From positions 65,110 through 129,109 of the forward strand of contig CASCZI010000004.1 in the NCBI GenBank assembly GCA_949156565.1: DNA of 64,000 nucleotides. Reading direction: 5' to 3'. The notes under the pieces are model-generated. The model did not search any database and was not told the DNA's origin. It saw only the letters and a program-made list of their open reading frames with translations. The position numbers and the translations under genes were made by a program. This document shows, in pieces, positions 1 to 64,000 of the stretch (positions within the stretch are counted from its first letter, which is position 1; the number at the start of each line of letters is the position of its first letter). Source of the DNA: an uncultured Alphaproteobacteria bacterium (GTDB lineage Bacteria; Pseudomonadota; Alphaproteobacteria; Rs-D84).

Positions 1-869
1 AAAAGGCGGACACCACAACGTCACAGTATTCGGGTGCCATCAGTGCCTATGCCGCCAAAGAAATGTGCATGGACCAGGTGGCGGCGTGCGCGGCGTTGTA
101 CCGGAATCCGAATAATCCCAATGAAAAAGAATGCGAGTTTGATGGAAACGGCAACTTGCTTAATGGGAATGAATGCGGATTGGCGGCATTACGAACATTT
201 GTTAATGTTGTTGATAATGTCAAGGTGGCCGAAGGATGCAAAACAGCCCTTAGTAATTATTTAGCGGAAACGTGCGCCCCGCCATCCAACAGCACATATA
301 AATATCCATGGGGTTGTCGGTCTTTGACCGCGTACCAGGTTGCAGATATGTTGTGGGCACGCGCGGTCGTGTATTGCAAAGATCCGGCCAAGGCATCAGA
401 TTCCATTGTCACAGATACAAACGTTGTCAGTGCGATTGACGAATTGATTAAACGATTTAGTATTGAACTTTATGCGATTCAAGAACAGGCATGTTTCGAT
501 ATGAATGGCATGTGGGTAGAGGTTTCGGATAGCACGGATCAAAAGGAGGTTCAAGATACCGGATTAGAACCAGCGTATTATAGTCTGGTGTCGGCGGGTG
601 AAGAACCACAGGTCACTGTCGCAACGGAAAAAGTGGTGAATGTTGACAATGCCATGACCAAAACCACGTACAATGATCAACCGTATGGTTATTGTATTAA
701 AAATACGGTGCGGAATAATTGCCTGGCCCAGGATGAAGCCACCGGTGGTCACGGATATGCCAAATATGATGCAACACGTAATCAGTGCACTTTTAGCGAA
801 GAATGGTACAACATCCAATGCACCAATATTGGTGGGTATCGTGAAAACTATGTGTGTTATATTAAATAA
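1..869 (+). CDS. Cys-rich hypothetical protein (5'-partial; the frame is open to the window start)
   Basis: The ORF is open from position 3 with no upstream stop. It has many Cys and Asn residues and no recognisable catalytic motif. Confidence 0.45.
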   Translation, partial: KADTTTSQYSGAISAYAAKEMCMDQVAACAALYRNPNNPNEKECEFDGNGNLLNGNECGLAALRTFVNVVDNVKVAEGCKTALSNYLAETCAPPSNSTYKYPWGCRSLTAYQVADMLWARAVVYCKDPAKASDSIVTDTNVVSAIDELIKRFSIELYAIQEQACFDMNGMWVEVSDSTDQKEVQDTGLEPAYYSLVSAGEEPQVTVATEKVVNVDNAMTKTTYNDQPYGYCIKNTVRNNCLAQDEATGGHGYAKYDATRNQCTFSEEWYNIQCTNIGGYRENYVCYIK

Positions 870-884
870 GGGTATGGTCAAAAA

Positions 885-2192
885 ATGATGAAATTTTTAA
901 ATAAATTTTCATTGGCCATTCTGTTGTCCGGTGGTGTTTCCACCGCATTGGCCGGTGGTTTTGACATCAGTGGGCTTTTGCCGGCGTGGGGAAATCCATC
1001 AATGAACAAGTGTCAATCTGCGGCATCGTTTGAAACCTGTGTCGGGGGCGACCGGTTAAGTGATTGTGCCAATTGGCGTAACAAAGATCCCAAACAAAAT
1101 CGTGGCACACATGATGACGAAGGGGCAACATTGATGTTGGTTGCAACCAATGTGGTGGAAAACGGCGGTTATTTCTGTGTGATACAATTACAGGGGCGTA
1201 ATAAAAACGAGGGAAATGCGTGGACGGAATATTTTAATCCCGGATCGGATACGGATTGTTTATGGTTATGCAAAGAAGGTTTTTATGGCCAAGGATGTGC
1301 ATCATCGGGAACGTCGACGCGGTGCGATTCGCGTATTATTAACGCGGATGCATTTTCTAAATATAAACGGGTTACCAACAAATCCGCGCCCAATATTGAA
1401 GAATCGATCCCCATGTTTTTCATGAATGAAAACAGTGGGTGCGGTGTTCATAAAAACCAAGAACATGATATGATCTTGGCGGTGTCCCGTTGGACCCCAT
1501 CCGGACATGGCGTTTTTGCCCAACCCACTGTTTTTCGTGCCGAACGTTCTGGGTGGGGTCATATGGTGTCTACGGCAACGATTTATTTTGCCGGGACGCC
1601 AACCCTGCTCTGTATGGAAGGATATCAACCCAACAGCGGCCGCACCGATTGTGATCCAACGGATGCAACCAAATGTGCATTAAACAATATGTGTACGGGA
1701 TGGTCTGATTTTAATGCGGTTACACATGAAATCAAGGCGGCCCAAACCGGTGATTGCAATGAATATCGATGCAAACAGCCCGGATATGGATTCAAATCAA
1801 CATCTGATAAAACATGTATTGCATGTGGTGATGATGCACGTCATGGTGCCAACGCAGATAATGGCGTATGCATTGCATGTGAGATTGGAAATCTGTTTTC
1901 AAATGGCGGATGTGTTCCGGCATCTGCGACATTGGGAAATTCGATGTTGGCGTTTGGTCCGGGGGGGACAAACGCCCCGCTAAAGGATCAATGTTGGACA
2001 TTGATAGAACCATCGGAATACAAAAAGTGTGTTATTGGTGAATCAGAGAAACCGTCGCGGTTAAATCTGCCGGGACGTGTGACAACCGATCCCAAGGGCC
2101 CGGGAAAAGAATACAATCCAAACGGATCGAATGGAACGTCTAATTCGACATCCGGTTCCAGTGGTAACACCGGGGGTGGATCCACCGGGTAA
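885..2192 (+). CDS. secreted Cys-rich hypothetical protein with an N-terminal signal peptide and a Gly/Ser/Thr/Asn-rich C-terminal tail
   Basis: The N-terminus MMKFLNKFSLAILLSGGVSTALA is signal-peptide-like. The protein has more than 30 Cys and ends GSNGTSNSTSGSSGNTGGGSTG. A hairpin terminator follows at 2323-2346. Confidence 0.55.
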   Translation: MMKFLNKFSLAILLSGGVSTALAGGFDISGLLPAWGNPSMNKCQSAASFETCVGGDRLSDCANWRNKDPKQNRGTHDDEGATLMLVATNVVENGGYFCVIQLQGRNKNEGNAWTEYFNPGSDTDCLWLCKEGFYGQGCASSGTSTRCDSRIINADAFSKYKRVTNKSAPNIEESIPMFFMNENSGCGVHKNQEHDMILAVSRWTPSGHGVFAQPTVFRAERSGWGHMVSTATIYFAGTPTLLCMEGYQPNSGRTDCDPTDATKCALNNMCTGWSDFNAVTHEIKAAQTGDCNEYRCKQPGYGFKSTSDKTCIACGDDARHGANADNGVCIACEIGNLFSNGGCVPASATLGNSMLAFGPGGTNAPLKDQCWTLIEPSEYKKCVIGESEKPSRLNLPGRVTTDPKGPGKEYNPNGSNGTSNSTSGSSGNTGGGSTG

Positions 2193-2342
2193 AACACAAC
2201 ATTGGGTGGCGGCAGCGGTAATCGTTACGTGCCCGGTGATATCTATGATAATCGCGAAGATAGCAATTATCGATATCAAACATCTGTGGATAATTCATAT
2301 TTATTGTATTAATAAAATAAAAATCGCCCAAATGGGCGATTT

Positions 2343-2768
2343 TTATTGATCCAAACCGTTCAAAGATTTTAACATATTCAATACAATTTTTCGTTGACCA
2401 TCATTGGGCAATTTCCAATAAAGATTAATCAACAGCAATGATTCATTTTTAGACAATGGATCGCATGCCTGTTGTTCGGAAACGCGCAGTGACCGATTGG
2501 CCCGCGTTTCTTCGGGGATGTTACCGGGCAAACCCGAATAAAAGAAGGAAATCGGGGTTTGTAACGCCAGGCTAAGTTCAAATAAACGGGATGCCGAAAT
2601 ACGATTGCCCGCAGATTCATATTTTTGAATTTGTTGAAATGTAACACCACAGATTTTCGCCAAATCTTTTTGCGATAATCCCATCATGGTACGACGCAAT
2701 TGCATCCGTTGACCAATATGGGCGTCCACCGCCGTTATAGTTGAACTTTTCCCAGCCATTTTTTCCAC
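2343..2768 (-). CDS. XRE-family helix-turn-helix transcriptional regulator
   Basis: The segment LRRTMMGLSQKDLAKICGVTFQQIQKYESAGNRISASRLFELSLAL is a classic Cro/C1-type HTH. Confidence 0.7.
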   Translation of the reverse strand: MEKMAGKSSTITAVDAHIGQRMQLRRTMMGLSQKDLAKICGVTFQQIQKYESAGNRISASRLFELSLALQTPISFFYSGLPGNIPEETRANRSLRVSEQQACDPLSKNESLLLINLYWKLPNDGQRKIVLNMLKSLNGLDQ

Positions 2769-2892
2769 CTTTACTTAAATCGAGACAAGTATTATGAAAC
2801 GCTTCCTATACTTTCATTTATACATTTTTTCTTTTTCTTTTGCAATCAAAAAACAGTTATGTTAGATTGCAAAATCATAAAATATGGGGGTA

Positions 2893-4371
2893 ATGATGAA
2901 AAAACCGTTGGTTTTATGTATTCTGGATGGTGTCGGGATCAGTAATGAAACCCGTCATAATGCCGTGGCAATGGCAAAAATGCCGTTTTTAGATGATTTG
3001 ATGGAAAAATATCCGCATTCGAAATTAGATGCCAGTGGCCCTGCCGTTGGGTTGCCGCCGGATACCATGGGTAATTCTGAAGTGGGCCACATCACAATCG
3101 GTGCTGGACGTATTGTTAATCAATTTTTGCGGCGGTTTGAATTGGAAAATTGGGATACCAATCCGGCGTTGGGGGATTTTGTCGCATCGGTAAAGGCCCA
3201 AGATGGGATTGTCCATTTGGCCGGGTTAATGTCGGATGGGCGCGTGCATGCCAATCTGGATGATATGTTGATGATTGCCCGGCGCGTTTTGGATGCGGGG
3301 TTGCGGGTGTGTATTCACTTTATCGCCGATGGCCGTGATACATTGCCACAATCGGCGCCGGAATATGTGGCCCGGATTAAAGACACGTTGGCCTCGTATT
3401 TGGCCGATGGCCGGGCGTTTTTTGGCACATTATCCGGGCGGTATTATGCCATGGATCGTAATCAGAATATGGACCGCACAGAATTGGCGGTCGCGGCAAT
3501 TGCCGATGCCGCGTCCCCATTTCATGCGCCGACGATTGACGACGCATTACGTGATGCCTATGCCCGCGGGGAAACAGATGAATTTATCAAGCCCATTGTG
3601 ATTGACGGTGCCGTGCCCATGACACCACGTGATGGTTTTCTGTTTGGAAATTACCGCAGTGATCGCGCCCGTCAAATCGTGCGGGCCATCGCGGGTCGTG
3701 GGGGACACATGCTCTGTTTTTCCCAATATGGCGAAGGTTTAAATGAAATCTGTCCTGCGCTGTTGCCGGATGTGACGGTTAAAAATACATTGGGGGATGT
3801 TTTGGCGGCATCCGGGTTATCCCAATTGCGTATTGCCGAAACAGAAAAATATAATCATGTGACATACTTTTTTGATGCCGAACGTAATATTGATTTTAAT
3901 GGCGGTGCCAAAACATTAATTCCATCACCGGCGGTGGCAACATTCGATTTAAAACCCGAAATGTCGGCCGTTGAAATTACAGATGCATTGATCCCGCAAT
4001 TGGATAAATTCGATGTTGTGATTTTAAACTATGCCAATGGCGATATGGTGGGACACACGGGTAATGAATCCGCCGCCATTCAAGCCATGGAAACGTTGGA
4101 TGCCCAACTTGCCCGTCTGGTGCCGGCGGTGCTGGAATTGGGGGGGACAATGCTGATCACGGCCGATCATGGCAATGCCGAAAAGTTATGGGATACGGAA
4201 AACAATTTGCCGTGGACGGCCCATACAACCAACCCGGTGAACTTGATCGTTGTGTCGAATGAACCACATGTGGTGCATGATGGTGGATTGGCGGATATTG
4301 CCCCCACGATGTTAAAAATATTGGGAATTCCTCAGCCTGCCGATATGACGGGCCATAATTTGGTTGATTAG
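2893..4371 (+). CDS. gpmI: 2,3-bisphosphoglycerate-independent phosphoglycerate mutase
   Basis: Full-length iPGM-like sequence (about 490 aa) with the LDGVGIS and NSEVGH motifs. The ATG at 2893 lies after a gggggt SD-like run. Confidence 0.88.
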   Translation: MMKKPLVLCILDGVGISNETRHNAVAMAKMPFLDDLMEKYPHSKLDASGPAVGLPPDTMGNSEVGHITIGAGRIVNQFLRRFELENWDTNPALGDFVASVKAQDGIVHLAGLMSDGRVHANLDDMLMIARRVLDAGLRVCIHFIADGRDTLPQSAPEYVARIKDTLASYLADGRAFFGTLSGRYYAMDRNQNMDRTELAVAAIADAASPFHAPTIDDALRDAYARGETDEFIKPIVIDGAVPMTPRDGFLFGNYRSDRARQIVRAIAGRGGHMLCFSQYGEGLNEICPALLPDVTVKNTLGDVLAASGLSQLRIAETEKYNHVTYFFDAERNIDFNGGAKTLIPSPAVATFDLKPEMSAVEITDALIPQLDKFDVVILNYANGDMVGHTGNESAAIQAMETLDAQLARLVPAVLELGGTMLITADHGNAEKLWDTENNLPWTAHTTNPVNLIVVSNEPHVVHDGGLADIAPTMLKILGIPQPADMTGHNLVD

Positions 4372-4377
4372 AAAAAA

Positions 4378-4406
4378 GATCCGTTCCCCCCGAACGGATT
4401 TTTTAT
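4378..4406 (+). terminator. bidirectional intrinsic terminator between gpmI and tadA
   Basis: The hairpin gatccgttccccccgaacggat is followed by a TTTTTT run. Confidence 0.6.
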
Positions 4407-4426
4407 ATATTGTATATCCATATAGC

Positions 4427-4873
4427 CTATTTACGGCGCCGCATGGCAAAAAAATCACGTAACATTTGTGCAGATGCGTCGGCAAATTCCGGTATTTCGT
4501 GAACGTCGGGATGCCACAAATGTCTGTCCGTTTCGTAAATACGCGCGTTAGATATAATCCCCCCGCCCTTTGGATCCTGGGCCGCAAAATAGACCGCCCG
4601 CAATCGCGCCAACGAAATCGCCGTCGCGCACATGGCACATGGTTCCAATGTTACATATATATCGCAATCGTCCAGAAATTTTGCGCCTATTTTTTTGCAT
4701 GCCTGATTAATCGCAACAATTTCTGCGTGCAATGTTGGGTTGCGTTTTATTTGTACCCGGTTTTCGCCGCGTGCAATGATTTTTCCATCGCGAACAATGA
4801 CGGCACCAATGGGAACATCGTCATGGGTGACAGCGCGTTGGGCCAAAATTAATGCTTGTTTCATAAAATCCAT
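4427..4873 (-). CDS. tadA: tRNA-specific adenosine deaminase
   Basis: Carries the HAE...PCAMC deaminase zinc-binding motifs (HAEIVAINQA, TLEPCAMCATAI). Confidence 0.85.
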   Translation of the reverse strand: MDFMKQALILAQRAVTHDDVPIGAVIVRDGKIIARGENRVQIKRNPTLHAEIVAINQACKKIGAKFLDDCDIYVTLEPCAMCATAISLARLRAVYFAAQDPKGGGIISNARIYETDRHLWHPDVHEIPEFADASAQMLRDFFAMRRRK

Positions 4874-4890
4874 ACGTTAAAGTATACGGT

Positions 4891-5442
4891 ATGGATTCAA
4901 AATTGCAAATTATTTCCGGGATATGGCGGGGGAAAAAACTGTTTCTGCCCCATGGTGCCCGACCAACCCAGAATATGGCGCGCGCCGCGTTGTTCAATAT
5001 GATGACCGCCGGGTTATGGCCCGATGGGGATTTAATGGTGTGGGATGCATTTGCCGGTTCGGGGGCGTTTGGTATCGAATGCTTGTCCCGATATCCCGAA
5101 TGTCATGTGGTGTTTACCGATGTGGCGCCCCACACAGTGCGGCGTAATTTGGCCAACCTTTGCATCGATGCACGGGCGCGGCTTATTGGGGCAGACGCCA
5201 TGACCCGTATTGCCGAAATTGTTCCCACGGCCAACGTTATTTTTGTCGATCCACCCTATGCCGATCCTGATACAGGGGCGGCCTTTGTCCGGCGTGTGGG
5301 CCGCGTCGCGAATGCCGGCACGATTTTAATCTGGGAACAAGAAGCGTCGTCGCCCCGCATCCCCGATGGAGATACATGGGATACATTGCGTGATAAAACG
5401 TACGGTCGGGCCCGTTTTTTAATCTTGCGTCGACGCGCGTAA
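4891..5442 (+). CDS. rsmD: 16S rRNA (guanine966-N2)-methyltransferase RsmD
   Basis: Contains DAFAGSGAFGIE (SAM-binding) and FVDPPY motifs. Confidence 0.8.
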   Translation: MDSKLQIISGIWRGKKLFLPHGARPTQNMARAALFNMMTAGLWPDGDLMVWDAFAGSGAFGIECLSRYPECHVVFTDVAPHTVRRNLANLCIDARARLIGADAMTRIAEIVPTANVIFVDPPYADPDTGAAFVRRVGRVANAGTILIWEQEASSPRIPDGDTWDTLRDKTYGRARFLILRRRA

Positions 5443-5532
5443 TAAAATCCTTGATTTTTCAATCATTTTGGTTCATAATTCACCCCGCCCGGCACCCTTG
5501 GAGGTCGGGGGAAAAACACAAAGGATTATAAA

Positions 5533-6171
5533 ATGGCAATTAAATTAAATGCAGAAATTCGCGAAGTTGCCGGCAAGGGGGCCGCGCGCAGCATTCGTAA
5601 TAACAAGAACATTCCCGCCGTCATTTATGGCGAGAAAAAGGCACCCACAGCCATCGTTTTGAATGGGCATGAATTTGAAATGCTGATCAAGACACCGGCA
5701 TTGCGGACAAAATTATTCCAAATTGAAACCAACGCCGGCACCGAAGATGCCATGTTGATGGATATTCAATATCACCCGGTCACAGATGTTCCGGTTCATG
5801 TTGATTTTAAACGTATTGATGTGAAAAAGCCGGTTAACGTTGTTGTTCCGGTCGAAGTGATTAATACCGATGTATCCAAGGGTTTAAAATTGGGCGGTGT
5901 GTTGAATTTTGCCGTGCGAAAGGTTGCGTTACGCGGGTTGGTTGATGCCATGCCAGAAAAGATTACAATTGATTTGACCGATATGACCATTGGCGATGCG
6001 GTACACGGATCGGATTTGGTCTTGCCGGCGGGTATTGAATTGGGTCTGCACCAGGCAGAATTGGCATTTGCAACCATCGGTGGTAAGATGCCCGAAGAAG
6101 CGGATGCAACAAAAGCGGCCCCGGCCGCAGCACAGGCGGCAGCACCGGCGGCAGATGCAGCCAAGAAATAA
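5533..6171 (+). CDS. rplY: 50S ribosomal protein L25 / general stress protein Ctc
   Basis: N-terminal L25 fold sequence (IREVAGKGAARSIRNNKNIPAVIYG) and an Ala-rich C-terminal tail. A terminator follows at 6199-6226. Confidence 0.85.
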   Translation: MAIKLNAEIREVAGKGAARSIRNNKNIPAVIYGEKKAPTAIVLNGHEFEMLIKTPALRTKLFQIETNAGTEDAMLMDIQYHPVTDVPVHVDFKRIDVKKPVNVVVPVEVINTDVSKGLKLGGVLNFAVRKVALRGLVDAMPEKITIDLTDMTIGDAVHGSDLVLPAGIELGLHQAELAFATIGGKMPEEADATKAAPAAAQAAAPAADAAKK

Positions 6172-6198
6172 TTGGCATAAACAACAGTCATGTTTTGA

Positions 6199-6226
6199 AC
6201 CGCCCCATCATGGGCGGTTTTTTTTA
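6199..6226 (+). terminator. intrinsic terminator after rplY
   Basis: The hairpin accgccccatcatgggcggt is followed by a T8 run. Confidence 0.65.
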
Positions 6227-6328
6227 GGGTCCAAATAATATCAATATATCCCATGGGTGGTATGACAGATGTCCTGCCGCACAATAAATACAGATTGATA
6301 TAACATTTATAATTTTTTTTCCTGTGGT

Positions 6329-6358
6329 CTTGAAAGCGTTTTTTCGTTACCTATATGA
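6329..6358 (+). promoter_or_regulatory. putative sigma-32 (RpoH) heat-shock promoter of dnaK
   Basis: CTTGAAA, a 15-nt spacer, then CCTATATGA, ending about 35 nt upstream of the dnaK ATG. This matches the CTTGAA-N13-15-CCCCATnT consensus loosely. Confidence 0.4.
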
Positions 6359-6392
6359 TGGCTAAGCAACATGTTTTAAACAGGAGTGAAAA

Positions 6393-8303
6393 ATGGGAAA
6401 AGTATTGGGTATTGATTTGGGAACGACGAATTCCGCCATGGCATTTATGGATGGATCTGATCCCAAAATTATTGAAAATGCCGAAGGTCAACGGACAACC
6501 CCATCGGTTGTTGCCTTTACGCCGTCGGGTGAACAATTGGTTGGGATCACCGCCAAAAACCAGGCCGTTACAAATCCGGAAAACACAATTTATGAAATTA
6601 AACGTTTGATGGGATTGCGCTATGACAGTCCGGCGATCAAAGAAATTGCCGCCCGCGTGCCCTATAAAATTGTGGCCGGCGACAATGGTGACGCATGGGT
6701 TGAAATCGAAGGCAAGAAATATGCCCCATCCCAGATTTCGGCCATGATTTTATCGAAACTGAAAAAAGATGCGGAAAATTATCTTGGCGAACCGGTCACA
6801 GATGCGGTGATTACAGTGCCGGCATACTTTAATGATTCCCAACGCCAGGCAACCAAAGACGCCGGCCGGATTGCGGGATTAAACGTGTTGCGTATTGTCA
6901 ACGAACCGACGGCGGCCGCATTGGCATATGGTCTGGAAAAAGATAAAAATGGTATTATCGCCGTGTATGATTTGGGGGGTGGGACATTTGACGTATCCAT
7001 TCTGGAAATCGTTGATGGTGTGTTCGAAGTAAAATCGACCAATGGCGATACGGCATTGGGGGGATCGGATTTTGATGCACGTATTTTGAAATACTTGATT
7101 GATGAATTCAAGGCCCAATCAGGGATCGATCTGTCGAATGATAAATTGGCCCTGCAACGGTTAAAAGAAGCGGCAGAAAAAGCCAAAATTGAATTGTCAT
7201 CAAAAATGTCGGCGGACATCAACTTGCCGTTCTTGACGGCAGATGCGACGGGTCCGAAACACTTTAACGTGACGTTAACCCGTGCAAAGCTGGAAGACCT
7301 GGTGGATGATCTGATTAAAAAGACAATTGAACCGTGCAAAAAAGCATTGGCCGACGCCAGTATTGATAAATCGCAGATTAACGAAGTTATTTTGGTCGGT
7401 GGTCAAACCCGTATGCCCAAAGTTGCCGAAACCGTCAAAGAATTTTTCGGCCGTGATCCGCACAAGGGTGTGAACCCGGACGAAGTTGTGGCCGATGGTG
7501 CCGCGATTCAAGGTGGTGTATTAAAGGGCGATGTTAAGGATGTTTTATTGTTGGATGTGACGCCGTTATCATTGGGAATTGAAACATTGGGTGGGGTGTT
7601 TACACGTCTGATTGATCGTAATACGACCATCCCGACGAAAAAGTCCCAAGTTTTCTCGACCGCCGAAGATAACCAATCGGCTGTGACCATTCGCGTGTTC
7701 CAGGGTGAACGTGACATGGCGGCCGATAACAAATTGTTGGGTCAATTTAACCTAGAAGGTATTGCCCCTGCGCCGCGCGGCATGCCCCAGATCGAAGTAT
7801 CATTTGATATCGATGCAAACGGTATTGTTCACGTGTCGGCCAAGGATAAAGGCACCGGCAAAGAACAAACTATTTCAATTAAATCCGACGGCGGTTTAAG
7901 TGAAGAAGACATTAAAAAGATGGTGGACGAAGCGGCCGCCAACGCCGAAGCAGATAAGAAAAAGCGTGCCTTGGCCGAAGCCAAGAATAACGCCGAAGCG
8001 GCGGTTTTCGGGATCGAAAAGTCATTAAAAGAACATGGCGACAAGATCAGCGAAGACGAGAAAAAGGCCATCGAAGATGCCAAGAAAGAATTGGCGGATG
8101 AATTGGCCAAGGCGGATGCAACAGCGGAAAGTCTGAAAACAAAGACAGACGCATTGACCGAAAAGGCCATGAAGTTGGGCGAAGCGGTATACAAAGCCGC
8201 CCAGGCCGAACAAGCCGCAGGCGCGGCAAGTGCCGACACCAGTGCGGGTGATGAAAAACCCGGCGACGGAACGGTTGACGCCGACTTTTCAGAAAAGAAG
8301 TAA
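6393..8303 (+). CDS. dnaK: molecular chaperone DnaK (Hsp70)
   Basis: Has the IDLGTTNS and DLGGGTFD signatures, a complete substrate-binding domain and a C-terminus [13 protein letters not shown]. No dnaJ follows. Confidence 0.9.
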
Positions 8304-8306
8304 AAA

Positions 8307-8335
8307 ATCCCGCCCAGTTGGGCGGGATTTTTTTA
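8307..8335 (+). terminator. intrinsic terminator after dnaK
   Basis: The hairpin atcccgcccagttgggcgggat is followed by a T7 run. Confidence 0.75.
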
Positions 8336-8500
8336 GTGTTCTGCGTTCAGAGTGCAGCGTTCAGATATCCCCCCCGGTGCTTTGCACAGGGGGAATGCAG
8401 CACGCTGCAAAGTTTCCCTCTGCGGAGAGGTGGCCACATAGCGGACGGGGTGGTCTTTCTTTTAGCTCTCACACCGGCATGAACTCTGCACTCTGAAAAC
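8336..8500. repeat. MITE/REP-like element with terminal inverted repeats (ttcagagtgcagNgttca)
   Basis: 8345-8367 gttcagagtgcagcgttcagata is the reverse complement of 8478-8500. Internal GC hairpins and the ggtggtcttt block are shared with repeats at 55.9 kb, 58.7 kb and 39.45 kb. Confidence 0.5.
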
Positions 8501-8625
8501 TGAAAAAAATCACGCCAGATGGCAGGATTTTTTATCTTTTACGCACAAAATATCGATCCATACAGGCACGAAAGGCCGCCAATGGATGTTGATGCCGGTT
8601 CCCTGCCCCAAGAATTATAGGCGTT

Positions 8626-8826
8626 TTGAGAGATATTGACAATACCCGGTTGACGACGGAAAATGAATCGTTACATAAAAAATTAAACGACATTTATGGC
8701 AAAATCGAACAGGCCAATTTGACCCAGTCTAAGGCCCACATCGGCATGGGCAGTCGTGGTGTTAAAAATCTAAAACAATGTATTGCCGAATTATACATGA
8801 TGTCGTTTAAACAACAGGTCAAATAA
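8626..8826 (+). CDS. small hypothetical protein (TTG start; uncertain)
   Basis: A 66-aa ORF followed by a bidirectional terminator at 8830-8851. It has no homology signal. Confidence 0.25.
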   Translation: MRDIDNTRLTTENESLHKKLNDIYGKIEQANLTQSKAHIGMGSRGVKNLKQCIAELYMMSFKQQVK

Positions 8827-8829
8827 AAA

Positions 8830-8851
8830 ACGCCCGTTGGGGCGTTTTTTA
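8830..8851. terminator. bidirectional terminator (small ORF / pfk)
   Basis: The hairpin acgcccgttggggcgt has A and T runs on both sides. Confidence 0.6.
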
Positions 8852-9928
8852 TTCTTCGGTACCCATATAGATACCCATGTTGTATGCCACCGCCAACAAC
8901 GGATCGTCGGGTGAAACATAGGCGTTTGATGTGTGCATATTGGGGATTTTGGGATCGGACGTGATTTCCCCGGCCGCAAAAAATTCAGCCAATCCAATTG
9001 TGTCACATTCCCCATCATGTACCCGTGTCATGACAAAGGTTTCATTATTTTCAATGGCGTTTAATGCCGCATCGGCCATTTTTACCGCCAAAATTCGATC
9101 AGATGCCACAGTGTCCCCGGCCCGTTGAATGTGTTCTGGGAATGCGGTCCGATTAACAACACCCGCGGCGGTTAATTTGCGGGATATAATGTCGGCGGGC
9201 CGACCGGAATGTCCACGAATGCGGATGCCTTCGGATACCAAGATAATGCCATAATCGCGGGGTTGTTCTTGGATATGATAAACCAATTCATCGATATCAA
9301 ATTTGATTTCGGGAATCAATATCACATCGGCCCCAAACGCCACCCCGGCCTTTAACGCCAGATTTCCGCAATCACGCCCCATTGTCTGGACCACGAAAAA
9401 GCGATGATGGCTGCGCGCGGTTAAGATTAATTGGTCACAGAAATTGACCACTTGCTGTACGGCGGTGTCAAATCCGATGGTACTGTCGGTTAATGGGACA
9501 TCCATATCTATCGTTTTGGGGATACACACCAACGATAAATCAGAATAAATCTCACGATTTTCCCATGCCAAAGATAAACTGCCGTTGCCACCAACCAGGA
9601 TCAGTGCATCGAGCTTTAATTCCTGCAAAGATTTCCGCACACGACGGTTAAATTCATTCAGGCGCCCCGTCGCGGCGGCGGTTTCATAATTTAATGCCCC
9701 CGCATGCCCGTTGTGCAGCCAGCTCCCCGCGAGGCGGGCCGTTTCAATCGGCAACGTATCATACGTAAATTCAACAAAACGGGCCGGTGACGCACACAGA
9801 CCATCCGTTCCGTCCAGAATTCCAATTACCGTCCAACCACGACGCATGGCGCCGGTGACAACACGCTGAATCACTGTGTTTAAACCACTGCAATCCCCGC
9901 CGGTTGTCATTATTCCAATTCGTTTCAT
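8849..9928 (-). CDS. pfk: 6-phosphofructokinase (PfkA family; ATP- or PPi-dependent not resolved)
   Basis: The N-terminus MKRIGIMTTGGDCSGLN matches the PFK GGDxxG motif. A GGNGS motif and a PFK substrate-binding region are present. Confidence 0.85.
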   Translation of the reverse strand: MKRIGIMTTGGDCSGLNTVIQRVVTGAMRRGWTVIGILDGTDGLCASPARFVEFTYDTLPIETARLAGSWLHNGHAGALNYETAAATGRLNEFNRRVRKSLQELKLDALILVGGNGSLSLAWENREIYSDLSLVCIPKTIDMDVPLTDSTIGFDTAVQQVVNFCDQLILTARSHHRFFVVQTMGRDCGNLALKAGVAFGADVILIPEIKFDIDELVYHIQEQPRDYGIILVSEGIRIRGHSGRPADIISRKLTAAGVVNRTAFPEHIQRAGDTVASDRILAVKMADAALNAIENNETFVMTRVHDGECDTIGLAEFFAAGEITSDPKIPNMHTSNAYVSPDDPLLAVAYNMGIYMGTEE

Positions 9929-10038
9929 CATTACCCCCATAAATAATTTGCATTATATCACAAAACAGGTTGACAAAGAAATAAAATTTGCAATAATTTG
10001 TCCAATAATTCAATAAAACCAAGTTGGGGTATAACGAC

Positions 10039-11211
10039 ATGTCAAAAAAAAGCACCAGATCCAATCAAATCGGTCAGACAAAGCGGTCAACGGATAACAT
10101 GATTGACGACGCAATTGCACAACAAAATTCATGGATGGAACGTCGGCGTGCGTTTGCGAACAAATTTTTGCGTCGATTAAATGTATTTGCAAAACCGGCG
10201 CCGGAAAAAAAAGTCGTTGGGCGTCCAGCGGTTCGTGCCGATGTGGCCCATCCGGTTGTTTCAGAACCGCGGCATGGAATTTTGCGTGCCTATTGGTTTC
10301 CGATTGTATGTGCGATTGTGGTTATCTTTATCGCTGTGTGGGTGGCGTTTATTCGTGGATCGGCCCCGGTCCATGTTGTGGTACCAACAACCCCGGAACC
10401 GGTTATGCGTGTTGTGCCGGCCGCGGTTGATGTTCCAACGTTTGATTTGGTTCGTGTGGAACGTGGCGGGACAATTATCGTTGCCGGTCGGTGGTTGGCC
10501 AACAAAAATATTTCTGTGATTATTGATGAAAAAATCGTTGCCACCATGACAACCAATGCGCGTGGCGAATTTGTCTATGCCCCGATGCGGCCACTAGATG
10601 CGGGGAATTATACATTGGCATTGGCGGGAAATGATCCCGATATTAAATCCAAGGACAAAGTCTTTTTATATGTTTCGCCCCATGGGTATGAAAATTCAGT
10701 GTCATTATTAATGACCGCCGATGGCAGTACGTTGTTACAATCCCCGCGTTTGGTGGATGGTGATTTGGCCGTGTCCAAGATTGATTATTTGGCGGGCGGG
10801 CGCATTGTCGTTACGGGTGACGCATTGCCACGGTTGCGCGTATCGTTGACATTAAACGACCGGTATTTGGGTTTTGCCCGTGTGTCGGATAATCATCATT
10901 TTGGCCTGGGGGCGGATGTGGGTGAATTAAAGCCGGGTGAAACATACATCTTGGATGTACGTTTGCACGATGGCGACGGTCGGACGGTTGCCACGATTTC
11001 CCATCGCTTTGTCATGCCACGGGCCACGGGGCGTGACGATACATTCTATACCGTGCGACGGGGCGATTGTTTGTGGATTATTGCCCGCAACTTTATGCGT
11101 CGTGGTGTATTATTTAGCATTATTGCCCAAAAGAACAAAATCGAAAATCCAGACCTGATTTTTCCGAAACAGGTTTTACAAATCCCGGTGGGTGAAAAAA
11201 ATGACCATTAA
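10039..11211 (+). CDS. membrane-anchored protein with a C-terminal LysM peptidoglycan-binding domain
   Basis: There is a TM helix near residue 90. The C-terminal YTVRRGDCLWIIARNF...IENPDLIFPKQVLQIP segment is LysM. Confidence 0.7.
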   Translation: MSKKSTRSNQIGQTKRSTDNMIDDAIAQQNSWMERRRAFANKFLRRLNVFAKPAPEKKVVGRPAVRADVAHPVVSEPRHGILRAYWFPIVCAIVVIFIAVWVAFIRGSAPVHVVVPTTPEPVMRVVPAAVDVPTFDLVRVERGGTIIVAGRWLANKNISVIIDEKIVATMTTNARGEFVYAPMRPLDAGNYTLALAGNDPDIKSKDKVFLYVSPHGYENSVSLLMTADGSTLLQSPRLVDGDLAVSKIDYLAGGRIVVTGDALPRLRVSLTLNDRYLGFARVSDNHHFGLGADVGELKPGETYILDVRLHDGDGRTVATISHRFVMPRATGRDDTFYTVRRGDCLWIIARNFMRRGVLFSIIAQKNKIENPDLIFPKQVLQIPVGEKNDH

Positions 11212-11857
11212 TGAAAATAATTGTCCCGATGGGAATGATGCCTGCGGGTGCATAAATCCCAAAAATGCGCCCGGGAACAAAAGCAAGAAGAGCATATATA
11301 GTCACAAATACTATATTAAAAATCGGGATAAAATAAAAGCGGCGTCTGCCGCATACGCGGCCCAGAATAAAGAAAAAGTGAGTGCACGTCATCATGAATA
11401 TGCCATCAAGAACAAGGAACGTCTTGGTGAATATCAACGATCTTATTATATTAAAAATAAGGATAAGATAAAAGCGGCGGCGGTGGCGGCATATGCGGGC
11501 AAGAACAAAGAAAAACATCTGGAGATGATGCGTAAGAACAGACAACGTTATGCCGAACAAAATGCACGTGCGCGTGAAATGTGTCCGGCGTTTATGTTCC
11601 TTTTGCAATTACGGATGACGGATATACGGCTTTATCAGACACGGTACAAGATTCATGACAACATTGTGAATCGGGCCATCAAAAAATGCGCGGCATTGCA
11701 ATCTGGCGACGCCAATTTATGTCCATTGGTTGCAGGCGACATGAAAAACGACCATGTACGTCAACAATGTGTCATACCGCACGTCTTTGAATTCACCCGG
11801 GCTGTTGACCGAATTACATACTTTGCCGGGAAATTAAAAAAATCCATTGCGAAATAA
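11201..11857 (+). CDS. Lys-rich hypothetical protein with internal tandem repeats
   Basis: The 22-aa repeats KNRDKIKAASAAYAAQNKEKV and KNKDKIKAAAVAAYAGKNKEK are present. Its start overlaps the end of the LysM gene. Confidence 0.45.
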   Translation: MTINENNCPDGNDACGCINPKNAPGNKSKKSIYSHKYYIKNRDKIKAASAAYAAQNKEKVSARHHEYAIKNKERLGEYQRSYYIKNKDKIKAAAVAAYAGKNKEKHLEMMRKNRQRYAEQNARAREMCPAFMFLLQLRMTDIRLYQTRYKIHDNIVNRAIKKCAALQSGDANLCPLVAGDMKNDHVRQQCVIPHVFEFTRAVDRITYFAGKLKKSIAK

Positions 11858-11922
11858 AGAGTGGATCTTTTTTCCTATATTTGATAAAATAAATGCATAT
11901 CAATAAACCAAAGGAATATAAA

Positions 11923-12333
11923 ATGGCAATGGTGTTTTGTGTGGAATGTGGGAAAAAGATTAGTGATCGTGCCTTGGCCTGTCCAGAATGTGGGGCGCCC
12001 AACCGGGCGAACGTTATGATCGCGGGCGAAAAGAAATGGTGGGTGGCGTTTATCTTGTGCTGGATGGTTGGTGTGGTGGGTGGTCACCGTTATTACCTGC
12101 GCCAGACGACCAGTGCGGTGATTATGACAATCCTGACCTGCACGATATTCGGTATTTTCATTACGTCCATCTGGGCGCTGGTGGATTTGATCATCCTGTT
12201 GTGTCATGCGGGGGACGATGCATGGGTTAACCAGGTGGCTGGAATCAGGCCTGTTGTTGAAAAGGTATCGCGTACATCTGGGGCGAAAAAAAAGACGGTA
12301 TCCAAACCTGTGGCCCGGAAAAAGGCGAAATAA
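11923..12333 (+). CDS. TM2-domain membrane protein with an N-terminal zinc-ribbon
   Basis: Has the CVECGKK...CPECG zinc-ribbon. The TM2-like pair of helices is WWVAFILCWMVGVVGGHRYYL...IFGIFITSIWALVDLI. An SD (aagga) lies 7 nt upstream. Confidence 0.65.
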   Translation: MAMVFCVECGKKISDRALACPECGAPNRANVMIAGEKKWWVAFILCWMVGVVGGHRYYLRQTTSAVIMTILTCTIFGIFITSIWALVDLIILLCHAGDDAWVNQVAGIRPVVEKVSRTSGAKKKTVSKPVARKKAK

Positions 12334-12359
12334 AGAATGGCGGATTTACCCGCCATTTA

Positions 12360-12977
12360 TTATTTCAAATTTTTAATCAGTTTCATCAGGTATTCGTACA
12401 ATTTATCGGCGGCGGACGAAACGGCGTCATCCCAATCGTCCCCGCCCGCGGCATCCAATCCGTCGGTGATGTATTTGACCGCGATAAAGGGGACGTTTTC
12501 CATTGTGCATACGCGCGCCAGGGCATAGGCCTCCATCTCTACCACGTCGATGGGGGCGCGTACGGATTGTGTGGTGACGAAACTGTCGCCACTGCCGCAG
12601 ATGCCGTCGGGCAAATCGGTGACATACCGGGCATGTTCCAAAATGGCGCCGCATGTGTCGCCCGGCGTTGTACCGTGTTCGTATCCGATCATGGTGCAAT
12701 CCATGTCCCGTTGAATAAACCGGTGACAGGCAACCAGTGAATGCCTGGGGTGGTGACGGCTGCCCGCGCTGCCCAGATTAATGACATATTTCGGCATTTT
12801 GCCGGCGTGTCTTAGATCGGCCAGACGCCGCGTCAGGGCATAGGTGGCGTTGACTTTGCCCACGCCCGTCAGCAACAGGTTCGGCAATTGTCTCAGATCG
12901 TCGTTCAGTTCGTCGGGATGGGCGACGACAACCAAAACGTCATCTGTGGTGATGGGATTGCGTTGGGTATGGGACAT
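12360..12977 (-). CDS. mtnN: 5'-methylthioadenosine/S-adenosylhomocysteine nucleosidase (PNP/UDP phosphorylase family)
   Basis: PNP_UDP_1-type fold motifs are present: VVVAHPDEL...GVGKVNA...EMEAYALARVC. Confidence 0.7.
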   Translation of the reverse strand: MSHTQRNPITTDDVLVVVAHPDELNDDLRQLPNLLLTGVGKVNATYALTRRLADLRHAGKMPKYVINLGSAGSRHHPRHSLVACHRFIQRDMDCTMIGYEHGTTPGDTCGAILEHARYVTDLPDGICGSGDSFVTTQSVRAPIDVVEMEAYALARVCTMENVPFIAVKYITDGLDAAGGDDWDDAVSSAADKLYEYLMKLIKNLK

Positions 12978-13147
12978 GGTAAGACCTTAATTTTTTAAAG
13001 CTTGAACTTTTCTTTTAAGCATTTTGTATTTTTTAACTGTATCAGGAAATGGAAAATCATCACGCATTTATTCAATCCATAAATGTCTTTTGGCAAAGGA
13101 ATTGTTATCTCAAATGCTTCTTGGTAAATTCACGCCCCGCACCGGAT

Positions 13148-13363
13148 TTAAGATTTTTCGAAATGGGCCGCTTTTTCTTTACTGGCCAGGGCGAAATAAG
13201 ACAAAACTTTCCATGGAACGAATTTGGATGTATGGGGAACATGGCCGGCATTATGATATTTTAGTCGTTCTTTTAAATTTGATGTCATGCCTGTGTAATA
13301 CTGATCGGGATAAGATATACTCTGCAAAATATAGACATAATGCATATTTTTGCCATCCTGCAT
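13148..13363 (-). CDS. GIY-YIG nuclease-family small protein
   Basis: The motifs YVYILQS...YYTGMTSNLKERLKYHNAG...HTSKFVPWKV form a GIY-YIG core. It lies immediately 3' of tRNA-Gly on the same strand, and the longer 122-aa ORF in the track reads through the tRNA. Confidence 0.7.
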   Translation of the reverse strand: MQDGKNMHYVYILQSISYPDQYYTGMTSNLKERLKYHNAGHVPHTSKFVPWKVLSYFALASKEKAAHFEKS

Positions 13364-13436
13364 TTCATTCCGGCGGGCAGCCCGTTCGGCACGCTCATTC
13401 GGCTTGCCAGCCGGAGTTCGCTTGCGAACATAGGCT

Positions 13437-13509
13437 GGTGCGGGCGAAGGGAATCGAACCCTCGTCTTCAGCTTGGGAAGCTGACGTGCTACCATTATAC
13501 CACGCCCGC
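13437..13509 (-). tRNA. tRNA-Gly (anticodon CCC)
   Basis: The reverse complement folds as a cloverleaf with acceptor GCGGGCG/CGCCCGC, anticodon loop TTCCCAA, T-loop TTCGATT and an encoded CCA. Confidence 0.85.
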
Positions 13510-13640
13510 ATGTCAAACCAATGATGGGGTGATTCTATACCATGTCGACGCAAATGTCCAGTACAAAAATTTATCGTTGCAATTTCGTTTTTTCGGCTAT
13601 AAATTTATAAATGCTTTATGCAGACAGGAGAAAAATAAAA

Positions 13641-14894
13641 ATGAGCAATGAAAATTTAAATCCGTTAACCGCGGCCCAACAACGTGTAAAGAGTGCGTGT
13701 GACACATTGGGGTTGTCGGCGTCGGTATATGAAATTTTAAAAAATCCAATGCGGACGTTCGAGGTTCAAATTCCAGTAAAAATGGACGATGGATCCATTC
13801 GTGTCTTTACCGGATATCGGGCCCAACACAACACCGCCATTGGTCCGTCCAAGGGGGGCGTGCGTTTCCATCCCATGGTAACCAAAGACGAAGTGGCCGC
13901 ATTGTCTATATGGATGACATTTAAATGTGCGGTCACGGGTATTCCCTATGGCGGGGGCAAAGGGGGGATTATCGTTGATCCCAAAGAATTATCGGCGGGC
14001 GAACTGGAACGGTTGTGCCGCGGATATGTCGATGCGATTTATCCGATTTTGGGCGAAAAGCGGGACGTCCCTGCCCCCGACGTTAACACCAACAGTCAAA
14101 TTATGTCATGGATGATCGATGAATACATCAAGTTGTCGGGCGAAGAATCCTTTGGTACGTTCACCGGTAAACCGGTTGAATTGAACGGATCACGTGGTCG
14201 TACGCGTGCGACGGGACTGGGGATTTCTATTGTCATCGCCCAGGCGTTGGAAAAAATGGGCAAAGACATGCGTGGTGCCACCATTGCCATCCAAGGATTT
14301 GGAAACGTCGGATCCTTTACCGCGAAATGTTCACACGACATGGGGGCGAAAATTGTTGCGATTGCCGAATGGAACACAACACTTTATAACGAAAACGGCA
14401 TTGATATTGATGCGTTAATGGCGTACAAGGCCGAAAACAAAGGCAGTATCAAGGATTTCCCGGGTGCGACCGAAATTGATATAAATACGTTTTGGGGATT
14501 GAATGTGGATGTGTTGTCGCCGTGTGCGATGGAAAACACCATTAATGCCGAAACCGCCCCGTTGATCAAAACCAACCTGGTTGTCGAAGGCGCAAACGGT
14601 CCAACCACGATTGACGGTGAGAAAATCTTGTTGGATGCCGGTGTGACCGTTGTTCCCGATATCTTGGCAAACGCCGGTGGGGTGACGGTGTCGTACTTTG
14701 AATGGGTACAAAACCGTTATGGCTATTATTGGGGCGAGGCAGAGGTCGAAGAAAAAGAACAAATCGCGATGAAAGATGCCTTTGATGCGATTTATAAGAT
14801 CAAAACCGAATACAACGTTTCCATGCGCGAAGCGGCGTATATGCATTCGATCAAACGGGTGGCCGCGGCCATGAAATGGCGTGGTTGGTATTAA
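13641..14894 (+). CDS. gdhA: NAD(P)-specific glutamate dehydrogenase
   Basis: Glu/Leu/Phe/Val dehydrogenase signatures KGGVRFHP and GIPYGGGKGG, plus a Rossmann GFGNVG motif. An SD (aggag) precedes the ATG at 13641. Confidence 0.9.
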   Translation: MSNENLNPLTAAQQRVKSACDTLGLSASVYEILKNPMRTFEVQIPVKMDDGSIRVFTGYRAQHNTAIGPSKGGVRFHPMVTKDEVAALSIWMTFKCAVTGIPYGGGKGGIIVDPKELSAGELERLCRGYVDAIYPILGEKRDVPAPDVNTNSQIMSWMIDEYIKLSGEESFGTFTGKPVELNGSRGRTRATGLGISIVIAQALEKMGKDMRGATIAIQGFGNVGSFTAKCSHDMGAKIVAIAEWNTTLYNENGIDIDALMAYKAENKGSIKDFPGATEIDINTFWGLNVDVLSPCAMENTINAETAPLIKTNLVVEGANGPTTIDGEKILLDAGVTVVPDILANAGGVTVSYFEWVQNRYGYYWGEAEVEEKEQIAMKDAFDAIYKIKTEYNVSMREAAYMHSIKRVAAAMKWRGWY

Positions 14895-14898
14895 AAAA

Positions 14899-14922
14899 AT
14901 CCCCCACTTGGGGGATTTTTTT
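14899..14922 (+). terminator. intrinsic terminator after gdhA
   Basis: The hairpin atcccccacttgggggat with a T7 run, followed by an aagttcagggtgcaag motif. Confidence 0.7.
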
Positions 14923-14956
14923 AAGTTCAGGGTGCAAGGTTTAAATCCCCCAGGGG

Positions 14957-15181
14957 TTGAAGATGTTGATTTTAACCAATGTATTGCTATTTTCACCGGG
15001 TGCCGCGGTGAATTTTGTCTTGGTAATGGGAATTGTCGCCATGGCATTGGTTGGTATGGTGTGGGATGTCGGCGTTCGCTATGTTTTTGGGCTTGCGACG
15101 GTTTTCGTCTTGGTTCAGACAATTTTGGCGTGGCGGCTGATTGCAATGCGGCACGCCCAGCAAATCGACAAAATCATTTGA
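14957..15181 (+). CDS. small two-helix membrane protein (hypothetical)
   Basis: A 74-aa, strongly hydrophobic ORF. Coding status is uncertain. Confidence 0.3.
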   Translation: MKMLILTNVLLFSPGAAVNFVLVMGIVAMALVGMVWDVGVRYVFGLATVFVLVQTILAWRLIAMRHAQQIDKII

Positions 15182-15350
15182 CATTCGGTGAACTTTGGTT
15201 CATAATGGGCACGCAAATCCCAAAGATTGCCATTTAAATCATCCCAGTGTGCGGTATGCACATGGAACATCATCCGGCGAGTGTTCGCCCATGATGGCGG
15301 TTTTTATATTGGTTTCGGCGGGCCCGATTTAATTGTCAAAGGAGTATAAA

Positions 15351-15818
15351 ATGGCAACAGTTATTAGATTGGCGCGTTTTGGTGCGAAAAAGCGGCCGTA
15401 TTATCACATTGTTGTGACGGATTCACGTAACGCCCGTAATTCAGGGAATGTTTTGGAAACAGTCGGAAAATATGACCCGATGCAACCCAAAGACAGCGAC
15501 AAGCGCGTTGTTCTGAAAATTGACGAGGTTAAGGCATGGATGGCCAAGGGTGCCAAGCCGTCTGATCGCGTATATAAATTCTTGGCCAATGCCGGATTGG
15601 TTGAAAAAAAGCCGGTTCCAGTTCAGACCAAGAAACATCTGCAATCTGAAAAGACCCAGATGAAGATTAAGGACAAGGCAGATAAATTAGCCAAGGCCGC
15701 AGAAGAAAAAGCAGCCGCCGAAGCGGCCGCCAAAGAAGCCGAAGCCGCCGCGGCTGAAACACCGGCCGAAGAAGCCACCGCAGAAACACCTGTGGCGGAT
15801 GCCCCGGTTGCCGAATAA
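15351..15818 (+). CDS. rpsP: 30S ribosomal protein S16 with an Ala/Glu/Lys-rich C-terminal extension
   Basis: The N-terminus is MATVIRLARFGAKKRPYYHIVV. An SD (aaggag) lies 7 nt upstream. Confidence 0.9.
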   Translation: MATVIRLARFGAKKRPYYHIVVTDSRNARNSGNVLETVGKYDPMQPKDSDKRVVLKIDEVKAWMAKGAKPSDRVYKFLANAGLVEKKPVPVQTKKHLQSEKTQMKIKDKADKLAKAAEEKAAAEAAAKEAEAAAAETPAEEATAETPVADAPVAE

Positions 15819-15863
15819 GGGTTTGAAAACGCCCGGGGATATATACCGGGCGTTCAGATATCA

Positions 15864-16343
15864 ATGGTCACAATGACAGAAAACCGAAAAATTTTGGTTG
15901 GGAAAATCGTCGCCCCCCAGGGTATTCGCGGGGATGTGCGTGTTCAAACGTACACGGCATCACCAATGGATTTGAAACAGCTTAAAATTCAAAGTTCAAA
16001 GTTCGGCGAAGATGATTTTCATTTTATCCGGCGCCTTAACCCGACGTCGGACGTGATTGTGGCGCATATTGCGGGATATGACGATCGTACGGCGGCGGAA
16101 TCGTTGCGCGGTGTGGAATTGGTTATTGATCGCGATGCCCTGCCTGATGCGGGTCCGGGTGAATATTATCAGGCGGATCTGATCGGGTTTTCTGTGTGGC
16201 GGGCCGGCCGTGACATGGGGCGGATTATCGGTTTTCAGAATTTTGGTGCCGGTGATATTATGGAATTGGATAACGGCGAAATGATTTCTTTTATGGGCGC
16301 CGATGTTGATATGGTTCAAAAAATAATTCGGGTGGATGAATGA
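15864..16343 (+). CDS. rimM: 16S rRNA processing protein RimM
   Basis: Contains ILVGKIVAPQGIRGDVRV and a PRC-barrel C-terminal region. Confidence 0.85.
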   Translation: MVTMTENRKILVGKIVAPQGIRGDVRVQTYTASPMDLKQLKIQSSKFGEDDFHFIRRLNPTSDVIVAHIAGYDDRTAAESLRGVELVIDRDALPDAGPGEYYQADLIGFSVWRAGRDMGRIIGFQNFGAGDIMELDNGEMISFMGADVDMVQKIIRVDE

Positions 16344-16397
16344 CCCCATATTCATACCCTTTGGAGCAGAGAATGTAAAGACCACAAAGGTGTGAAA

Positions 16398-16754
16398 ATG
16401 AAAAATGAAATAAGAAAAGATTTGACTTTAAAGTTCGGCAAAACGGATGTTTTCCATTCATTCCCCGTTGCATTTTATACAGCATATATTGCCGGCGTTT
16501 ATATCCCGTATAAAAAATGGGTTGGCGAAAAATGCAGTTGTGTTTTCGTATGCCCAAAATTTAAGACCTTTGCCATGGATAAGTGGGGCATACGGACTAT
16601 TCCGAGGGATGCCCAATGTCCCTATGTCGCGGGACCATGCAGTGGGGCGCATTGGTATGTGCGGGATATGGATAAATACGTCGATGGTGAAAAACTTCGC
16701 CGCCGGATTTCGCCAATCAGCTTGTATACCAGCAGCCATCAAAAATCGTATTAA
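16398..16754 (+). CDS. hypothetical Cys-containing protein inserted in the rpsP-rplS operon
   Basis: An SD (aaagg) lies 7 nt upstream. It is on the same strand as the operon and has no known motif. Confidence 0.45.
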   Translation: MKNEIRKDLTLKFGKTDVFHSFPVAFYTAYIAGVYIPYKKWVGEKCSCVFVCPKFKTFAMDKWGIRTIPRDAQCPYVAGPCSGAHWYVRDMDKYVDGEKLRRRISPISLYTSSHQKSY

Positions 16755-16786
16755 AGTCACCGTTTCGCGACAAGAAAGGCAATAAG

Positions 16787-17104
16787 ATGAAACAAAATTT
16801 GACTTATAACGATTTTACAATTGAACAAAAGGTTCCGTTAAAGTGTGCGTGTTCAAAGAGTATGCGTGATTTACACACGCCTTGTCCAATTGGGGGGATT
16901 TTTCGTGGCGAACCGTGTCGTATTATTCAAACCAGGATTGTTCATGCCAAACATGATATGGAACCGACGCAACAATCATTTTATATCACATTACCAGGCC
17001 CCAGAAAGTTAGATCATATTAATGTGGTCAATAAATATTTTGCAGATTTATCCCATGTGATACAGGCATGCCCATTTAATAAAATTGCCAATGTGCGATC
17101 ATAA
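16787..17104 (+). CDS. hypothetical small Cys-containing protein
   Basis: An SD (gaaagg) lies 7 nt upstream of the ATG. The product is 105 aa. Confidence 0.45.
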   Translation: MKQNLTYNDFTIEQKVPLKCACSKSMRDLHTPCPIGGIFRGEPCRIIQTRIVHAKHDMEPTQQSFYITLPGPRKLDHINVVNKYFADLSHVIQACPFNKIANVRS

Positions 17105-17190
17105 TGGTGTGTGATTAAAAAACTGTTTTGTATAGATCACAGATTTATGATATCATCGGACGGTCAAAATGTAAGAAAAAGGAAAATAAA

Positions 17191-17418
17191 ATGAAACAAA
17201 TTTATTTTTTGAATCATCATATTTGTCATGTGGAAAATTGCACAGAATCCTTGGCCAATTGTCCGGTTATTAAATATGCCTATGATAATGGGTATAATTA
17301 TCGCATTAATGGGGGTGCAATACAAATTGATCCCCAGCGTGCAAAAATCCCCGTGGTCGATTTTGTGCATTCTGTGATGGCGGCATGTCATGCATGTTCG
17401 AACGCCAGAAAACGATAA
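17191..17418 (+). CDS. hypothetical small Cys/His-rich protein
   Basis: An SD (aaaaagga) lies 7 nt upstream of the ATG. The 75-aa product contains CHVENC...CPV...CHAC. Confidence 0.45.
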   Translation: MKQIYFLNHHICHVENCTESLANCPVIKYAYDNGYNYRINGGAIQIDPQRAKIPVVDFVHSVMAACHACSNARKR

Positions 17419-17673
17419 AATATACAGAAAATGTAATTTATGGCCAACCGCAATATTATCATCAATTATACCATACCAAAAACATTTGTCTTGGCCGGCA
17501 AATCGGGTCATGTTGATGTGCCCCGGCCGCGGTGCCCCCATACCAATGGACGATGCGTTGGGACCAATTGGTGGGACCGTGATAAAGCAAAGGTAACATA
17601 CTAGCGTGGTATGCCGGTGACAATGCATCTGGTGCCATGGTTAATGAACGCCCATGATCAACGGTAAAAGAAA

Positions 17674-18372
17674 ATGCACTTTCATATACTGACCATTTTT
17701 CCAGAAATGTTTCCCGGCACCTTGGGTGGTGGGGTGGTTGGGCGCGCATTGGCCGCCGGGAAATGGTCGTATGACGTGACGAATATTCGTGACTTTGCCA
17801 TTAATCATTATGGCAGTGTTGATGACGAACAATTCGGCGGCGGGGTTGGTATGGTGATGCGTGCCGACGTTTTGGGGGCGGCACTGGATTCGATTAAAAA
17901 TCCGGGAAAAATTATCTATTTTTCGCCACGCGGCCCAACATTAAACCAACAAATGGTGCGGGGGTTTGCCGCCGCGACGGATGACGCGAATGGGGGGACG
18001 TACACCCTGCTCTGTGGTCGGTACGAAGGCATTGACCAACGCGTCATTGATGTGTATAATATTATGGAATTATCCATTGGGGACTATATCCTGTCGGGGG
18101 GCGAAATCGCCGCACAAGTTTTTATTGACAGTTGCGTTCGCGTGATGGATAATGTCCTGGGCGGTGGCAGTGATGCCACGGCCAATGAAAGTTTTGAAAT
18201 CGGGGGGTTGGAATGGCCGTTATATACCCGCCCGTCGGTATGGCGTGGACATAGTGTCCCAGAAGTCCTGCTGTCTGGTCACCACGGCAATATTGAACGG
18301 TGGCGGAAACAACAATCGGACGACATAACATTGGAACGGCGTCCGGACCTAATAAAGGAAAATAAAAAATGA
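17674..18372 (+). CDS. trmD: tRNA (guanine37-N1)-methyltransferase
   Basis: The N-terminus is [13 protein letters not shown] and a SPOUT/TrmD core is present. Its stop overlaps the rplS start. Confidence 0.9.
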
Positions 18373-18761
18373 ATGTTATTAAGAAAATCGAAGCAGCCCA
18401 AATCGAAAAATTAAAGGGCAACAAAAATATCCCAAATTTTAAGGCGGGGGATACATTAAAGGTCTATGTAAAGATCAAAGATGGTGACAAATTCCGTATT
18501 CAGATGTTCGAAGGTGTCGTGATCGGTCGTGATGGTGGCAACGGGAACAATGCATCCTTTACGGTGCGTCGTGAATCCTATGGTGTGGGTGTGGAACGTA
18601 AATTCCCGCTGTACAGCCCGGCGATTGAAAAAATAGAAAAGGTTCGTATCGGTCGTGTACGCCGTGCAAAACTGTTCTTCTTGCGTGGGTTGTCTGGGAA
18701 AAAGGCCCGTATCGTCGAAGATCTGGCCGCGACATCTGCCGAAAAGAATGCCGACAAATAA
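18369..18761 (+). CDS. rplS: 50S ribosomal protein L19
   Basis: The L19 sequence matches across the full length. Confidence 0.9.
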
Positions 18762-18765
18762 AAAT

Positions 18766-18792
18766 ACCGCCCATTCGGGCGGATTTTTTTTA
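18766..18792 (+). terminator. intrinsic terminator after rplS
   Basis: The hairpin ccgcccattcgggcgg with a T9 run, followed by acagtgttcagagttcagata. Confidence 0.75.
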
Positions 18793-19005
18793 CAGTGTTC
18801 AGAGTTCAGATAACAGAGATTAAGGTCGGTACCCGTTCTGCGTTCCTGTTCTTTGTTCCTCATTTCCTCACAAAAAACTATGTCTATGGGTTTTGGGACG
18901 TGATCGCCGTCGTGGGGGGGGCGTGTGCGGGGTGTGCGACACATGGTATCGGATGGAATAAGATACAGTTTGACTTATGTTTTGGGGATCTGTACAATAT
19001 TGGGC

Positions 19006-19359
19006 ATGATGAAAAAAATTCTGTTTTGTGTTTTTGCCATGTGTATTGGAACCGCAATGCCGGCACATGCGTATGTTGATCGCGATGTGGCAATGGTACG
19101 CGTTATGAACAAGGCCGCCGGCAAGGTATCCCAAATGACGATTCCGGTGGGTGAAACGCGTGAATTTGAAAAGATCACCATGACGGTTCGTGCATGCAAA
19201 CAAACGGATCCATTCGAAGGTGAAAATTTCTTTATGTTTATTGAAATCGCCGCCACCCCTGATGGTCGTATTTTTAGTGGATGGATGGATCGGAACGAAC
19301 CGGGACAAAACCCATTACAGAATGCGGACTATGACGTATGGTTGGTTGGATGCGAATAA
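19006..19359 (+). CDS. DUF2155-family secreted protein (alphaproteobacterial)
   Basis: Has a signal peptide MMKKILFCVFAMCIGTAMPAHA. The FSGWM...YDVWLVGC C-terminal motif is typical of DUF2155. Confidence 0.65.
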   Translation: MMKKILFCVFAMCIGTAMPAHAYVDRDVAMVRVMNKAAGKVSQMTIPVGETREFEKITMTVRACKQTDPFEGENFFMFIEIAATPDGRIFSGWMDRNEPGQNPLQNADYDVWLVGCE

Positions 19360-19375
19360 AAACGGGGGGATAAAA

Positions 19376-19681
19376 ATGAAAACCATAAAAAAATATCTTA
19401 AAATTTATATTGGGATTGTGGCGTTGTTATTGTGTGGTGCGGTGTTCTTTTTTATTCAACGGGCATCTGATCTGGAAAATGGGAATATGCGTAATTGGAT
19501 ATCGGCGTCCGCAGAACAACGGATGGCCGCGGTGAAAATTCTGATTGGGGGCGAAGAACACGGTGATTTGATGGTCGCATGCATAGATAAAATTGCCACA
19601 TTACCCGACAGTGGTGAAATGGCGGTACGCGATGCGGCATCATTGTGTTATACCGGTATTCAATTGCGGGAAAACCTTTAA
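19376..19681 (+). CDS. small membrane-anchored hypothetical protein
   Basis: An N-terminal TM helix. The product is 101 aa. Confidence 0.4.
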   Translation: MKTIKKYLKIYIGIVALLLCGAVFFFIQRASDLENGNMRNWISASAEQRMAAVKILIGGEEHGDLMVACIDKIATLPDSGEMAVRDAASLCYTGIQLRENL

Positions 19682-19691
19682 CGGGGCGGGT

Positions 19692-20387
19692 ATGTGGATG
19701 CGCGCGGGCGCCCTGCTCTTGTCCCTTGCGTTAACGGCGTGTATTGGGCATGCGCCCATGGGTGATGCGTATATAGGCGCGCGTTATATGGCCGATCCAT
19801 TGGGCGAAGATGCCGGGTACGATCCGGATCCATTGATACGATTTGATGCGTTTGATTGCACAACATTTGTGGAAACGGTTTTTGCCCATGGGGATATTAA
19901 AAAATTAAATAAAATTCGTTATGCCAATGGTGTTGTGGATTTCGTTCATCGCAATCACTTTATCGAAACGGATTGGATAAAAAATAATGCCGCCTATGTT
20001 GAAAATATCAGTGCCCGCGTCGCACCAACCGCCCGGCGGCGTGTAACGATTGACCGGGGTGCATGGATGCGGAAAGTGCATGGCATGGATGATGCAAACC
20101 CGGCGAAAACGGTGGATTTAGAATACGTGCCCCATGCCAACATTCCCGCCGGTATGCGTCCACGTCGGCCATTGGTTGTTCTGTTTATCCATGATGGGGT
20201 GGGCATGCGTGAAAAAATCGGCACAGATTTGGCCATTACCCATATGGGTTTTTTGATGCCCGACGGTATGTTGCGTCATGCATCATCACGTGCCGGATAT
20301 GTTTTGGATGAAAATTTTGATGATTATGTTGCGATGCGAAAAAAATCGCGCCATAATTTGGGTGTAATGTTATTGGAAATAAAATGA
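19692..20387 (+). CDS. lipoprotein, DUF1460/amidase-like cysteine hydrolase family (putative)
   Basis: Has a lipobox LALTAC and the motif FDCTTFVETVFA. Confidence 0.55.
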   Translation: MWMRAGALLLSLALTACIGHAPMGDAYIGARYMADPLGEDAGYDPDPLIRFDAFDCTTFVETVFAHGDIKKLNKIRYANGVVDFVHRNHFIETDWIKNNAAYVENISARVAPTARRRVTIDRGAWMRKVHGMDDANPAKTVDLEYVPHANIPAGMRPRRPLVVLFIHDGVGMREKIGTDLAITHMGFLMPDGMLRHASSRAGYVLDENFDDYVAMRKKSRHNLGVMLLEIK

Positions 20388-21508
20388 GTGACGAAAAATT
20401 AATTCATTTGGATATGGGTACCCACACCAATGGGTCGGCAGACAAAGGTCGATCGACGGTGTGCCTGGGGATTGAATCATCGTGCGATGAAACGTCGGCC
20501 GCCATTGTGGATTCAAGCCGTAATATCTTGGGGCATATTATCTATTCTCAAATCCCAGAACATCAGAAATACGGCGGTGTGGTCCCAGAATTGGCGGCGC
20601 GGGCGCATATTTTGGCCATTGATCGGGTGGTTGATGAAACGTTACGACGGGCGAATATGACGATTGATGATATTGATGTGATTGCCGCGACGGCTGGACC
20701 GGGCCTTATTGGGGGCGTTTTGGTTGGTTGGATGGCCGCCACCGGTATTGCCCAGGCGACAGCAAAACCGCTTGTGGCGGTGAATCATCTCGAAGGACAT
20801 GCCTTGGTCCCGCGATTAATGTCAACGTCGGCATCCGATGCGGCACAACATGTCATGGTGGAATTTCCCTATTTATTAATGTTGGCGTCCGGTGGCCATT
20901 GCCAGATTTTATTGGTCCGCGGCGTTGGTCAATACGAATTAATCGGCCAAACATTGGATGACAGCGCGGGCGAAGCATTTGATAAAGTGTCAAAAATGCT
21001 GGGGCTGGGGTATCCGGGTGGGCCGGTTGTCGATGCCCGTGCCAAGAATGGTAATCCGGACGCGTTTAAATTTCCCCGTCCATTGTGTGACAAATCGGGA
21101 TGTGATTTTTCATTTAGTGGGATTAAAACCGCCGCACGTATGTTTTTAGATAAAAATCCCGCCCCCCACAGTGATGCTTTTATCAACGATTTCTGTGCAT
21201 CGTTTCAGGCATCTGTTGTCGATTGTATCACCAATCGGTTGACGCATGCGATGGATGATTCACGTGTGCGGGCGGCAATGCCACGGATATTGGTTGTGGC
21301 GGGCGGCGTTGCCAAAAACAGTGCCATACGCACCGCCATGGAACGATTGGCCGCGGCACGAAATATGACGTTTGCCGCTCCGCCAATGAATTTATGCACC
21401 GATAATGGGGCCATGATTGCATGGGCGGGATTGGAAAATTACGCCGCGGGCCGCGTTGTTACCACGCCGGTTGCGCCCCGCCCCCGTTGGCCATTAACAG
21501 AATTATAG
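20384..21508 (+). CDS. tsaD: tRNA N6-adenosine threonylcarbamoyltransferase
   Basis: Contains the VCLGIESSCDETS Kae1/TsaD signature and the metal-binding HLEGH motif. Confidence 0.9.
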   Translation: MSDEKLIHLDMGTHTNGSADKGRSTVCLGIESSCDETSAAIVDSSRNILGHIIYSQIPEHQKYGGVVPELAARAHILAIDRVVDETLRRANMTIDDIDVIAATAGPGLIGGVLVGWMAATGIAQATAKPLVAVNHLEGHALVPRLMSTSASDAAQHVMVEFPYLLMLASGGHCQILLVRGVGQYELIGQTLDDSAGEAFDKVSKMLGLGYPGGPVVDARAKNGNPDAFKFPRPLCDKSGCDFSFSGIKTAARMFLDKNPAPHSDAFINDFCASFQASVVDCITNRLTHAMDDSRVRAAMPRILVVAGGVAKNSAIRTAMERLAAARNMTFAAPPMNLCTDNGAMIAWAGLENYAAGRVVTTPVAPRPRWPLTEL

Positions 21509-21515
21509 GAAATGT

Positions 21516-22103
21516 GTGGTTGATATGACAGAAATTTTTAATCCGTTACCATCGCAAAAAGAAGCCGCCTTTGTCGAAGGTACACGTTTATTAAAACGCC
21601 AAATTTCTAAAATTTCATATCATCGCGTCATGTCGTTTGATGCCACAGAATACTTGGCACGTATTCGCATGGCATTTCGCAACGATGATATACGGACGCG
21701 CTTTTTTAATCGTGGTGCAAAAGAAACCCATGACATGCACCATTGGTCCGAAGGATTTTGCCAGGTTGCAAGTTATATTTGGTATCATGTGGATAGATTG
21801 CCAGATGGTCGCCCCGCATGGCGATTAAAACGGTTTGATAATTCCATTCGCGATAAAACAATTGACCCGGTTTATACGGGTGTTCATATGTGGCTGGAAA
21901 GTTGTCTTGATGGGTGGGGGAATGGCGAAATTTTGGATCTGACATTTGATCAATATGTTGATGAAATGCATCATCATGTGACAATCCCATATCACACCGG
22001 GATCATTGTTTCTGGGGATGGATATTGGGACAAGGCCGTGGAATTTGCCAATGCCATAGATATTGATTTAAAGAAAATTATTGATATTAACATGGGGCGA
22101 TAA
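21516..22103 (+). CDS. hypothetical protein, transglutaminase-like Cys/His/Asp pattern (paralog A)
   Basis: Carries the motifs GFCQVAS, HMWLE...GWGNGEILDLTFDQY and TIPYHTG. It is a paralog of the product of 22661-23125. Confidence 0.5.
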   Translation: MVDMTEIFNPLPSQKEAAFVEGTRLLKRQISKISYHRVMSFDATEYLARIRMAFRNDDIRTRFFNRGAKETHDMHHWSEGFCQVASYIWYHVDRLPDGRPAWRLKRFDNSIRDKTIDPVYTGVHMWLESCLDGWGNGEILDLTFDQYVDEMHHHVTIPYHTGIIVSGDGYWDKAVEFANAIDIDLKKIIDINMGR

Positions 22104-22110
22104 AAAACAG

Positions 22111-22653
22111 ATGGGTTTTAAAAATATACGAAAACAAAAATTAACCAAATTATTTTCCGGTGTTCCCGGTAATCGATTGGCCACACCACGTTTATTGAAT
22201 TGGTTGGATGCCAATGGTTTTTATACCCAGGTGGCATCAACCGGACATCATGGGGATTACCCGGGCGGCCTGTTTGACCACAGTTGGGATGTCACCCATA
22301 AGTTATTAGAAATGACCCATAAATTAAATCTGGTGTGGGAAAAACCAGACAGTCCGTATATCGTTGGAATGTTTCATGACGTGTGTAAAATTGATGAATA
22401 TGAAATAGAAATGGTTAATGGTCAATCAACCGTGATTAAAACCGAAAAATGCGGGGATGAACACGGCGCAAAATCGGTTAGATATTTATCCGAACTGATT
22501 CCATTGACCAACGAAGAAATTCTTTGTATTCGTTATCATATGGGCCCGTATATACGCCCAGATTGGGTTGGATATGATAATGCCATAAAACAATATGAAA
22601 ACGTCCTGTGGACCCATACCGCCGATATGTATGCAAGTCGCCTGATGCGATAG
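22111..22653 (+). CDS. HD-domain phosphohydrolase (small, about 180 aa)
   Basis: HD motifs STGHHGDYPGGLFDHS and MFHDVCK are present. Confidence 0.65.
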   Translation: MGFKNIRKQKLTKLFSGVPGNRLATPRLLNWLDANGFYTQVASTGHHGDYPGGLFDHSWDVTHKLLEMTHKLNLVWEKPDSPYIVGMFHDVCKIDEYEIEMVNGQSTVIKTEKCGDEHGAKSVRYLSELIPLTNEEILCIRYHMGPYIRPDWVGYDNAIKQYENVLWTHTADMYASRLMR

Positions 22654-22660
22654 AGAGATT

Positions 22661-23125
22661 ATGATTGATCATAAAAAATATTTTGATGCCGCGACATCCA
22701 AAATCTTGGATCAGGTTGATCGTTTGAATGGAACCTTAGATGCAATCCGTTATCGGCATGATATGATTATTTCATTACGCGACAGTATGATGGACCCGCA
22801 TATTCGCAGAAAAATGGTGCCGACGTTTCATCAAATGAATTTTTATCCGTCGCGCGGATTCTGTGAGATTGCAAGTCTTCTATGGCTTTATCATATGGGG
22901 GGCGCGTGGGATCTGATGCAAATACGCGGCACAGATTGGTCACACGGTCCACATTTTTATACGCGTCATCGTATATCGGGTCAGATCATAGACATAACCG
23001 TCGATCAATATTCGGTACGTCATATGACGGTCCCCTATCATTTGGGACAATGTGTTGAAATCGACCGCCGCCGTAAAAAATTATTGGATATGTATTTGGA
23101 ATGTCTTCATCTACAGAACAAATAA
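22661..23125 (+). CDS. hypothetical protein, transglutaminase-like pattern (paralog B)
   Basis: Carries GFCEIAS, H..H...IIDITVDQY and TVPYHLG, which align with paralog A. Confidence 0.5.
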   Translation: MIDHKKYFDAATSKILDQVDRLNGTLDAIRYRHDMIISLRDSMMDPHIRRKMVPTFHQMNFYPSRGFCEIASLLWLYHMGGAWDLMQIRGTDWSHGPHFYTRHRISGQIIDITVDQYSVRHMTVPYHLGQCVEIDRRRKKLLDMYLECLHLQNK

Positions 23126-23140
23126 TTGATAACTGATGAC

Positions 23141-24136
23141 CTATCGGCGATTCTCTTGGATATTCATATGGCCCATTGGATTGGTCAAGTTATTGACATT
23201 TATACCAATGGCTTTGGTGGCATCGGAAAATTTTTCAGAACGGACAATTTGCTGATACAGCTTATCAATTTCTAAGATAAATTCCGATATCATTTTTATA
23301 CGAATTGCGACCGCCACTTGGGGATTCTTTAGAAATTCCATGGCTGTCCATTTAAAGTTTTGTAATTTATTACGCATGTTTTCGACAAATTTATTTGATT
23401 CAATAATCACAGGGGTTGCCCGCCTTAATGCAAGGTATTCATGGCGTAATCTGTTTATGTCCAACCAACCTAATTTTGCAAAATCACGTTCAAACATATA
23501 ATGTGCATTTTCATATTTTGCGTCTGCGAAATCGATAAATGATACACGTCGGTTCACACTGTCATAAAAAATATTATTTTCATTCATGTCACCGTGTGAA
23601 AATACAAAATCAGCGTCATTTTCAGATGCCGCATCAAACCAAGTTCGTGCCATCTGAATAATTTTTATTTCATTGGGATTTAGATAGCGTTTCATTTGAT
23701 CTAAAACTGTATTAAATGAAACAGTGTTTATAGCCCCCGTATGAATATCAATATCAAATCCATCACGTTGCTTTATTATCGGGCGCATTTGATTCATGTC
23801 ATTTATAAAATGCGCCAATGCGTTATAAATAATATCCTGATCCTGGGGCGATAATGTTTCAAAGTACGATGTATTGATTGGATGACCATAAACGCGTGTT
23901 TCAATTGCAAATAATTTTTGGGTTGAAATTTCCCGCATTTGTGGAATGACATAGGCATTTGATTTAACATTTGCCAATTCATTCATTACGGTTTGGGCGT
24001 GTTTTTGTTTGGCAATCCACGCATTTGATGCAACCCCTGGGGCGGGCCGCTTAATCACAAGATCATCCGCATTATATACCAGTGTTTCACGTGGAACGTT
24101 TGTATTTATTTGTTGCAAATTGTCTGGATGGATCAT
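23141..24136 (-). CDS. aminoglycoside/choline-kinase-type phosphotransferase (APH family)
   Basis: Has the catalytic-loop motif HGDMNENNIFYD and the Mg-binding IDFADA motif. It is divergent from xseA. Confidence 0.65.
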   Translation of the reverse strand: MIHPDNLQQINTNVPRETLVYNADDLVIKRPAPGVASNAWIAKQKHAQTVMNELANVKSNAYVIPQMREISTQKLFAIETRVYGHPINTSYFETLSPQDQDIIYNALAHFINDMNQMRPIIKQRDGFDIDIHTGAINTVSFNTVLDQMKRYLNPNEIKIIQMARTWFDAASENDADFVFSHGDMNENNIFYDSVNRRVSFIDFADAKYENAHYMFERDFAKLGWLDINRLRHEYLALRRATPVIIESNKFVENMRNKLQNFKWTAMEFLKNPQVAVAIRIKMISEFILEIDKLYQQIVRSEKFSDATKAIGINVNNLTNPMGHMNIQENRR

Positions 24137-24172
24137 TATAATACCCTTTATAATAATTATAACAGAAAAACC

Positions 24173-25408
24173 ATGCAAAAACCAGAGCCATTTGTTCAAC
24201 CCGATACTGTTTTCAGTGTTTCTGACGCTGCCGCCCTGTTAAAGGGGGTGGTGGAAACCGCGTTTCCCCGCATTCGTGTGCGCGGTGAATTGTCACAAAT
24301 TACACGTGCATCTTCGGGCCATATTTATATGACCATCAAAGATGCCGGGGCGGCAATTTCCATGATTATATGGCGCGGCACGCCAATACCCTTTCGCCTG
24401 GACGATGGATTAGAGGTAATTGTCACCGGTCGTTTAACCACATACCCGGCACGCAGTAATTATCAGATTATCGCATCCGAAATTGAAATGGCCGGTGTGG
24501 GTGCGTTGTTAAAAATGCTGGAAGAACGCAAACAGAAATTGGCTGCCGAAGGGTTATTTGACGCGTCCCGGAAAAAGCCGTTACCCCATCTGCCGCGGCG
24601 GGTTGGCGTTGTAACCAGTCCAACCGGCGCCGCATTCCAAGATATTCAAAACCGATTGCGGGAACGGTTCCCGGTACACGTTATTTTGTATCCGGCCACG
24701 GTCCAGGGTGTCACCGCCGCGGTCGAAGTGGCGGCAGGCATCGAATATTTTAACCGTACAAAATGCGTTGATGTAATTATTGTGGCGCGTGGGGGTGGTT
24801 CACTGGAAGATTTGTTACCATTTTCCGAAGAAATCGTCGTGCGGGCCGCGGCGGCATCGGAAATTCCCCTGATATCGGGTGTGGGGCATGAACCGGATTG
24901 GATGCTGATTGATTTTGCGGCGGATTTTCGTGCGCCGACACCGACGGGTGCGGCCGAAACGGTTGTCCCGACAAAATTGGCATTAATCACAGAATTGGAT
25001 AATTTATGGCACCGGTTATCGGGACACTTTGCCACCCGTTTGACCGCCGCAACACAACGTTTGGCTGCCATTACGATAAAGAATCCCCGTCAATTTGTCA
25101 TGGAACAAGCCCAGCGTCTGGATGACGTTGGTCGCACGATATCGGTATTGATTACATCGCGTATGAATGCCGCCCGTGCCCAGATGACAACCGTGTCCAC
25201 GTTCCAAAACATTCTTCATAACCGTATGGCGGCCCGGACCCAGGCGATTGCCCACATGGACCAGATGTTGAATTCATTAAGTTATAAAAGTGTTTTGGCC
25301 CGCGGATATGCCATTGTACGTGATGCCGATCAAAATATCATCAGTCGCGCCGACAATGCACCCCGCCCTGCCACATTGGAATTTGCCGACGGGATTGTTC
25401 GGATCTAA
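24173..25408 (+). CDS. xseA: exodeoxyribonuclease VII large subunit
   Basis: Has an OB-fold N-terminus (RIRVRGELSQITRASSGHIYMTIKD) and an ExoVII catalytic core. Confidence 0.9.
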   Translation: MQKPEPFVQPDTVFSVSDAAALLKGVVETAFPRIRVRGELSQITRASSGHIYMTIKDAGAAISMIIWRGTPIPFRLDDGLEVIVTGRLTTYPARSNYQIIASEIEMAGVGALLKMLEERKQKLAAEGLFDASRKKPLPHLPRRVGVVTSPTGAAFQDIQNRLRERFPVHVILYPATVQGVTAAVEVAAGIEYFNRTKCVDVIIVARGGGSLEDLLPFSEEIVVRAAAASEIPLISGVGHEPDWMLIDFAADFRAPTPTGAAETVVPTKLALITELDNLWHRLSGHFATRLTAATQRLAAITIKNPRQFVMEQAQRLDDVGRTISVLITSRMNAARAQMTTVSTFQNILHNRMAARTQAIAHMDQMLNSLSYKSVLARGYAIVRDADQNIISRADNAPRPATLEFADGIVRI

Positions 25409-25418
25409 AAATAGAAAA

Positions 25419-25441
25419 CGCCCAATGGGGCGTTTTTTTAT
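25419..25441. terminator. bidirectional terminator (xseA / recN)
   Basis: The hairpin acgcccaatggggcgt with flanking A and T runs. Confidence 0.7.
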
Positions 25442-25464
25442 TTTCAATAATCAATTTTTAGAGA

Positions 25465-27123
25465 TTATTGTTTAATTAATGTCTTGGCGGTCGCAATGGA
25501 TTCGGGTGTTATTTCGGCCCCACTGATAATTCGGGCAACCTCTTTGATCCGTTCATCATCAATAATTTCGCGCACCGTCGTGGTGGTGCGATCATTGCAT
25601 ACATGCTTTTCAATTTTATAATGTCGATCGGCATAACCGGCCACCTGGGCCGAATGGGTAATGACCAACGCCTGATGTCCGGCCGCCAATCGGTTCAGGC
25701 GTAATCCAACGGCACTGGCGGTGGCACCACTAATGCCGGTATCAACTTCGTCAAAAACAAATGTGCGGGCCGCGGCACCGTCCCCGGATAACACCACACG
25801 CATAGCCAACATTAATCGGGCCAATTCCCCACCGGATGCCGTTTTGTGTAATGGGGCAAATGGCGTCCCAGGGTTGGTGCGAATCATAAACATGATATCA
25901 TCGGCCCCATGACGGGACGGTGCCGCCGTTGTCATTTCCGCAGAAAAATCGGCCGATCCCAACTTTAAATCCGGTAATTGTTCCAATAATCGATCGCGCA
26001 TGGTGGTTTGTGCATCATTTCGGGCCGCGGTTAATTTTGCCGCCGCCACGTCAAAGGCCGCACGATATTGCGTAACGGCCGTGGTTAATTTTTTTAATTC
26101 CGAATCTGAATGATCAATAACATCCAATGCCGCCGACATCTCGGCCAGCTTTTGCGGCAATTCGTTCGGGGAAACACGATGCTTGCGTGCCGCCGCGCGA
26201 ATGGCAAAGAGTCGTTCTTCGATCGCATCCATATCATCCACATTCATTTCATCGGGACGTAATGTGCCGGCCACATCCGCCACCATTGCCGCCGCATCGT
26301 AAAGACGCCCGATCTGATCTGCAAAGGGGTTCGGATCCGATTTGATGCGTTCCAGAATATGGGCCACGGAAAAAATCTGGGCATCCAGGGTCGTCCCATT
26401 TGGGGCAATTGCCGCCGCCGCATCCGAAACAATGGCCGCATTTTTTTCGGCATTCATCATGGCGGCGCGCCGCGTGGCCAAATCTTCTTCTTCGCCGGGA
26501 ATGGGGTTTAATGCCCGTAATTCTGCGACGTTGTGTTCCAAAAATTCACGTTCCATCGCCGCCCGGGATAACATTTCTTTTAATTCCCCAAGGCGCACAT
26601 TGGCATCATGATAGGTATCATATGTCGTGGCCACATCACGCAACAATGCATCGTATCCATCAATTGTATGCGTTCCAAATTCATCCAATGTTTTTCGATG
26701 CGTCGTTGGATCCATCAATGAATGATTTTCAAATTGGCCATGAATTTCGACCAGGATGTCCCCCACCTGTTTCAATGTCTTGATCGATACAGGGGTATCG
26801 TTTATCCATGCGCGACTTTTGCCATCAATTGATAATGTTCGCCGCAGAATTAACAAATCATCATCCCATGCAATTCCCGCATCATTTAAAATTGTTTGAA
26901 TACCATTATCAATGCCGTCAAATTCGGCCACAACCGATGCCCCATCACACCCATGACGCACCAAACCGGCATCCGAACGCGCACCCAACGCCAACGCCAA
27001 CGCGTCCATCAAAATACTTTTCCCGGCCCCGGTTTCCCCCGTCAAGATGTTTAACCCACGCCCGAATTCCAGGGTTAATTTTTCGATTAATACGATATTT
27101 GAAATACAAAGTCTGGTTAACAT
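25465..27123 (-). CDS. recN: DNA repair protein RecN
   Basis: The N-terminus has Walker A GETGAGKS, followed by SMC-like coiled coils and a C-terminal signature region. Confidence 0.9.
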   Translation of the reverse strand: MLTRLCISNIVLIEKLTLEFGRGLNILTGETGAGKSILMDALALALGARSDAGLVRHGCDGASVVAEFDGIDNGIQTILNDAGIAWDDDLLILRRTLSIDGKSRAWINDTPVSIKTLKQVGDILVEIHGQFENHSLMDPTTHRKTLDEFGTHTIDGYDALLRDVATTYDTYHDANVRLGELKEMLSRAAMEREFLEHNVAELRALNPIPGEEEDLATRRAAMMNAEKNAAIVSDAAAAIAPNGTTLDAQIFSVAHILERIKSDPNPFADQIGRLYDAAAMVADVAGTLRPDEMNVDDMDAIEERLFAIRAAARKHRVSPNELPQKLAEMSAALDVIDHSDSELKKLTTAVTQYRAAFDVAAAKLTAARNDAQTTMRDRLLEQLPDLKLGSADFSAEMTTAAPSRHGADDIMFMIRTNPGTPFAPLHKTASGGELARLMLAMRVVLSGDGAAARTFVFDEVDTGISGATASAVGLRLNRLAAGHQALVITHSAQVAGYADRHYKIEKHVCNDRTTTTVREIIDDERIKEVARIISGAEITPESIATAKTLIKQ

Positions 27124-27155
27124 GGTCAAATTATATCCTGGGTCGGGGATTAATT

Positions 27156-27617
27156 TCAAGGTTTTTCATTCATCGCAACAATGTGATCCAATGTCCAATC
27201 ATGCATCCATAAAATATACCCATCAATGGTATAATCGGGATAAATTTCATGTAATAACGTGGCATATTCTCCCAACTGGGTGCGATAGTGATGACGCATT
27301 ATTTCGGGATCGGTATCGGTTTTATAATCAATAAAGACCACCCGACGTACGTCATCAAAGACACGCAGACGGTCGATGCGTCGACTGATAAACCGCCCAT
27401 TAATTCGGCCGGCGATGGGAACCTCGGTCCGGGCGATGGTATCAAACAGTGGTATTAACCGATGATCATGGCGAATATGTGCGATGTATTCAGGATTGCC
27501 CACATCCCCAGATGGTGTTCCCAATACTATTTTCCCCATATCGCGATGAACCCACGTTCCGGTGTTTGTGGCAAATGTGGCACGGCGGTCCGCATCGATA
27601 ATGTCATAAAGGCTCAT
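27156..27617 (-). CDS. addA: AddA C-terminal PD-(D/E)xK nuclease domain as a separate ORF
   Basis: Nuclease motifs GTWVHRDM, VVFIDYKTD and QLGEYATLL are present. Its ATG overlaps the stop of the helicase ORF (ATGA). Confidence 0.6.
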   Translation of the reverse strand: MSLYDIIDADRRATFATNTGTWVHRDMGKIVLGTPSGDVGNPEYIAHIRHDHRLIPLFDTIARTEVPIAGRINGRFISRRIDRLRVFDDVRRVVFIDYKTDTDPEIMRHHYRTQLGEYATLLHEIYPDYTIDGYILWMHDWTLDHIVAMNEKP

Positions 27618-30217
27618 GATTCAATCCTGATGTTTTCGGGGGTGCATATGGCACCCGGCATGGTGGATAATTTCTGCCACAGCATGGTGTGCCACGCCCA
27701 TTCAGATGCATTTTTAAATGGCGTAAAGCCATATATATATAAACGATCACGTGCCCGGGTCATGGCCACATACAACAAACGATAATATTCGGCAATTTTA
27801 TCTTGGGCCGCGGCGTCGGCGGCAATGGTGACGTGTTCGCTGTATGATTTTTGGGGGGACCATAACCATGCCGTTGTTTTGGACAATGGGTTCGAACCAT
27901 CATGGGGCAAATGAAAAATTTTCTCGGGTTTATCACGTGGGGTACGTACCGTATCGATCATAAAGACCACTGGTGCTTCTAACCCTTTGCTGCCATGGAC
28001 GGTAACAATGCGAACGCCATCGGACGCATCCATATCACGCTTTATTTCAGAACCACCGGTAATAAACCATTTTAAAAAGTGACGCAATGTGCCGGGCTGT
28101 GTACGTTCATAGGCCAAACAGATGGTCATAAATTCTTCCAATGGATCCACAATCTGTTCCCCCAATGCGGCAATCATTTTCGCACGACGGTTCGACGTGT
28201 TCAACACGTGGGCAAAGAATGTATATGGTCCCATTGTTTTTGCACATTCAATTATTTCATTCAAATCCGAAAAAATATCCGGATGCAATTGTTTCAATGC
28301 ATCAAAAGCAGAAATTTGTTGATCTTGTTTTAATTTACATAAATTAAAAATATCCTGTTCTGTCAATCGATAAAACGGACTTTTTAAAATACAACATAAA
28401 CGATAATCATCGGACGAATTCAATGTCACCCGGACCAAGTTCATCAGATCACGTATCGCCGGAAATTGGGGTAAAACGATACGGTCACTGCCGGCAACAT
28501 CAATATGGCGGGCCTTTAATGCACGAACCAATGGTCCGGCAAATGGGTTGCGTCGTTGAACTAAAACCATAATATCCGATGCGGAAAATTCCCCCGACAT
28601 AATCAGTGATTGGATGTGGTCTGCAATCAAAGAAATGTATTCTTCGCGCGTTACACCATTATCGGAACCGTTTGCGGTTAATGAATGCAATTCAACCACC
28701 CCAGAGGCATTTGTGCGAAAACATTTGTGTGGGTTATTCATAAAACCGGTCCGGCGTTGAATATCTGGATCGTCAAAAAAATAATCCACTGTATTTAAAA
28801 TTGGGGCCGTTGACCGAAAACTTTGGGCCAATGGAATTTCGCGGATTGTGCGTAAATTCTGTGAAATCTGGGTGGCGATTTCGTTGCGGCTTTGGGTAAA
28901 TGCATTGGGGTCGGCCCCTTGGAATCCATAAATAGATTGCTTTGTATCGCCAACAACGAACAAAGAACGTGGCCGTGATGCGGTATCCCCTTCGGCAAAA
29001 AAGTCCCCAGCCAGCAACCGTAAAATATCCCATTGTTGGGGGGCGGTATCTTGGGCTTCGTCCACCAAAATATGACTTAGCGATACGTCCAATTGTGACA
29101 ACACCCATCCCATGGTATCAGGTGCAGAAAACAAACGCCGTACATACAAAATCAGATCATCAAAATCCATCAAGTTTCGTTCATGTTTTATTTGACGATA
29201 TGTTTGTGAAAATGCCGCCGCCAAATCAAACAGCGCCACACTATCTTCGTATGCACACTGGTTTAATTTATATTGATTCAATGCATAAACGCGATTTAAT
29301 TCATCCCCCAGATATTCTTTTTTGGCAATGTGCGAAATGGGTGTGCCAGATGCCGTCAAATAGGCATATTTATATTCTTCAAAATCAATCGTTTTATCAA
29401 TGTATTGTTTCGTTAAATTAATTAACTTTATTAAATATGCTGCCGGCTTTTTTGTACTATTTACCTCTGCACTGGTCAAAGAGAGGATTTCTTGCAGATT
29501 TTTTGGATCATCCGCCACAAAAGCATTAGGGTCATAATTTAAAAATTTTCCAATTTTATCAATAAAGTGTTTGCGATAATTGGCAATATCGTTTATATCA
29601 AAAAACTGTTTATACTGGGTTGTTAAAATCGCCATTAATTCATCCAGGCTATGTTCCGATATACGCCCCACGATATGGGCAAATGCATCGCGCACATGGA
29701 CGTCCGACGTTCCTTTGACCAGCATTTGGAACGCATCCCGTAATAGGATACGTTGGGTTGATTCTGTAACCAATGCCCATGATGGAGAAATGCCAGCCTC
29801 TAATGGAAAACGACGCAAAATTTCTTCGCAGAAACCATGAATTGTTTTTATTTTTAACATATCAGGGTTATCAATATAGGCGAAAAAGATCTGGCGCGCA
29901 TGGGACAAATCATCGGCATTTGCCGGTTGATTGATGGCCACCGATTGTAACAAATCAACCAGTTCTGTATCCGATGCCATTGCCCATTGCCCCAGGGCCG
30001 TCAAAATACGGTTACGCATTTCCCCGGCCCCCGCATTGGTATAGGTCAGGCATAAAATACCCGATGGGTGCGTGGGATCGGTACGAAATAAAATCCGCAA
30101 CAGCCGTTGCACCAAAACACTGGTCTTGCCGGTTCCGGCATTGGCCTGGACCCATACGTTTTCCGCGGGATTGGCGGCCATGTCTTGGGACGGCGAAAGA
30201 TTGCGTTTTTGTGTCAT
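27614..30217 (-). CDS. addA: ATP-dependent helicase AddA (UvrD-like helicase portion, 867 aa)
   Basis: Has Walker A ANAGTGKTSVL, motif III VGDTKQSIYGFQGA and motif VI VTVHGSKGLEAPVV. No AddB gene is adjacent. Confidence 0.75.
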   Translation of the reverse strand: MTQKRNLSPSQDMAANPAENVWVQANAGTGKTSVLVQRLLRILFRTDPTHPSGILCLTYTNAGAGEMRNRILTALGQWAMASDTELVDLLQSVAINQPANADDLSHARQIFFAYIDNPDMLKIKTIHGFCEEILRRFPLEAGISPSWALVTESTQRILLRDAFQMLVKGTSDVHVRDAFAHIVGRISEHSLDELMAILTTQYKQFFDINDIANYRKHFIDKIGKFLNYDPNAFVADDPKNLQEILSLTSAEVNSTKKPAAYLIKLINLTKQYIDKTIDFEEYKYAYLTASGTPISHIAKKEYLGDELNRVYALNQYKLNQCAYEDSVALFDLAAAFSQTYRQIKHERNLMDFDDLILYVRRLFSAPDTMGWVLSQLDVSLSHILVDEAQDTAPQQWDILRLLAGDFFAEGDTASRPRSLFVVGDTKQSIYGFQGADPNAFTQSRNEIATQISQNLRTIREIPLAQSFRSTAPILNTVDYFFDDPDIQRRTGFMNNPHKCFRTNASGVVELHSLTANGSDNGVTREEYISLIADHIQSLIMSGEFSASDIMVLVQRRNPFAGPLVRALKARHIDVAGSDRIVLPQFPAIRDLMNLVRVTLNSSDDYRLCCILKSPFYRLTEQDIFNLCKLKQDQQISAFDALKQLHPDIFSDLNEIIECAKTMGPYTFFAHVLNTSNRRAKMIAALGEQIVDPLEEFMTICLAYERTQPGTLRHFLKWFITGGSEIKRDMDASDGVRIVTVHGSKGLEAPVVFMIDTVRTPRDKPEKIFHLPHDGSNPLSKTTAWLWSPQKSYSEHVTIAADAAAQDKIAEYYRLLYVAMTRARDRLYIYGFTPFKNASEWAWHTMLWQKLSTMPGAICTPENIRIES

Positions 30218-30300
30218 TTATGCCCTTGCTTTATGTTTGGAATTTTAGTATAAATTTTTATGGACTTCAAGGAAGATATAACCCAAGGGGGAAAGGCGCA

Positions 30301-32226
30301 ATGTTTGCAGATCAGACGCTGGTTATCATCATTGGTATTTTGGGATTTTTGTTGGTCATGATGTTGGGGGTGACCGGATGGATTGCGCGTCGATCATACC
30401 GGGCCATGGAATCGTTAATGACAATATTGACACGACCAGAACGCGCCCGTGCGGCCGATGCGGCCCGTGTTTTGAATACAATTATGGCCGACGAAATGGC
30501 CAAAATTCAATCGAACTTTTTGGAAATTTCTGCCGCGTTGGGGAATCAGATTTCCGCGGCTGAAAAAATGCAACAAGATATGGTTGATCAAAATGAAAAG
30601 TTGGCCGAAATTGCCGATGATGCCACCAAAAAGGTGGCCATGATGTCCCAGCGATTGGATAACACCGTCACGGGTTTAATGGGGGTTGTGGGATCTGCAT
30701 CATGGACAGACGTGGGAACGTGTTCTGAAAAATTCACATCTGATATCAATGAATTAATGTCGAAAATTGATACAACGTCACAAGAAATGGCGCAGCGTAT
30801 TGGCCATATCCAAGAATGCATGGGGGGGTGGGTATCATCATCCAAAGAATTATCATCAGAACTAACCCAGGCATTTGAAAAAAATGATACCCAGATGAAA
30901 TCTATGACATCGGAAAGCGATGCCATGCGTCAAAATTTAGACGCCTTGGCAAAATCAACTGCGGATGGTTTTGATCATGTACGCACGGCGGCGGCCGATT
31001 ATGCCGGCATTATGGACAAGAATGATAAATTGTTGACATCACAATTAACCAAAATGGATATGTTCAGCAAGCAATCGAAAAAACAATTAGCGACCCAGGT
31101 TAACACACTTAGCAGTACGGCAAACGTTATCGGTGCCCAGGTGATGTTGGCCGAAACATCGGTTGAAAAACAAATTCAAAAATTAACCGATGCGGTCGAA
31201 GCATTAATGACATCTGCCACCACGACCGAGGCATCTATTCGGGGTATTTCGGGTGAATTGGCGACATTGACCAACCGGTTTAATGGTGAAATTCGTGAAT
31301 TTGCCGGTGGGGTGGTTGGTGAATTAAAAACTGTATCGGGTGTGGCGAATACAACATTGGAAAACACCAAGACGGCGGCAACGGCATTTTCTGATTCTGT
31401 ACGTGCGATGGCATCGGGTGTACGCGAAACATTAATGGAAATGAACACGGCGCATTCCCAGTTGTCGGGCCAGTCAGAGGCATTAATTAAAATGTCGGTC
31501 GACACAACGGCCCGGCTGCAACCGTTGTCTGAACTGATTGAACGGTATTATGCGGCATTGCCGGAATTGGCCCAAGGGTCATCCGAGATGGGTGAAAATT
31601 TGGAAAAAATAGTTGCGGGATTAACCGATAAAATCGCCCAAATGCGCGAAATCGTGGCGGATTCCATGACCAATATGTCGGATTCATCCGCCAAGATCGA
31701 AGATCTGGCCGGTCAATCACGTCAACAAATGATTGATTTAATGTCGGATTATTCCAAGGCGGTTGACACCATGCAAACATTGAACAAGCAAATGATGGTG
31801 GCACGGGCCACCGCCCCGATGGATGCCATTGGAACCGCCCCGGTTTCATTTGCCCCCGTCAGCAGTACGGATTTCATGACCCAGGCCGAAAAAATGATCC
31901 AGAAACTGCATGAACAATCTGTTGATTTAACACGGGCGACGGGCGCGGAAATCCCAGATATTGTTTTGAAAAAATATCATGCCGGTGACACAGAAATCTT
32001 TTCAAAGTGGTTGGCAAAAATGCTGGCGGCGGCCAATAAAAAACAGATACGTGATTTGTTGAAAAATGATAGTGTTTTTCGTTCCCAGGCAGCTCAGTTT
32101 ACCCGGGCCTTTGCCAAGATATTAAGTGCCGCAACCCAGACGGATGCACCGGATGCCACACGGGCGACATTATTAAAGACTGACCTGGGCCAGATATATA
32201 CAGCCCTGCGCGGGATTAATGTTTAG
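30301..32226 (+). CDS. large membrane-anchored coiled-coil protein (hypothetical, 641 aa)
   Basis: A single N-terminal TM helix is followed by a long Ser/Thr/Ala/Met/Gln-rich predicted coiled coil. The start is divergent from addA and the ATG follows gggggaaagg. Confidence 0.55.
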   Translation: MFADQTLVIIIGILGFLLVMMLGVTGWIARRSYRAMESLMTILTRPERARAADAARVLNTIMADEMAKIQSNFLEISAALGNQISAAEKMQQDMVDQNEKLAEIADDATKKVAMMSQRLDNTVTGLMGVVGSASWTDVGTCSEKFTSDINELMSKIDTTSQEMAQRIGHIQECMGGWVSSSKELSSELTQAFEKNDTQMKSMTSESDAMRQNLDALAKSTADGFDHVRTAAADYAGIMDKNDKLLTSQLTKMDMFSKQSKKQLATQVNTLSSTANVIGAQVMLAETSVEKQIQKLTDAVEALMTSATTTEASIRGISGELATLTNRFNGEIREFAGGVVGELKTVSGVANTTLENTKTAATAFSDSVRAMASGVRETLMEMNTAHSQLSGQSEALIKMSVDTTARLQPLSELIERYYAALPELAQGSSEMGENLEKIVAGLTDKIAQMREIVADSMTNMSDSSAKIEDLAGQSRQQMIDLMSDYSKAVDTMQTLNKQMMVARATAPMDAIGTAPVSFAPVSSTDFMTQAEKMIQKLHEQSVDLTRATGAEIPDIVLKKYHAGDTEIFSKWLAKMLAAANKKQIRDLLKNDSVFRSQAAQFTRAFAKILSAATQTDAPDATRATLLKTDLGQIYTALRGINV

Positions 32227-32290
32227 TCAAAAAAACTTGCATTCTTTTATACAGGGTATAGGACATATGAATATATAAAGGATATATATT

Positions 32291-32575
32291 ATGGTTGATT
32301 CAGAAAAATTATATACGTCAAAAACCCTTCTTTCAGGCTTTACCTGTCGTGTGACCGGGCGTGAATGTACAGCGATACCGGAATATCTGGCCCGTTATAA
32401 CGCGGCGGTTGAATACAACACCCAAAGAAAAAACAATTTTTTGTTTTTTACGAGGGATGATGCTGATTTGTGCAAAGATGCGGAATGCCCCATATATTGG
32501 GAATATCGGACGAACAGGAATTTATTAAAGCTTCTGTCGGCAAGTGCAAGGGACCATAAACAACATGGACAATAA
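32291..32575 (+). CDS. hypothetical small protein
   Basis: A 94-aa ORF with four Cys. Confidence 0.3.
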   Translation: MVDSEKLYTSKTLLSGFTCRVTGRECTAIPEYLARYNAAVEYNTQRKNNFLFFTRDDADLCKDAECPIYWEYRTNRNLLKLLSASARDHKQHGQ

Positions 32576-32858
32576 AGATATTGAATTTTGCAAGTGTGAT
32601 AATGATTTCAACTGTCATTATACATGTACTTTGACCGGGAAGTATTGCGAAAAAGTATCCCAGCATATGCAGGAATGGACAGATTCAATCGCATACATTG
32701 CCGATAATAAAATCAATAGCGTTATATGTACTGCGTCCAGTAATTTGTGCGCGGATGTCAAATGCGATTTATATAAACGCGTACGGGATTTGCACCGCCA
32801 GAATGTGAAATACTTAACCGATGGGGCGTTGGATTGGTGTCCCGTTTTTTATTATTAA
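32565..32858 (+). CDS. hypothetical small Cys-rich protein
   Basis: About 97 aa with more than 10 Cys. Confidence 0.35.
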   Translation: MDNKDIEFCKCDNDFNCHYTCTLTGKYCEKVSQHMQEWTDSIAYIADNKINSVICTASSNLCADVKCDLYKRVRDLHRQNVKYLTDGALDWCPVFYY

Positions 32859-32914
32859 GGAATCCCATACATATCGCCCCCCCCTTGTGGAACGGTGACT
32901 TTGAACGCAAAAAA

Positions 32915-32936
32915 AATCCCCCGACGGGGGATTTTT
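32915..32936. terminator. bidirectional terminator (rpoD 3' end)
   Basis: The sequence aaaaaaatcccccgacgggggattttt. Confidence 0.7.
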
Positions 32937-35022
32937 AATCTTCCAAGAAACTGCGTAATTTTCGCGCACGCGTGGGATGCTTTAACTTATTCAATGCCTT
33001 TTGTTCAATCTGGCGAATACGTTCGCGCGTCACACCAATGTATTCCCCAACTTCTTCAAGGGTGCTTGTTTTATTGGTCGACATCCCAAAACGTTGGCGC
33101 AGGACGGTTTCTTCTTTGGCGTCCAATTCCGACAGAATTTGCGTTACAATCTTACGCAGATTCTTTTGCGCGGCCGATGTAAATGGATTTTTTGCGGTTT
33201 CATCGGCGATGATTTCAATGCGACTGCTTTCTTCGTCGGTTCCGACGGGCGCTTCGAGTGAAATAGGCTTCATATTGACCTTCATCGCCTTGTGAATTTT
33301 ATCCACCGGCAGATAGATAATCTTGGACAATTCTTCGGCGGTCGGTTGTCGGCCGTATTTATGCATGAATTGCCGGGATGCCCGTTGAATCTTATGAATA
33401 TTATCAATCATATGAACCGGGATACGGATGGTTCGGGCCTGGTCCGCGATGCTACGGGAAATACCCTGTTGAATCCAATTCGTGGCATAGGTCGAAAATT
33501 TATTCCCCAGACGATAGTCAAATTTATCAACCGCCTTCATCAGACCGATGTTGCCATCCTGGACCAGATCAGAAAAATCCAGCCCCAGGCCACGATTGCT
33601 GTGCTTTTTGGCAAACTTGATCACCAGACGCAGGTTGGCTTCGATCATTTCACGTTTGGCGCGGGCGGATTCGGTTTGGCCGCGTCGTACCAATTCGACA
33701 ACTTTTTTATATTCACCAGTTGGCTGGCCTGTTTCAGTGGCAATCGCCGTTATTTCTTCTTGTATTTTTTGAATGTCTTTTTCATGCTTTTTGGCAAAAT
33801 TCACCAAGGCGGTGTTTTTGCTACGCATTAATTTCTTGACCCAGTTCCGGTTTAATTCATTCCCGGTATATTCGGCCAGAAAATCTTCGCGTTTTACCTT
33901 GGCCCCCAATGCCAGGCGCAGCAATTTTCCCTCTAGCCCCATTAACAATTGATCGCGTTTGGTCAATTGTTCCAAAATTTCGGCATTTCTATCGTCATTA
34001 AGGCGGATCTTGCTAACATGTTCAAACAATTCCAGACGTAATTTGGCGTACTTTTTTTCAAGCGCTTCGTCCGGCGTCGATGATGTTAACAATTTTTCCA
34101 GACGTTGGGCCTGTAACTTTTGCATGTTATTAAAGATACGTTTGATCTTATTAAACAGATCCATCACCATGGGCATCAAGGCTTCTTCCATCACCGGAAT
34201 CGGAACACCCGACGTGCCACGTGGGGTATCTTCTTTTTTAATACCATCTTCGTCTTCGGCGTCTTCGTCATCATCTTCGTCGCCGGGTTGCGCGGTCGAT
34301 TCTTCTAAATCGTCCAATTCATCGTCATCCAATTCGTCAACATGTTCAACGCCCTTGGATTTCATGGCATCGGTTAATGCCGCCAAAGATTTTTGTTCGG
34401 CCTCGGATGAATACATGACTTCGAGATTAACGATATAACGCAAACGAATATCTTCGTTTAACAATTGTTGATACCAATCAAGCATGGCCTGGATCGTCAT
34501 GGGACTTTCGCATAAACCATACACCATCAGACGGGATGCCGCCTCGATCCGTTGGGCAATGGCCACTTCGCCAGCGGCGGTCAATAATTGAACCGTACCA
34601 ATTTGTTTTAAATACGACTGAACAGAATCTTGGACCCCCAGAACCAGGTTGCCGGTCTGACTGCGTTCTAATTGTTTGGCATAATGATCATAATCATCGT
34701 CGTTGACATCAACCTGTTCGGCATCGGCATTTAATAAATTACGTGTTTTATCACGCGGTTCATCCCCATCGTCGTCATAATAACGGCCCATATCACGCGC
34801 AAAACTGTCTGATTCAAGAATTTCCAGGGCCAAATCCTGTTGGAAAAAGTCCAGGACTTCGGCCTTTTCATCATCAGGCACTTCGTCGGCATCGGTGGCG
34901 GCATCAAAATCCATCTGCGAGAGATACCCCACCTCTATCGACGAAGTGGCCAATTTTTGTAAATTTTCCGGTAATGAATCAATCAGCATCCGGGTTGCGT
35001 CATCCAGTTTCTTGGGCATCAA
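32935..35022 (-). CDS. rpoD: RNA polymerase sigma-70 factor RpoD
   Basis: Regions 1.2 to 4.2 are present, with an acidic insertion (EDDDEDAEDEDG). The C-terminal 4.2 HTH is TLEEVGEYIGVTRERIRQIEQKAL. Confidence 0.92.
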   Translation of the reverse strand: MMPKKLDDATRMLIDSLPENLQKLATSSIEVGYLSQMDFDAATDADEVPDDEKAEVLDFFQQDLALEILESDSFARDMGRYYDDDGDEPRDKTRNLLNADAEQVDVNDDDYDHYAKQLERSQTGNLVLGVQDSVQSYLKQIGTVQLLTAAGEVAIAQRIEAASRLMVYGLCESPMTIQAMLDWYQQLLNEDIRLRYIVNLEVMYSSEAEQKSLAALTDAMKSKGVEHVDELDDDELDDLEESTAQPGDEDDDEDAEDEDGIKKEDTPRGTSGVPIPVMEEALMPMVMDLFNKIKRIFNNMQKLQAQRLEKLLTSSTPDEALEKKYAKLRLELFEHVSKIRLNDDRNAEILEQLTKRDQLLMGLEGKLLRLALGAKVKREDFLAEYTGNELNRNWVKKLMRSKNTALVNFAKKHEKDIQKIQEEITAIATETGQPTGEYKKVVELVRRGQTESARAKREMIEANLRLVIKFAKKHSNRGLGLDFSDLVQDGNIGLMKAVDKFDYRLGNKFSTYATNWIQQGISRSIADQARTIRIPVHMIDNIHKIQRASRQFMHKYGRQPTAEELSKIIYLPVDKIHKAMKVNMKPISLEAPVGTDEESSRIEIIADETAKNPFTSAAQKNLRKIVTQILSELDAKEETVLRQRFGMSTNKTSTLEEVGEYIGVTRERIRQIEQKALNKLKHPTRARKLRSFLED

Positions 35023-35071
35023 TAGACCTTTGCGTTTTCGGGATTAATAAATATGTTTGCGTCTTGTGGGT

Positions 35072-35590
35072 TTATTTTTTAACCTTGGCCATGGCATCAT
35101 GCAATGCCGATTCCGATACCAAACCCAACACAATCGGACTCTGGATTTGGATCAACGAATACGATTTGTGTGTTTTGTTACGAACCGATGCAACCGTTGG
35201 ATTTGTACTCCGCATCAGGCGGGCAATCTGGCCATCGGACAATTCGGGATAATTTTTGATAATCCACAAAATCCCCCCCAACCGATTTTGTCGATGTAAT
35301 TTTGGCGTGTAACCAACCCCTTTTTTATTTTGCGCCTTTTGGGCATTGATGATTGTTTCACGCAATGTTAAACGGACGGATGGGTCTGCCTCTGCGGCGG
35401 CAATATCTTCGCGGGTCAATTGCCCGTTTAATATCGGATTCAAACCCTGAATCTTGTATGTTTCAGCATCGGCGATGTTTTTCACCTCTAATTCATGCAT
35501 GCCGCAGAAATCTGCGATTTGTTCAAATGTCAATGCGGTATTTTCAATCAGCCACAACGCGGTCGATTTCGGCATATACGGATAATTCAT
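35072..35590 (-). CDS. conserved alphaproteobacterial protein, DUF1013-like (putative)
   Basis: The N-terminus MPKSTALWLIENTALTFEQIADFCGMHELEV resembles DUF1013 members as I remember them. Confidence 0.5.
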   Translation of the reverse strand: MNYPYMPKSTALWLIENTALTFEQIADFCGMHELEVKNIADAETYKIQGLNPILNGQLTREDIAAAEADPSVRLTLRETIINAQKAQNKKGVGYTPKLHRQNRLGGILWIIKNYPELSDGQIARLMRSTNPTVASVRNKTHKSYSLIQIQSPIVLGLVSESALHDAMAKVKK

Positions 35591-35685
35591 GGGTGCTCCT
35601 ATTCTAATCTCGGGGCAATATACCCCAAAAGCGCCTGAAATTCAAGCGCTTTTTTTCAATATTTTTTTCCCCGGACCAATGACTG

Positions 35686-37110
35686 TTATGATTTTTTTGT
35701 AATTTTAAATCCGTCTGGCGTATCCATGACCGTCCATCCGGCTGTATCAATCTGGGTCCGAATGGCGTCGGCACGGCCCCAATCCCGTTCGGCCTTGGCC
35801 GCGGCACGCGCGTTGGCCATATCGATAATTTCGGCCGGGATATTAACATTTTCCCGCTCGTATATTTTTTTTGCCCGATCAATAAATTCCAGGCCCAACA
35901 GACGGTCAATAAATTCGATCAGTTTTATTTTGGTGGCCGCGTTCACATCTGGGGATTTTATCAGGTCTTGGATAATAACCAATGCCTCGGCCGTTTTTAG
36001 GTTATCGGACACCGCGGCCAAAATTCGGTCGTGCCATGCATCATATACCGTATTATCAACCTCACCCGGGGTATCGGCCATCAAATCGGCCACGCGCCGT
36101 ACCAGATTTTTATACCCGTTGGCCGCCGCATCTAATGCATCCCATGAAAATACCAATTGCGATTGATAATGCCCCCGCAAAAGCATATAACGATAAGCCA
36201 TCGGATCATATCCGCGTTCTTTTAACACCCCCAAGCTTAAAAATTCACCGGATGATTTGGCCATCTTTTCACCACTTTTGTCCATCAAGAATTCTGAATG
36301 AATCCAATAATTGACCCATGGTGCACCGGTAATGGGTTCGGATTGGGCGATTTCGTTGGCATGATGCACCCGCGACAAATCGATGCCGCCGGTATGAATA
36401 TCAAAATGATCCCCAAGCAAGGCCATGGACATCGCACTGCATTCGGCATGCCAACCCGGGAAACCAACGCCCCATGGACTGTCCCATTCCATTTGTCTTT
36501 TTTTATCGGTGGGGGAAAATTTCCATAATGCAAAATCGGTCGGATTGCGTTTGGCATCATTAAATTGCACGCGTGCGCCCGCCCGGTTTCCCGATAAATT
36601 TCCCCCGGTTAATGCCCCATATCTGGGAAATTTTGACGTATCATAATAAATCCCATCCCCCGGGATTTCATAGGTATAACCCCGTTCTTCGAGTTGTTTA
36701 ACCAAATCAATTTGTTGTTGAATATAATCGGTGGCGCGTGGCATATGGGTCGGCGGCAATAAATTCATATCTGCACAATCACGCAAGAATTCATCCGTAT
36801 AAAATTTGGCAATATCCCACACAGATTTATGATCGCGCGCGGCGCCACGTTCCATTTTATCATCCCCAGAATCATCGTCATCGTTGGTTAGGTGCCCCAC
36901 ATCTGTGATGTTCATGACGTTCGTCACCGTCAATCCGTTTTCAAGAAACATCCGCTTTAACAAATCCGCCAAAACAAAGGTCCGCAAATTACCAATGTGT
37001 GCATAATGATAAACCGTTGGTCCGCACGAATAAAACCCAACATGTCCCGGCGTTATTGGTTTGAATTCTTCAATTTTTCTGGACATGGTATTAAATAATC
37101 TGATGGTCAT
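35686..37110 (-). CDS. cysS: cysteine--tRNA ligase
   Basis: Has the HIGH-type motif HIGN and the KMSKS-type motif KMAKSSG. The length of 474 aa is typical. Confidence 0.92.
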   Translation of the reverse strand: MTIRLFNTMSRKIEEFKPITPGHVGFYSCGPTVYHYAHIGNLRTFVLADLLKRMFLENGLTVTNVMNITDVGHLTNDDDDSGDDKMERGAARDHKSVWDIAKFYTDEFLRDCADMNLLPPTHMPRATDYIQQQIDLVKQLEERGYTYEIPGDGIYYDTSKFPRYGALTGGNLSGNRAGARVQFNDAKRNPTDFALWKFSPTDKKRQMEWDSPWGVGFPGWHAECSAMSMALLGDHFDIHTGGIDLSRVHHANEIAQSEPITGAPWVNYWIHSEFLMDKSGEKMAKSSGEFLSLGVLKERGYDPMAYRYMLLRGHYQSQLVFSWDALDAAANGYKNLVRRVADLMADTPGEVDNTVYDAWHDRILAAVSDNLKTAEALVIIQDLIKSPDVNAATKIKLIEFIDRLLGLEFIDRAKKIYERENVNIPAEIIDMANARAAAKAERDWGRADAIRTQIDTAGWTVMDTPDGFKITKKS

Positions 37111-37211
37111 GGGTGTTCCTTTGTTGAATCATGTAAAAAATAATCGGGATGTGATCAAATTGCAAACGAAATTGTTTGCGGCGAATATTATCGACAACAA
37201 CAATATGAAAT

Positions 37212-37670
37212 ATGCCAAATCATGATAAAATTATAACCCATAATCCGGCCCAATGCAAGATCAAAGATTTCATTGATTTTGAATTTATTCATTTTATAAT
37301 CTGGCCAAAGGATAAAATAATGTCACTGCAATCCAATGATGCCCATCCCCGTTATTGGGCGTATCGCAATCGGTCAACGGCGCTGTGTATTGTTCCACGG
37401 CGGGATTGGCATAAATATGGGCCAAATGAATTAACCGTCATTGTGGATTACAAGGTGCCCGTCCTGGGGACCCGGGGTGTGACGGCCATGTGCGAAAAAT
37501 TTGTGTGTCACCGTCTGACATCCACCAATCCAGAATTGGCGTACCAATTTTATCGTCAAAAATTGGCCAGTTATAATGCCCGTCTGGATGCGCGCCACAA
37601 ACGGTTCATTGAACAAAATCCAGAATATATAAACGCCCTGCGTCAACGCGCCGTACAAATGACGATTTAA
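37212..37670 (+). CDS. hypothetical protein
   Basis: A 152-aa ORF, with an alternative start at 37320. No motifs were recognised. Confidence 0.35.
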   Translation: MPNHDKIITHNPAQCKIKDFIDFEFIHFIIWPKDKIMSLQSNDAHPRYWAYRNRSTALCIVPRRDWHKYGPNELTVIVDYKVPVLGTRGVTAMCEKFVCHRLTSTNPELAYQFYRQKLASYNARLDARHKRFIEQNPEYINALRQRAVQMTI

Positions 37671-37695
37671 TAAACATGGGGGTATCCCGCAACCC

Positions 37696-38616
37696 CTATT
37701 CCCGCCCCAGGACATTTAATTGGTACAAGGCTTTGCTGACCGCGTCGTCCGCATTGGCCATGCGGCGCACACGATTGCGGATGGCTGGGCTGGCCTCCTT
37801 ATACAATGACCGATGCATGCCATTGATTTTAAACGTGAACCATTTCTCTAAATCCGCATCCGATGTAAAAGTATTTCCGTTTAATATATCTGATTTTCGC
37901 GGGGGCTTATATAACTCTTTGTCCCTTACATTCTGCCAGCTGTTCATTCCTAATATTAAAATTTCATCAACAGCATCTTGATTTAATTCAGGTAATATAT
38001 AATTTATATCCCTTTCCATCATGATGACTGTATCTTTGGACGGATAAAAACGACCACTTACTTCCTGCATTATTTTTTCCAATTCCTGGTACGCATGACT
38101 TGTTTTATTACGTTCGGGAATAAAATCAGATACCGTCATACGACGTTGCAACTCATTTGCGGCTTGACTAAACATATGGCGCAGACTTTTATCGAACAAT
38201 GCCTCTGCGGTGCGTGCCGATAATTCATCCGAATTCGTATGTAAATCGTTAATTTGTGCTTTATTAAAAGCGTGCCTTAATTCATGATGTACGGTTTGTA
38301 GCCCTGTCGAAAAAATCAAAGCTATTGACACTTCGTTCCCATATTTATATTCATATATAGTAGGCTTTTCCTGCCATTGATGGATTACGATATGATCATA
38401 CTGTGGATAATAACCGCCAGAGCTGCCGGAATTGGAATCATAACGAAAATGTACAGGTATACTATCGGAATGGTGCAGAGCAAGGTTAATCGTCTTGAAT
38501 TGATTGACCTGATCCTTGTTTTTGATTATTGATACACCTATAATCGCCGCCAACAACAACGCATCTGTTATGGCAAATGCAATAGAAAGGCCCTTAAATA
38601 ACTTTTCCCATTTCAT
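37696..38616 (-). CDS. membrane-anchored putative zinc metallopeptidase (HExxH)
   Basis: An N-terminal TM helix is followed by the VHHELRHAF (HExxH) motif. The region is low in GC. Confidence 0.45.
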   Translation of the reverse strand: MKWEKLFKGLSIAFAITDALLLAAIIGVSIIKNKDQVNQFKTINLALHHSDSIPVHFRYDSNSGSSGGYYPQYDHIVIHQWQEKPTIYEYKYGNEVSIALIFSTGLQTVHHELRHAFNKAQINDLHTNSDELSARTAEALFDKSLRHMFSQAANELQRRMTVSDFIPERNKTSHAYQELEKIMQEVSGRFYPSKDTVIMMERDINYILPELNQDAVDEILILGMNSWQNVRDKELYKPPRKSDILNGNTFTSDADLEKWFTFKINGMHRSLYKEASPAIRNRVRRMANADDAVSKALYQLNVLGRE

Positions 38617-38650
38617 AATGGATTATTATATCACAAAAAAAAGAAAAAAA

Positions 38651-39130
38651 TTATTTTATGTCCAGATACAGAAAATGTTCGTCCCAATCGGAAAACCGGC
38701 GTGCCCCCATTCGCTGATAAAGTGTACATGCCCGTAGGTTCTTGCCCCAAACCGACCACCGAATTTCGGGGATTCCATTCGATCGTGCATAATCGCGTAA
38801 TGCACGGAAAATCATCAGGCCTGCGCCGCGATATTCTGGCCGGACATAGGCACCGCCAACCCAATAGTAACGATATGGGGGAATGTCAAAGGCATATCCG
38901 CGGCAAAACATCACCCATCCAATGACCGTCCCGTCTATGACCGCGACCATCATTTTGGCAAAGGCATCGGGACCAAATAAGATGTCGCGCAATTCCCGCC
39001 GGCGCGATTCACGGTCAATTTCGTATTGGGGTGCCCCCAGATCCTAGAAATAATGTTCAAATTCGGCGACCAAATCCCCCAGGGAATTTAAATCAGATTC
39101 AACCGCAAAACGTATAGAAATATCAGACAT
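38651..39130 (-). pseudogene. GNAT-family N-acetyltransferase interrupted by an in-frame TAG at codon 29
   Basis: The N-terminal 28 codons MSDISIRFAVESDLNSLGDLVAEFEHYF are followed by TAG (plus 39045-39047). The same frame then continues through GNAT motifs (RGAGLMIF). Confidence 0.6.
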
Positions 39131-39150
39131 AGAATCCATCCAGATATAAA

Positions 39151-39180
39151 AAATGGCGGAGCGTACAGGACTGGACTCCC
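39151..39180 (-). other. degenerate tRNA-Ser 3'-end remnant (att-like)
   Basis: The minus strand reads gagtccagtcctgtacgctccgcca, compared with the intact tRNA-Ser 3' end gagtcctatacgctccgcca. Confidence 0.4.
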
Positions 39181-39439
39181 CTTCCGCGCGCTACGCTTGC
39201 GGTGGGGATACCCCTCTCCACTCGCAACGATTTGGCGGCACTCTGTTTGCCAAATCTGCTCCGTATCGAACCTATGGACCGAAAAATTCCGGTAACAGAT
39301 TAGCAATTCTAGTCTCCGTTTGTTTTCATCAATATTTTACAACACCCGACAACAAAAAGCAACAGTTTTCTGCGGGTTTGATAAAATATGCTTTTGTCGC
39401 GGCTTTTGGCCCATTGCGCTCCATTTCGCACACCACTGT

Positions 39440-39530
39440 ACCAAAACTGTACCACGCCCACCCCCGGGCGGGGGGGCACCCCATCCATGGGTTTCACAGA
39501 ACCCAATTCGAACTTTTTTTGAAATTTTGA
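39440..39530. repeat. copy of a dispersed intergenic repeat (ccatgg...gaactt block with a GC hairpin)
   Basis: ccacccccgggcggggggg plus ccatgggtttcacagaacccaattcgaacttttt resembles the blocks at 55.98 kb and 58.67 kb. Confidence 0.35.
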
Positions 39531-39588
39531 ATTGCGTTTTTTTGCTTCTCAATTGTATATATAAACCGTTTCAGTAAAGTTATGCATT

Positions 39589-40158
39589 TCATTTTGTTTT
39601 TGAGCCAATAAGTGAAGATGTATCTTTTATAATTCTTGATAGCGCGTCGTTATCTATTTTTGCATTAATTTTTTCTCCAGTTCCTGCAATATAAATCGTT
39701 TTAAGTTTTTTAATATTTTTATAATTTTCTATGTCGCTAACAATTTCTGCCAAGAAATTTTCGTATGAAATCAAAATAATTGATCGGGTTTCTCCTTGAT
39801 TTAAAGTTATTGGATTTTTATATAAATCCGTATCATACGGTAGTATCAGCAGTCTAGTTTTGTCTTTACGTTTAAAGTCAAAATAAAAACTAGTACTTTG
39901 TAAAATTAACGGACGGCTACCTTTGTTTTTGATACATAGTGTAACGAGCTCATTTCCCATCAATCGTTCAGATTTAACAAGATATGATTTATCGCCCCCT
40001 ATTAATTTCATAATGGAAACACTTGCTACAGCTTTTAGTCTATTTTGCCTTGTCGAAACAAATAAAGAAACTATTACAGCGCTGCAAGTGCCTATTGCAA
40101 CTAGAAGCTGGATAATGAGTTCTATAAAATCTTTATACGATATAATGAAGTTATACAT
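39589..40158 (-). CDS. hypothetical protein (low-GC island)
   Basis: A 189-aa AT-rich ORF with an N-terminal TM helix. Confidence 0.4.
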   Translation of the reverse strand: MYNFIISYKDFIELIIQLLVAIGTCSAVIVSLFVSTRQNRLKAVASVSIMKLIGGDKSYLVKSERLMGNELVTLCIKNKGSRPLILQSTSFYFDFKRKDKTRLLILPYDTDLYKNPITLNQGETRSIILISYENFLAEIVSDIENYKNIKKLKTIYIAGTGEKINAKIDNDALSRIIKDTSSLIGSKTK

Positions 40159-40319
40159 AATGCCCTTCTATATAATTAAACTGTATTATAGTTTGTTGCA
40201 TATGGGTTTCAATGATAAAATTGCTTGCAATAGTTATTCAGATAATGTATAATCATTTCCGTATTTGGCGTAGCGAGCCATAGGCGAACGATAGCAAGTT
40301 TGCTAAAAATTCCCCTTAA

Positions 40320-40409
40320 AATCGTTATTCGGAGCGTTGCCAGAGTGGTAATGGAGCGGATTGCTAATCCGTCATGGGGTTAAACTCATGCATAGGTTCG
40401 AGTCCTATA
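40320..40409 (+). tRNA. tRNA-Ser (anticodon GCT), type II with a long variable arm
   Basis: Acceptor GGAGCGT/ACGCTCC, anticodon loop TTGCTAA, T-loop TTCGAGT and an encoded CCA. Confidence 0.9.
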
Positions 40410-40417
40410 CGCTCCGC

Positions 40418-40441
40418 CAGATTTTAAAAAGCCCTTGTTTG
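40418..40441. terminator. bidirectional terminator after tRNA-Ser
   Basis: The sequence aaaagcccttgtttgggcttttttat. Confidence 0.6.
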
Positions 40442-40448
40442 GGCTTTT

Positions 40449-40979
40449 TTATATTGAATAAAGCAGTTCTGGAATAACGCCAGTCATCAGTATTGTCCCC
40501 CAACATTTAAGCCAACCAATAACAAAATATTGTGTGCCACTTTGAGCTAAACCAGATCTAGTAAAATATAGTTTAATGGCTTCGGGTTGAAGTCGACCAC
40601 GAAAAAATATACATTTATTCGGATTGGCATCAAATTGTGTTGTCCCACTCCAACGCGTTAATTTTGTACCAGAGATTTCTTTTGCACCAAGATATATAAA
40701 TAATCCAAAAAGTAATGTGGCAATTTTGTATGTATGTTGGCCAAAGAAAACAAAGCCCAGAGCAATAAATGTTATAATTGCCAAATTAGATGTGATGCGA
40801 TCCAAATATTGGATTTTTGATCGTGCGGCATTATCTCTGGCAAGATAGAATCTTTTAAATAAAAGAAGCATAACAAACAGGACTGAGGACAAAAGACCAA
40901 TTATAAATAAAGCTGTTTTCATTAGAAAATCCTTTTTTGAATATATACTTATTTTTATTTGCTTTTCAAGAAACGTCAT
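40449..40979 (-). CDS. hypothetical multi-pass membrane protein (low-GC island)
   Basis: Four or five hydrophobic helices in an AT-rich ORF. Confidence 0.45.
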   Translation of the reverse strand: MTFLEKQIKISIYSKKDFLMKTALFIIGLLSSVLFVMLLLFKRFYLARDNAARSKIQYLDRITSNLAIITFIALGFVFFGQHTYKIATLLFGLFIYLGAKEISGTKLTRWSGTTQFDANPNKCIFFRGRLQPEAIKLYFTRSGLAQSGTQYFVIGWLKCWGTILMTGVIPELLYSI

Positions 40980-41200
40980 TGTAAAATAATTTTGAATCCA
41001 ATGGGAATTGGGTTCGGGGCTGTGGTAGCCCGTATATCCGGTACGTAGGTGTCGTAATCCAAAGATTCACACTTATTGTATCGTCAAAATATCCCCCGAC
41101 TTCGTGCCGGGGAGCTGTCAGTTATAAAATACGGCTTATCCGGAAGGCTGGCGGAATCAATGATATACTGATTACCAACTCCCCGACCGTCAAATTCTCG

Positions 41201-41527
41201 TTGACGGTCTTACTTTTTGCAAAGGTGAATTTAAAAAAAATGGACATATTGGCGATTGTAATAGTTATAGTTGCATATTTTTTAGAGTCGGCTTTTTGGA
41301 TGGGGATTTTATGCTTTGTTCTAATTCTTGCTCTTGGATATGTTTTAGAAAACCGAAAGTGCGGCGACGAGTACGATGAGTGTAATTTGTCAAAAAAATG
41401 GCAACGGAACATACTGTGTGTCATATTAATAATCGGCGTGTGTATCTCGAGTTTTATTGCCTCTCATAACGCAAAAAAGAATCGTATTGCGGAAATTAAA
41501 GAAGTCTGTTCCATGGTTAAATATTAA
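41201..41527 (+). CDS. hypothetical small membrane protein
   Basis: Two TM helices in an AT-rich ORF. Confidence 0.35.
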   Translation: MTVLLFAKVNLKKMDILAIVIVIVAYFLESAFWMGILCFVLILALGYVLENRKCGDEYDECNLSKKWQRNILCVILIIGVCISSFIASHNAKKNRIAEIKEVCSMVKY

Positions 41528-41583
41528 AATAATGAAAGAAAAACTAAAAACACATGGTTCAGAAGAAACTATAGAATGATGAG

Positions 41584-42132
41584 GTGACGGACATGAAATG
41601 GATACAGAATATTTTTACAAAATATAACTATATGCCACCTGAATGGGAATTCGCATCGGGTGTTAAGACAACCGCAATAAACACGTATATTTTAACCATT
41701 TTATTGATTATAACCGCTGGCTGGGGAATAGGATTTGGTATTTTTTGTTGCATGTTGCTTATTGATTATATCGGTATATTAATTAATCGATACAGGTACG
41801 CAAAAATTGAAAATGAGTTTAAAAATTACATTATGTCAGGGTTAACACCTTGTTTGGTGTACGCAAAAAGTGACCCACTAGGTATAATGTATACACTTGT
41901 TGTTGATGATAAATTATCGACTGTTTTTGCTGACTTGGATGCAGAGCCAGCCTTTTGGCCCATTGTTATATTCCTGTCAGAACAGGTAAAAACAGATTTA
42001 AAGAAAAAGCATTGGGATACGCCAACAAAAGTTAATAAATTCTATAAAGATAAAATTGTTCGGCTGCCGTCTTGTAAGCCAACAGATAAAAATCTTGCTG
42101 TAATAAAGGCTGTTTTAAAATATCCGTCTTGA
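41584..42132 (+). CDS. hypothetical membrane protein
   Basis: Two N-terminal TM helices. The ORF overlaps the integrase fragment on the opposite strand. Confidence 0.35.
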   Translation: MTDMKWIQNIFTKYNYMPPEWEFASGVKTTAINTYILTILLIITAGWGIGFGIFCCMLLIDYIGILINRYRYAKIENEFKNYIMSGLTPCLVYAKSDPLGIMYTLVVDDKLSTVFADLDAEPAFWPIVIFLSEQVKTDLKKKHWDTPTKVNKFYKDKIVRLPSCKPTDKNLAVIKAVLKYPS

Positions 42133-42448
42133 TCGCGGTTAATGAATATTGACCGATTAAATCCCGCCATATCCCCAGTTGGACACGAATGTCCCGGCTC
42201 TTGTTTTGTTTCTTGGGCAATTCTTCGTTCAGATACCGGTCGATTAATTCGCCGACGGTACGGCGTTTGGATTCCATTTGCGGCAAATACTTACCGTCAC
42301 GCAGGGCGATTTCCGTACGCATGGCCCATTCGGCGGCCTTGGTCTTGGATTTAAACGTTGCAGACTGGGGCGGGAATCCGGTAATACGCACCAGGGCGCG
42401 GTATGATACCGTGCCATCCTTACCCATTCTTTTCTGGTACGTAGCCAT
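42032..42448 (-). pseudogene. tyrosine integrase, N-terminal arm-binding fragment only (truncated)
   Basis: MATYQKRMGKDGTVSYRALVRITGFPPQSATFKSKTKAAEWAMRTEIALRDG matches the N-terminus of P4-like integrases. The ORF stops after about 139 aa, so the catalytic domain is absent. Confidence 0.6.
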
Positions 42449-42723
42449 TGCTAACACCCCGTCTGTTTTTGGATCATCAGATAAATAATCTGTGTCCAAG
42501 GTCGATTTGTCGGTTGAATTTCTGCACTTTTGGGTGCGTTCAATTCGGTGTTGGTACAGTTTTTGTGCATCAACATAATATAATACCAATATCGACCATA
42601 GAATTTGGGGTGTTTAGTGGTATTTTTTTGTAAATTATGATGATTTTTGTACCATGGGTGTACCACGGCGTGCGCACACAATTGATAAAATATTGATTTT
42701 ATGAGGTTTTTAAAAAGAAAAAA

Positions 42724-42766
42724 GCAGATTAGCAATCTGCTGCATTACCACTCTGCCAACGCTCCG
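42724..42766 (-). other. 5' half of a diverged tRNA-Ser(GCU)-like gene (acceptor 5' strand, D-arm, anticodon arm)
   Basis: The minus strand reads CGGAGCGTTGGCAGAGTGGTAATGCAGCAGATTGCTAATCTGC then T6CT5. It has compensatory stem changes relative to the intact tRNA (cggat/atccg versus cagat/atctg). Confidence 0.5.
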
Positions 42767-42860
42767 TCGTGGGATTATTATATAGAATGCGATTGTTAAT
42801 TGCAAGTGGGATTTTATATTTCATTGACATCATCTGATTTTTATTTACTATATCCCGGCC

Positions 42861-43337
42861 ATGAACAGATTTTATAAGGTTATTTTTATTGGGGATATGC
42901 ATTCAGATTCACTGTTTGCATCAACGTTTGGCATCCATGGGCTAACCGATCTGAAACCTGGTCGGAAATTTATGGCCACCCATAAATATATATCCGTTGA
43001 CATTGAAAAATATGCCATACCATCGCCGGTACCATTAATTCATTTTTGTGATAACGCGGTGGATACTTTGTTGTGGCGCCAAATCTTTGGTCATGTTCGA
43101 TATGTATTTGAAATTCAACCCATTGGTCCCATCACATATGATATATGTAAAGACCACAATCGTTTACAACAATGTGGGGCGCCGGGGATCGAATTAAAGC
43201 AACTCGTCACCGAAAATGGCTTGATCAATCTGGCCAAAGCGGAAATAGCCGTCAACCCCGATAGGATCATTAATCAATATAAAAACCCGTTGATCCGACA
43301 ATGGTTGTGGCGGTTGTATCATGGGGCACGAAAATAA
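42861..43337 (+). CDS. hypothetical protein
   Basis: A 158-aa ORF with no motif recognised. Confidence 0.35.
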   Translation: MNRFYKVIFIGDMHSDSLFASTFGIHGLTDLKPGRKFMATHKYISVDIEKYAIPSPVPLIHFCDNAVDTLLWRQIFGHVRYVFEIQPIGPITYDICKDHNRLQQCGAPGIELKQLVTENGLINLAKAEIAVNPDRIINQYKNPLIRQWLWRLYHGARK

Positions 43338-43497
43338 CCCAAACCAATATAAATTAATAATTGTAATGCAATAACAGATACTGGATATTGCCCCCGGCCG
43401 AATTTGATCGTGCCATCGGCGCGGCAATATGCCGTTACCCCAATATAAACTTTTTGCGTTATATTTGTATGTTTCGGGAATGCATACGCATTAAAAA

Positions 43498-43522
43498 AAC
43501 CGCCCAAATGGGCGGCTTTTAT
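43498..43522. terminator. bidirectional terminator (accDA 3' end)
   Basis: The sequence aaaaaaccgcccaaatgggcggctttt. Confidence 0.6.
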
Positions 43523-45261
43523 TGTTCGGTTTTGTGTTCCGGACCATATATTTCAACGTCACGGGTCATGGCGATAAATTTATCACCACGGTGCGCCGGC
43601 AATTCATTACGGGGCGTTTTTTCAACGTCCGCGATGGCGTCGGCCACGGCCGATGCCAACAATTCCATGGTTGTTTGCCAATCGGTATGTGCACCACCGG
43701 CGGGTTCACTAATGATTTGATCAACCACATTCAAATCGGCCATATCCCGTGCGGTCAATTTCATGGCCGCGGCGGCATCTGCCTTGTACTTGTTATCACG
43801 CCAACGAATACTGGCACATGATTCTGGGGCAATGACCGAATAAATCGCGTTTTCAAGCATCAAAACCCGGTCCCCGGTTCCAATGGCGATGGCACCGCCG
43901 GATCCACCCTGGCCCACATTGACAGCGATATAGGGAGTCTTGATATCCAACCCCGTCGCAATGGATGCCGCAACGGCCTGGGACTGGCCACGTTCTTCGC
44001 CTTCGCGGCCGGCAAATGCCCCCGCCGTGTCAAACAATGAAATCAACGGTAATCCAAACTTCTCCGCCAGGCGCATCATGCGTTGGGCCTTGCGATAGCC
44101 ATCCGGATTGGCCATGCCAAAACGATGTTTTTGACGTGTTTCGATGGTTCGTCCCTGTTCTTGGCCAATGATGACAGCCGGGATACCACGCCAATATCCG
44201 ATTCCACTGCCCATGGCGGGATCTTCGGCATATAATCTGTCGCCGGCCAGGTATGTCCATTCGTCGACAATCCCATTGATGTAATCCAAGAAATGCGGCC
44301 GGTTTTCATGACGTGCCAACAATACCTTGTCATAGGCATCATTTTCGCCCATACCACGAATTTTCTTTGATGCGTCAAATTCCGGTGTCACCGCAGAAAT
44401 AGGCTTTGCGGCGCGCGGCTGTTTGGTTAATACATGCAAGATTTTTTCCAACGCCCCTTTTAATTCATTGCGTTCCACAACCATATCAACCATACCATGT
44501 TCATAAAGGTATTCCGCCGTCTGGAAATTCGATGGTAATTTTTCACGGATATTCTGTTCAATCACGCGACGACCGGCAAATCCAATACGGGCACCACGTT
44601 CTGCGATATGAATATCACCCAACATGGCAAATGATGCCGTTACCCCACCAAACGTCGGATCGGTCAGAATCACGATATACGGGATGCCATTGGCATGCAA
44701 TTTATTAACCGCAACCGTTGTACGTGCCATCTGCATCAGTGCCAGGATATTTTCCTGCATCCGCGCGCCACCACTGGACGTCACCATGATAAAGGGTCGT
44801 TTTTCTTCGATGGCGTGTTCCATACTGGCCACGATGGCATCGCCCACCGCACGCCCCATCGAACCCATCATAAATTCCCCGTTCAACACACAAACCGTTG
44901 ATGGTACGCCACCAATTGTTCCATCGGCGGTGGTAATGGCATCGTTGGTGCCGGTGTCATTTCGGGCATCGATCAATATTTCTTTGTATGATGCGCGATC
45001 CACAAAGTTTAATGGATCATCGGTAACCGTGGGCAATGTGATGCGTTCCCAGGCGCGGTCATCAAATAATAAATCAAATCGCTGTTTCGGGGTCATGATA
45101 AATGCCCGATTGCAATTGGGACAGATGTACAAATTATCTTTGTAATCACGGTAATAAACCAATTTCCCGCACGATTCACATTTTAACCACATTAACCGCC
45201 GCACGCGGTCATAACGTTCACGATTTTTATTTTTAATACCAGATTTTTTACCAAACAACAT
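43519..45261 (-). CDS. accD-accA: acetyl-CoA carboxylase carboxyltransferase, fused beta (AccD) and alpha (AccA) subunits
   Basis: The N-terminus has the AccD zinc-ribbon CESCGKLVYYRDYKDNLYICPNCN and the beta-subunit CT domain. The C-terminal half is AccA-like (LARHENRPHFLDY...FGMANPDGYRKAQRMMRLAEKFGLPLISLFDTAGA...VGQGGSGGAIA). The whole is a single 580-aa ORF. Confidence 0.85.
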   Translation of the reverse strand: MLFGKKSGIKNKNRERYDRVRRLMWLKCESCGKLVYYRDYKDNLYICPNCNRAFIMTPKQRFDLLFDDRAWERITLPTVTDDPLNFVDRASYKEILIDARNDTGTNDAITTADGTIGGVPSTVCVLNGEFMMGSMGRAVGDAIVASMEHAIEEKRPFIMVTSSGGARMQENILALMQMARTTVAVNKLHANGIPYIVILTDPTFGGVTASFAMLGDIHIAERGARIGFAGRRVIEQNIREKLPSNFQTAEYLYEHGMVDMVVERNELKGALEKILHVLTKQPRAAKPISAVTPEFDASKKIRGMGENDAYDKVLLARHENRPHFLDYINGIVDEWTYLAGDRLYAEDPAMGSGIGYWRGIPAVIIGQEQGRTIETRQKHRFGMANPDGYRKAQRMMRLAEKFGLPLISLFDTAGAFAGREGEERGQSQAVAASIATGLDIKTPYIAVNVGQGGSGGAIAIGTGDRVLMLENAIYSVIAPESCASIRWRDNKYKADAAAAMKLTARDMADLNVVDQIISEPAGGAHTDWQTTMELLASAVADAIADVEKTPRNELPAHRGDKFIAMTRDVEIYGPEHKTEQ

Positions 45262-45264
45262 TTT

Positions 45265-45543
45265 TTACCCATTCATTTTCTTGGTTAATTCACGACTGGG
45301 CTTGAACAAAATTGTTCGCCCCGCCGCCAGTTGCATCGGTTGCCCGGTGCACGGATTATATCCGATTTTCGGGGCGCGATCACGCGGTTGAAACGTTCCA
45401 AACCCGCGAATTTCAATACGATTACCATTTGCCACCGATTGAATCAGATAATCGGCAACGGTATCCACCATGGCGGCCGCATCATTCATACGCATGTGTT
45501 TAAATTGTACCTGAATCGATCGAACAACATCTGAACGTTTCAT
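45265..45543 (-). CDS. ihfB: integration host factor beta subunit (HU/IHF family)
   Basis: IEIRGFGTFQPRDRAPKIGYNPCTGQP matches the IHF-beta arm motif. Its stop lies 4 nt before the accDA start. Confidence 0.75.
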   Translation of the reverse strand: MKRSDVVRSIQVQFKHMRMNDAAAMVDTVADYLIQSVANGNRIEIRGFGTFQPRDRAPKIGYNPCTGQPMQLAAGRTILFKPSRELTKKMNG

Positions 45544-45687
45544 ACCTTTCCCCTTGTTTGTTTGAAGTATATTTTATATGCATTGCATATTTTTTCAAGA
45601 ACAAAGTTTTATGATCTCTATCCTGTATCAAATATGGTGGGGGCAATGATAAAATAACGGGGTGTAAAACGTCAACGGAGGAATAAA

Positions 45688-46455
45688 ATGGATGATATTT
45701 TTAATATCTGTGGTGTGGAGGCGACGACAATGCCACTGATTGGGGACACGGCACCGGAATTTACCGGCGAAACAACAAATGGAACCATCAATTTCCCGGC
45801 GGATTTTCGTGGTCAATGGGTTGTTCTGTTTTCACACCCGTCGGATTTCACGCCGGTGTGCACATCAGAATTTATGGCATTCCAGGCATTGAAATCCGAA
45901 TTGGACGAATTGAACACCGTCCTGGTTGGATTATCGGTGGGCACCATCCCATCGCATTTGGCGTGGATTCAATCAATCCAGGATCAGGTTGAATTTCGCG
46001 GGCGGAAAAACATGGAAATTACATTTCCGGTGATTGCCGATCCCACGATGAAGATCGCCAAAAAATACGGCATGGTTCATCCCAACGCCATGGCCAATGC
46101 CGCGGTGCGTGCGGTCTTTATCATTGATCCAGAATCCAAGATCCGTGCGATTATATATTATCCGCCATCACTGGGACGAAATATGGCCGAAATCAAACGT
46201 GCATTGATCGGTCTGCAGATGACGGACGCATTTGGATATTCGGCACCGGCCGATTGGATGCCGGGTGATGATGTTTTGGTGGCGTCACCCAATACAACGA
46301 CCGGCATGCGTCAACGCATTTCCAATACAGATCCAGGATGGAATGTTTTGGCATGGTTTATGACATTTACATCATTACCGGCCGATACAATTATGAACAA
46401 AATTCGCCGTAAAAAATCGGCGCCGCATGTGGACAAGAAAACCAAAAAGAAATAA
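45688..46455 (+). CDS. 1-Cys peroxiredoxin (Prx6-like)
   Basis: HPSDFTPVCTSE peroxidatic Cys motif. There is no resolving Cys in the GxxxC position. An SD (ggagg) lies upstream. Confidence 0.85.
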   Translation: MDDIFNICGVEATTMPLIGDTAPEFTGETTNGTINFPADFRGQWVVLFSHPSDFTPVCTSEFMAFQALKSELDELNTVLVGLSVGTIPSHLAWIQSIQDQVEFRGRKNMEITFPVIADPTMKIAKKYGMVHPNAMANAAVRAVFIIDPESKIRAIIYYPPSLGRNMAEIKRALIGLQMTDAFGYSAPADWMPGDDVLVASPNTTTGMRQRISNTDPGWNVLAWFMTFTSLPADTIMNKIRRKKSAPHVDKKTKKK

Positions 46456-46591
46456 TCGTTCCCGCCGTTTGGCGGGATTATTTTAATCCAATCGATATAT
46501 GGTGTCACCCACGCGAATGTAATTTGCGCGGGGCTATATCATCATTCAGAATTCAGATATCAGAAATTCATTTGACTTATTATAGGGTTTT

Positions 46592-47623
46592 ATGCATGCT
46601 AGCCCCATGACACAATTACCGGAAACAAACCTGCTCTTAAAATGGTTCGACAAATACGGCCGCCGCCTGCCCTGGCGTCATATCGGTGGGGCACATCCAA
46701 ATCCATATCATGTCTTGGTGTCTGAATTTATGTTACAACAAACAACCGTGGCAACGGTTGGACCCTATTTTGCCCGATTTATGGATGCATTTCCAACAAT
46801 AAATGCCCTGGGCGATGCGACGGATGAACGTGTTTATTCCCTGTGGGCGGGATTGGGGTATTATTCCCGTGCCCGGTCGTTGCATAAAACCGCAAAAATT
46901 ATTGTGGGTGAATATGGCGGCATGTTGCCTGATGACCGCGATAAATTACTAAAACTACCCGGTATTGGCCCCTATACCGCGGCCAGTATTTTATCATTGG
47001 CGTTCAATCGCTATGCACCTGTGGTCGACGGGAATGTGGTGCGTGTCATATGTCGTCTGAACGGGTGGGATATGCCGACATCGACCATTATGGATCGCAT
47101 CCGCGATGCCGCCCGCGATATGACCGATCCCACGCGCCCGGCCGATTATGCGTCCGCCATTATGGATTTCGGTGCCATGGTGTGCACACCAAAAAATCCG
47201 GCATGTGACACGTGCCCATTGCGCGATTATTGTGTGGCACATCAAAATGGCACGGTTGACCGCATTCCCGTTATTTTGAAATTAAAAAAGAAAGAAAAAA
47301 TCGGCCGGGCGTACGTTATCAAAAACCGCGGCGGCCAAATCTTTATCCGCCGGCGGACGGGGCGCGGATTGTTGGCCGGATTGTATGAAGTTCCATGGAC
47401 CGACGATGGTGCGCCGGTCATTGACGCGCCGGGAACAGACACGGGAATTATCGTTACGCACACATTTACACACATTCAATTGACATTGGAATTGCACATC
47501 ATCGAATGCGATGCACCGGGTATTGATGGCATGTTTGTGTCGCCCGACGACCTGGGGGCGTATCCCACATCAACATTAATGAAAAAGGCATTTGCCGCCC
47601 TTTGCCGCGCCGGAATGATATAA
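46592..47623 (+). CDS. mutY: A/G-specific adenine DNA glycosylase
   Basis: HhH-GPD core, a 4Fe-4S cluster loop CxxxxxxCxxCPLxxxC and a C-terminal NUDIX-like domain. Confidence 0.85.
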   Translation: MHASPMTQLPETNLLLKWFDKYGRRLPWRHIGGAHPNPYHVLVSEFMLQQTTVATVGPYFARFMDAFPTINALGDATDERVYSLWAGLGYYSRARSLHKTAKIIVGEYGGMLPDDRDKLLKLPGIGPYTAASILSLAFNRYAPVVDGNVVRVICRLNGWDMPTSTIMDRIRDAARDMTDPTRPADYASAIMDFGAMVCTPKNPACDTCPLRDYCVAHQNGTVDRIPVILKLKKKEKIGRAYVIKNRGGQIFIRRRTGRGLLAGLYEVPWTDDGAPVIDAPGTDTGIIVTHTFTHIQLTLELHIIECDAPGIDGMFVSPDDLGAYPTSTLMKKAFAALCRAGMI

Positions 47624-47646
47624 AAAGAAAATAGACGAGAATAAAA

Positions 47647-48840
47647 ATGAAGAAACTTGGACAACTTGGTAAAAACTTTTGGCCGTTGGTTGCATTAAAA
47701 TCGCTAAACTGGATTCCGGATTCGTTCCTGAGTATGTTTATGACATCATACATTATGCGCGCCTATGCCAATCCCATTATTCTGGTGACCATCTATAATA
47801 TCTTTTTTTCCATATTTGTTTTTGTGTCATTCTATTTCGCGTGTCGTTTTTTCAAATCCGCATCCATCGCCTGGATTTATCGGTGGGGATTAATTATTTG
47901 CATAGGATTACTGGCGGTGATTGGTGTAACGGGAACAGATGCCTTGAACTTTGTTTGGATTATGGGTACCGTCTATGGATTGGCAATCGGGTTGATAGCG
48001 TTGGGACTTAACTATATGCAGACATCCCTGATAAAGAACCAAATAAAGTTCAGCAGTTACCGCACTATTTTTGGATCACTGGTCAAGGTATGCTTTCCGG
48101 CACTGTGCGGATTCTTGCTGGGCCAATATTCGTATCCCCAGATGGCGTTTGTCATTTTGATTGTATGCCTGGGGATAATGCTGATATCCACATGGATTCA
48201 GGAACCACCCACCCCGATCCAGTGTCCGGTGTTTAATATGCGTAAATTTTGGGACACCGCCCGGCGTTCAAAGCATCGCGGGGCAATCAATCTGGTCCTG
48301 TTGGGGGAATTTTTATACGGATCTAACCTGGTGCTGACTGTGGTTCAAACCATGTTGATTATTTATTTGTTCAAAACAGACCTGAGCCTGGGGTTGATTA
48401 ATTCTGGGCTGACGCTGGGGCTGATTGTGTTTCGGTTTTTCTTTGGTCGTTTTGGCTCTCAGAAATATTTCAAACCGATTTTCATGACGGTATTGCTGCT
48501 GTTGTTCGGGTGCATGGGGACGCTCGCGTGGGTAACAGAATTTAATTTTCTGGTATTCTGCCTCTGCTTTTCCTTGGCCAATGATCTGTTGAAATTGGTG
48601 TATGAACCTGTGACCTATACCTTGTTTCGTGTTATTCCATCATACGAGAAAGAATTTCTGGCCCTGCGCGAATTTTGGATTGATGCGGGCCGGATCGTGT
48701 TGCTCGGGGGACTGATCTTTGTGGCTATGGTTCCGAATATCCCGGTTGGATTGACTTGGTACGGGCTATTCTTGGTGTTTGTTTTTATGATGGCGACAAT
48801 CGTCGCCATGTTGGTCAACCGGCGTGTTCGCGTCTCTTAA
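47647..48840 (+). CDS. MFS-type multi-pass membrane transporter (putative)
   Basis: About 12 predicted TM helices in two halves. Confidence 0.55.
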   Translation: MKKLGQLGKNFWPLVALKSLNWIPDSFLSMFMTSYIMRAYANPIILVTIYNIFFSIFVFVSFYFACRFFKSASIAWIYRWGLIICIGLLAVIGVTGTDALNFVWIMGTVYGLAIGLIALGLNYMQTSLIKNQIKFSSYRTIFGSLVKVCFPALCGFLLGQYSYPQMAFVILIVCLGIMLISTWIQEPPTPIQCPVFNMRKFWDTARRSKHRGAINLVLLGEFLYGSNLVLTVVQTMLIIYLFKTDLSLGLINSGLTLGLIVFRFFFGRFGSQKYFKPIFMTVLLLLFGCMGTLAWVTEFNFLVFCLCFSLANDLLKLVYEPVTYTLFRVIPSYEKEFLALREFWIDAGRIVLLGGLIFVAMVPNIPVGLTWYGLFLVFVFMMATIVAMLVNRRVRVS

Positions 48841-49181
48841 AACACCAACGGCAAGTCCCGAATGTCCATCGGCATGCCGTCGCGGTCCGGGTCCCATTGA
48901 AACTGTTCCATCATAACCTTATGATCCTTGGTGAACTTGACCCCTTCGGCCTTCAGGGATTTGAGTTGCTGTTCATAAAATCCGGCCCCGCACAGGGATC
49001 CATCCTTGAACACCACACGATGCCACGGCAGATGCCATGACGCCTTGTTATTCGATGCATATCCCACAAATCGGGCCATCCGTGGCCGCCCAATCATACG
49101 GGCAATTTGCCCAAACGTCGCCACGCGCCCTGATGGGATGCGCGCCACAATATCGTAAACCTGTTCGTTAAACGTTTTCAT
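48837..49181 (-). CDS. atl: alkyltransferase-like protein (MGMT-fold DNA-binding domain lacking the active-site Cys)
   Basis: Has PWHRVV in place of the PCHRVV active site, plus an HTH (ATFGQIARMIG). Confidence 0.7.
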   Translation of the reverse strand: MKTFNEQVYDIVARIPSGRVATFGQIARMIGRPRMARFVGYASNNKASWHLPWHRVVFKDGSLCGAGFYEQQLKSLKAEGVKFTKDHKVMMEQFQWDPDRDGMPMDIRDLPLVF

Positions 49182-49235
49182 TTTTTACCACCGATATAAT
49201 GAATATATAAATTATAAAATTAAAATGCCATACCC

Positions 49236-49266
49236 CGGGCATTTTATAATAATGGCGGAGACGGAG
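49236..49266 (-). repeat. direct-repeat copy of the tRNA-Ser(CGA) 3' end plus 13 nt of flank (att-like)
   Basis: The 33 nt cattttataataatggcggagacggagggattt are identical at 49234-49266 and 49396-49428. A third degenerate copy lies at 49374-49395. Confidence 0.7.
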
Positions 49267-49418
49267 GGATTTCGCTCAGCACTATTTCATGGTGCCTGCG
49301 CGGCAGTCCTAACGGCTTGACTATGCTTCGCTTGTCTCGCCTACTCCTCGTGAACCCCGGGGTTCTGCATCCCCCACCACATTATTATAAAATATACCGC
49401 TGGCACATTTTATAATAA

Positions 49419-49507
49419 TGGCGGAGACGGAGGGATTTGAACCCCCGATACGGTTGCCCGTATACACGATTTCGAGTCGCGCGCATTCAACCACTCTGCC
49501 ACGTCTC
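49419..49507 (-). tRNA. tRNA-Ser (anticodon CGA), type II
   Basis: The reverse complement reads GGAGACGTGGCAGAGTGGTTGAATGC...CTCGAAA...GGTTCAAATCCCTCCGTCTCCGCCA, with a long variable arm and an encoded CCA. Confidence 0.9.
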
Positions 49508-49677
49508 CACGGATGGGCATTATACAGGTTTTGTTTCTTTTTGCAAGGGGTTTGTATTTTAATTGATTTTGATGCCAAATTATGCTATAATATCATTAAA
49601 ATTCATGACGGCCCATCGGGCCGTCTTTTTTCATGACCACCCCACCCGGGGTGTTTTTTTATCAAAGGAATACAACC

Positions 49678-50835
49678 ATGTCCAAATTACCTGAATTTTT
49701 ATTGAAATTAATGCATTCTGACGCCTATATGAATCAATTACATCCAAATTATCAAGATGTAAATCAGCGTGTCAGCCGGTATATGCAAATGCTATTTCCG
49801 GGCAAAATGACATATGATTCTGCCGGACGATTATCCGAACCAGAATACGATATGACACTAGAACAATTTAATCAGGCCCAACAACAAATTGATGCGGATT
49901 TCGAAGATGAAAAGCAAGAGAAAGAACAAGAAGTTTGGGATGAATATGAAGAAACTTTTGAAATAATGGGTTATGAATTTGATATAGAAAATTTCATCTT
50001 TCCCGGCGAACAAATCTCCAAACGCGTTCTGTATCCCGACGGCATGATTATAACAAAATATCTGGAAACACAAATTGTAGACGTTCCCGAATTTAAAAAA
50101 CTGATGCGCGTGTGGATATGGCATGCCGAAAATGGACCAAATATGTGTGATGAATGTGGTGTACGTGATGGCGCAGTCTTTTTTGATGTCGCAGACATTC
50201 CATCGATACCGGTTCATCCCAACTGTCGATGCCGCATCACCGAAGATATTATCAACCAAGACGGAAAAATTATTCAGAGTAAAAAGTATGAACCCAAAGG
50301 GAAATCAATGAACGATATAAATTTTGATAAAGCATATGCGAATTTAAAGGAACGCGAAGGCGGTTATACCGATGGAAAAAATCAGGTTAATGACGAACCA
50401 ACTAATATGGGGATTAAACAAAGCACATTAAATAAATATGCACAAAAACACCCCGAAAAAAACTTCCCAGTTGATGTGAAAGACTTGAAACCAGAACAAG
50501 CCCGGGAAATATACAAGGAGAATTACTGGGACAACACAAAAATACCACAAATTGAAAATGAACGGATCCGCAATGCGGTTTTTGATATGAATGTAATGGG
50601 TGGTGTTGCCGCCGCTAATGTTCTTCAAAATACATTAAATTCATACTTAGGTGCAGGAATAAACGTGGATAGCGTTATTGGCAGCATAACAATCAATACG
50701 ATCAATTCTATTTCTAAAAATCAAGTAAATGAATTTATGACTGCGCTAAAACAAAACAGAATAGAATCTTTACAGAAAATGCCAAACTGGCCAACGGCAA
50801 AAGGAGGCTGGACCAAGCGAACAAATGCGTATTAA
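49678..50835 (+). CDS. two-domain protein with an N-terminal phage MuF/SPP1-gp7-like domain (HPNCRC motif) and a C-terminal GH108 lysozyme-like plus peptidoglycan-binding (PG_binding_3) domain
   Basis: MuF-like PVHPNCRCRI motif around residue 210. The GH108 segment is REGGYTDGKNQVNDEPTNMGIKQSTLNKYA...IYKENYWD...AVFDMNVMGGVAAANVLQNTL. The PG-binding tail is GGWTKRTN. An SD (aagga) is present and GC is low. Confidence 0.7.
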   Translation: MSKLPEFLLKLMHSDAYMNQLHPNYQDVNQRVSRYMQMLFPGKMTYDSAGRLSEPEYDMTLEQFNQAQQQIDADFEDEKQEKEQEVWDEYEETFEIMGYEFDIENFIFPGEQISKRVLYPDGMIITKYLETQIVDVPEFKKLMRVWIWHAENGPNMCDECGVRDGAVFFDVADIPSIPVHPNCRCRITEDIINQDGKIIQSKKYEPKGKSMNDINFDKAYANLKEREGGYTDGKNQVNDEPTNMGIKQSTLNKYAQKHPEKNFPVDVKDLKPEQAREIYKENYWDNTKIPQIENERIRNAVFDMNVMGGVAAANVLQNTLNSYLGAGINVDSVIGSITINTINSISKNQVNEFMTALKQNRIESLQKMPNWPTAKGGWTKRTNAY

Positions 50836-50837
50836 AA

Positions 50838-50874
50838 ATAGCCCATACCGGTTTTCTGGTATGGGCATTTTTAA
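50838..50874. terminator. bidirectional terminator
   Basis: The hairpin gcccataccggttttctggtatgggc followed by TTTTT. Confidence 0.6.
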
Positions 50875-51227
50875 TTATCAATAAATTCTGGAACACCTAT
50901 TATTTCGCCGCATTTGACCAAAATTCCGACATTTCGACCATCTATATAGGCATACGCCAGGTCGATAGGATCATCATTTATATATATTTCATAATAAAAT
51001 TGTGCATCTTTTGAGCCTTGGATTTTTTTATACCCCAATTTTTCAATGGATTTTTCTGTGGGTATAGAATCATCACACAAAGGGCAATAATCAATATAAA
51101 CATCTGTATTTTTAAACAAATCATATGCGCGTAAAAAAGTTTCATAATCCAAATAGCCACATTGGTCCGCATGAGCAGGATTAAGATTTAACAATATTAC
51201 AAATATAGAGAAAAACTTTTTTATCAT
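50871..51227 (-). CDS. small secreted hypothetical protein (signal peptide)
   Basis: The N-terminus MIKKFFSIFVILLNLNPAHA is signal-peptide-like. Product is 118 aa, AT-rich. Confidence 0.5.
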   Translation of the reverse strand: MIKKFFSIFVILLNLNPAHADQCGYLDYETFLRAYDLFKNTDVYIDYCPLCDDSIPTEKSIEKLGYKKIQGSKDAQFYYEIYINDDPIDLAYAYIDGRNVGILVKCGEIIGVPEFIDN

Positions 51228-51854
51228 CTTACCATTCCATATCTACATATGATGCCAGGCATAGGGATTAAACGGGGATTGCGTTAATAATTCCCAAGAA
51301 CTCTTTGCCGCATCAAATTGTGCATAAGCCCTATCCAAGGAAATAATTGTGCTGCAATAGGAATAGCATGCATCAGGTCGTGAAATAAAACCGACCATAT
51401 CCCCTAAATTGATAAAATTTTCATTCATCGCATTGGCCTTTTGCGTGTAATCCCGATCAATAATTTTATAGATTATTCATGAAATAAATTATACGAAATT
51501 CCCATAAATCAATCAATAAAAAAATTCCCATCCCATATATCTAGGCAATGTATAAATAATATCTTAATATAAATTGTCCGGCAAAACGGTGAAGCAATAT
51601 ATTATTTCTATTAACAAAAAAAGCATGTATTCAGGCTGATTCAAATTTAATTTATGATTATCAAAAATACTTAATAAATCACGGGGTGTAAATTCTATAC
51701 CTATGACATGTTATATGTACCGTTATGAAACATATATAAATTTCCCCCTCCACTGCCATCATAATCCATGGGTCCATTTAATAGAATTAAGATTAATCTT
51801 TGGACATATGAACATTTTATGCTAGGGTTGTGATGTAATTCAATGGGGGAAATA

Positions 51855-52346
51855 ATGCGATATAAACCTAGATTTATTATTTGTTTTGGATTTTGCTTTG
51901 TTTTCCCCAACCTATGTATGGCAAAAGATAACTTGTTTTTACAAGAAAACAAATGGGAATCATGTAACTATTATGATGACAGCCGCAAAGAAATCGTTGA
52001 TGAAGGCTGCGAACAGGGAAAAATAAAGATTTCCAGTTGTGATGATAACTTGTGCTTTTTTCAAATAACAATGGAACACGGGAAACCGTTTCATTCGGCA
52101 TGTACCATGTGGGGTAAATTGCATATTGATAATGATAAACATGCATTCGGTCTTGCCATCGCAGAATATCGGCGGCGCGGTATGGACCGTCGCGAATTTG
52201 AAGATTGTGAATTAAATTTTGACATTACCGACAATCTTATGAACATATCGATCAAATCCGGATGTGACAAATGGTGCCGCCCCGATGAATTTGAATTTAA
52301 CAACACGTATCATATTGATAATACAGGTGGCGCCATTACAATGTAG
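51855..52346 (+). CDS. secreted Cys-rich hypothetical protein
   Basis: A signal-peptide-like N-terminus and about 12 Cys. AT-rich. Confidence 0.45.
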   Translation: MRYKPRFIICFGFCFVFPNLCMAKDNLFLQENKWESCNYYDDSRKEIVDEGCEQGKIKISSCDDNLCFFQITMEHGKPFHSACTMWGKLHIDNDKHAFGLAIAEYRRRGMDRREFEDCELNFDITDNLMNISIKSGCDKWCRPDEFEFNNTYHIDNTGGAITM

Positions 52347-52363
52347 CCAGATATAATTGGTGA

Positions 52364-53179
52364 TTAATATAGATCATCGTTGTAAATTAACTTGCCATGC
52401 TCGGACAAAATTACTTTTTTATTCGGGCCAATAACCTTTAATTCGGTATGAAAAATATCACCATTAACACCCATTTCCAAGATATTTTCAATAATATATT
52501 TATACTTTCCATTGTTAAAAACATATTCATTCATAGGATCTATCATTCCACCTATTGAATTATTGACGCCGTTATAAAGCACCAAATCTGGTGTATCTGT
52601 TGTTTGTTTCCCGGATGACCATGATATGTATCTGTATTTTCCATCAACGACATCAATGCGAACTAAAAATTTTTTCGTCTGAATAATTTGCACAACACGG
52701 GAAAAATTATGCAATTCATCTGGCATTGCAAATCCATCAAATGCATTGGCTTGTTTATCTGATTCTGATTTCGAAAGGATCAGATTAATAAGATTTCCAG
52801 ATAAATCCATATCAACAAAACTGGCGATCATTGCCCGCTTTAACATCAATGTATCTTCTATGGATTTATACCATCCGATTTTACCGTACGTGGGATCATA
52901 AAAATCACTGGTTGGATTAACGGATAAAATTAATTCTTTTTGTTCGGAATCAAATATATCACCGTACCGCGCGATAAATTCAGACGGATTGTTAACGGGT
53001 TTTAATGGATATGCTCGGCGCAATGGATACTTGATATATTTAGCCAGCGTTTCCGCGTCATCGTGACGAATTAAATCTTGAAATTGTTGAATATGTTCTA
53101 TGTATGTTTTATCGGATACTTTGGCCCAACAATACGGTACATAAGTGAATAACATCAGAAATAAAATAATTGATTTCAT
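52364..53179 (-). CDS. secreted hypothetical protein
   Basis: Signal peptide MKSIILFLMLFTYVPYCWA. AT-rich. Confidence 0.5.
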   Translation of the reverse strand: MKSIILFLMLFTYVPYCWAKVSDKTYIEHIQQFQDLIRHDDAETLAKYIKYPLRRAYPLKPVNNPSEFIARYGDIFDSEQKELILSVNPTSDFYDPTYGKIGWYKSIEDTLMLKRAMIASFVDMDLSGNLINLILSKSESDKQANAFDGFAMPDELHNFSRVVQIIQTKKFLVRIDVVDGKYRYISWSSGKQTTDTPDLVLYNGVNNSIGGMIDPMNEYVFNNGKYKYIIENILEMGVNGDIFHTELKVIGPNKKVILSEHGKLIYNDDLY

Positions 53180-53726
53180 AGAATGAATTATACGATTATA
53201 ATCTTGGATCAATCAATAAAAAAATATCACGGACCATGACCTTTGTCACAATCAAATAAATGGTACCACACATACATCATAATGCGGCAACACATTGTGA
53301 ATTAAACACGGAAAACTGATTCCCATTTATACACAAAATTATCCCCATTGGGGATTTTAAGATTTCTTTGGTGTGTTTTTATTTTTGGCCGACCGCGGTT
53401 TGCATTTATTAGCGTTTTTGTCGGCAATGGATAACGCGATCGCGATGGCCTGTTTGTGTGGACGGCCCGCGCGGGTTTCGGTGCGAATGTTTTCGGAAAT
53501 GGCACGACGGGAACATCCCTTTATCAATGGCACGATTCAATCCTTTGGTTCGCCCTATTCTATCACAACATATGAACCCAAACCATAGGGATAAATTTCT
53601 AGATATTTAGGCATAAACAAAAGGAAATCCAGTGATGCGGGGCACATCATCAAAAATCAATGTCACATCGTCAATATTTAGGTCGGCCAAATATCCCCAC
53701 AAAGAGTTATATTTATCCAATTAAAA

Positions 53727-54872
53727 TTAAACGTCAAAGTTATAGCCCTTGACAGATTTGACAATGGCGTTCACCAATTTATTTTGGTGTGCATCGGATG
53801 ATAATAATTTTTCTTCGGCGGCATTGGATAAATGCCCCAATTCCAATAATGCCCCCGGCACCGTCGACCGCAGAACTGCAAACGGCGCATGACGCACGCC
53901 GGGACCCGGTTGTTGGGTAATACTGGCACTACGGAAAGACTTGCTGCACCCGGTGGCGTATTCTTCACTCATTTCGGCAACCGCATGTTGTTGCAAGGAC
54001 GACAACGCAATTCGAATATCTTTGGAAAATTGTTCAAATCCATCAACATCAATTTTATCGGCGGCATTTTCTGCCTCGGCCAGTTTGCGCGCCTCTTCAT
54101 CCGACGCTTTTTCCGAAAGCGTGTAAATCGAAAATCCCTTAACTGAACGACTTGGGTTTGCATTCGCATGCAGGGATAAAAACAAATCCGCCTTGCGCCG
54201 TTCGGCAATGGCCGCGCGTTCACCCAATTTTAAATACACATCCGTACTGCGCGTTAAATATGTTTTAAATCCGGCCGCATCCAGCTTATTTTTCAATTTC
54301 TTGGCCACCGCCAAAACAACCGTCTTTTCACGTGTCCCCGCCTTGCCGATGCAACCCGGATCTTTGCCCCCATGACCGGCATCAATCACAATAATGCGTT
54401 TTTGTGACGTAACCTTGGCCGGGGTGGTATCGGCGGCAATGCTGATGGGGGTGCCGGCGGCAAAATCCAATACCAAACGGTAATCATTGTCCCCGTTGGG
54501 TTCCAATACCATAATTTGATTTTTGGGGATTTGCCCAATGTTTTTGGTCAAATTTGCGGTAATTTGTAATCGATCGCCCATTTGCACCTGACTTACCGAT
54601 TTTACCAATGATCCATCGGCCAATTTGGCCCGTATGGATTGATTGGCCGGTGTGTTGGCCAAACTAACGACCAATTGATTTTGCGGGTATGATAATGTAT
54701 ATGACGGACGCGCCACCGTTTCAATAACCAAACGACTTTTATTCCCAGGTTGTACACCCGTACGCATCGATTTTAGTGCATTACGTGCCGCGAACGCCAC
54801 CCGGGGCAGATTCCCCATCAGCAACACCCCAATTCCGGTGATTTTCAAAAGACTGCGTCTGGATATTTGCAT
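53727..54872 (-). CDS. amiC: N-acetylmuramoyl-L-alanine amidase (AmiC-like) with a Tat signal
   Basis: Twin-arginine signal SRRSLLKITGIGVLL, an AMIN-like N-domain and an Amidase_3 catalytic domain (IVIDAGHGGKDPG...SLHANA). Confidence 0.85.
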   Translation of the reverse strand: MQISRRSLLKITGIGVLLMGNLPRVAFAARNALKSMRTGVQPGNKSRLVIETVARPSYTLSYPQNQLVVSLANTPANQSIRAKLADGSLVKSVSQVQMGDRLQITANLTKNIGQIPKNQIMVLEPNGDNDYRLVLDFAAGTPISIAADTTPAKVTSQKRIIVIDAGHGGKDPGCIGKAGTREKTVVLAVAKKLKNKLDAAGFKTYLTRSTDVYLKLGERAAIAERRKADLFLSLHANANPSRSVKGFSIYTLSEKASDEEARKLAEAENAADKIDVDGFEQFSKDIRIALSSLQQHAVAEMSEEYATGCSKSFRSASITQQPGPGVRHAPFAVLRSTVPGALLELGHLSNAAEEKLLSSDAHQNKLVNAIVKSVKGYNFDV

Positions 54873-54944
54873 GGTAAAAGTATATCAAAAAAACATTCTT
54901 GGTGCAAGGAAACAATACGGGGCATATATGTGCCCCGTTATTCA

Positions 54945-55820
54945 TTATCCGTAATATGATCGCACCTTTTGCCGCATTTTTGACGTTGGCAAAAATATCG
55001 CCACGATGCGCGCCAATGGGTACATAATACGACGTGTAAACCATGTGTTGGGCATCTTGCGATCGGTTTTGCCACGCAACCATGCAATGCCACCATACTT
55101 TGGACTATTCTTATGCCGAGAAATGATTTTTACCATGGGCATGCCAATGGATGGAATTTGTTTCAATTTTCCTTCGGGGAAACCATACGCCCGCCCACAG
55201 AGTAAATATTTCTTTCCCATCATATAGGCATTCAAATGACTCTCGTCATCAACACAGGCAACAATATTATGATCTAAATCTGTTTGAACATTCGTTGCCA
55301 ACGTCCGACACATTTTCAAATAGGCATCGGCCGTCCCCCCATTAAATGCCCCACACACATAATGCCGCCCCATCCCAAAGGGAATATAGGCGGTTGATTC
55401 CGGCCGCCGTTCATACGGATAGGAATCAATTTCCCCATCACGTGTATCACCCCAGCGCCCAGGATGCGATCCGGCAACCAACCCATCATGCCATTCACGT
55501 GGTGTAATTTCCGCCAAATCAACAGGTGCAATAAATTGCATATTGGCATTAAAGAAATAAATATAATCAAATTTTTTCAATTCTTTTTCGCGTTCTAAAA
55601 ACATATGAAAACGCAATAACGTATCATACGGCCATCCGCGACGCTGGGCCGGAATAACCGTTACGTTGGGATTATCACAATAATCAAATTGGTCATTGTC
55701 GGTCCAGACAAAATAATGTTTTTCACATGGTCCCAAATACCGTTCGCATGATTCATAAAAATCGCGCCAGAAAATGATATAACGCCCCAGGGCAATGTAT
55801 AAAATGGCAACTTTTGGCAT
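54945..55820 (-). CDS. glycosyltransferase family 6 (histo-blood-group A/B transferase-like)
   Basis: GT6 motifs ILYIALGRYIIFWRDFY, GWPYDTLLRFH, FFNANMQF (bacterial NxN in place of DxD), YERRPESTAYIP, VDDESHLNAY and KYGG. Confidence 0.8.
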   Translation of the reverse strand: MPKVAILYIALGRYIIFWRDFYESCERYLGPCEKHYFVWTDNDQFDYCDNPNVTVIPAQRRGWPYDTLLRFHMFLEREKELKKFDYIYFFNANMQFIAPVDLAEITPREWHDGLVAGSHPGRWGDTRDGEIDSYPYERRPESTAYIPFGMGRHYVCGAFNGGTADAYLKMCRTLATNVQTDLDHNIVACVDDESHLNAYMMGKKYLLCGRAYGFPEGKLKQIPSIGMPMVKIISRHKNSPKYGGIAWLRGKTDRKMPNTWFTRRIMYPLARIVAIFLPTSKMRQKVRSYYG

Positions 55821-55894
55821 TGTTTATATCCTTGATTCTACATTGGGAATTATACCCATTCGCGCGATTTTTTACAAGGGGAAAATTGGGAACA

Positions 55895-56130
55895 ACGAAC
55901 AGGTTCACCGCCCCCGTTGGAATCTTTGAAAAAAGACCACCCCGACCCCGGGCCCCGCGAAAATTGTTAAATTTCCATAGGTGGGTTCTGGCGGGGGAAC
56001 TTTTCTTTGTTCTTTGCGTGGGTGGATTCCAGGATGGGGAACTTATATCCAGGTTGGTTCGGCCCAGGTTCACCGCCCCCAGAGGGGTGCCACGAAGTGG
56101 CGGGGTGGTCTTTTGTCCGAACTCTGAACA
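55895..56130. repeat. cluster of dispersed intergenic repeats (MITE/REP-like)
   Basis: Internal direct repeat aggttcaccgccccc at 55901 and 56066. Blocks aaaaaagaccacccc, ttccataggtgggttctggcgggggaactt and ggtggtcttttgtccgaactctgaacact are shared with 58.63-58.96 kb and 8.34-8.50 kb. Confidence 0.5.
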
Positions 56131-56132
56131 CT

Positions 56133-56157
56133 AAAAAAATCCCGCCGGGGGCGGGAT
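56133..56157 (-). terminator. intrinsic terminator of the 56161-57381 gene
   Basis: On the minus strand the hairpin atcccgcccccggcgggat is followed by a T7 run, then agtgttcagagttcgg. Confidence 0.65.
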
Positions 56158-56160
56158 ATT

Positions 56161-57381
56161 TTACTTGCTAATACAATTGGCAAACGATTGCGCCACCAGG
56201 GATGTTTCTTTGTCCGTCATTTGGGCAACCGGAACAATATAACACCGGGCACTGTCGCGAACAATAAATACTTTGGTCCCTAATTTATATGCATTTTGCA
56301 TGGCATCAATCTGGGCCGATGTTAAAAATGCGTTCTGGGTGGTGGACACATTTGACAGGGCCGCCGACACCAATTGCTTTGCACTGGCATAATTATAGAG
56401 TTCCGACATGCTGGTGACATCTTGCCACACAGACCAATTTTCATACGGGTTTTCCACCGTTCTGGGTTCGGTTCCCGGGAACGCTGTTCCAATGACCAAT
56501 GCGGCCGCCGTCTGTAACGTTGTGGGCGTTGACCCATTCGATGATGCGTAATTGGCCGTGTTTATTTGCATATCATCACCACAGGCCAAATTCATACGAT
56601 TGGTATAGCTGGCCAAAACAGCATCGACCGATGATTGCCAACCACTGCCTTTTTCATTCAGGTTAAGGTTTACGATCTGTTCCGCCCAGCCCCAAACATT
56701 CGCCCCAATATTCCCGGCATTGGAAAAACGGCTGACCATTTCTGCACTGCCCCCTGGGACACCGGCGCCACACGCATCGGTTAATTGGGTACGCAACATG
56801 CTGGACGTTTCATTACCATATGCCAACGCCACCGAATGGCATGCCATGGCCGCCTCCAGCTCTTGACGGCGTGCCAAACACAGATCAGAATGCGACTTGC
56901 TTAGTTGGGTGGCCATGTTTGCCATTGACAGATACGACATCAATTCTTGTTGAACATACGGGGGGCATAAACGGGCCGCCGTATTCATTCCCCCGGTATT
57001 ATTCTTGGTGTTTACGCCATATTGCGGTAACAACACACTGTTATCTTTCTGCAAACAGAGTAAAGCATAGTTATACAATTCACTTTCCGTGGCATAGGTG
57101 CATCGACCCGATCGTTGCCCCGGAACAACCGTCACATCACCACAATAATCAGATAAACATTTGTAAATTTTTTCCCGACATGCCCCATCGACATCCGGTT
57201 GGGTCACCATGAAATAATTATTGCGTTGATTATTGCGATATGCGGTGGCATTTCCTTGGTATCCACGATTGTTTGTCGCAGGTGTCACGCCCGCGCGTGC
57301 CGTTGTATCTGTGGCACCAAACACCGGCCCCGCCCCCAGGCAGATCCCCACAATTCCCAATGCAAATGCAATGCTTTTCAT
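56161..57381 (-). CDS. secreted Cys-containing hypothetical protein
   Basis: Signal peptide MKSIAFALGIVGICLGAGPVFGA, about 14 Cys, rich in Asn/Ser/Thr/Ala. Confidence 0.55.
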   Translation of the reverse strand: MKSIAFALGIVGICLGAGPVFGATDTTARAGVTPATNNRGYQGNATAYRNNQRNNYFMVTQPDVDGACREKIYKCLSDYCGDVTVVPGQRSGRCTYATESELYNYALLCLQKDNSVLLPQYGVNTKNNTGGMNTAARLCPPYVQQELMSYLSMANMATQLSKSHSDLCLARRQELEAAMACHSVALAYGNETSSMLRTQLTDACGAGVPGGSAEMVSRFSNAGNIGANVWGWAEQIVNLNLNEKGSGWQSSVDAVLASYTNRMNLACGDDMQINTANYASSNGSTPTTLQTAAALVIGTAFPGTEPRTVENPYENWSVWQDVTSMSELYNYASAKQLVSAALSNVSTTQNAFLTSAQIDAMQNAYKLGTKVFIVRDSARCYIVPVAQMTDKETSLVAQSFANCISK

Positions 57382-57479
57382 GATATTCCCCCCATCTCTT
57401 ACCACGTAATATTATCATATTGGCATTCAAAAGGCAATCATTCATTTAAAGATTGATTTAATAAAATCTTGCTGGTAAC

Positions 57480-58560
57480 ATGTCAAACACAATGATTATG
57501 TTAAATGAAATTTTGAATCAAATTCGCGACGACATTTCCGCCGTCAGGGGGTTTCTTTGACCCGGAAAAATTAAAATCTGAAATTGATGCATTAACCGAT
57601 CAAACAAATGATCCCCAATTATGGGATAATCCAGATGCCGCGCGTGTCATTTTACAGAAAAAATCTAATCTGGAAAAATCATATAATGAATTAATGTCAT
57701 TGGATGCAGAATATCAAAATCTGTGCGAACTGTATGACATGGCACCCGATGACCCAGATGTGGCAACGGCAATAACGGCATTGGCCGATGCCGCCCATCA
57801 CGCAAAATTCATCACCCTGTTCCGTGAACCTGCCGATAATAATGGTGCCTTTTTATTTATTCAGGCCGGCGCCGGCGGGACCGAGGCCCAAGATTGGGCC
57901 CAAATGTTATCCCGCATGTATGCCCGTTGGGCCGAACGGCATGGTTTCGGGATAGAGGTGATCGAAGAACACCCCGGTGATACCGCCGGCATAAAAAATA
58001 TCACCTATCGCATTTCTGGGGATCGGGCATACGGATGGTTAAAAAACGAAATTGGTGTTCATCGTTTGGTACGCATTTCCCCGTTTAATGCCAATGGGAA
58101 ACGCCAGACCAGCTTTGCGTCAATCGACGTATGGCCAGATATTGATGACACGATCGAGATTGAGATTAACGACAAAGATCTGCGGATTGATACATATCGG
58201 TCATCGGGTGCCGGTGGTCAACACGTTAATAAAACCGACAGTGCGGTGCGTATCACCCACATGCCAACAAATACCGTTGTCACATGCCAAAATGAACGCA
58301 GTCAGATTCAAAACAAAGAAATGGCGATGAAAATGCTTCGCAGTAAATTGTATGAACTTGAAATGCAAAAGCGCGCGGCCGAGGCCGACGCCGCCAAAGC
58401 CGCCCAGAAAAAAATCGAATGGGGCAGCCAGATCCGTAATTACGTCCTTTACCCTTATCAATTGGTTAAAGATGTTCGAACCGGCGTGGAAAAAACGGAT
58501 TCCGCCGCGGTCTTGGACGGCGATCTGGATGATTTTATGTTGGCGTTATTACAGCGATAG
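57480..58560 (+). CDS. prfB: peptide chain release factor 2, produced by a programmed +1 frameshift (frame 0 at 57480-57557, then the +1 frame from 57559)
   Basis: ORF0 MSNTMIMLNEILNQIRDDISAVRGFL stops at TGA 57558-57560 within AGGGGGTTTCTTTGAC. The +1 frame continues DPEKLKSEIDAL... to the RF2 body with SPF and GGQ motifs. Confidence 0.9.
57545..57561 (+). promoter_or_regulatory. prfB autoregulatory +1 frameshift site (internal SD AGGGGG, slippery CTT, TGA C)
   Basis: AGGGGG TTT CTT TGA C is a near-exact match to the canonical E. coli prfB shift site. Confidence 0.85.
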
Positions 58561-58629
58561 TTTTATTTATTCCAACCCATTGTCATACCAAAATCAATTA
58601 TATGAATTAATATATGGAACCCGATGATG

Positions 58630-58960
58630 TGGCCCCTACCACCAAAACACAATCTGGAATTGAAATATTCCATGGACGGGTTCTGGCGGATGAACTTAAA
58701 CTTAGCGTAGCACGAAGACAAGTTCTCCTCCCTCGAGGGGAGTACCCCGAAGGGGGGGGAGGTGGTCTTTACCTGAACTCTGCACGCTGTATTGCCGACA
58801 CGCCGGGCACCCATATGTGATCTTTTAAAAAAGACCACCCCGGGCTTCGCCCACCCCTCCACCGGAGGGGAACTTTAGATCGGTGCATAGGTTCTCCTCC
58901 CTCGAGGGGGGGGGACCCCAAAGGGGGGAGGCGGTCTTTTATCTGCACTCTAAACACTGT
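58630..58960. repeat. tandem/inverted cluster of dispersed intergenic repeats
   Basis: Direct repeats gttctcctccctcgagggg at 58721 and 58890. The block ccccRaaggggggaggYggtcttt-aYctgMactctRMacRctg occurs twice, with the inverted aaaaaagaccaccccggg at 58827 and ttccatggacgggttctggcggatgaactt at 58668. Confidence 0.5.
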
Positions 58961-58961
58961 A

Positions 58962-58987
58962 AAAAAAAATCCCGCCAAATGGCGGAA
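58962..58987 (-). terminator. intrinsic terminator of rne
   Basis: On the minus strand the hairpin ccgccatttggcgg is followed by a T-rich run, then acagtgtttagagtgcagat. Confidence 0.6.
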
Positions 58988-58992
58988 TTTCT

Positions 58993-60789
58993 TTATCCCA
59001 CAATTTTTTGCCACAGGGTCTTTTTCTTGTCCCCGCCACGTTTACGCCGGCGGCGCGGGGCGTTCATGGTTGTCTTTTTGGCATCCACGTGTGATTGGTT
59101 TTTCTTTTTGACGTCTGTTGACGGCGCGTGTGCGGTCAAAATATCTTCGGTTTTATTTTGTTCCGGGGACACACGTTGGATCGAATATTGATCAATGTTC
59201 ATCAAACTGTCGTCGCCAACAATCACGATTTCTGTTTCAAATTTCGATTCCATTTCGGCCAATTCTGCCCGCTTGTGATTCAACAGATAAATGGCCACAT
59301 CCGTCGGCACCGTCATAATGATTTTCTGGGCCGATTTCGCCAACAACTTTTCTTGCAGATGACGGAACAAAATGACCGCCGCCGTTTGAATTGATGGCAC
59401 CACCCCGGCGCCCTGGCAATACGGGCACGGGATATAGGACGATTCCATAAAACTGCTACGCAGGCGTTGACGCGACAACATCAATACACCAAAGTTATTG
59501 ATTTTCGCCACCTGGGTCCGGGCACGGTCGCGCTTCATCACTTCGCGCATTTTCAGTTCCAGTTTGCGATTGTTCTTTTCTTCTTCCATATCAATAAAGT
59601 CAATTGCCACAATCCCGGCCAAATCGCGCAGGCGCAGTTGCAGCGCGATTTCTTCGGCTGCCTCTAGATTCGTGTTCAGCGCGGTTTGTTCAATGTCTTT
59701 TTCCTTGATCGCACGGGATGAATTAACATCGATGGTGACCATGGCCTCGGTCTGGTTGATAACCAATGATCCACCCGACGGCAATGTAACATATGGTCCA
59801 TGTAATCCTTCGAGTTGTTTTTCCACACCCGCCTTGGTCATTAATGGAACAGCCGTATCTTTGTAATTCACCAATTGTTTACGTGGGGCCCGGCCGTACA
59901 TCTGTTGGAAATAACCTTTGGCGGCATCATATGCTTCTTCGCCTTGGATAACCAAAACGTCGTCTTTGTCGGCCAAGAAATCACGCACCACCCGCCGTAA
60001 CAAAGAATCTTCGGTATGGATTGTCACCGGCGCAATAGATTCCAATGTGGTTTTGCGAATTTCATTCCATAAATTAACCAGATAATCGTAATCTTTGGCA
60101 ATATCTTCGGCCGATGCCCCAAATGCCGCCGTACGTAAAACCACGGTCATACCTTTGGGTATTTTAAGGCCATGCAAAATTTCACGCAAACGGGCACGTT
60201 CTGGTTTATCGGAAATCTTTTTAGAAATGCCATAGCTGTTACGTTTACGCGAATTGGGCATCAAGACGGCAAATCGTCCCGCCAATGACAGATACGTTGT
60301 CATGGACGCACCTTTTTGGCCACGTTCTTCTTTTACCCCTTGAACCAGCAAAATCTGCTTTGGCTTTATAACATCTTGGATTTTGAATTCACGGGCACGT
60401 TTGGCAAATTCTTTGTTATCTTCGCCCGCGCTATGATCGTCATATTCGGCGACTTCGTCCCCTTCGTCATCGGGGTCATCATCATCATCGACAATATTGG
60501 CATGTGCCAATTCCAACAACTTTTTTTTCTGTTCCGGCGTCACCTGATAATATTCAGGATTAATTTCAGAAAACGGTAAAAATCCGTTTTTACCCGATCC
60601 GTAATCCACGAATGCCGCCTGAAGCGACGGTTCCACACGGATCACCTTGGCCAGATAGATATTACCCTTGATTTGGGGCTTGGTCGTTGTTTCAACGTCA
60701 AAATCCGAAACACGATTGGTTGCGGTATCCACCACCACCACACGGGTTTCTTCCGGGTGGACTGCGTCCACATATATTTTCTTTGACAT
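58993..60789 (-). CDS. rne: ribonuclease E/G family endoribonuclease (short RNase E, 598 aa)
   Basis: S1 domain (GNIYLAKVIRVEPSLQAAFVDYG) with an acidic insertion (DDDDDPDDEGDE). DNase I-like catalytic core, zinc-link CPYCQGAG and a basic C-terminal tail. An SD (aagga) precedes the ATG. Confidence 0.85.
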   Translation of the reverse strand: MSKKIYVDAVHPEETRVVVVDTATNRVSDFDVETTTKPQIKGNIYLAKVIRVEPSLQAAFVDYGSGKNGFLPFSEINPEYYQVTPEQKKKLLELAHANIVDDDDDPDDEGDEVAEYDDHSAGEDNKEFAKRAREFKIQDVIKPKQILLVQGVKEERGQKGASMTTYLSLAGRFAVLMPNSRKRNSYGISKKISDKPERARLREILHGLKIPKGMTVVLRTAAFGASAEDIAKDYDYLVNLWNEIRKTTLESIAPVTIHTEDSLLRRVVRDFLADKDDVLVIQGEEAYDAAKGYFQQMYGRAPRKQLVNYKDTAVPLMTKAGVEKQLEGLHGPYVTLPSGGSLVINQTEAMVTIDVNSSRAIKEKDIEQTALNTNLEAAEEIALQLRLRDLAGIVAIDFIDMEEEKNNRKLELKMREVMKRDRARTQVAKINNFGVLMLSRQRLRSSFMESSYIPCPYCQGAGVVPSIQTAAVILFRHLQEKLLAKSAQKIIMTVPTDVAIYLLNHKRAELAEMESKFETEIVIVGDDSLMNIDQYSIQRVSPEQNKTEDILTAHAPSTDVKKKNQSHVDAKKTTMNAPRRRRKRGGDKKKTLWQKIVG

Positions 60790-61025
60790 GTGATAATCCT
60801 TTGGTTTTTGACATGCATCCCATGTAAATAACCCGTTCCTGTGGGGCGGTCCAGCCCATGCCAAGGAAAGGCGCCAAGATACCCATCAGCGCACGTCGAA
60901 TCATGAAAATCAGTTGTATGATAAACATCCAATTTATCCCATGTGATACATATGCCATTTACCATACCATGTCCCCAACCCCTTTGGCAAGGTAAATTTA
61001 TTCATGATTATGTGATAAACTCTGG

Positions 61026-62039
61026 TTATTTTTTCGTCGTGCGCGGGGCGATATGGGGCATTTTCTGTTTCGCATCATCAATCCATCGACGCATCCGGGC
61101 ATGCAGCCAGCGTTCATAAACAAAGAACAGCCCCCCCACCCCAATCAATGGCAAAACATAATAAATAATTCGATACGCCAACAAGGCCGCGAAAATATTC
61201 GCCTTGTCCGCGGTATCGGGGAATGCGGCCAAAAAGATTGTTTCAAAAACACCAACACCACCGGGGACCTGGCTAAACACACCGGTTGTTTGGGCAATAA
61301 CAAACAGACCAATGAATGTACCAAACGAAATGTTTATAAATGGTGTCAAACAGAAATAAAGCACCAGTCCGGCCAAAACACTGTCCGTCATTCCCAACAA
61401 CATTTGTGCCAACGCCATTTTGGTGGTGGGAACCTGGAACCACATGCTGCCGATTTTAATGGTTTTTCGGCCAAATAATATCGTTAAAACAAAATAGGCA
61501 ATAATGGCCGCCAGGCATCCCCCAAACAACCAATTCAGACCCATGCTGATCCCGGCGGACCGGTTAAATATATCGTGTGGTACCAAAAAATACCCAATAA
61601 CCACAATCGCCGCCGCCCCCAAGAAATACGTAAATCCCGACAGGGTTAACATTCGCACAATATCCCCACTGCGGATACGCCAACGGGTATAAAGGCGATA
61701 ACGGATGGCACCGCCACTGACCACGGCGTGACCGGCATTATTACTGATGGCAAACCCCAGCATCCCCGCCAGCATCCATTTCCACCATGAAACCTTTTTA
61801 TTTTCACCCACATAATTCAGTGCCAGATAATCGTACATTGCCAATGCCAAATATCCCGCCACACATGCCCCACACGCCAATATTAGGTTTCGAACCGGGA
61901 TCGACATAATGGAATTTGCAATGTCACCCAGGCTATAATTACGCAATTGCCACCATAAAACAGCGGCCGCCAGAAAGAAAAAGAAAATTCCCGAATAACT
62001 AATTAATTTTTTAAGTATACGTTTTGTCTTGGCTGACAT
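61026..62039 (-). CDS. multi-pass membrane protein, lysylphosphatidylglycerol-synthase-TM/UPF0104-like (putative)
   Basis: About 8 TM helices. The loose resemblance to MprF flippase-domain/YbhN-type proteins is from memory. Confidence 0.5.
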   Translation of the reverse strand: MSAKTKRILKKLISYSGIFFFFLAAAVLWWQLRNYSLGDIANSIMSIPVRNLILACGACVAGYLALAMYDYLALNYVGENKKVSWWKWMLAGMLGFAISNNAGHAVVSGGAIRYRLYTRWRIRSGDIVRMLTLSGFTYFLGAAAIVVIGYFLVPHDIFNRSAGISMGLNWLFGGCLAAIIAYFVLTILFGRKTIKIGSMWFQVPTTKMALAQMLLGMTDSVLAGLVLYFCLTPFINISFGTFIGLFVIAQTTGVFSQVPGGVGVFETIFLAAFPDTADKANIFAALLAYRIIYYVLPLIGVGGLFFVYERWLHARMRRWIDDAKQKMPHIAPRTTKK

Positions 62040-62094
62040 ATATATCCTTTTTGAGCATGCCCAGCATAACAACATGAATTATAAAATGCAACCA

Positions 62095-62121
62095 TCAAAA
62101 AAAAGCCGCCCCACGGGCGGC
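62095..62121 (-). terminator. intrinsic terminator of the 62135-62590 gene
   Basis: On the minus strand gccgcccgtggggcggc is followed by a T-run. Confidence 0.5.
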
Positions 62122-62134
62122 CCAATATCAGGGT

Positions 62135-62590
62135 TTAGTGTTGATTTCTTTTATTCAAATACATTTCACGCATGCGTCCCGCCTGAAATGTATCACAAAC
62201 GTTTTCACCCATCGGTGTATTTTTTTGAACACCAGGGACAACTTTTTCAGATTGACTGTACGCCACCTGCATGTCGGTATAATGCTTAATCAACACGGCA
62301 ATATCGTGCATCTGATGTTTAATGTTTGGCCGCTTGGGTAATGTTGTCAAAAATTGCATTTTTACCGTCAATGCCCAAATAAGCGTATTTAATTGACGCG
62401 TGATTTTCCGTTCCAATGAATTGATTTCCATAATAAACATATATTTATCCCACAATACCGGCGAACGCTTGTACAATTCCATCGTTGCTTCGATTTCGTC
62501 CAATGTTTGACGAATATCTTCCATCGCCGAATTAATACTATCCGAAACCCGCATCAAACGAAACTTATCATTAACTTTTTTAGATTGCAT
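62135..62590 (-). CDS. hypothetical protein
   Basis: A 151-aa ORF, predicted to be helical. Confidence 0.4.
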   Translation of the reverse strand: MQSKKVNDKFRLMRVSDSINSAMEDIRQTLDEIEATMELYKRSPVLWDKYMFIMEINSLERKITRQLNTLIWALTVKMQFLTTLPKRPNIKHQMHDIAVLIKHYTDMQVAYSQSEKVVPGVQKNTPMGENVCDTFQAGRMREMYLNKRNQH

Positions 62591-62843
62591 GTCGCACCTC
62601 TTTTAATATCCTTTTCTAAAAATATAACACAATGGTTAAATTTTGTCAAGACAATTCATAAAATCTTTTCTGCCCTACTCTCTAATAATCAATACAAACA
62701 CAAAATAATGTCATTAAACTCTCTTGTTGCTTTAATAAATGGAATTTTTACCTAAGGAAAATAGTTGAATTAATTTACGAATACAATCATAATTAGATCA
62801 GTCAAGCAAAAATGCAATTGACACGATCAAGAGGTTGGGGCTA

Positions 62844-63101
62844 ATGACAAACGAAGCAATATGGATGGCAATAGATTGTCTGGCGGCGATACATGGGATG
62901 TCTTGTTCCCGGTTGGCGCAAATCAGCGGTCTGGATACCACGGCATTTAACCGGTCAAAGCGGTACACCCGCGGGGGTAAACCACGATGGCCATCGTTCG
63001 GCAGTGTGGCCAAGGTATTAAAAGCAACGAATACGACGTGGGCGGAATTCGTCAGTTTGATTCCACCAGAATCAAACGAGACATCATGCGAAAACAAATA
63101 A
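62844..63101 (+). CDS. small putative HTH (phage-repressor-like) protein
   Basis: AIWMAIDCLAAIHGMSCSRLAQISGLDTTAFNRSKR resembles a CI/Cro-type HTH. Weak. Confidence 0.35.
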   Translation: MTNEAIWMAIDCLAAIHGMSCSRLAQISGLDTTAFNRSKRYTRGGKPRWPSFGSVAKVLKATNTTWAEFVSLIPPESNETSCENK

Positions 63102-63636
63102 AATCATATGTCGTTGTGATATTCTTATGATATAATGGACATAAAATAACTTTAAATCATAATTATGCCCAGATTATTCGATATACCATTAAACGACACC
63201 ATTGGTATAAACCCGGACCGAAATTATATCGTCGGTCCGTATTGTATGTTTGATGTTGGGCCCAGTTTTGTTTCAATTTAATTCATGAATTTTTGCATGC
63301 CTTTGATATGTAATATGCCACATTTTTCACCCCTGGGGGCCCCAAATATTTAATATTTCCGGCAATATGATGATTTCACCAAAAGAAAGTTTGACGGGTT
63401 ATTTACGCAATCGGGTTGAATTTAACGCATATGCATGTCAACATATGATCACCGACATTGTTGGGGCGGTTAAAAAATTAAAATCTGATGAATTTATTGC
63501 CCATATTGGACCCCATATGTGTTGGGTCAATAATGTCAAAACGCGCGATTAATGCGCGGGCATTCATAAATCGAAATATGACAAAAAAGAATATATTTCA
63601 TTTGTTTTATTTTTTTTGTTTTTCTATAATCGACCT

Positions 63637-64000
63637 ATGACAAATACACCCGATCTTTTTATTCAGGCAGAACATGCCGATTTAATCAAAAAATTAAATG
63701 AATGGGACATTGCATACCATCAAAACGATGCACCCATTGTCGACGATGCCACATATGACGCGGCAAAAAAACGCGCCATGGAGATAGAGGGGCAATTTCC
63801 ACAACTGGCCCGGGGGGGCGCGTCGACACATGTAGGTGCCGCGGTTTCGGAAAAATTTAAATCATATCCCCACCATGTGCCCATGCTGTCGATTGCCGAT
63901 GTTTTTGATGAACACGATGTGGCCGATTGGTTTAACAAATTGACCGATCGGGACTTATTTATTGAATTAAAGGTGGACGGCGTATCCTATGCCGCACGAT
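63637..64000 (+). CDS. ligA: NAD-dependent DNA ligase LigA (3'-partial; it runs off the window)
   Basis: N-terminal Ia domain LIKKLNEWDIAYHQNDAPIVDDATYDAAKKR, then the PMLS motif and ELKVDG (adenylation Lys motif KxDG). Confidence 0.85.
   Translation, partial: MTNTPDLFIQAEHADLIKKLNEWDIAYHQNDAPIVDDATYDAAKKRAMEIEGQFPQLARGGASTHVGAAVSEKFKSYPHHVPMLSIADVFDEHDVADWFNKLTDRDLFIELKVDGVSYAAR

Follow-up and report, generated by a model that had tools for sequence, protein, structure and literature searches.

Few gene adjacencies in bacteria are as stable as that of rimM and trmD, and the pair is normally translationally coupled. In the 64,000-nucleotide stretch of DNA analysed here (hereafter the window), the two genes are separated by a gap of 1,330 bp that holds three small co-directional open reading frames, ORF1, ORF2 and ORF3. 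What are these genes, how did they come to lie within the operon and what might they do? The host, an alphaproteobacterium of the order Rs-D84, resembles Candidatus Enterousia and has a reduced genome of 0.75–1.0 Mb (PMC12306168). Its species occurs in the samples ERR3357621, SRR28738929, ERR13249044 and SRR27143811.

Structure of the trmD operon in the window

The order rpsP-rimM-trmD-rplS on one strand, with the domains of the encoded proteins identified, marks the locus as a trmD operon. FAM0 and FAM1 in the feature list are four-cysteine protein families defined in this work.

15178–15206, plus strand: candidate sigma-70-like promoter upstream of rpsP, TTGACA-17-CATAAT, proposed from an 11/12 consensus match only
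15351–15818, plus strand: rpsP, the leading gene of the operon, encoding ribosomal protein S16 (PF00886, Ribosomal_S16, on strain contig L081, where the gene is identical)
15864–16343, plus strand: rimM, 16S rRNA processing protein (PF01782, RimM, E = 2.9e-15)
16398–16754, plus strand: ORF1, 118 aa, FAM1 member (FAM1 HMM, E = 5.8e-26; Shine-Dalgarno sequence AAAGG 7 nt upstream)
16787–17104, plus strand: ORF2, 105 aa, five Cys, an orphan with a Shine-Dalgarno sequence, found without change in every strain contig
17191–17418, plus strand: ORF3, 75 aa, FAM0 member with a basic tail (FAM0 HMM, E = 2.2e-7)
17440–17668, plus strand: decayed FAM1 copy (two collinear FAM1 HMM matches; hhalign E = 5.9e-5)
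17674–18372, plus strand: trmD, tRNA m1G37 methyltransferase (PF01746, tRNA_m1G_MT, E = 1.2e-37)
18369–18761, plus strand: rplS, ribosomal protein L19, overlapping the trmD stop (PF01245, Ribosomal_L19, on L081)
18767–18790, plus strand: strong intrinsic terminator after rplS at the end of the operon, with six G-C pairs and then a T-run

Residue 1 of TrmD lines up with its relatives in the alignment. An earlier, sequence-only reading of this DNA had described 1.3 kb with three small co-directional ORFs between rimM and trmD, and the measured gap agrees with it. Of the lengths it gave (119, 105 and 75 aa), the last two are right and the first is corrected to 118 aa, since the stop codon had been counted. 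The canonical Shine-Dalgarno (SD) sequences it placed 7 nt before each start codon were found for all three ORFs; they read AAAGG, GAAAGG or AAGGA, each ending exactly 7 nt before the ATG. The cysteine motifs it quoted are all present in the translations, within KCSCVFVCP, KCACSKS and CHVENC...CP...CHAC. Its statement that no terminator separates the ORFs from the operon is supported as well: the single plus-strand terminator-like site in the rpsP–rplS interior is a weak, unconvincing 5-bp stem inside ORF2, and the number of such sites on the plus strand from rpsP to rplS shows no excess over shuffled sequences. The same scan put the strong terminator behind rplS at 18767–18782. The small genes, each lacking its own promoter and terminator, would most likely be expressed through transcription that starts at the rpsP promoter and reads through them, with translation most likely starting from the SD of each gene; both steps are read from sequence signals.

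The G+C content of the insert is 0.41, compared with 0.50 in the flanks. Scans of the region with Rfam and for tRNAs and repeats gave neither RNA genes nor flanking repeats. The neighbours called within ±4 kb are GDH, GIY-YIG, DUF2155, AmiA-like and TsaD; no integrase occurs among them, and neither a partner toxin or partner enzyme gene at the locus nor a maturation enzyme nearby was seen.

The 255-bp "spacer" between ORF3 and trmD contains a decayed fourth gene, which the earlier reading had overlooked. This copy matches the FAM1 HMM at positions 7–26 and 64–91 with 11.8 bits, and none of 500 shuffles scored above 6.1. It matches the profile at its two ends only and lacks two of the four Cys; the Cys core was lost in-frame, and a premature TAG lies at 17602–17604. 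The original tail (...DQR-TAA) ends 5 nt before the trmD ATG, with the last codons and the spacing retained. Among strains, five substitutions fall within the decayed copy and six (2.35%) across the spacer at 17419–17673, compared with 0.44% in the flanks.

Small four-cysteine proteins at the rimM-trmD junction

The earlier reading regarded the ORFs as accessory genes inserted into the operon of this genome. Comparison with related Enterousia-like species does not support this: the same junction is occupied in 63 of 75 species/loci and empty in 12, and families of the ORF1 and ORF3 types reside at it across the genus. The synteny check proposed by that reading recovered families at the same site in relatives, including the ORF1 and ORF3 types, but no homolog of known function. 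Occupied junctions measure 141–1,789 bp and are tiled by one to six tightly packed co-directional small ORFs, which are intact across more than 60 species. The insert has a lower G+C content than its flanks in 64/64 occupied sites, and consequently this feature is no sign of recent import. An ortholog of ORF1 is present in the next relatives, L002 and L003, while the site is empty in the closest relative, L001. A supposed tail of a deleted array at the L001 site was dropped, the alignment being unconvincing. All empty sites are exact rimM-stop/trmD-ATG junctions.

In occupied sites, the trmD ATG follows the last stop codon of the array at a median distance of 2 nt, and in 57/64 sites the distance does not exceed 10 nt. 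The terminal codons of the last gene, encoding K-Q/T-R/K, form a purine-rich stretch upstream of trmD. Since these codons lie where the ribosome-binding site of trmD is expected, translation of trmD appears to be coupled to the last array gene in most species, where that gene ends 0–10 nt before the ATG. In the window, this tight coupling is lost because the 255-bp decayed copy intervenes. The rpsP-rimM junction is likewise variable in relatives and has gap families of its own, which show no relationship to FAM0 or FAM1 by hhalign. An apparent match between two groups, G2-A and G2-B, is spurious and was traced to ORFs that had been fused in the alignment.

FAM1 comprises 19 members with four invariant cysteines (C48, C52, C74 and C81) spaced as C-x3-C...CP-x6-16-C, and its core motif is CxCVxxCxQF..YPVD.WGRRIIP..A.CP...C.G. 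ORF1 gives a significant profile match and has all four Cys. Its 27 database relatives are unnamed and carry no Pfam domains. The median pI of the family is 9.3. The sole locus from a scan of JGI metagenomes, L087, proved to be a false positive, in which the string YPVDRWGRR occurs within a 265-aa ORF that is unrelated and comes from an organism of high G+C content.

FAM0 has about 70 members and a median pI of 8.9. Across 68 gap ORFs the mean column identity is 15%; C17, C24 and C66 are invariant, C69 is kept at 90% or more and no other residues are conserved, giving the pattern C-x6-12-C[P]...C-x2-C. ORF3, located at the rimM-trmD site, matches the profile significantly and keeps C17, C24[P], C66 and C69. 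A FAM0 search of 1.84 billion proteins returned only 20 representatives, all of 75–106 aa, and recovered ORF3 at E = 1.6e-12; judged by this search, FAM0 is a restricted family. At one locus, L034, a single FAM0 gene stands first in an inserted run of genes, all coding for proteins without known function, and a functional clue sought in the proteins of this island was not found.

The only database match of ORF2 is ORF2 itself. It gave a weak match to the FAM0 HMM (E = 0.008 in a three-sequence test) and was not filed as a FAM0 member; hhalign showed no relationship to FAM0. No similarity to ORF3 or match to any other family was detected. The sole likeness to the syntenic 250-aa ORF of L002 is a common C-terminal CPFN motif (E = 0.056). 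ORF2 is possibly a very diverged FAM0-like gene. FAM1 and FAM0 are likewise unrelated by hhalign. Hence, by sequence comparison, the three ORFs do not make up a single family: ORF1 and ORF3 are members of two unrelated four-cysteine families, and ORF2 is an orphan.

Searches of Pfam, PHROGs, PADLOC and NCBIfam with ORF1–3 and a 154-aa ORF of the minus strand gave nothing usable. Two matches of ORF3, to DUF7930 (E = 0.12) and phrog_15328 (E = 0.047), were treated as chance, the latter being the only PHROGs match; PADLOC revealed no defence or toxin–antitoxin component. None of ORF1–3 reached the curated thresholds of the Pfam/NCBIfam zinc-finger/zinc-ribbon, WhiB, Gin, DksA/TraR and ribosomal-protein families. 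When 55 FAM0 and 23 FAM1 members were compared with Pfam, nothing was better than E = 0.007, and each such match concerned a single member. Sequence profile searches of the PDB produced chance matches to antibodies only. Across the Pfam, NCBIfam, PHROGs, PADLOC and PDB searches there was no homolog of known function. The structure prediction that the earlier reading suggested was carried out for ORF1 and ORF3, and the AlphaFold2 models were of low confidence (pLDDT 47 and 60, respectively). Foldseek comparison of these models with the PDB gave no match below E = 0.38; with such poor pLDDT values, the fold searches are uninformative. No hydrophobic segments were found in the mini-proteins.

Origin and possible role of the array

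Pairs of orthologous cassettes show dN/dS values of 0.08–0.24 in the 15 pairs, out of 16, for which dS could be estimated, similar to or somewhat above those of rimM, which indicates that the ORFs encode real proteins. Of the genes proposed by the sequence-only reading, ORF1 and ORF3 are backed by families at the same site under purifying selection, and ORF2 by its length, SD and identity among strains. FAM1 distances follow species distances (Mantel r = 0.73, a value reached in 0 of 2000 permutations), so its genes are probably old, vertically inherited residents that were repeatedly lost. Inverted repeats of the attC type at cassette boundaries were looked for in the window and the three longest arrays and not found; terminal repeats were not found either. 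A scan of IMG/VR with FAM1 gave no confirmed match, and tblastn found nothing for ORF1–3 in phages or for ORF1 and ORF3 in plasmids. The arrays are best read as passed on vertically while their proteins diverge fast, with genes being duplicated or decaying and whole arrays being deleted. Within the species, ORF1 carries 12 substitutions in 357 bp among strain contigs, compared with 0.44% in the flanks, and a pN/pS of 0.51 versus 0.08; the excess includes synonymous sites and is concentrated in one haplotype, that of L083/L084. This raised change suggests that some copies in the window may be drifting towards loss or undergoing exchange.

We therefore consider the 1.3 kb to be, probably, this species' version of a genus-wide, fast-turnover array of small accessory genes within the trmD operon, whose products are soluble, basic and probably zinc-binding and whose translation appears coupled to that of trmD. 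The predicted proteins are of 70–130 aa. Four ligand residues stand out against a variable background (15% mean column identity in FAM0, four invariant Cys in FAM1), and as these cysteines are the only deeply conserved residues of each family, each protein most likely folds round one bound metal ion, probably zinc. Turnover of the array would proceed by duplication, by decay, as in the dead FAM1 copy of the window, and by whole-array deletion restoring the canonical rimM/trmD overlap. The array genes are accessory, not essential, and any ribosome-related role must be dispensable, since 12 species lack the array. Association with rimM and trmD is a weak pointer to function. Our best guess, judged by the basic charge and the operon setting, is that the proteins bind RNA or ribosome-maturation components in a lineage-specific way. 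A bolder version is possible but rather unlikely: at least four unrelated four-cysteine mini-protein families, maintained throughout the genus and translationally coupled into both internal junctions of the trmD operon, would serve as exchangeable, lineage-specific factors associated with ribosomes or tRNA, or would protect the translation machinery.

Somewhat less likely still is a role in conflict: the genes would encode anti-phage, anti-toxin, immunity or decoy proteins and be lodged in an operon that is constitutive and essential, and an arms race, not a function in translation, would account for how much they vary. Copy numbers from 0 to 6 with patchy presence over the tree, conservation of the Cys scaffold alone and the FAM0 gene leading the inserted block in L034 all fit such genes, and the within-species excess of ORF1, synonymous changes included and in one haplotype, is compatible with allele exchange. 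However, PADLOC and PHROGs give no matches, dN/dS between species is not above 1, FAM1 is inherited vertically and the locus has no partner toxin or enzyme gene. It is also improbable that the arrays are selfish hitchhikers of little benefit to the cell. The gene trmD is essential in bacteria; were the 3′ end of a small gene to supply its ribosome-binding site and coupling, the array could be removed only by precise deletion and would persist. The median distance of 2 nt, the purine-rich terminal codons, the exactness of every empty junction and the retained last codons and trmD spacing of the decayed copy speak for this, but purifying selection covers whole proteins and all four Cys, not the 3′ ends alone, and internal genes of multi-gene arrays are maintained as well.

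The view that foreign DNA, such as mobile gene cassettes, entered this genome alone and did so recently is largely refuted. The low G+C content of the insert and the empty site in L001 would suit it; nevertheless, the same families occupy the same site across the genus, the G+C content is lowered in every occupied site, ORF1 has orthologs in L002 and L003, and no attC-like or terminal repeats, integrase, or phage, plasmid or viral relatives were found. It is just as hard to believe that the ORFs are not ordinary genes but arose by chance in an AT-rich spacer that had expanded, or encode precursor peptides of RiPPs or bacteriocins. The lack of database names and Pfam domains, the poor structure predictions and the orphan status of ORF2 would be explained, but the dN/dS values and the intact ORFs in more than 60 species argue against chance, while conservation takes the form of four Cys over the whole protein, not of a leader/core pattern, and no maturation enzymes are encoded nearby.

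On the favoured reading of a genus-wide accessory array, a genus of gut symbionts with reduced genomes houses fast-evolving small protein families, absent from Pfam, NCBIfam and the PDB, at the rimM-trmD and rpsP-rimM junctions. If expressed and metal-binding, they would add new families to the poorly charted small proteins of bacteria, offer a natural system for studying how essential operons take up new genes with the coupling unbroken, and raise the question of why up to six such genes persist in an organism that has given up the TCA cycle and respiration. Should the ribosome- or tRNA-factor version be true, one of the most conserved operons of bacteria would contain a variable module in a genome of less than 1 Mb. 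For annotators, "hypothetical proteins" become definable families with diagnostic motifs.

Comparison with known systems

Haloarchaea possess small stand-alone zinc-finger proteins, e.g., Brz, with CPxCG-type motifs (PMC2253796). Like the families described here, these are tiny and soluble, with conserved residues that are essentially two Cys pairs and with many lineage-specific paralogs; some are basic and regulatory, and basic charge is common to our families. The patterns C-x6-12-C[P]...C-x2-C and C-x3-C...CP-x6-16-C, however, do not include CPxCG knuckles, and the sequences are unrelated (negative in Pfam); the genes belong to another domain of life and are arrayed in one essential operon.

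The WhiB-like (Wbl) and Gin/CsfB proteins are small four-cysteine factors that bind sigma factors. They resemble the array products in length (50–120 aa), in four conserved Cys, in an often basic C-terminal tail and in multiple fast-evolving paralogs. Cys spacing and taxon differ, and just one of 55 FAM0 members touches each of the Pfam models, at E = 0.007–0.1, far below threshold. The zinc-binding "C+" forms of ribosomal proteins bL31, bL33, bL36, uS14 and bS18 are also small, basic four-cysteine proteins encoded in ribosomal operons. They are co-expressed with ribosome components, as the genes here would be, judging by their position. Unlike these single-copy, universal proteins, the array genes occur in 0 to 6 copies, are absent in 12/75 species and show no homology to them.

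Integron cassette arrays are similar in consisting of promoter-less co-directional small ORFs without assigned function, whose number and content vary between relatives, and in being expressed from one upstream promoter, as proposed for the array here. In contrast, the arrays in the trmD operon have no attC inverted repeats and no integrase among the called neighbours within ±4 kb, are inherited vertically and lie between two essential, translationally coupled genes. The closest parallel in position is the trmD operon of Firmicutes, where the small passengers YlqC, a KH-domain protein, and YlqD lie between rpsP and rimM. In both cases small non-ribosomal genes are embedded in the trmD operon, but YlqC and YlqD are single, conserved and not Cys-rich, whereas the families described here match neither KH nor any other Pfam domain and both junctions are variable.

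Operon layout in the window

The genes from rpsP to rplS are all oriented in a forward direction, and three small co-directional ORFs lie between rimM and trmD. The sequence-only reading had described this arrangement, and the gene coordinates and the Pfam matches of RimM and TrmD confirm it:

15351-15818, + strand, rpsP (S16 domain precomputed on an identical strain contig)
15864-16343, + strand, rimM (Pfam)
16398-16754, + strand, ORF1, 118 aa
16787-17104, + strand, ORF2, 105 aa
17191-17418, + strand, ORF3, 75 aa
between ORF3 and trmD, + strand, apparent spacer of 255 bp
17674-18372, + strand, trmD (Pfam)
18369-18761, + strand, rplS (L19 domain precomputed on an identical strain contig)

The sizes of 105 and 75 aa read earlier were correct, and the 119 aa given for ORF1 had included the stop codon. 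AAAGG, GAAAGG or AAGGA precedes every small ORF and ends 7 nt upstream of the ATG, so the proposed Shine–Dalgarno sites are present in the sequence. A consensus scan found a promoter-like site at 15178-15206 (11/12 match) and a strong terminator at 18767-18782. The + strand between them contains one weak 5-bp hairpin only, within ORF2, and shuffled sequences contain terminator-like sites just as often; no convincing terminator thus lies in the insert. Neither an Rfam family, a tRNA nor a flanking repeat marks the insert, the GC-content of which is 0.31–0.45 versus about 0.50 in the flanks. The rpsP–rimM junction of the window (15819-15863) is empty.

Public gene calls for the window's species place the trmD start 33 nt downstream (221 aa), which concerns positions 17674-17706. 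Judging from the alignment, the start giving 232 aa is likely the correct one, because the first 11 codons align from residue 1 with every relative.

Other observations in the window include a small stand-alone GIY-YIG domain gene (13148-13516, − strand) directly beside tRNA-Gly(CCC) (13436-13509, − strand), the two lying on the same strand and overlapping as called, and two Cys-rich ORFs at 63-869 (+; 268 aa, 14 Cys) and 885-2192 (+; 435 aa, 22 Cys, hydrophobic N-terminus).

The junction and its protein families in relatives

A TrmD search returned 80 loci with 80–92% identity from uncultured gut Alphaproteobacteria, many of them named Candidatus Enterousia. This taxon belongs to the order Rs-D84 and has genomes of 0.75–1.0 Mb without the TCA cycle and respiratory chains (PMC12306168). 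Both rimM and trmD are present in 75 loci. The junction is canonical in 12 of these, where the stop of rimM meets or overlaps the ATG of trmD, and occupied in 63, where the gaps of 141–1,789 bp are tiled by 1–6 co-directional ORFs of about 50–140 aa each; minus-strand ORFs of the occupied gaps show no tiling. The small Cys-containing genes are real and embedded in the operon, as first read. Their description as accessory genes inserted there is not borne out, since 63/75 occupied loci indicate a lineage-wide resident array. Array compositions and empty sites have a scattered distribution across the species clustering: L001, the nearest relative, has an empty junction, and loci L002 and L003 carry an ORF1 ortholog.

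The distance from the stop of the last ORF to the trmD ATG has a median of 2 nt and is ≤10 nt in 57/64 sites. The final codons of this ORF, typically K-Q/T-R/K, form a purine-rich stretch directly upstream of trmD. In E. coli, translational coupling joins rimM to trmD, and both are expressed at levels far below those of S16 and L19. Whatever is lodged in the junction, trmD translation must survive, which fits the conserved stop-to-ATG geometry.

Clustering and profile searches grouped 103 selected gap ORFs. FAM0 comprises 68 of them (67–138 aa, with one exception of 166 aa). Its mean column identity is 15% in a 55-sequence alignment; apart from the start Met, full or nearly full conservation is confined to four Cys (C-x6-12-C[P]...C-x2-C), with a basic tail behind them. 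ORF3 falls into this family (E 2.2e-7), retaining C17, C24, C66 and C69. FAM1 has 19 members of about 96–144 aa with four invariant Cys lying in a stronger core (CxCVxxCxQF..YPVD.WGRRIIP..A.CP...C.G); ORF1 belongs here (E 5.8e-26). No relationship between FAM0 and FAM1 was detectable. Both are basic (median pI 8.9 and 9.3, respectively), and no membrane-like segment was found in their proteins. The remaining ORFs include a small Cys-free family of 47–49 aa, several ORFs fitting a four-Cys pattern and a few singletons. At least two of the protein families are new, and their diagnostic signature is clear.

In the DNA searched (the 64-kb window and some 12 kb at each locus), the profiles match almost only in the rimM–trmD gap. 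The sole FAM0 copy seen outside it heads a block of unknown genes of about 4.5 kb, inserted between rplS and a DUF2155 gene (L034:8285-11726, minus strand): behind the FAM0 gene (11466-11726) come ORFs of 305, 140, 255, 325 and 89 aa, with no Pfam match and only weak PHROG matches (best E 0.004).

The rpsP–rimM junction is also variable among the related loci (L001-L091), its gap ranging from −6 to 838 bp with a median of 285, and contains 1–3 small ORFs of further families (e.g., L025:4404-5260, L058:4471-5220, L089:1545-2306): a type of about 62–72 aa, 'CP-x6-8-C...(D/E)EFYRQM...CP-x5-7-C', a type of about 105–115 aa, 'CPYDGTYCRQK...AVEYAA...CP...C', and a Cys-free type of about 80–91 aa. 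In the window, two overlapping or adjacent small Cys-containing ORFs of 94 and 104 aa (32291-32575 and 32544-32858, +) match the 'CPYDG...AVEYAA' profile (E 3.9e-4 and 4e-8); a 750-aa coiled-coil-like ORF (29974-32226) precedes them, and rpoD (32935-35022, minus) faces them. The link of the mini-protein families to the trmD operon is therefore not a strict one.

ORF1–3 have no credible match in Pfam, PHROGs, PADLOC or NCBIfam. In a large protein collection, the exact proteins fall into clusters of only 2–4 unnamed members, and the genes occur in identical order on 11 contigs of the window's species. Alignment searches of databases returned 17 proteins for FAM0 and 27 for FAM1, all unnamed and without Pfam domains. 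When 1.84 billion representatives were searched in full with a FAM0 HMM profile, 20 proteins came back, all of 75–106 aa; the genomic context, looked up for two of them, is again rimM-[small genes]-trmD. Fold searches were uninformative because the predicted structures were poor (pLDDT 47 and 60). No relatives were found in IMG/VR contigs (scanned for FAM1), phage genomes (searched with ORF1–3) and plasmids (searched with ORF1 and ORF3), and a single JGI metagenome match was a false positive.

The homolog search with ORF2 recovered only itself. Its match to the FAM0 HMM is weak (E 0.008, a three-sequence test), and its C-terminal 'CPFN' motif is common to a syntenic double-module ORF of 250 aa in L002; the sequences no more than hint at kinship with FAM0, and ORF2 is assigned to no family. 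The L002 ORF (5247-5999, +; about 218–250 aa), which follows the ORF1 ortholog in this closest occupied relative, consists of two tandem Cys modules, the first matching FAM0 (E 2.7e-5) and ending in 'CPFN', and may be a fusion of two cassettes.

The 255-bp spacer, read in the frame from 17419, gives M(17440)ANRNIIINYTIPKTFVLAGKSGHVDVPRP-RCPHTNGRCVGTNWWDRDKAKVTY-stop-RGMPVTMHLVPWLMNAHDQR-stop, its end lying 5 nt short of trmD. It matches the FAM1 profile in two collinear pieces (positions 7-26 and 64-91) with 11.8 bits, while 0/500 shuffled controls exceeded 6.1 bits, and hhalign gave E 5.9e-5. The spacer is thus a dead copy of FAM1: its Cys core is gone and a stop codon has arisen, with the terminal codons and the spacing to trmD retained. 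The window's array therefore reads FAM1 – orphan – FAM0 – dead FAM1.

Selection and history of the array

Of 16 orthologous cassette pairs from different species, 15 have unsaturated dS, and these give dN/dS of 0.08–0.24, so purifying selection acts on the cassettes at the protein level. The same genome pairs gave 0.03–0.12 for trmD and 0.06–0.20 for rimM; cassette dN is several times the TrmD value and close to the RimM value or a little above it. Non-genes or RiPP precursors are ruled out by selection and the conservation pattern.

Within the species, strain contigs are 99.4–100% identical. ORF1 has 12 substitutions in 357 bp (8 nonsynonymous, 4 synonymous) versus 9 in 2,040 bp of flanking genes (Fisher p 8e-6), a density about 8 times higher, synonymous sites included. 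ORF2 and ORF3 beside it are almost unchanged (0 in 318 bp and 1 in 228 bp), and the dead-copy spacer has 6 in 255 bp. The pN/pS is 0.51 in ORF1 and 0.08 in the flanks, the numbers being small. The ORF1 changes (16453-16733; L083, L084, L086) affect no invariant position, and most are on one haplotype common to L083 and L084. This suggests, within small numbers, relaxed constraint or divergent-allele exchange, through local constraint loss or a short recombination tract.

FAM1 protein distances follow those of the concatenated proteins RimM, TrmD and L19 (Mantel r 0.73, reached in 0/2000 permutations), with divergence about 3–4 times faster. Neither attC-like nor other boundary repeats were found in the window or the three longest arrays, where repeats are limited to shared motifs of the RBS/start and of the CxxC-tail coding sequence, and the called neighbours include neither an integrase nor a transposase. 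Most simply, the array is an old resident of the site, vertically inherited and altered by rapid divergence, by duplication and decay, and by clean deletions that occurred repeatedly.

Possible roles and comparison with known systems

The gap genes encode small proteins that are real, under selection, soluble and basic, and in which four Cys are the conserved residues. They lie inside the operon, tightly spaced to trmD, and the array is genus-wide yet dispensable, inherited vertically with turnover. The small genes would be transcribed by read-through from the rpsP promoter, with trmD translation coupled to the last cassette. The four Cys would hold one metal ion, probably zinc, and the products might bind RNA, the ribosome or a maturation factor. 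This functional guess is weak; 12 species manage without the array.

A recent foreign insertion is largely refuted; the GC-content of the gap is below that of rimM+trmD in 64/64 occupied sites (0.379 versus 0.452) and is therefore a trait of these genes, not a sign of recent import. The variability of the array would suit conflict-related proteins, but low dN/dS, vertical descent and the lack of a PADLOC match make such a role unlikely. It is very improbable that the genes are selfish hitchhikers shielded by a part in trmD coupling: the stop-to-trmD geometry agrees with this, whereas constraint extends along the whole protein. The binding role stays our preferred, if weak, reading.

A literature search brought up no variable array of several genes at the rimM–trmD junction. 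The gap products most resemble other stand-alone four-Cys mini-proteins, for example the small zinc-finger proteins of haloarchaea (Brz; PMC2253796), Gin/CsfB and WhiB-like proteins, and ribosomal proteins that contain Cys; all membership tests run against four-Cys mini-protein families came out negative. As a string of promoter-less, variable small ORFs, the array is similar to an integron cassette array, but differs in having no attC sites, integrase or mobility. In other phyla, the trmD operon has small passengers too, namely YlqC and YlqD.

Follow-up and report, generated by a model that had tools for sequence, protein, structure and literature searches.

Heptanucleotides are the commonest long simple repeats in prokaryotes, according to the account of Mrazek (2007) given in PMC4679880. 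Arrays of GGGAATC in Xanthomonas and of GGGGAYT in Nostoc are strongly enriched in intergenic DNA, where their role has been called unknown, and the Xanthomonas heptamers form 70–75 convergent pairs (PMC4692102). The TAACTGA repeats of Beggiatoaceae, Cyanobacteria and Bacteroidetes are found just upstream of start codons (PMC4679880). Heptamers also occur in the intervening sequence of the Coxiella 23S rRNA, an element regarded as selfish: 3–4 tandem GACAGAT units, depending on the strain, stand ahead of its S23p ORF, with RNase III cleavage at the first unit (PMC4990558). In the rRNA intervening sequences of Coxiella burnetii, Leptospira and Xanthomonas, the S23p ORF, where there is one, is enclosed by a long stem of inverted flanks.

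Here we describe a block of short tandem repeats that follows several intrinsic terminators in a 64-kb stretch of DNA (the window) from an uncultured alphaproteobacterium. Like the STRR of heterocystous cyanobacteria, reportedly described by Mazel in 1990, and like the GGGAATC, GGGGAYT and TAACTGA repeats, the block is an imperfect 7-nt intergenic array of patchy phylogeny, with many copies of one unit in this genome and in its relatives; unlike these repeats, it has a different unit sequence, is short in the window (2–5 units) and is locked 3' of terminator T-tracts. The resemblance to rRNA intervening sequences lies in metagenomic and plasmid cassettes that hold a gene of the S23p family between heptamer arms, whereas the window copies lie outside rRNA, have no ORF, mostly consist of one arm and stand behind mRNA terminators. 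The window contains no rRNA, and hence no insertion in a 23S or 16S rRNA helix, and the PF05635/TIGR02436 ORF, which is optional in known intervening sequences, is missing from the window and lies between identical heptamer arms in other sequences (L111, L144, L149 and others). We classify the block as a heptanucleotide-repeat/intervening-sequence-type element behind terminators, not a new terminator signal. Heptanucleotide repeats and intervening sequences are already known; what is newly seen is that heptamer arrays are parked behind the terminators of an uncultured alphaproteobacterium.

Several other identities were rejected. REP/BIME, RIME and Correia-type elements are likewise small, dispersed, extragenic, hairpin-forming mosaics, often at gene 3' ends, and the window does show a mosaic of arrays and GC-rich palindromes; unlike them, the block has arms of tandem heptamers, lacks a GTAG-type REP head and a target-site duplication, and has neither RAYT nor transposase in its neighbourhood. 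A REP/BIME identity was dismissed because the array is not palindromic and because no RAYT-like gene cluster was found among array neighbours. Some copies have inverted arms, as a MITE would, but array junctions show no target-site duplication and no transposase recurs within 2.5 kb of ~120 array loci. Class C group II introns are said to insert just past intrinsic terminators (Robart and colleagues reportedly described this in 2007), and the block shares with them a position immediately 3' of hairpin and T-tract and a sense orientation. Unlike these introns, the elements measure only 20–190 nt and contain neither intron RNA domains nor a reverse transcriptase, and no Rfam group II intron was matched at gathering or E-value thresholds. 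Rfam searches of the repeat-rich spacers, at gathering and permissive E-value thresholds, returned only tRNAs and weak terminator-driven matches. A LexA box, which in Alphaproteobacteria reads GTTC-N7-GTTC, was rejected because the array spacing is 7 or 14 rather than 11, and the CcrM site, T-loop and integron core-site were rejected for sequence mismatch.

The block comprises two to five head-to-tail units, in register, of the degenerate heptanucleotide GT(T/G)CAG(A/T), when read in the same direction as the gene upstream. It is a real feature, due neither to chance nor to an artefact. GTTCAGA matches the window 14 times where shuffled sequences have 3.11 ± 1.75 matches (none of 100 reached 14), and TTCAGATA matches it six times where 1.18 are expected. 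Of six strict two-unit arrays, four begin no more than 12 nt from where the T-tract of a perfect-stem terminator ends, which gives a binomial P of 1e-8 over the whole window and 2.5e-5 against the ~9 kb of non-coding DNA. A fifth array lies behind a one-mismatch hairpin with a T7 tract. The array itself contains no palindrome, and it joins the terminator 0–5 nt past the T-tract through a constant AGT or CAGT leader. The window holds 8–9 copies in its 64 kb (~1 per 8 kb), inventoried as one complete two-armed element in the dnaK-pfk spacer and about six single arms. Most strong terminators of the window have no array; only ~5–7 carry one.

The gene names given earlier (dnaK, rplS, rpsP, gdhA, peroxiredoxin and rne) are correct, and the block does lie directly 3' of the T-tract at dnaK, rplS and gdhA, as had been stated. 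At dnaK (plus strand), the terminator hairpin at 8302–8333, with its T7 at 8328–8334, directly precedes an array at 8335–8367 that reads AGT GTTCTGC GTTCAGA GTGCAGC GTTCAGA TA and forms the left arm of the two-armed element. At rplS (plus strand), the terminator at 18767–18791 ends in a T8 (18784–18791) that adjoins a single-arm array, ACAGT GTTCAGA GTTCAGA TAACAGA, at 18792–18817. The gdhA copy (plus strand) is degenerate: GTTCAGG GTGCAAG GTTTAAA at 14925–14945 begins 2 nt (AA) past the T7 (14916–14922) of the terminator at 14900–14922.

The copies described on the minus strand, in the same relative position, were also seen. Behind the gene at 56161–57405, AGT GTTCAGA GTTCGGA (56116–56132) adjoins the terminator T7 as a single-arm array, and behind rne the single-arm array ACAGT GTTTAGA GTGCAGA TAAAAGA (58935–58960) adjoins the T9 of the terminator at 58971–58986. 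Three minus-strand copies can be added to those listed earlier, namely the right arm of the dnaK-pfk element (8480–8502), a second array in the rne region (GTGCAGA GTTCAGG at 58785–58772, behind a weak hairpin and away from gene ends), and a weak, decayed copy after the T8 of the rpoD terminator (GC GTTCAAA GTCACCG at 32893–32908, its units at 32906–32893). Two entries of the earlier list need correction. The peroxiredoxin array (46544–46570, plus strand), which consists of 3.7 copies of ATTCAGA, ends in CAGATATCAGA and is reported by TRF with period 7, had been placed directly past a terminator; it lies ~66 nt beyond the T-tract, behind a second weak hairpin. Between rpsP and rimM, a GTTCAGA at 15852–15858 (plus strand), 3' of a hairpin, had been counted as a family member, and it probably falls outside the array family because it is a single unit that sister species keep as GCGTTCAG(T/A)A.

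The complete element occupies the spacer between dnaK and pfk, where the left array is mirrored by an inverted array 110 nt downstream. A GC-rich core (8368–8479), which contains AAAGACCACCCCG in minus-strand reading as well as internal hairpins, separates the left arm from the right arm, CAG TTTTCAGA GTGCAGA GTTCA on the minus strand. The element is closed by an orphan terminator-like hairpin at 8503–8536 on the minus strand (stem 8510–8528, ATCCTGCCATCTGGCGTGAT, one mismatch, A/T tracts), which serves no gene and is separate from the pfk terminator at 8821–8857. With the arrays paired, positions 8296–8545 fold with an MFE of −105.5 kcal/mol (z = −6.91), and the arm–arm duplex at this locus has −31 kcal/mol (z = −5.5). 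Stem-forming inverted flanks are present in this spacer and absent at six other window copies, and dnaK is the only locus in the window at which a partner arm scores above the shuffled background; about 7 of 31 clade arrays have such a partner. Since most post-terminator arrays thus lack a partner arm, we only infer that the single arrays are 'half elements'.

Some arrays are joined to a separate repeat module. A GC-rich palindromic repeat at 55929–56114 on the minus strand (AAAAGACCACCCCG ... CGGGGTGGTCTTTTTT) abuts the 56-kb array, another copy lies at 58827–58940 on the minus strand (AAAAGACCGCC ... GGGGTGGTCTTTTTT), and a second copy in that region, at 58770–58722 on the same strand, is headed by the array at 58772–58785. 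The palindromes behind the 56-kb and 58-kb arrays share the form AAAGACCACCCCG ... CGGGGTGGTCTTTTTT, and they are found again, in either orientation, in other members of the clade.

A scan for TTTT-N1-4-AGTKTTYAGAGTKCRGA, with one genome per species, revealed the same layout of hairpin, T-tract and 3–5 heptamers in the related uncultured Alphaproteobacteria UBA3635, RUG13827, RUG13375, Hs463_bin75, Mgla_MAG_4-bin_5, SIG46 and CAXHMP. The GC content of these array-bearing relatives is 41–54%; that of the window is 44.8%. Together, the window and the related metagenome-assembled genomes yield 33 non-redundant arrays behind T5+ tracts, whose 105 units give the matrix G94/T11, T105, T71/G31/A3, C102, A102, G92, A78/T22. 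The leader before these 33 arrays is mostly AGT or CAGT and matches the last bases of a unit. In an orthologous spacer common to UBA3635 and RUG13375, a gene and its terminator are followed by a forward array, a ~180-nt core, an inverted array, a hairpin, a promoter and the next gene. The core between the arms has opposite orientations in the two genomes, which suggests that the inverted arms can recombine.

A scan of metagenomes for GTTCAGAGTGCAGAGTTCA, without a terminator condition, gave at least 120 stretches with GC contents of 35–71%. Among the 120 matches listed, about 50 have an inverted partner downstream and two have one upstream; the spacer is 5–70 nt long, with modes near 34, 47 and 57 nt. 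About 10 of these listed matches show the window-like, post-terminator layout, and in the remainder the array lies directly past a stop codon or upstream of a divergent gene. The listed arrays often finish in CAGAT(A), as those of the window do. In complete form, such arms are arranged symmetrically, array → core ← array, and the outer arm reads GTKCAGA whenever it is entered from outside. Because the first arm reads the same from either side, the locking of orientation to the upstream gene would be a consequence of this convergent symmetry. Long GGTTCAG/GGTTTAG arrays on telomere-like contigs (L050, L096, L129 and L161) were set aside as different. Some metagenomic copies show TTCAGA-17 nt-TATAGT; a promoter reading was rejected for the window copies, in which a correctly spaced −10 box is lacking. 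No copy of the array 19-mer was found on viral contigs, and a phage origin was rejected on that ground.

Clustering of 2101 ORFs near ~120 arrays revealed a single recurrent gene family, in the form of two clusters of a ~120-residue protein that matches PF05635 (23S rRNA intervening sequence protein, 1e-28) in Pfam and TIGR02436 (four helix bundle protein) in NCBIfam. In L111/L120, L144, L149, L084 and L105, the PF05635 gene is framed exactly by a GTKCAGA-type array on one side and the reverse complement of that array on the other. Other heptamers (GTTAGTG, CAACTAA) flank PF05635 genes in L039, L148 and L101 at sites unrelated to the query match; L039 is an alphaproteobacterium of the window clade. 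The window itself, spacers included, contains no four-helix-bundle gene or remnant of one.

We also sampled, independently, 12 four-helix-bundle genes on plasmids from five phyla (Bacteroidota, Bacillota, Spirochaetota, Cyanobacteriota and Chloroflexota). Exact period-7 repeats flank nine of the 12 genes, with upstream and downstream arms complementary over 8–20 nt, and imperfect repeats flank the other three. The heptamers are AGTGATT in Bernardetia, CAATTCG and TAATTCG in Nostoc, TTTTAGA in Gloeocapsa, CCAGTGA in Euhalothece and GGAGAGC/GGAAAGT in Treponema. The open-access literature searched yielded no publication that links heptamer repeats to S23p/four-helix-bundle genes, and heptamer dimers, searched as exact strings, had no match in it.

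Comparisons of closely related sequences show that these cassettes are gained and lost. The flanks of L144 and L074/L069 are 98.7–100% identical on both sides, and the sole difference between these alleles is 428 bp that comprise the inner heptamers, the gene and the inner inverted heptamers; L074 retains only the outer arms, head to head. In an abundant gut alphaproteobacterium, all 10 strains read carry GTKCAGA arms and gene between a hydrolase gene and ruvB; in a sister species whose RuvB is 95% identical, just 3 nt separate the two genes. In assembly OJAR01, a gene cassette on contig L111 is headed by the array AGAGTGCAACGTTCAGAGTGCAGAGTTCAGATA, which on contig L117 follows a terminator T-tract and is itself followed by an ORF-less 150-nt core, an inverted array and a convergent terminator. 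Complete family members consist of convergent arms around either a short core or a PF05635/TIGR02436 (S23p/Avd-like) gene.

The age of the window copies was assessed in syntenic regions of relatives, obtained via L19 homologues of 88–97% identity; the close L19 homologues are labelled Alphaproteobacteria or Rickettsiales bacterium. No block follows rplS, gdhA or dnaK in L162, L164, L166 or L168–L171, and no array occurs anywhere in ~60 kb of syntenic sister-species DNA, so the retention at orthologous terminators that a part of the terminator should show is not seen at these three genes. The window, L168 and L164 have identical gdhA hairpins (TCCCCCAYTTGGGGGA followed by T7), and this hairpin is ancestral. 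Behind it, ~245 window-only bases open with the block and are followed by a conserved rpsP promoter and leader (alignment A2). The rplS hairpin, ACCGCC...GGCGG, is similar in L166, and ~200 extra bases run from its T-tract onward in the window (alignment A1). Because the sister species lack the block but share the gdhA hairpin and, in L166, resemble the window in the rplS hairpin, the block is a later, lineage-specific addition behind terminators of which at least two (rplS and gdhA) were already in place, and termination does not depend on it. Among the available same-species assemblies, the dnaK and rplS blocks are identical, without strain polymorphism, and neither mobility under way nor a change in copy number was detected.

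We favour, with some confidence, the explanation that the blocks are arms of selfish, intervening-sequence-like elements that were added behind terminators in this lineage and do not act as a termination signal. The arrays would have been added immediately 3' of T-tracts, with the dnaK-pfk locus receiving or keeping a complete element and the other loci single arms together with other repeat modules. Such DNA would be selfish or near-neutral, tolerated behind terminators where little transcription arrives, and it may persist there because the position is harmless. Where both arms are transcribed, they could form a long stem that RNase III cuts, by analogy with rRNA intervening sequences; single arms may be inert half-elements or relics. 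Tolerance alone is insufficient for the very precise T-tract junction and the constant AGT/CAGT leader. The elements may have spread by insertion aimed at hairpin and T-tract or at the 3' ends of transcripts, or else by gene conversion between terminators that resemble one another. In favour of gene conversion are the similar ATCCCGCC...GGCGGGAT hairpins of the block-bearing terminators of the window and the case of L013 and L026, in which near-identical hairpin-plus-array stretches (83–89% identity) stand behind different genes.

These last observations also bear on an alternative that we consider unlikely, though the most serious of the rivals, in which terminator and array form one unit that travels together, or is copied by hairpin-primed gene conversion, and so supplies or replaces terminators. 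The block-bearing hairpins at dnaK, 56139 and 58972 share ATCCCGCC(C)...GGCGGGAT, ATCCTGCC occurs at 8510, and all of these end in GGAT followed by T7–9; a constant junction without target-site duplication would also suit such a unit, as would L013 and L026. Orphan hairpins close elements at 8510–8528 and in L004, and the dnaK terminator hairpin is unlike that of relatives, for which reasons some copies may carry their own hairpin. As a general account, however, the unit is contradicted by the ancestral gdhA hairpin and the L166-like rplS hairpin, behind whose T-tracts the new DNA begins. Across copies in other species the heptamers are constant and the hairpins ahead of them very diverse, highly so in UBA3635 and Hs463_bin75, and outside the window clade arrays occur without any terminator. 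The earlier proposal of a terminator-bearing mobile repeat therefore survives as regards dispersed, lineage-specific DNA and fails as regards a terminator that is carried along as a rule; similarly, the likeness of hairpins that it invoked holds for several block-bearing hairpins of the window and breaks down in other species, where they differ widely.

A functional role for the array is rather improbable in our estimation. Under this hypothesis, the array would be a clade-specific cis-element whose heptamers are read by a factor that backs up termination or that blocks or processes read-through. The strict position and orientation relative to the T-tract would fit, as would the constancy of heptamers next to variable hairpins across species of 41–54% GC, the preponderance of single arms that cannot form a stem, and the existence of tandem 7-bp operators elsewhere, such as those of the omega repressor of pSM19035. 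Yet the absence of arrays from the same terminators in sister species with L19 proteins 88–97% identical disfavours a function for single arrays, only ~5–7 strong terminators of the window have one, and the same heptamers are found upstream of genes, past stop codons and around four-helix-bundle genes in unrelated phyla. The other half of the earlier proposal, a conserved post-terminator signal such as an RNase site or small-RNA 3' module, is likewise unsupported: the block is not kept at orthologous terminators, most strong terminators lack it, and no Rfam family matches it.

Still less probable is an origin of each array by local polymerase slippage next to the T-tract, which would make the arrays simple-sequence repeats with neither common origin nor common function. 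Heptanucleotides are the most abundant long simple-sequence repeats in many prokaryotes, and slippage has been proposed for them (PMC4679880, PMC4692102). Slippage would not lead one to expect many loci in many taxa to share one imperfect mix of GTTCAGA and GTGCAGA, one leader (AGT) and one end (CAGATA), nor would it explain the excess of downstream over upstream inverted partners (~50 versus 2 among the matches listed), and the arrays are short and not polymorphic between assemblies. A DNA uptake sequence of the kind that adjoins terminators in Neisseria or Pasteurellaceae is hardly credible: the motif is over-represented, adjoins terminators and is common to related species, but it occurs only about once per 8 kb, is intergenic, outside the stem and always in the sense of the upstream gene, is missing from sister species, and surrounds a specific gene family in many phyla.

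The reading of the blocks as arms of intervening-sequence-like elements leads to a broader proposal, which we put forward tentatively and regard as possible rather than probable. Heptamer arrays and the four-helix-bundle gene may constitute one ubiquitous, unrecognised class of selfish cassette, 'intervening sequences outside rRNA'. The sites of insertion would be gene or transcription-unit 3' ends, operons, defence loci and the DNA behind terminators, and the cassettes would decay first to ORF-less heptamer palindromes and then to single arms. If so, much of the heptanucleotide-repeat excess that has long been a puzzle in bacteria, repeats of the STRR type included, would be explained by this class, and the four-helix-bundle family would bind or propagate its own heptamer arms. 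Avd is the reverse-transcriptase cofactor of diversity-generating retroelements, and for this reason propagation might involve an RNA or reverse-transcription step. The window blocks would then be relics, and their exact T-tract junction would result from insertion directed to the 3' ends of transcripts.

Annotators should treat these blocks as lineage-specific repeat DNA and not as terminator extensions, small-RNA genes or regulatory sites. In our view, the general association of heptamer arrays with four-helix-bundle genes is of more interest than the terminator block and merits a systematic survey. TIGR02436/PF05635 genes with convergent heptamer arms are found in Alphaproteobacteria, Bacteroidota, Cyanobacteriota, Spirochaetota, Chloroflexota and Bacillota, and ORF-less heptamer palindromes occur as alleles of gene-bearing cassettes. 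The TIGR02436/PF05635 'four helix bundle protein' family is very common and has no assigned function. Its link to the heptamers thus makes two questions testable, namely the purpose of bacterial heptanucleotide repeats and the role of S23p-like proteins.

In at least five phyla, members of the 'four helix bundle protein' gene family (TIGR02436/PF05635) lie between convergent arrays of tandem heptamers. The loci behind this association comprise an independent plasmid sample (L175–L186), metagenome loci (L039, L101, L148, L111, L144 and L149) and a gut alphaproteobacterium with its sister species (L187–L202). The flanked genes run in the same sense as the host genes on both sides, which are co-directional, and defence operons are a frequent setting. 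Observed arrangements place the flanked gene between hsdS and hsdR, a helicase and a methylase, DUF1156 and HEPN, or an RND adaptor and a pump. These cassettes occur in three allele states: filled, empty and ORF-less.

The rimM coding region contains three AAAGTTC units (window 15984–16004; TRF score 35), which, read as GTTCAAA, belong to the same unit family as the post-terminator arrays. Long (GGTTCAG/GGTTTAG)n arrays on metagenome contigs L050, L096, L118, L129 and L161 resemble eukaryotic telomere-type repeats, and their matches to the 19-mer array query reflect chance similarity only.

The window also contains a GC-rich palindromic repeat family, AAAGACC(A/G)CC..CCCC ... GGGGTGGTCTTTTTT, with copies at 8380–8470 and, on the minus strand, at 55929–56114, 58722–58770 and 58827–58940. 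Their closing helix with its T-run looks terminator-like; no Rfam family matched the repeats. Loci of the array-bearing alphaproteobacterial MAG Hs463_bin75 carry the form ACCACTACCCCGCC..CACCCCTTCGCCAGCGAAGGGG, and a further compared locus, L061, carries the repeat in reversed orientation.

Between gdhA and rpsP, the rpsP promoter (TTGACA-17-CATAAT) and its ~120-nt leader (window 15170–15332) are strongly conserved with the relatives' regions L168 and L164, whereas the surrounding spacer is not. The leader, which matched no Rfam family, is a possible S16-operon leader. Window-specific DNA in this spacer contains a small hydrophobic ORF (14956–15237) that belongs to no Pfam family and that the sister species lack.

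Two tRNA-Ser genes have repeats of their own. tRNA-Ser(GCT) is flanked on the two sides by partial, inverted copies of its 3' end (86%) and its 5' half (93%) (window 39147–39175, 40331–40419 and 42727–42766), an arrangement suggestive of rearranged integration scars bordering 3.6 kb of small ORFs. tRNA-Ser(CGA) (49419–49508, minus strand) overlaps at its 3' end with the second copy of a perfect 33-nt direct repeat (49240–49272 and 49406–49438), an att-like duplication with a spacing of only 166 nt.

Three independent sister-species assemblies (L168, L169 and L170) all end ~80 nt past rplS, and this shared break hints that a repeat occupies that spot in the sister species too.

Follow-up and report, generated by a model that had tools for sequence, protein, structure and literature searches.

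The interval between tsaD and xseA in the window (the whole stretch of 64,000 nucleotides analysed here) carries two members of a hitherto undescribed protein family; its proteins are small (~150-195 aa), are predicted to be cytoplasmic and have a putative Cys-His-Asp triad. The family is inherited vertically and fixed in an rpsP-rimM-trmD-rplS...tsaD-X-xseA gene array. Between its two paralogs a phage-derived, YhaM-like HD gene was inserted in this species only, and an APH-like kinase gene is an accessory that came to lie in the slot in three lineages. We do not read the block as a mobile cassette for defence or modification. We hold this account, taken as a whole, with moderate confidence; the family most likely functions in the cytoplasm as a thiol amide hydrolase or transferase.

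The interval holds four intact genes (ORF A, the HD gene, ORF C and the APH gene), listed here with both flanks:

20384..21508, plus strand: tsaD (t6A threonylcarbamoyltransferase; Pfam PF00814, E 5.7e-87), conserved upstream neighbour
21516..22103, plus strand: ORF A, 195 aa, 'A-type' paralog of the new Cys-His-Asp family, putative triad C82/H124/D141
22111..22653, plus strand: HD-superfamily metal-dependent phosphohydrolase, 180 aa, phage-like, between both paralogs
22661..23125, plus strand: ORF C, 154 aa, 'main-type' family member, putative triad C68/H98/D111
23141..24136, minus strand: APH/choline-kinase-like phosphotransferase, 331 aa (Pfam PF01636), accessory gene
24173..25408, plus strand: xseA (exonuclease VII large subunit; Pfam PF02601, E 5e-84, also PF13742), conserved downstream neighbour

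A first-pass annotation had described co-directional, tightly packed genes between tsaD and xseA, and this description holds: the coordinates match, gaps of 7 nt each separate tsaD from ORF A, ORF A from the HD gene and the HD gene from ORF C, and Pfam identifies both flanks. The motifs quoted at that stage were all found, namely GFCQVAS/GFCEIAS, LDLTFDQY/IDITVDQY and IPYH/VPYH in the paralogs, GHHGD...LFDHS...MFHD in the HD protein and HGD...IDFAD in the kinase. The HD gene has alternative starts at 22081 and 22111, and the public gene call agrees with the phage alignment in pointing to the second, an ATG (180 aa); for the APH gene a longer reading frame, up to 24199, is also open.

ORF A and ORF C had been taken for paralogs, and their relationship goes well beyond chance: pairwise BLASTP aligns them at 27% identity over 131 residues (E 1e-9), and the family profile matches both (E 1e-40 to 1e-48). 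They are anciently diverged. No Pfam model covers the family, whose gene is unannotated. Word-indexed searches with ORF A, ORF C or the family alignment gave almost no matches, and exhaustive HMM search alone recovered the family, as only 54 clusters among 1.84 billion representatives. Genomes were scanned for family loci with a 12-sequence subset of the family alignment, the full alignment being too diverse. All contigs of the 48 genome and 20 metagenome loci have the same gene order; these 68 contigs are labelled Alphaproteobacteria, Enterousia or proteobacterium, a few with other labels excepted, and no contig among them is viral. All hosts found are Alphaproteobacteria of gut or rumen whose genomes are reduced, namely Candidatus Enterousia and its relatives; the order of Enterousia is Rs-D84. 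Genomes of the Enterousia/Rs-D84 group are smaller than 1 Mb, and most of their metabolism has been lost (PMC12306168).

In ORF C numbering, C68 and P125 are invariant across the family, and R40, H98, D111, T113, D115, Q116 and Y126 are conserved at 90% or above. The candidate catalytic Cys is present in all 64 domains that cover the site, the His in 59 of 65 and the Asp in 61 of 65. Invariance, proposed earlier as a check on the triad, is complete for the Cys; at least one copy at every full-length locus bears the complete signature, and each of the six His-less copies is a second copy or a fused half. In the AF2 model of ORF C, Cys68 opens helix 68-79 (pLDDT 94.1) and strands follow; strand 98-103 begins at His98, and Asp111 lies just after strand 109-110. 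Cys82 of ORF A likewise opens a helix (82-92, pLDDT 87.5) that is followed by strands. Clan CA enzymes of the papain/transglutaminase type have their nucleophilic Cys where a helix begins, packed against an antiparallel beta-sheet, and their His and Asp on successive strands in a conserved C-H-D order; the AF2 models and the family alignment agree with both features. The ORF C model also has an N-terminal domain of four helices, carrying the conserved Thr and Arg, and ORF A has an N-terminal helical domain and insertions.

The reading of these proteins as transglutaminase-like Cys-His-Asp enzymes stands in part. Residue order and helix/strand placement in the AF2 models agree with it, but neither the window proteins nor 49 family members match Transglut_core (PF01841) or any other clan CA Pfam model. 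Searches of PDB sequences with the family profile and with single sequences gave chance matches only, and Foldseek against PDB was uninformative; structural neighbours were strongly enriched for Cys-His-Asp enzymes, at weak Z values. From the models, we infer that the fold may be a minimal papain/transglutaminase-like core. The closest known systems include the Cys-His-Asp glutamine deamidases of the SseI/PMT-C3 type (PDB 4g29). The transglutaminase-like/protein-glutaminase/LapG (BTLCP) group of clan CA differs in that it gives no profile match and the core of our family is much smaller (~90 residues); the additional conserved motifs D115-Q116 and P125-Y126 are not known from those families. 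The sole sequence-profile link is to YunG (Pfam PF24585, uncharacterised), where residues 62-121 of ORF C align with positions 29-82 of the profile (E 9e-5). At 23 bits, ORF C falls short of the gathering score of 27, ORF A has no match, and the YunG matches, found in 6 of 49 family members, are weak and all under the gathering score. With just 116 positions, the YunG profile would not span the N-terminal helical domain of the family; we found no literature on YunG.

What might be the chemistry of the family? A Cys-His-Asp triad would arise from the Cys that opens the helix, the His in the strand that follows and the Asp beyond a further strand; in it, a His-activated thiolate would attack an amide or thioester carbonyl to yield an acyl-enzyme. 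Resolution of this intermediate by water would make the protein a deamidase, amidase or peptidase, and resolution by an amine a transferase. The same chemistry would operate as in SseI/PMT, protein-glutaminase, Ntaq1, transglutaminases and NATs. Alternatively, the family could be non-enzymatic, its Cys, His and Asp serving metal binding, redox or structural roles and the protein acting as an adaptor or scaffold in a housekeeping complex. We consider this unlikely. The placement of the three residues on helix and strands, with clan-CA-like spacing, fits a triad better than a metal site, and the enrichment among structural neighbours also argues against it. Furthermore, His-less copies are never alone, which is the usual pattern of an active enzyme and its pseudoenzyme partner.

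At each of the 69 other examined loci that retains flanking sequence, the family gene adjoins tsaD, xseA or both; tsaD lies directly upstream in related loci that reach that far, and xseA follows, in most, after an estimated 0-7 nt. In loci that hold both tsaD and xseA, the two are never directly adjacent and the family always lies between them. The content of the slot varies from one family copy, as in most genomes, to two copies or a fused two-domain protein. In the fusion of P0004, directly upstream of xseA, the N-terminal half is A-type and the C-terminal half main-type, and family copies are likewise fused in L049 and L051. A-type and main-type copies are likely to work together as a heteromer, since another lineage has this pair fused in the same order and since copies without the His are found only next to, or fused with, intact copies. 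The family is under purifying selection (dN/dS 0.05-0.15). tsaD is probably its operon partner, and co-transcription with both tsaD and xseA is probable.

Such a position could mean that the family serves one fixed neighbour as a dedicated partner specific to this lineage, either as a peptidase trimming DNA-protein adducts for XseA or as a surrogate accessory subunit of TsaD in t6A synthesis. The invariant adjacency to tsaD/xseA and the short gap to xseA are consistent with this, as are the DNA-repair functions encoded downstream of the block (xseA, an SMC_N/recN-like gene and a UvrD-like helicase) and the retention of the gene in genomes smaller than 1 Mb. However, genes are collinear and compactly arranged over all 15 kb of the region, and adjacency therefore carries little information. 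The APH gene separates the family from xseA in the window, breaking an otherwise tight junction, and from tsaD in L036, and neither gene was lost. Nor does the family N-terminus show XseB-like similarity: XseB-like N-terminal helices, considered as an explanation for the tight xseA junction, were rejected (hhalign probability 0.1%, no Pfam match). Thus, a dedicated partnership with either neighbour seems quite unlikely. A bolder form is a long shot: the family would be an essential, order-specific thiol peptidase/deamidase working with a fixed neighbour, as an intracellular peptidase debulking covalent protein-DNA adducts for exonuclease VII or as a new TsaD accessory factor, and A-type or His-less paralogs would be regulatory pseudoenzyme subunits. 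If the peptidase version were true, the adduct would be debulked first and exonuclease VII would then remove the remnant.

In our favoured account, the family is the vertically kept element of the block, and the HD gene, derived from phage, and the kinase gene are later additions. The identification of the HD protein as an HD-domain phosphohydrolase was confirmed by its set of metal-ligand motifs (invariant H47, H57, H89-D90, H118, H143, H169 and D172) and by the profile phrog_5889 (E 3e-22); phrog_28876 also matches (E 1e-19). Its Pfam HD score (18.2 bits) is under the gathering score of 22, so that it is the phage profiles and the motifs that place the protein in the superfamily. The protein is 30-47% identical to HD proteins of gut phage contigs and Dp-1-like phages. 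With the YhaM/Cbf1 HD-domain 3'-5' exoribonucleases and with phage HD phosphohydrolases it has in common the motif block PA.T..HH....GL..H ... HD, but it is just 180 aa long, its activity is putative and the profile match to the YhaM 3'-5' exoribonuclease is weak (E 0.025-0.043). The HD gene is absent from all 68 screened genome and metagenome loci. Conservation of the family-HD-family triplet across genomes, raised as a check, was not found: the triplet occurs in this species only, and elsewhere just a 923-bp fragment of the mosaic variant strain L061 has HD-ORF C-APH.

The divergent kinase on the minus strand, likewise assigned earlier to the APH family, scores 35.3 bits with Pfam PF01636, over the gathering score of 23.2. 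As in other APH/choline-kinase-like phosphotransferases, it has the HGDxxxxN loop (SHGDMNENN, the HxDxxxxN catalytic loop) and the IDFAD metal-binding motif. It differs from resistance enzymes in that no resistance model matched: the best NCBIfam resistance scores were 17-18 bits, far under cut-offs of 205-580, and an identity as an aminoglycoside or macrolide resistance kinase was not supported. No solved relative was found by sequence. Homologs with 37-42% identity lie on the minus strand of the same slot in L036 and L056, at differing positions, so that three lineages have an APH gene between tsaD and xseA.

Could the four genes nonetheless have arrived by horizontal transfer, as an enzyme, defence or modification cassette in which the HD protein, the kinase and both Cys-His-Asp proteins act jointly? 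GC content is 35-42% across the block against ~50% in the flanks, some 10 points lower, the HD gene has phage affinity, packing is tight, the APH gene recurs in the slot of two other genomes and L061 keeps the HD-ORF C-APH order. However, the family gene has a GC content 2-14 points under that of tsaD in every genome (at least 5 points, two comparisons excepted), and since the deficit is family-wide, low GC is not a sign of recent transfer, which we rejected as its cause. An insertion between tsaD and xseA, as first considered, does not agree with a slot that is filled at every other examined locus with flanks, and the absence of the HD gene from the screened loci also speaks against the cassette. 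Around the HD gene, the APH gene and the block borders we found no insertion repeats beyond short chance repeats; no integrase flanks the block, and of three tRNAs detected by Rfam in all, none is near it. PADLOC gave no defence match for ORF A, the HD protein or ORF C, and only a sub-threshold one for the kinase (PDC-M35B, E 0.03). Finally, no family member was detected in a scan of viral contigs, in tblastn searches of ORF A and ORF C against phages, or in the phage neighbourhoods of HD homologs (L003-L005). The acquired-cassette reading is thus largely refuted already, and we regard it as very unlikely; of all four genes, only HD and possibly APH behave as insertions. A toxin-immunity or toxin-antitoxin type pair is barely credible: ORF A and ORF C are indeed small, fast-diverging adjacent paralogs, and some partner copies appear catalytically degenerate, but most genomes have a single copy, inheritance is vertical within a housekeeping operon, dN/dS is low, the paralogs can be fused, and there is neither a secretion signal nor a mobile context.

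For annotation, the block shows that a local GC dip and unknown genes amid housekeeping genes need not mark an island. If the family is enzymatic, its members would rank with the smallest known Cys-His-Asp enzymes that process amides, and the naturally paired enzymes and pseudoenzymes would lend themselves to study. Kept at every locus examined, sometimes duplicated or fused, and under purifying selection in genomes smaller than 1 Mb, the family is a candidate lineage-defining function in common, not yet culturable gut and rumen symbionts.

Four intact genes, seen in both the ORF list and the raw sequence, lie between tsaD and xseA:

20384-21508: tsaD (Pfam TsaD confirmed)
21516-22103, + strand: ORF A, 195 aa
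22111-22653, + strand: HD-domain phosphohydrolase gene (HD), 180 aa from the ATG of the public gene call
22661-23125, + strand: ORF C, 154 aa
23141-24136, - strand: APH-like (kinase-like) gene, 331 aa (Pfam APH 35.3 bits against a gathering score of 23.2)
24173-25408: xseA (Pfam Exonuc_VII_L confirmed)

The tsaD/A, A/HD and HD/C junctions are 7-nt gaps, and a TTG at 22081 is a possible alternative HD start. All motifs quoted in the first-pass annotation were found in the sequence, and the paralogy it proposed for ORF A and ORF C is borne out by BLASTP (27% identity, E 1e-9). The block has a GC content of 35-42%, against about 50% outside it, and sits in an ordinary chromosomal housekeeping context. 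An AmiA-like N-acetylmuramoyl-L-alanine amidase-like protein (19593-20387, + strand; PF07313, E 1.6e-26) is encoded directly 5' of tsaD, overlapping it, as in many related loci. Large ORFs of 836, 435 and 641 aa at ~1-2200 (L064:1967-5800) and ~30300-32230 (L001:18786-20588) show no Pfam domain or faint repeat-type matches (for the 641-aa protein, weak Apolipoprotein and faint Baculo_PEP_C); their products may be lineage-specific surface or structural proteins.

How widespread are the paralogs? Word-indexed searches recovered essentially the same species alone, and a profile search run exhaustively over 1.84 billion cluster representatives returned 54 clusters at an E of 1e-3 or better. The proteins are mostly 150-190 aa long; two longer ones contain two matched stretches. 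Scanning one genome per GTDB species for the pattern gave 48 loci, almost all from MAGs of gut or rumen origin that bear the label Alphaproteobacteria, proteobacterium or Candidatus Enterousia; a metagenome scan added 20, and a viral-contig scan yielded no family locus. Enterousia and its order, Rs-D84, have been described as gut bacteria that are uncultured and have reduced genomes of <1 Mb (PMC12306168). Some loci (L029, L030, L043, L054, L055, L056, L059) are titled "uncultured Muribaculaceae bacterium"; their gene array is of the alphaproteobacterial Enterousia type and their TsaD shares 70-74% identity with that of the window, so they probably come from mislabelled or mis-binned MAGs. In a 49-member alignment, the Cys (C68 in ORF C) and a Pro (P125) are invariant, and R40, H98, D111, T113, D115, Q116 and Y126 are at least 90% conserved. 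Of the Cys-His-Asp triad suggested earlier, invariance holds for the Cys, with the His and Asp at 90% or more.

Confident AlphaFold2 models built with the family alignment (ORF C, pLDDT 94.1, pTM 0.89; ORF A, pLDDT 87.5, pTM 0.84) both predict a helical domain at the N-terminus. After it come a helix with the invariant Cys (C68/C82) as its first residue, a strand, a His-bearing strand and a short strand with the Asp directly after it. H98 of ORF C is the first residue of its strand and D111 directly follows the last short strand; in ORF A, H124 comes second in strand 123-129 and D141 takes the position of D111. The SseI subgroup has a Cys at the end of a helix, a Cys-His-Asp triad (SseI 178/216/231; PMT 1165/1205/1220; protein-glutaminase 42/83/103) and activities that are all amide hydrolysis or transfer (PMC3498931). 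The models resemble this subgroup in Cys-helix position and C-H-D order, and the C-H/H-D spacings (30/13 in ORF C, 42/17 in ORF A) are comparable. Several results speak against this assignment: Foldseek gave nothing significant, Pfam clan-CA profiles had zero matches among the 49 members, and the family profile matched no PDB sequence; the sole Pfam profile matched, weakly and in 6 of the 49, was the uncharacterised YunG family, sub-threshold for ORF C. We therefore consider a papain/transglutaminase-like fold probable and infer catalysis. With moderate confidence, we propose that family members are thiol enzymes that act in the cytoplasm and belong to the Cys-His-Asp branch of clan CA. Their sequences have no signal peptide or hydrophobic N-terminus.

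Are these genes under selection? The TsaD of the window shares 70-81% identity with those of the other loci, family members share about 20-50%, and dN/dS in close genome pairs is 0.05-0.15 for the family, slightly above tsaD and xseA (0.03-0.11). Thus, these are real genes under constraint, concentrated at the signature residues. Between L030 and L033, the family genes are 97% identical (dS 0.07), against a dS of about 0.55-0.58 for the tsaD and xseA on either side, which suggests that the slot recently underwent gene conversion or exchange; L057/L060 show a milder version.

A neighbour-joining tree resolved several paralog classes. ORF A belongs to an "A-type" clade (window, L013, L018, L057, L058, L060) that is always first in the slot, and ORF C to the main clade with most single copies. 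At least one copy at every full-length locus has the full R-C-S-W/F-H-D-T-D-Q-P-Y signature. Val replaces the His in six copies, and D111, D115 and Q116 are missing from four of them as well; all six are extra copies or fused halves, which argues that the His and Asp are functionally important. Such a distribution is typical of an active enzyme paired with a pseudoenzyme. We give a non-catalytic role for the family a low probability.

Most genomes have a single copy in the slot; 15 other loci and the window have two separate copies, and L049, L051, P0004 and P0008 encode fused proteins of two domains. P0004 (361 aa, directly upstream of xseA) joins an A-type N-half to a main-type C-half, the order of the ORF A/ORF C pair, suggesting that the two types interact. 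At L049:2407-3447 and L051:5983-6996, the fusion pairs an intact main-type half with one lacking the His; P0008 (315 aa) joins a main-type half to one of a third paralog class, with DITYTQ replacing DLTxDQ.

Of the 69 other loci examined (48 genome, 20 metagenome and the P0004 locus), each one with flanking sequence left has a family gene adjoining tsaD and/or xseA. The gene order is collinear, rpsP-rimM-trmD-rplS-DUF2155-...-(AmiA-like)-tsaD-family-xseA, and SMC_N/recN-like and UvrD-like helicase genes come next on the opposite strand. When start codons are placed approximately, the median distance from tsaD to the family gene is about 25 nt, and xseA mostly begins 0-7 nt after the family gene. 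This invariant, tight adjacency makes a dedicated partnership with XseA or TsaD attractive; support for it is weak, however, since gene order is collinear and spacing compact throughout the region, and a test for an XseB-like N-terminus came out negative. That ORF A and ORF C form a toxin-immunity pair is unlikely given the single copies, vertical inheritance and fusions.

The first-pass annotation had read the block as a possible inserted cassette or defence module. Among loci holding both genes, tsaD never abuts xseA; the adjacency check suggested in that annotation thus argues against insertion. No repeats or tRNA were found at the block borders. Family GC lies 2-14 points below that of tsaD in every genome (at least 5 in all but two comparisons); thus, the GC dip is a property of the family and not a sign of recent transfer. 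With the family in the slot at every other examined locus that keeps flanking sequence and no PADLOC match to ORF A, ORF C or HD (APH gave a sub-threshold one), a horizontally acquired cassette or defence role is essentially refuted. The first-pass observation itself stands, and its interpretation is supported in part.

The HD protein has a sub-threshold Pfam HD match but matches phage families phrog_5889 (E 3e-22) and phrog_28876, and shares 30-47% identity with proteins from phages: uncultured ones of the human gut, and Faecalibacterium, Clostridium and Streptococcus Dp-1-like phages. The neighbours of these phage homologues serve replication and nucleotide metabolism, and none is a family member. 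An alignment with three of the homologues shows invariant metal ligands, and the resulting profile weakly matches YhaM 3'-5' exoribonucleases (E 0.025, 0.043). A screen of 68 loci from genomes and metagenomes found no HD homologue. HD is thus a species-specific insertion, probably phage-derived, between two genes fused elsewhere. A 923-bp variant-strain contig, L061, keeps the HD-ORF C-APH order; when L061:1-923 is compared with 22813-23441, its right part is 97% identical, from mid-ORF C through the APH 3' end, and its left part (HD C-terminus, ORF C N-terminus) has diverged beyond blastn detection. This pattern indicates a recombination breakpoint inside ORF C, and that alleles differ in the 5' region of HD/ORF C.

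The APH-like protein carries catalytic HGDxxxxN and IDFAD motifs; no resistance-kinase model or solved relative matched it. Homologues (37-42% identity, minus strand) occupy the slot in two other loci, lying on the tsaD side of the family gene in L036 and on its xseA side in L056. Present in 3 of about 70 loci at differing positions, the gene is accessory and not a core component. The divergent APH-like and xseA starts are separated by only 36 bp (24137-24172), and a promoter-like TTGCAA-18-TATAAT for xseA (24113-24142) lies mostly within the APH 5' coding region; APH insertion thus appears to have separated xseA from the family gene, to which it is normally tightly coupled.

What might the thiol enzyme do? 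Its helix-capping Cys would form an acyl-enzyme and an amide-linked group would be hydrolysed or transferred, the working form probably being a homo- or heteromer expressed from a housekeeping operon. Rather than a novel defence or modification system, the block reveals a family that is new, restricted to one lineage and probably part of a known superfamily.

Follow-up and report, generated by a model that had tools for sequence, protein, structure and literature searches.

An anticodon-loop sublocation class of tRNA-targeting islands was reportedly described by Williams in 2002. Classical tRNA/tmRNA-targeting islands (Islander, PMC4383910) have the integrase gene beside the tRNA gene in the same orientation, cross over at the anticodon loop and leave a displaced tRNA fragment from position ~30 at the far end; the island restores the target gene, and the repeat runs from position 30 to the 3' end. 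A two-feature mechanism has been experimentally defined under the name of tRNA-dependent lysogeny (Guerrero-Bustamante and Hatfull, 2024; PMC10865867) in actinobacteriophages (Fionnbharth/subcluster K4 and cluster L): a tyrosine integrase acts at an attB that overlaps with a tRNA gene, a common core of only ~10 bp leaves the host tRNA unrepaired, and the element carries an intact tRNA. A bioinformatic report describes the same mechanism in Sinorhizobium prophages (PMC11476347), where an S. meliloti prophage integrates in the central part of tRNA-Leu(UAG), inactivating the gene, and supplies a diverged tRNA of the same isoacceptor as replacement.

We analyzed a 64-kb stretch of DNA (the window) from a gut-dwelling member of the Alphaproteobacteria (Candidatus Enterousia lineage), together with related loci of at most 22 kb (numbered with the prefix L), which come throughout from metagenome assemblies. 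In most relatives the arrangement is accDA - tRNA-Ser(GCU) - cysS with a single tRNA gene; an intact native tRNA-Ser(GCU) is present at the equivalent site in 41 related loci, usually starting ~85 nt past accDA and followed by cysS. In the window, a 3.4-kb element (39308-42724) sits inside the anticodon loop of this gene. The region is very probably a decayed small integrative element, inserted in the anticodon loop without repair of the tRNA, with its own tRNA compensating. The features of the split gene are as follows.

42777..42805, minus strand: promoter-like site TTGCAA-17-TATAAT of the native, now split, tRNA-Ser(GCU) (putative, from a consensus scan)
42725..42765, minus strand: 5' part of the native tRNA-Ser(GCU), positions 1-41, ending in the anticodon arm and continuing into element DNA (C + T-run)
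42725..42736, no strand: attL copy of the 12-nt common core, CAGATTAGCAAT on the plus strand and ATTGCTAATCTG on the tRNA strand, being the anticodon loop and flanking bases
42723..42741, minus strand: terminator-like hairpin made of the anticodon arm and the element T-run at attL (terminator scan, putative function)
39296..39307, no strand: attR copy of the common core (exact 12-mer, assessed with shuffles)
39266..39307, minus strand: 3' part of the native tRNA-Ser(GCU), positions 30-71, covering the anticodon loop and variable arm up to the 5' side of the T-loop (tRNA alignment)

The TATAAT context is the same in relatives, where it lies immediately upstream of the intact native tRNA. An exact 12-nt direct repeat borders the element on both sides (39296-39307 and 42725-42736); its sequence CAGATTAGCAAT has no copy in the 64 kb other than these two and appears in none of 100 dinucleotide-preserving shuffles. 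This 12-nt overlap of the tRNA halves at attL and attR is the signature of site-specific recombination. The 5' part is identical at 41/41 positions to the native tRNA-Ser(GCU) of relatives and at 36/39 to the intact island tRNA, from which it differs by compensatory changes (G10:C25 vs C10:G25; A29:U41 vs G29:C41); the Rfam tRNA model gives it 23.4 bits (E = 0.2). When the 5' part, the 3' part and an acceptor end are joined, ARAGORN calls tRNA-Ser(gct) of 89 nt, and it finds no tRNA at either junction. The length of the common core varies, from 10 nt (L140, L143) through 12 nt (window) to 13 nt (L023). Where the host has the G29:C41 allele, as in L140 and L145, attL consists of the host GCGGA stem and the element TCTGC, a mixture that places the crossover in or beside the 7-nt anticodon loop. 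Neither a circular nor an unintegrated form of the element was seen, and the attP sequence is a reconstruction from attL and attR.

According to a preliminary description of the window, an element bringing its own replacement tRNA had split an ancestral tRNA-Ser on the minus strand, and the 41 intact loci, with the single tRNA-Ser gene that it expected in relatives, together with the recurrent split layout support this. Its 5' half of a tRNA-Ser(GCU)-like gene with compensatory stem changes is the native 5' part (42765->42725), and the anticodon-arm-like string of 10-12 nt that it noticed at 39296 proved to be the exact 12-mer that starts the real 3' part. It took the fragments for a second, diverged tRNA; the tRNA-Ser is indeed split, but the divergence lies the other way, the fragments being the native allele and the intact island tRNA the diverged, foreign one. 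The presence of an inserted element was recognized correctly, whereas its boundaries are set by the 12-nt repeat, at 39308-42724. The proposed tRNA 3' half at 39151-39180 had to be abandoned: this string matches the tRNA 3' end at 20/22 positions and is the 3' end of another element, which we call X, and the true 3' part is 39307->39266. The contents of the island are listed below.

42452..42724, minus strand: integrase-proximal element arm, 99.3% identical to L001, against 63-70% for the host flanks, with a homologous arm in L023
42104..42448, minus strand: tyrosine integrase remnant, N-terminal ~112-115 residues, catalytic domain gone (95% identity to the start of the L001 integrase)
41201..42132, plus strand: AT-rich cargo found in the window copy only, ORF108 (41201-41527) and ORF182 (41584-42132), small predicted membrane or hypothetical proteins
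40449..40979, minus strand: ORF176, an island gene beside the island tRNA, 98.9% identical to an island ORF of L001
40331..40419, plus strand: intact island tRNA-Ser(GCU), anticodon GCT (ARAGORN; Rfam tRNA 57.7 bits), presumed functional replacement
40225..40253, plus strand: promoter-like site TTGCAA-17-TATAAT upstream of the island tRNA (putative, from a consensus scan)
39589..40158, minus strand: ORF189, hypothetical island cargo, taken from the ORF list
39308..39470, minus strand: attR-proximal element arm with the conserved block CCGCAGAAAnCTGTTGCTTTTTGTTGT...TGTTGTAAAATAT, aligned with the ends of L023 and L052

The full-length tyrosine integrase of L001 has 370 aa with PF00589 and lies at the same relative position as the stub, whose ORF (42032-42451, minus strand) runs over its last ~24 codons into unrelated DNA; the 139-aa fragment of the preliminary description is an integrase N-terminus, as it had been called, over ~112-115 residues. 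Candidate arm-type repeats TGTACCAnnnnTGTACCACG occur at 42648-42667 with an inverted copy at 42552-42569, GTGGTACA has only two occurrences in 64 kb, one close to each island end, and repeats TGTACCAAAACTGTACCACG lie in the attR-proximal arm (39437-39456); these candidate arm sites may bind the integrase. The stretch of ORF108 and ORF182 stands in place of ~5.4 kb in L001, according to the breakpoints against that locus; neither ORF has family matches or a homologue in any related locus compared. ORF189 has no family matches, and ORF176 has no homologue in loci other than L001. The 39.5-42.8 kb region had been described as AT-rich, and this holds for ~39500-42000, with GC of 0.29-0.40 vs 0.44-0.55 in the flanks, but not for the island ends (39308-39500 and 42130-42724).

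The intact tRNA-Ser(GCT) on the plus strand, already recognized in the preliminary description, is followed by a hairpin AAAGCCC-TTGTTT-GGGCTTT and a T-run, as read from the sequence. Its expression is putative, judged from matches to promoter and terminator consensus. An intact tRNA-Ser(GCU) is found inside 6/6 islands with available interior (window, L001, L023, L140, L141/L142, L143). These island tRNAs form a lineage of their own with compensatory changes in the variable arm, and their D stem, anticodon stem and variable arm diverge throughout from those of the host tRNA.

The insertion might be real and the island tRNA ordinary cargo, AGY codons being decoded by another tRNA-Ser(GCU) elsewhere in the genome, with neither dependence nor replacement. 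This is unlikely, even though only 64 kb of the genome are seen and tRNA genes in phages and islands often have other purposes (PMC10865867): the isoacceptor is that of the destroyed gene in all six islands, at two different loci, and the tRNA is intact, has compensatory changes and is retained even in the heavily decayed window copy. Enterousia genomes are, moreover, only 0.75-1.0 Mb in size (PMC12306168), and no related locus has two intact tRNA-Ser(GCU) copies unless an island is present. On the preferred reading, in which the island tRNA compensates, AGY codons would be decoded by this tRNA; with only 64 kb of the genome visible, a second tRNA-Ser(GCU) elsewhere is conceivable, and we infer this dependence. 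The genome size and the one tRNA-Ser(GCU) copy per empty related locus make it plausible that this tRNA is single-copy and essential here.

Including the window, we found eight independent instances of the tRNA-splitting island, in the recurring order of 5' part, integrase, island with its own tRNA-Ser(GCU), and 3' part. The arrangement is complete, with both tRNA parts present, in L023, L140, L141/L142 and L143, and incomplete, with a contig end inside, in L001, L138/L139 and L145/L146. In L023 and L141 cysS comes after the 3' part, and the L143 island is at another locus. A PF00589 integrase adjoins attL in L001 and L023 and in L140-L145. Island sizes are 3.4-10.7 kb, and the recognized island genes code for the integrase, DUF3631 or DUF3987 proteins, Shedu, and peptidase-like, OMP-like and KAP NTPase proteins. 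Island DNA of the window matches that of L001 at 97-99% identity, against 63-82% for the adjoining host DNA, which shows mobility by horizontal spread. Distant relatives of the integrase (33-46% identity) adjoin intact tRNAs, and where both ends are seen (L100, L112) the repeat, of 47 nt and 45 nt, extends from position 30 to the 3' end, which is the classical reconstituting mode. One arrangement is left unexplained by the simple insertion model: L052 has an element end and a 3' tRNA part, but also, 1.3 kb upstream and in direct orientation, a complete tRNA of host type.

The island family belongs to a kind of integration already known, here with small non-phage islands as carriers. As in tRNA-dependent lysogeny, a tyrosine integrase (its catalysis predicted here) uses an attB overlapping a tRNA gene, the core is short and leaves the host tRNA unrestored, putative arm-type sites lie on either side of the core, the element carries an intact tRNA, and close or distant integrase relatives use a long core (43-47 bp) and rebuild the tRNA. 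The island family departs from that system in its carrier, an island of 3.4-10.7 kb without recognizable virion genes instead of a temperate phage, in its host, a gut alphaproteobacterium with a reduced genome, and in its target, tRNA-Ser(GCU). The evidence here is that of sequence, and the window copy is immobilized, giving a permanent gene replacement. Virion and terminase genes had no matches in the islands by Pfam, PHROGs or precomputed annotations, and with the island sizes this led us to reject a temperate phage and, with it, strict lysogeny; the carrier, which works like the phage system, is an island or perhaps a satellite. The Sinorhizobium prophages likewise combine central tRNA integration with a replacement tRNA, and S. 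meliloti also belongs to Alphaproteobacteria, but the carriers there are prophages with another target tRNA, as opposed to a small-island clade specific for tRNA-Ser(GCU). With classical islands the family shares the integrase gene beside the tRNA in the same orientation, the crossover at the anticodon loop and the displaced fragment from position ~30, but the target gene is not restored by the island and the repeat is of 10-13 nt. An Islander-type assignment of the window island was likewise rejected: the displaced fragment (positions 30-71) is present and the target is unrestored at attL, while the distant integrase relatives L100 and L112 do restore the target as the Islander definition requires.

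The split layout could also go back to a classical island that rebuilt the tRNA at attL, provided that the rebuilt gene was afterwards shifted or flipped by an inversion or deletion within the island, so that a 5' stub stayed behind. The classical behavior of the distant integrase relatives, which rebuild their target tRNA, speaks for this, as does a tRNA-Ser cassette that is inversion-prone in the genus Enterousia by locus comparison. We regard it nevertheless as improbable, since the attL junction (core -> TTTTT..TAAAAA) is conserved in the eight instances, with integrases 51-100% identical. L001, L023, L138, L140, L141 and L145 all keep the T-run behind the core; the core leads to the T-run in Enterousia copies and to unrelated element DNA in L143, never to the tRNA 3' half, and such conservation makes the junction a property of attP and not the result of independent later accidents. 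The divergence of the island tRNAs from the host in the three arms named above and their variable position and orientation (direct in L143) also argue against a moved host gene.

Chance likeness, tRNA pseudogene debris or mis-assembly, with no mobile element at all, is very improbable: the source is probably a metagenome-assembled genome and duplication does yield tRNA-like fragments, but the 5' part is native at 41/41 positions, the 12-mer is absent from the shuffles, these junctions are shared by at least eight independent assemblies of different origin, and the integrase and both element arms are homologous across assemblies. In Nanoarchaeum equitans, tRNA genes are split, with halves encoded apart and the break at the anticodon region. 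That the window pieces form such a functional split gene, joined or assembled in trans, is barely conceivable, for although they too lie apart with the break at the anticodon region, and the 5' part still has its promoter-like site and has acquired a terminator-like hairpin, the halves share the 12-nt att core, the inspected flanks contain no complementary leader or trailer sequences or other sign of trans-joining, the 3' part is partly deleted, lacking T-arm and acceptor end, and an intact copy of the same tRNA exists as backup.

Beyond the 3' part lies a further feature connected with the decay of the locus.

39154..39265, minus strand: 5'-truncated element X, 78-83% identical to X in 15-16 loci

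In relatives, X lies downstream of the intact native tRNA as a conserved structured sequence, supported by structure and covariation, and its end consists of the final 19 nt of this tRNA. In the window, a ~105-nt deletion has joined X to the split tRNA at GGTTCGA, and it took the T-arm and acceptor end from the displaced 3' part. The rtT repeats of E. coli tyrT (Rfam RF00391) resemble X as a structured unit directly downstream of a tRNA that ends with its last ~19 nt, but X is single-copy and the rtT repeats form a tandem array; the Rfam match is weak (18.1 bits, E = 0.7, against a gathering threshold of 45 bits), and the comparison gave no evidence supporting common descent. With considerable doubt, we suggest that X (~140 nt, closed by the 3' end of the tRNA itself and a terminator) could be an undescribed tRNA-linked structured RNA, that a promoter-tRNA-X cassette could have been repeatedly inverted, split and replaced, with islands driving turnover of a presumably single-copy essential tRNA gene, and that the promoter-bearing 5' half, terminated at the attL hairpin, might give a stable small RNA.

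The course of events can be proposed as follows. A tyrosine integrase would recombine the element into the anticodon loop of the host tRNA-Ser(GCU) through a 10-13-bp common core, leaving positions 1-41 at one junction and position 30 to the 3' end at the other, and the element's own complete tRNA-Ser(GCU) gene would compensate for the split host gene. In the window, where the replication/core module is absent, truncation of the integrase to its N-terminal ~112 residues and loss of the core module have immobilized the island. As these and the T-arm and acceptor end of the 3' part are lost, the element can no longer leave and excision could not rebuild the native gene; the foreign tRNA would in effect be a permanent replacement of it.

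Island finders that need a regenerated tRNA and a displaced 3' fragment would miss such elements or misplace their boundaries. The phenomenon, for which experimental proof came from actinobacteriophages only (2024) and of which a few prophages offered further cases, is extended by these loci to a clade of small non-phage islands whose hosts are uncultured, reduced-genome gut alphaproteobacteria. The window copy appears to represent an evolutionary end point, in which the integrase has decayed, the halves have eroded and the acquired tRNA replaces a native, presumably essential one, and this offers a concrete route to tRNA gene turnover and to the locking of a mobile element into the genome.

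In the window, ARAGORN predicts three tRNA genes, only one of which is a tRNA-Ser(GCU), intact and on the plus strand (40331-40419; 57.7 bits with the Rfam tRNA model). GC content is 0.29-0.40 at about 39.5-42.0 kb, compared with 0.44-0.55 on either side, so that the intact gene and the AT-richness reported in the preliminary description are both borne out. A second tRNA-Ser(GCU) is present in two parts, the first of which had also been recognized there as a 5' half near 42724-42766.

42765 to 42725, minus strand: 5' part of the split tRNA-Ser(GCU), the first 41 nt, including most of the anticodon arm
From 39307 downwards, minus strand: 3' part of the split tRNA, positions 30-71, starting at the 12-mer CAGATTAGCAAT
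39265 to 39154, minus strand: element X, a structured sequence conserved downstream of the native tRNA in relatives, here 5'-truncated with its 3' ~110 nt kept and fused with the split tRNA precisely at GGTTCGA

The 5' part is followed by a C and a T-run where the variable arm would stand, and in the 3' part the anticodon loop is followed by the 3' strand of the stem, by a well-formed variable arm and then by the 5' T-stem strand with TTCGA. Since the 5' part covers positions 1-41 and the 3' part begins at position 30, the two overlap by 12 nt around 39308-42724, an overlap characteristic of site-specific integration into the anticodon loop. The 12-mer occurs exactly twice in the 64 kb, at 39296 and 42725, and in none of 100 shuffles; the recurrence of an anticodon-arm-like string at 39296 had been noticed previously, and this detail was under-used. 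When the two parts were joined and an acceptor end was added, ARAGORN assigned the resulting 89-nt sequence as tRNA-Ser(gct).

For comparison, we retrieved 80 loci with the fused AccD/AccA protein (gene accDA) that adjoins the site in the window as query. All belong to uncultured alphaproteobacteria of the gut that carry the labels Candidatus Enterousia, Rickettsiales or Alphaproteobacteria; the genome size of Enterousia is 0.75-1.0 Mb (PMC12306168). The single intact tRNA-Ser expected in relatives is present in most of these loci, about 85 nt past accDA and on the same strand; at the loci whose layout was examined, cysS comes after it. The anticodon arm is GCAGA/TCTGT in 41 native copies and GCGGA/TCCGT in about seven. 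The 5' part in the window is identical to the native gene at 41 of 41 positions, and the intact gene at 40331 departs from it by having C10:G25 in its D stem and G29:C41 in its anticodon stem, and across the whole variable arm; the fragments are therefore the native allele and the intact gene is the diverged one. The earlier proposal that a tRNA-Ser gene was split by an insertion carrying its own tRNA is thus supported, with its polarity corrected and its boundaries moved to the 12-nt repeat around 39308-42724. A consensus scan places the pattern TTGCAA-17-TATAAT upstream of the island tRNA and likewise upstream of the orphan 5' half, and the anticodon arm at the 5' junction together with the T-run of the element gives a terminator-like score; both are pattern matches only.

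The same architecture was found at other loci, and those numbered L138-L146 were obtained as integrase homologues in a protein database.

L001 (closest relative, 93% AccDA identity): arrangement of the window, with a full integrase, a DUF3631 protein and ~5.4 kb extra
L023: 5' part 7689-7729, 365-aa integrase, 8.8-kb island, inverted intact tRNA-Ser(GCU), 3' part, cysS
L140: 10.7-kb island with a KAP NTPase
L141/L142: 7.9-kb island
L138/L139 and L145/L146: islands cut by contig ends
L143: 4.4-kb island at another locus in a more distant host, with its island tRNA in direct orientation

All six islands whose interior is available carry a tRNA-Ser(GCU), and that of L001 is identical to the window's. 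In L023, the 3' part comprises positions 29-89, is 97% identical to the native gene and gives a direct repeat of 13 nt; a Shedu (SduA) anti-phage defence gene adjoins its island tRNA-Ser (L023:14944-16323; PADLOC E = 5e-87). The island tRNAs form a lineage of their own, in which substitutions in the stem of the variable arm compensate one another, as functional genes would be expected to show.

In hosts with the G29:C41 pair (L140 and L145), the junction holding the 5' tRNA part and the integrase (attL) combines host GCGGA with element TCTGC, which places the crossover in or beside the 7-nt anticodon loop; the common core across instances is 10-13 bp. Both element arms are homologous between instances and contain repeated GTGGTACA/GTGGTGCA motifs, which may be arm-type integrase sites; in the window, GTGGTACA occurs only twice, once near each island end. 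One locus fits this simple model poorly: at L052:12693-14174, an element of this family has its far-junction (attR) type of end next to a 3' tRNA part (positions 28-89), no integrase is present, and a full host-type tRNA-Ser(GCU) stands 1.3 kb upstream in direct orientation, which resembles either a classical arrangement or the product of recombination. The idea that the G29:C41 stem (...TCCG versus ...TCTG) protects the island tRNA from its own integrase was rejected, because about seven host lineages have this allele natively and elements have integrated into such hosts too (L140, L145 and L052).

The copy in the window has decayed. The minus-strand ORF 42032-42451, previously described as an integrase N-terminal fragment, is recognized by neither Pfam nor NCBIfam on its own, and its first ~112-115 residues are 95% identical to a 370-aa tyrosine integrase (PF00589) of a related genome, confirming that assignment. 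The homology ends at about 42104-42115, and the 5.4-kb core of L001 gives way to unrelated, AT-rich DNA of ~0.9 kb that contains two small ORFs. Searches of the four cargo ORFs of the window against Pfam, NCBIfam, PHROGs and PADLOC gave nothing convincing.

Identity between the window and L001
Integrase-proximal arm: 99.3%
Integrase stub: 96.7%
Island tRNA block: 91% by global alignment; 93.7% over 981 nt by BLAST
accDA DNA: 82%
Host gene adjoining the tRNA: 63%

The element is far more alike than the host DNA, indicating that it is much younger than the split of the hosts and has spread horizontally.

Decay also affected the other end. In 15-16 Enterousia loci, element X (~140 nt; for example L079:11945-12089 and L006:11985-12129) is conserved and directly follows the native tRNA and its terminator. 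Its hairpins include one with GGTTCGA and several that are rich in G+C, and at its end the final 19 nt of the tRNA (AGTCCTATACGCTCCGCCA) and CCA precede a second terminator of its own. In the window, the 3' tRNA part passes from the GGTTCGA of its T-loop directly into the body of X, an arrangement that corresponds to a ~105-nt deletion between two GGTTCGA motifs, by which the T-arm and acceptor end of the tRNA, its terminator and the start of X were lost. The degenerate tRNA 3' end previously placed at 39151-39180 does match a tRNA 3' end (20/22) and belongs to the end of X. An intron or second insertion of 94 nt in the T-loop was considered and rejected, as in relatives this stretch forms the body of X, whose normal place is 3' of an intact tRNA. 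No Rfam family corresponds to X; its match to RtT, a unit downstream of E. coli tyrT that carries a tRNA-Tyr 3' end (Rfam), is weak (18 bits), and 3 of 38 predicted pairs covary. It is probably not tmRNA, SRP RNA or another known RNA, given that the weak RtT match is the only Rfam result and that tmRNA is located elsewhere in relatives.

Several features of the surrounding locus were also recorded. The AccD/AccA fusion (acetyl-CoA carboxylase carboxyltransferase subunits; 580 aa, 43519-45261, minus strand) is kept in 80/80 loci. Between it and the split tRNA, ORF158 (42861-43337, plus strand) is a fast-evolving host gene outside the island, with 27-50% identity in at least eleven relatives and no family assignment. 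A strong bidirectional terminator hairpin at 43486-43557 (GCCGCCCATTTGGGCGG, T-runs on either strand) separates accDA from ORF158 and gave spurious weak Rfam leader-peptide matches. On the other side, the GNAT acetyltransferase gene (38651-39133, minus strand) is interrupted in frame by a TAG that follows codon 28 (about 39047), indicating a pseudogene or a sequencing error. The block between X and cysS, consisting of GNAT, ORF306 and ORF152, is missing from related loci except for one weak ORF152 match (L069) and is a further lineage-specific insertion; no further tRNA 3'-end copy, the mark of a second island, was found between X and cysS. The tRNA orientation relative to accDA varies in roughly 17/80 loci, and a promoter-tRNA-Ser(GCU)-X cassette of ~350 bp is cleanly inverted between species, as seen in L075:12353-12703 and L016:12345-12697 (83% identity, collinear flanks). 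The inverted native tRNAs were rejected as footprints of past replacement, as neither 5' stubs nor element arms are found there and at least one case is this clean inversion.

More distant relatives of the integrase (33-46% identity, 55 metagenome loci) lie 100-400 nt downstream of intact tRNAs of many specificities. At loci that include the far end, the direct repeats (L100, 47 nt; L112, 45 nt) begin at position 30 of the tRNA and reach its 3' end. This is the classical mode, in which attP, the element's own site, carries the tRNA 3' half and the gene is rebuilt (PMC4383910), whereas in the Enterousia clade, with an integrase identity of 51% or more, the sublocation is the same and the attP, as reconstructed from attL and attR, keeps only the core of 10-13 bp. 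Among distant integrase loci with no ARAGORN tRNA, partial tRNAs were not found, the contigs mostly beginning too near the integrase gene to be informative; scanning viral contigs with the integrase alignment gave only two remote matches (24-27% identity).

The element integrates at the anticodon loop, with an attP junction predicted as ...GGAGACTAGAATTGCTAATCTGCTTTTTTCTTT..., and leaves the host tRNA-Ser(GCU) broken; we propose that the whole tRNA gene elsewhere on the element substitutes for it. Such a strategy, tRNA-dependent lysogeny, has a two-feature definition and has been established experimentally in mycobacteriophages, where a relative with a 43-bp core was contrasted with a 10-bp-core phage; Lj965 of Lactobacillus johnsonii was noted there too (PMC10865867), and S. 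meliloti prophages are reported to inactivate and replace tRNA-Leu(UAG) (PMC11476347). The Enterousia islands show both defining features and match the contrast of long and short cores, but their carriers are 3.4-10.7 kb long and code for an integrase and for DUF3631 or DUF3987 proteins, besides cargo, for example Shedu in L023. No virion genes were found in the islands and the carriers are not phages by any test that we ran, so lysogeny is the wrong word, while the integration logic is the same.

From the small genome, the one copy per empty locus and the same isoacceptor always kept on the island, we infer, with 64 kb of this genome visible, a single copy of tRNA-Ser(GCU) and hence dependence of the cell on the island. 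Decay has apparently made the island in the window a permanent tRNA gene replacement. The islands form a clade of small elements that use the known tRNA-dependent integration, here with tRNA-Ser(GCU) as the target and a gut alphaproteobacterium of reduced genome as the host.
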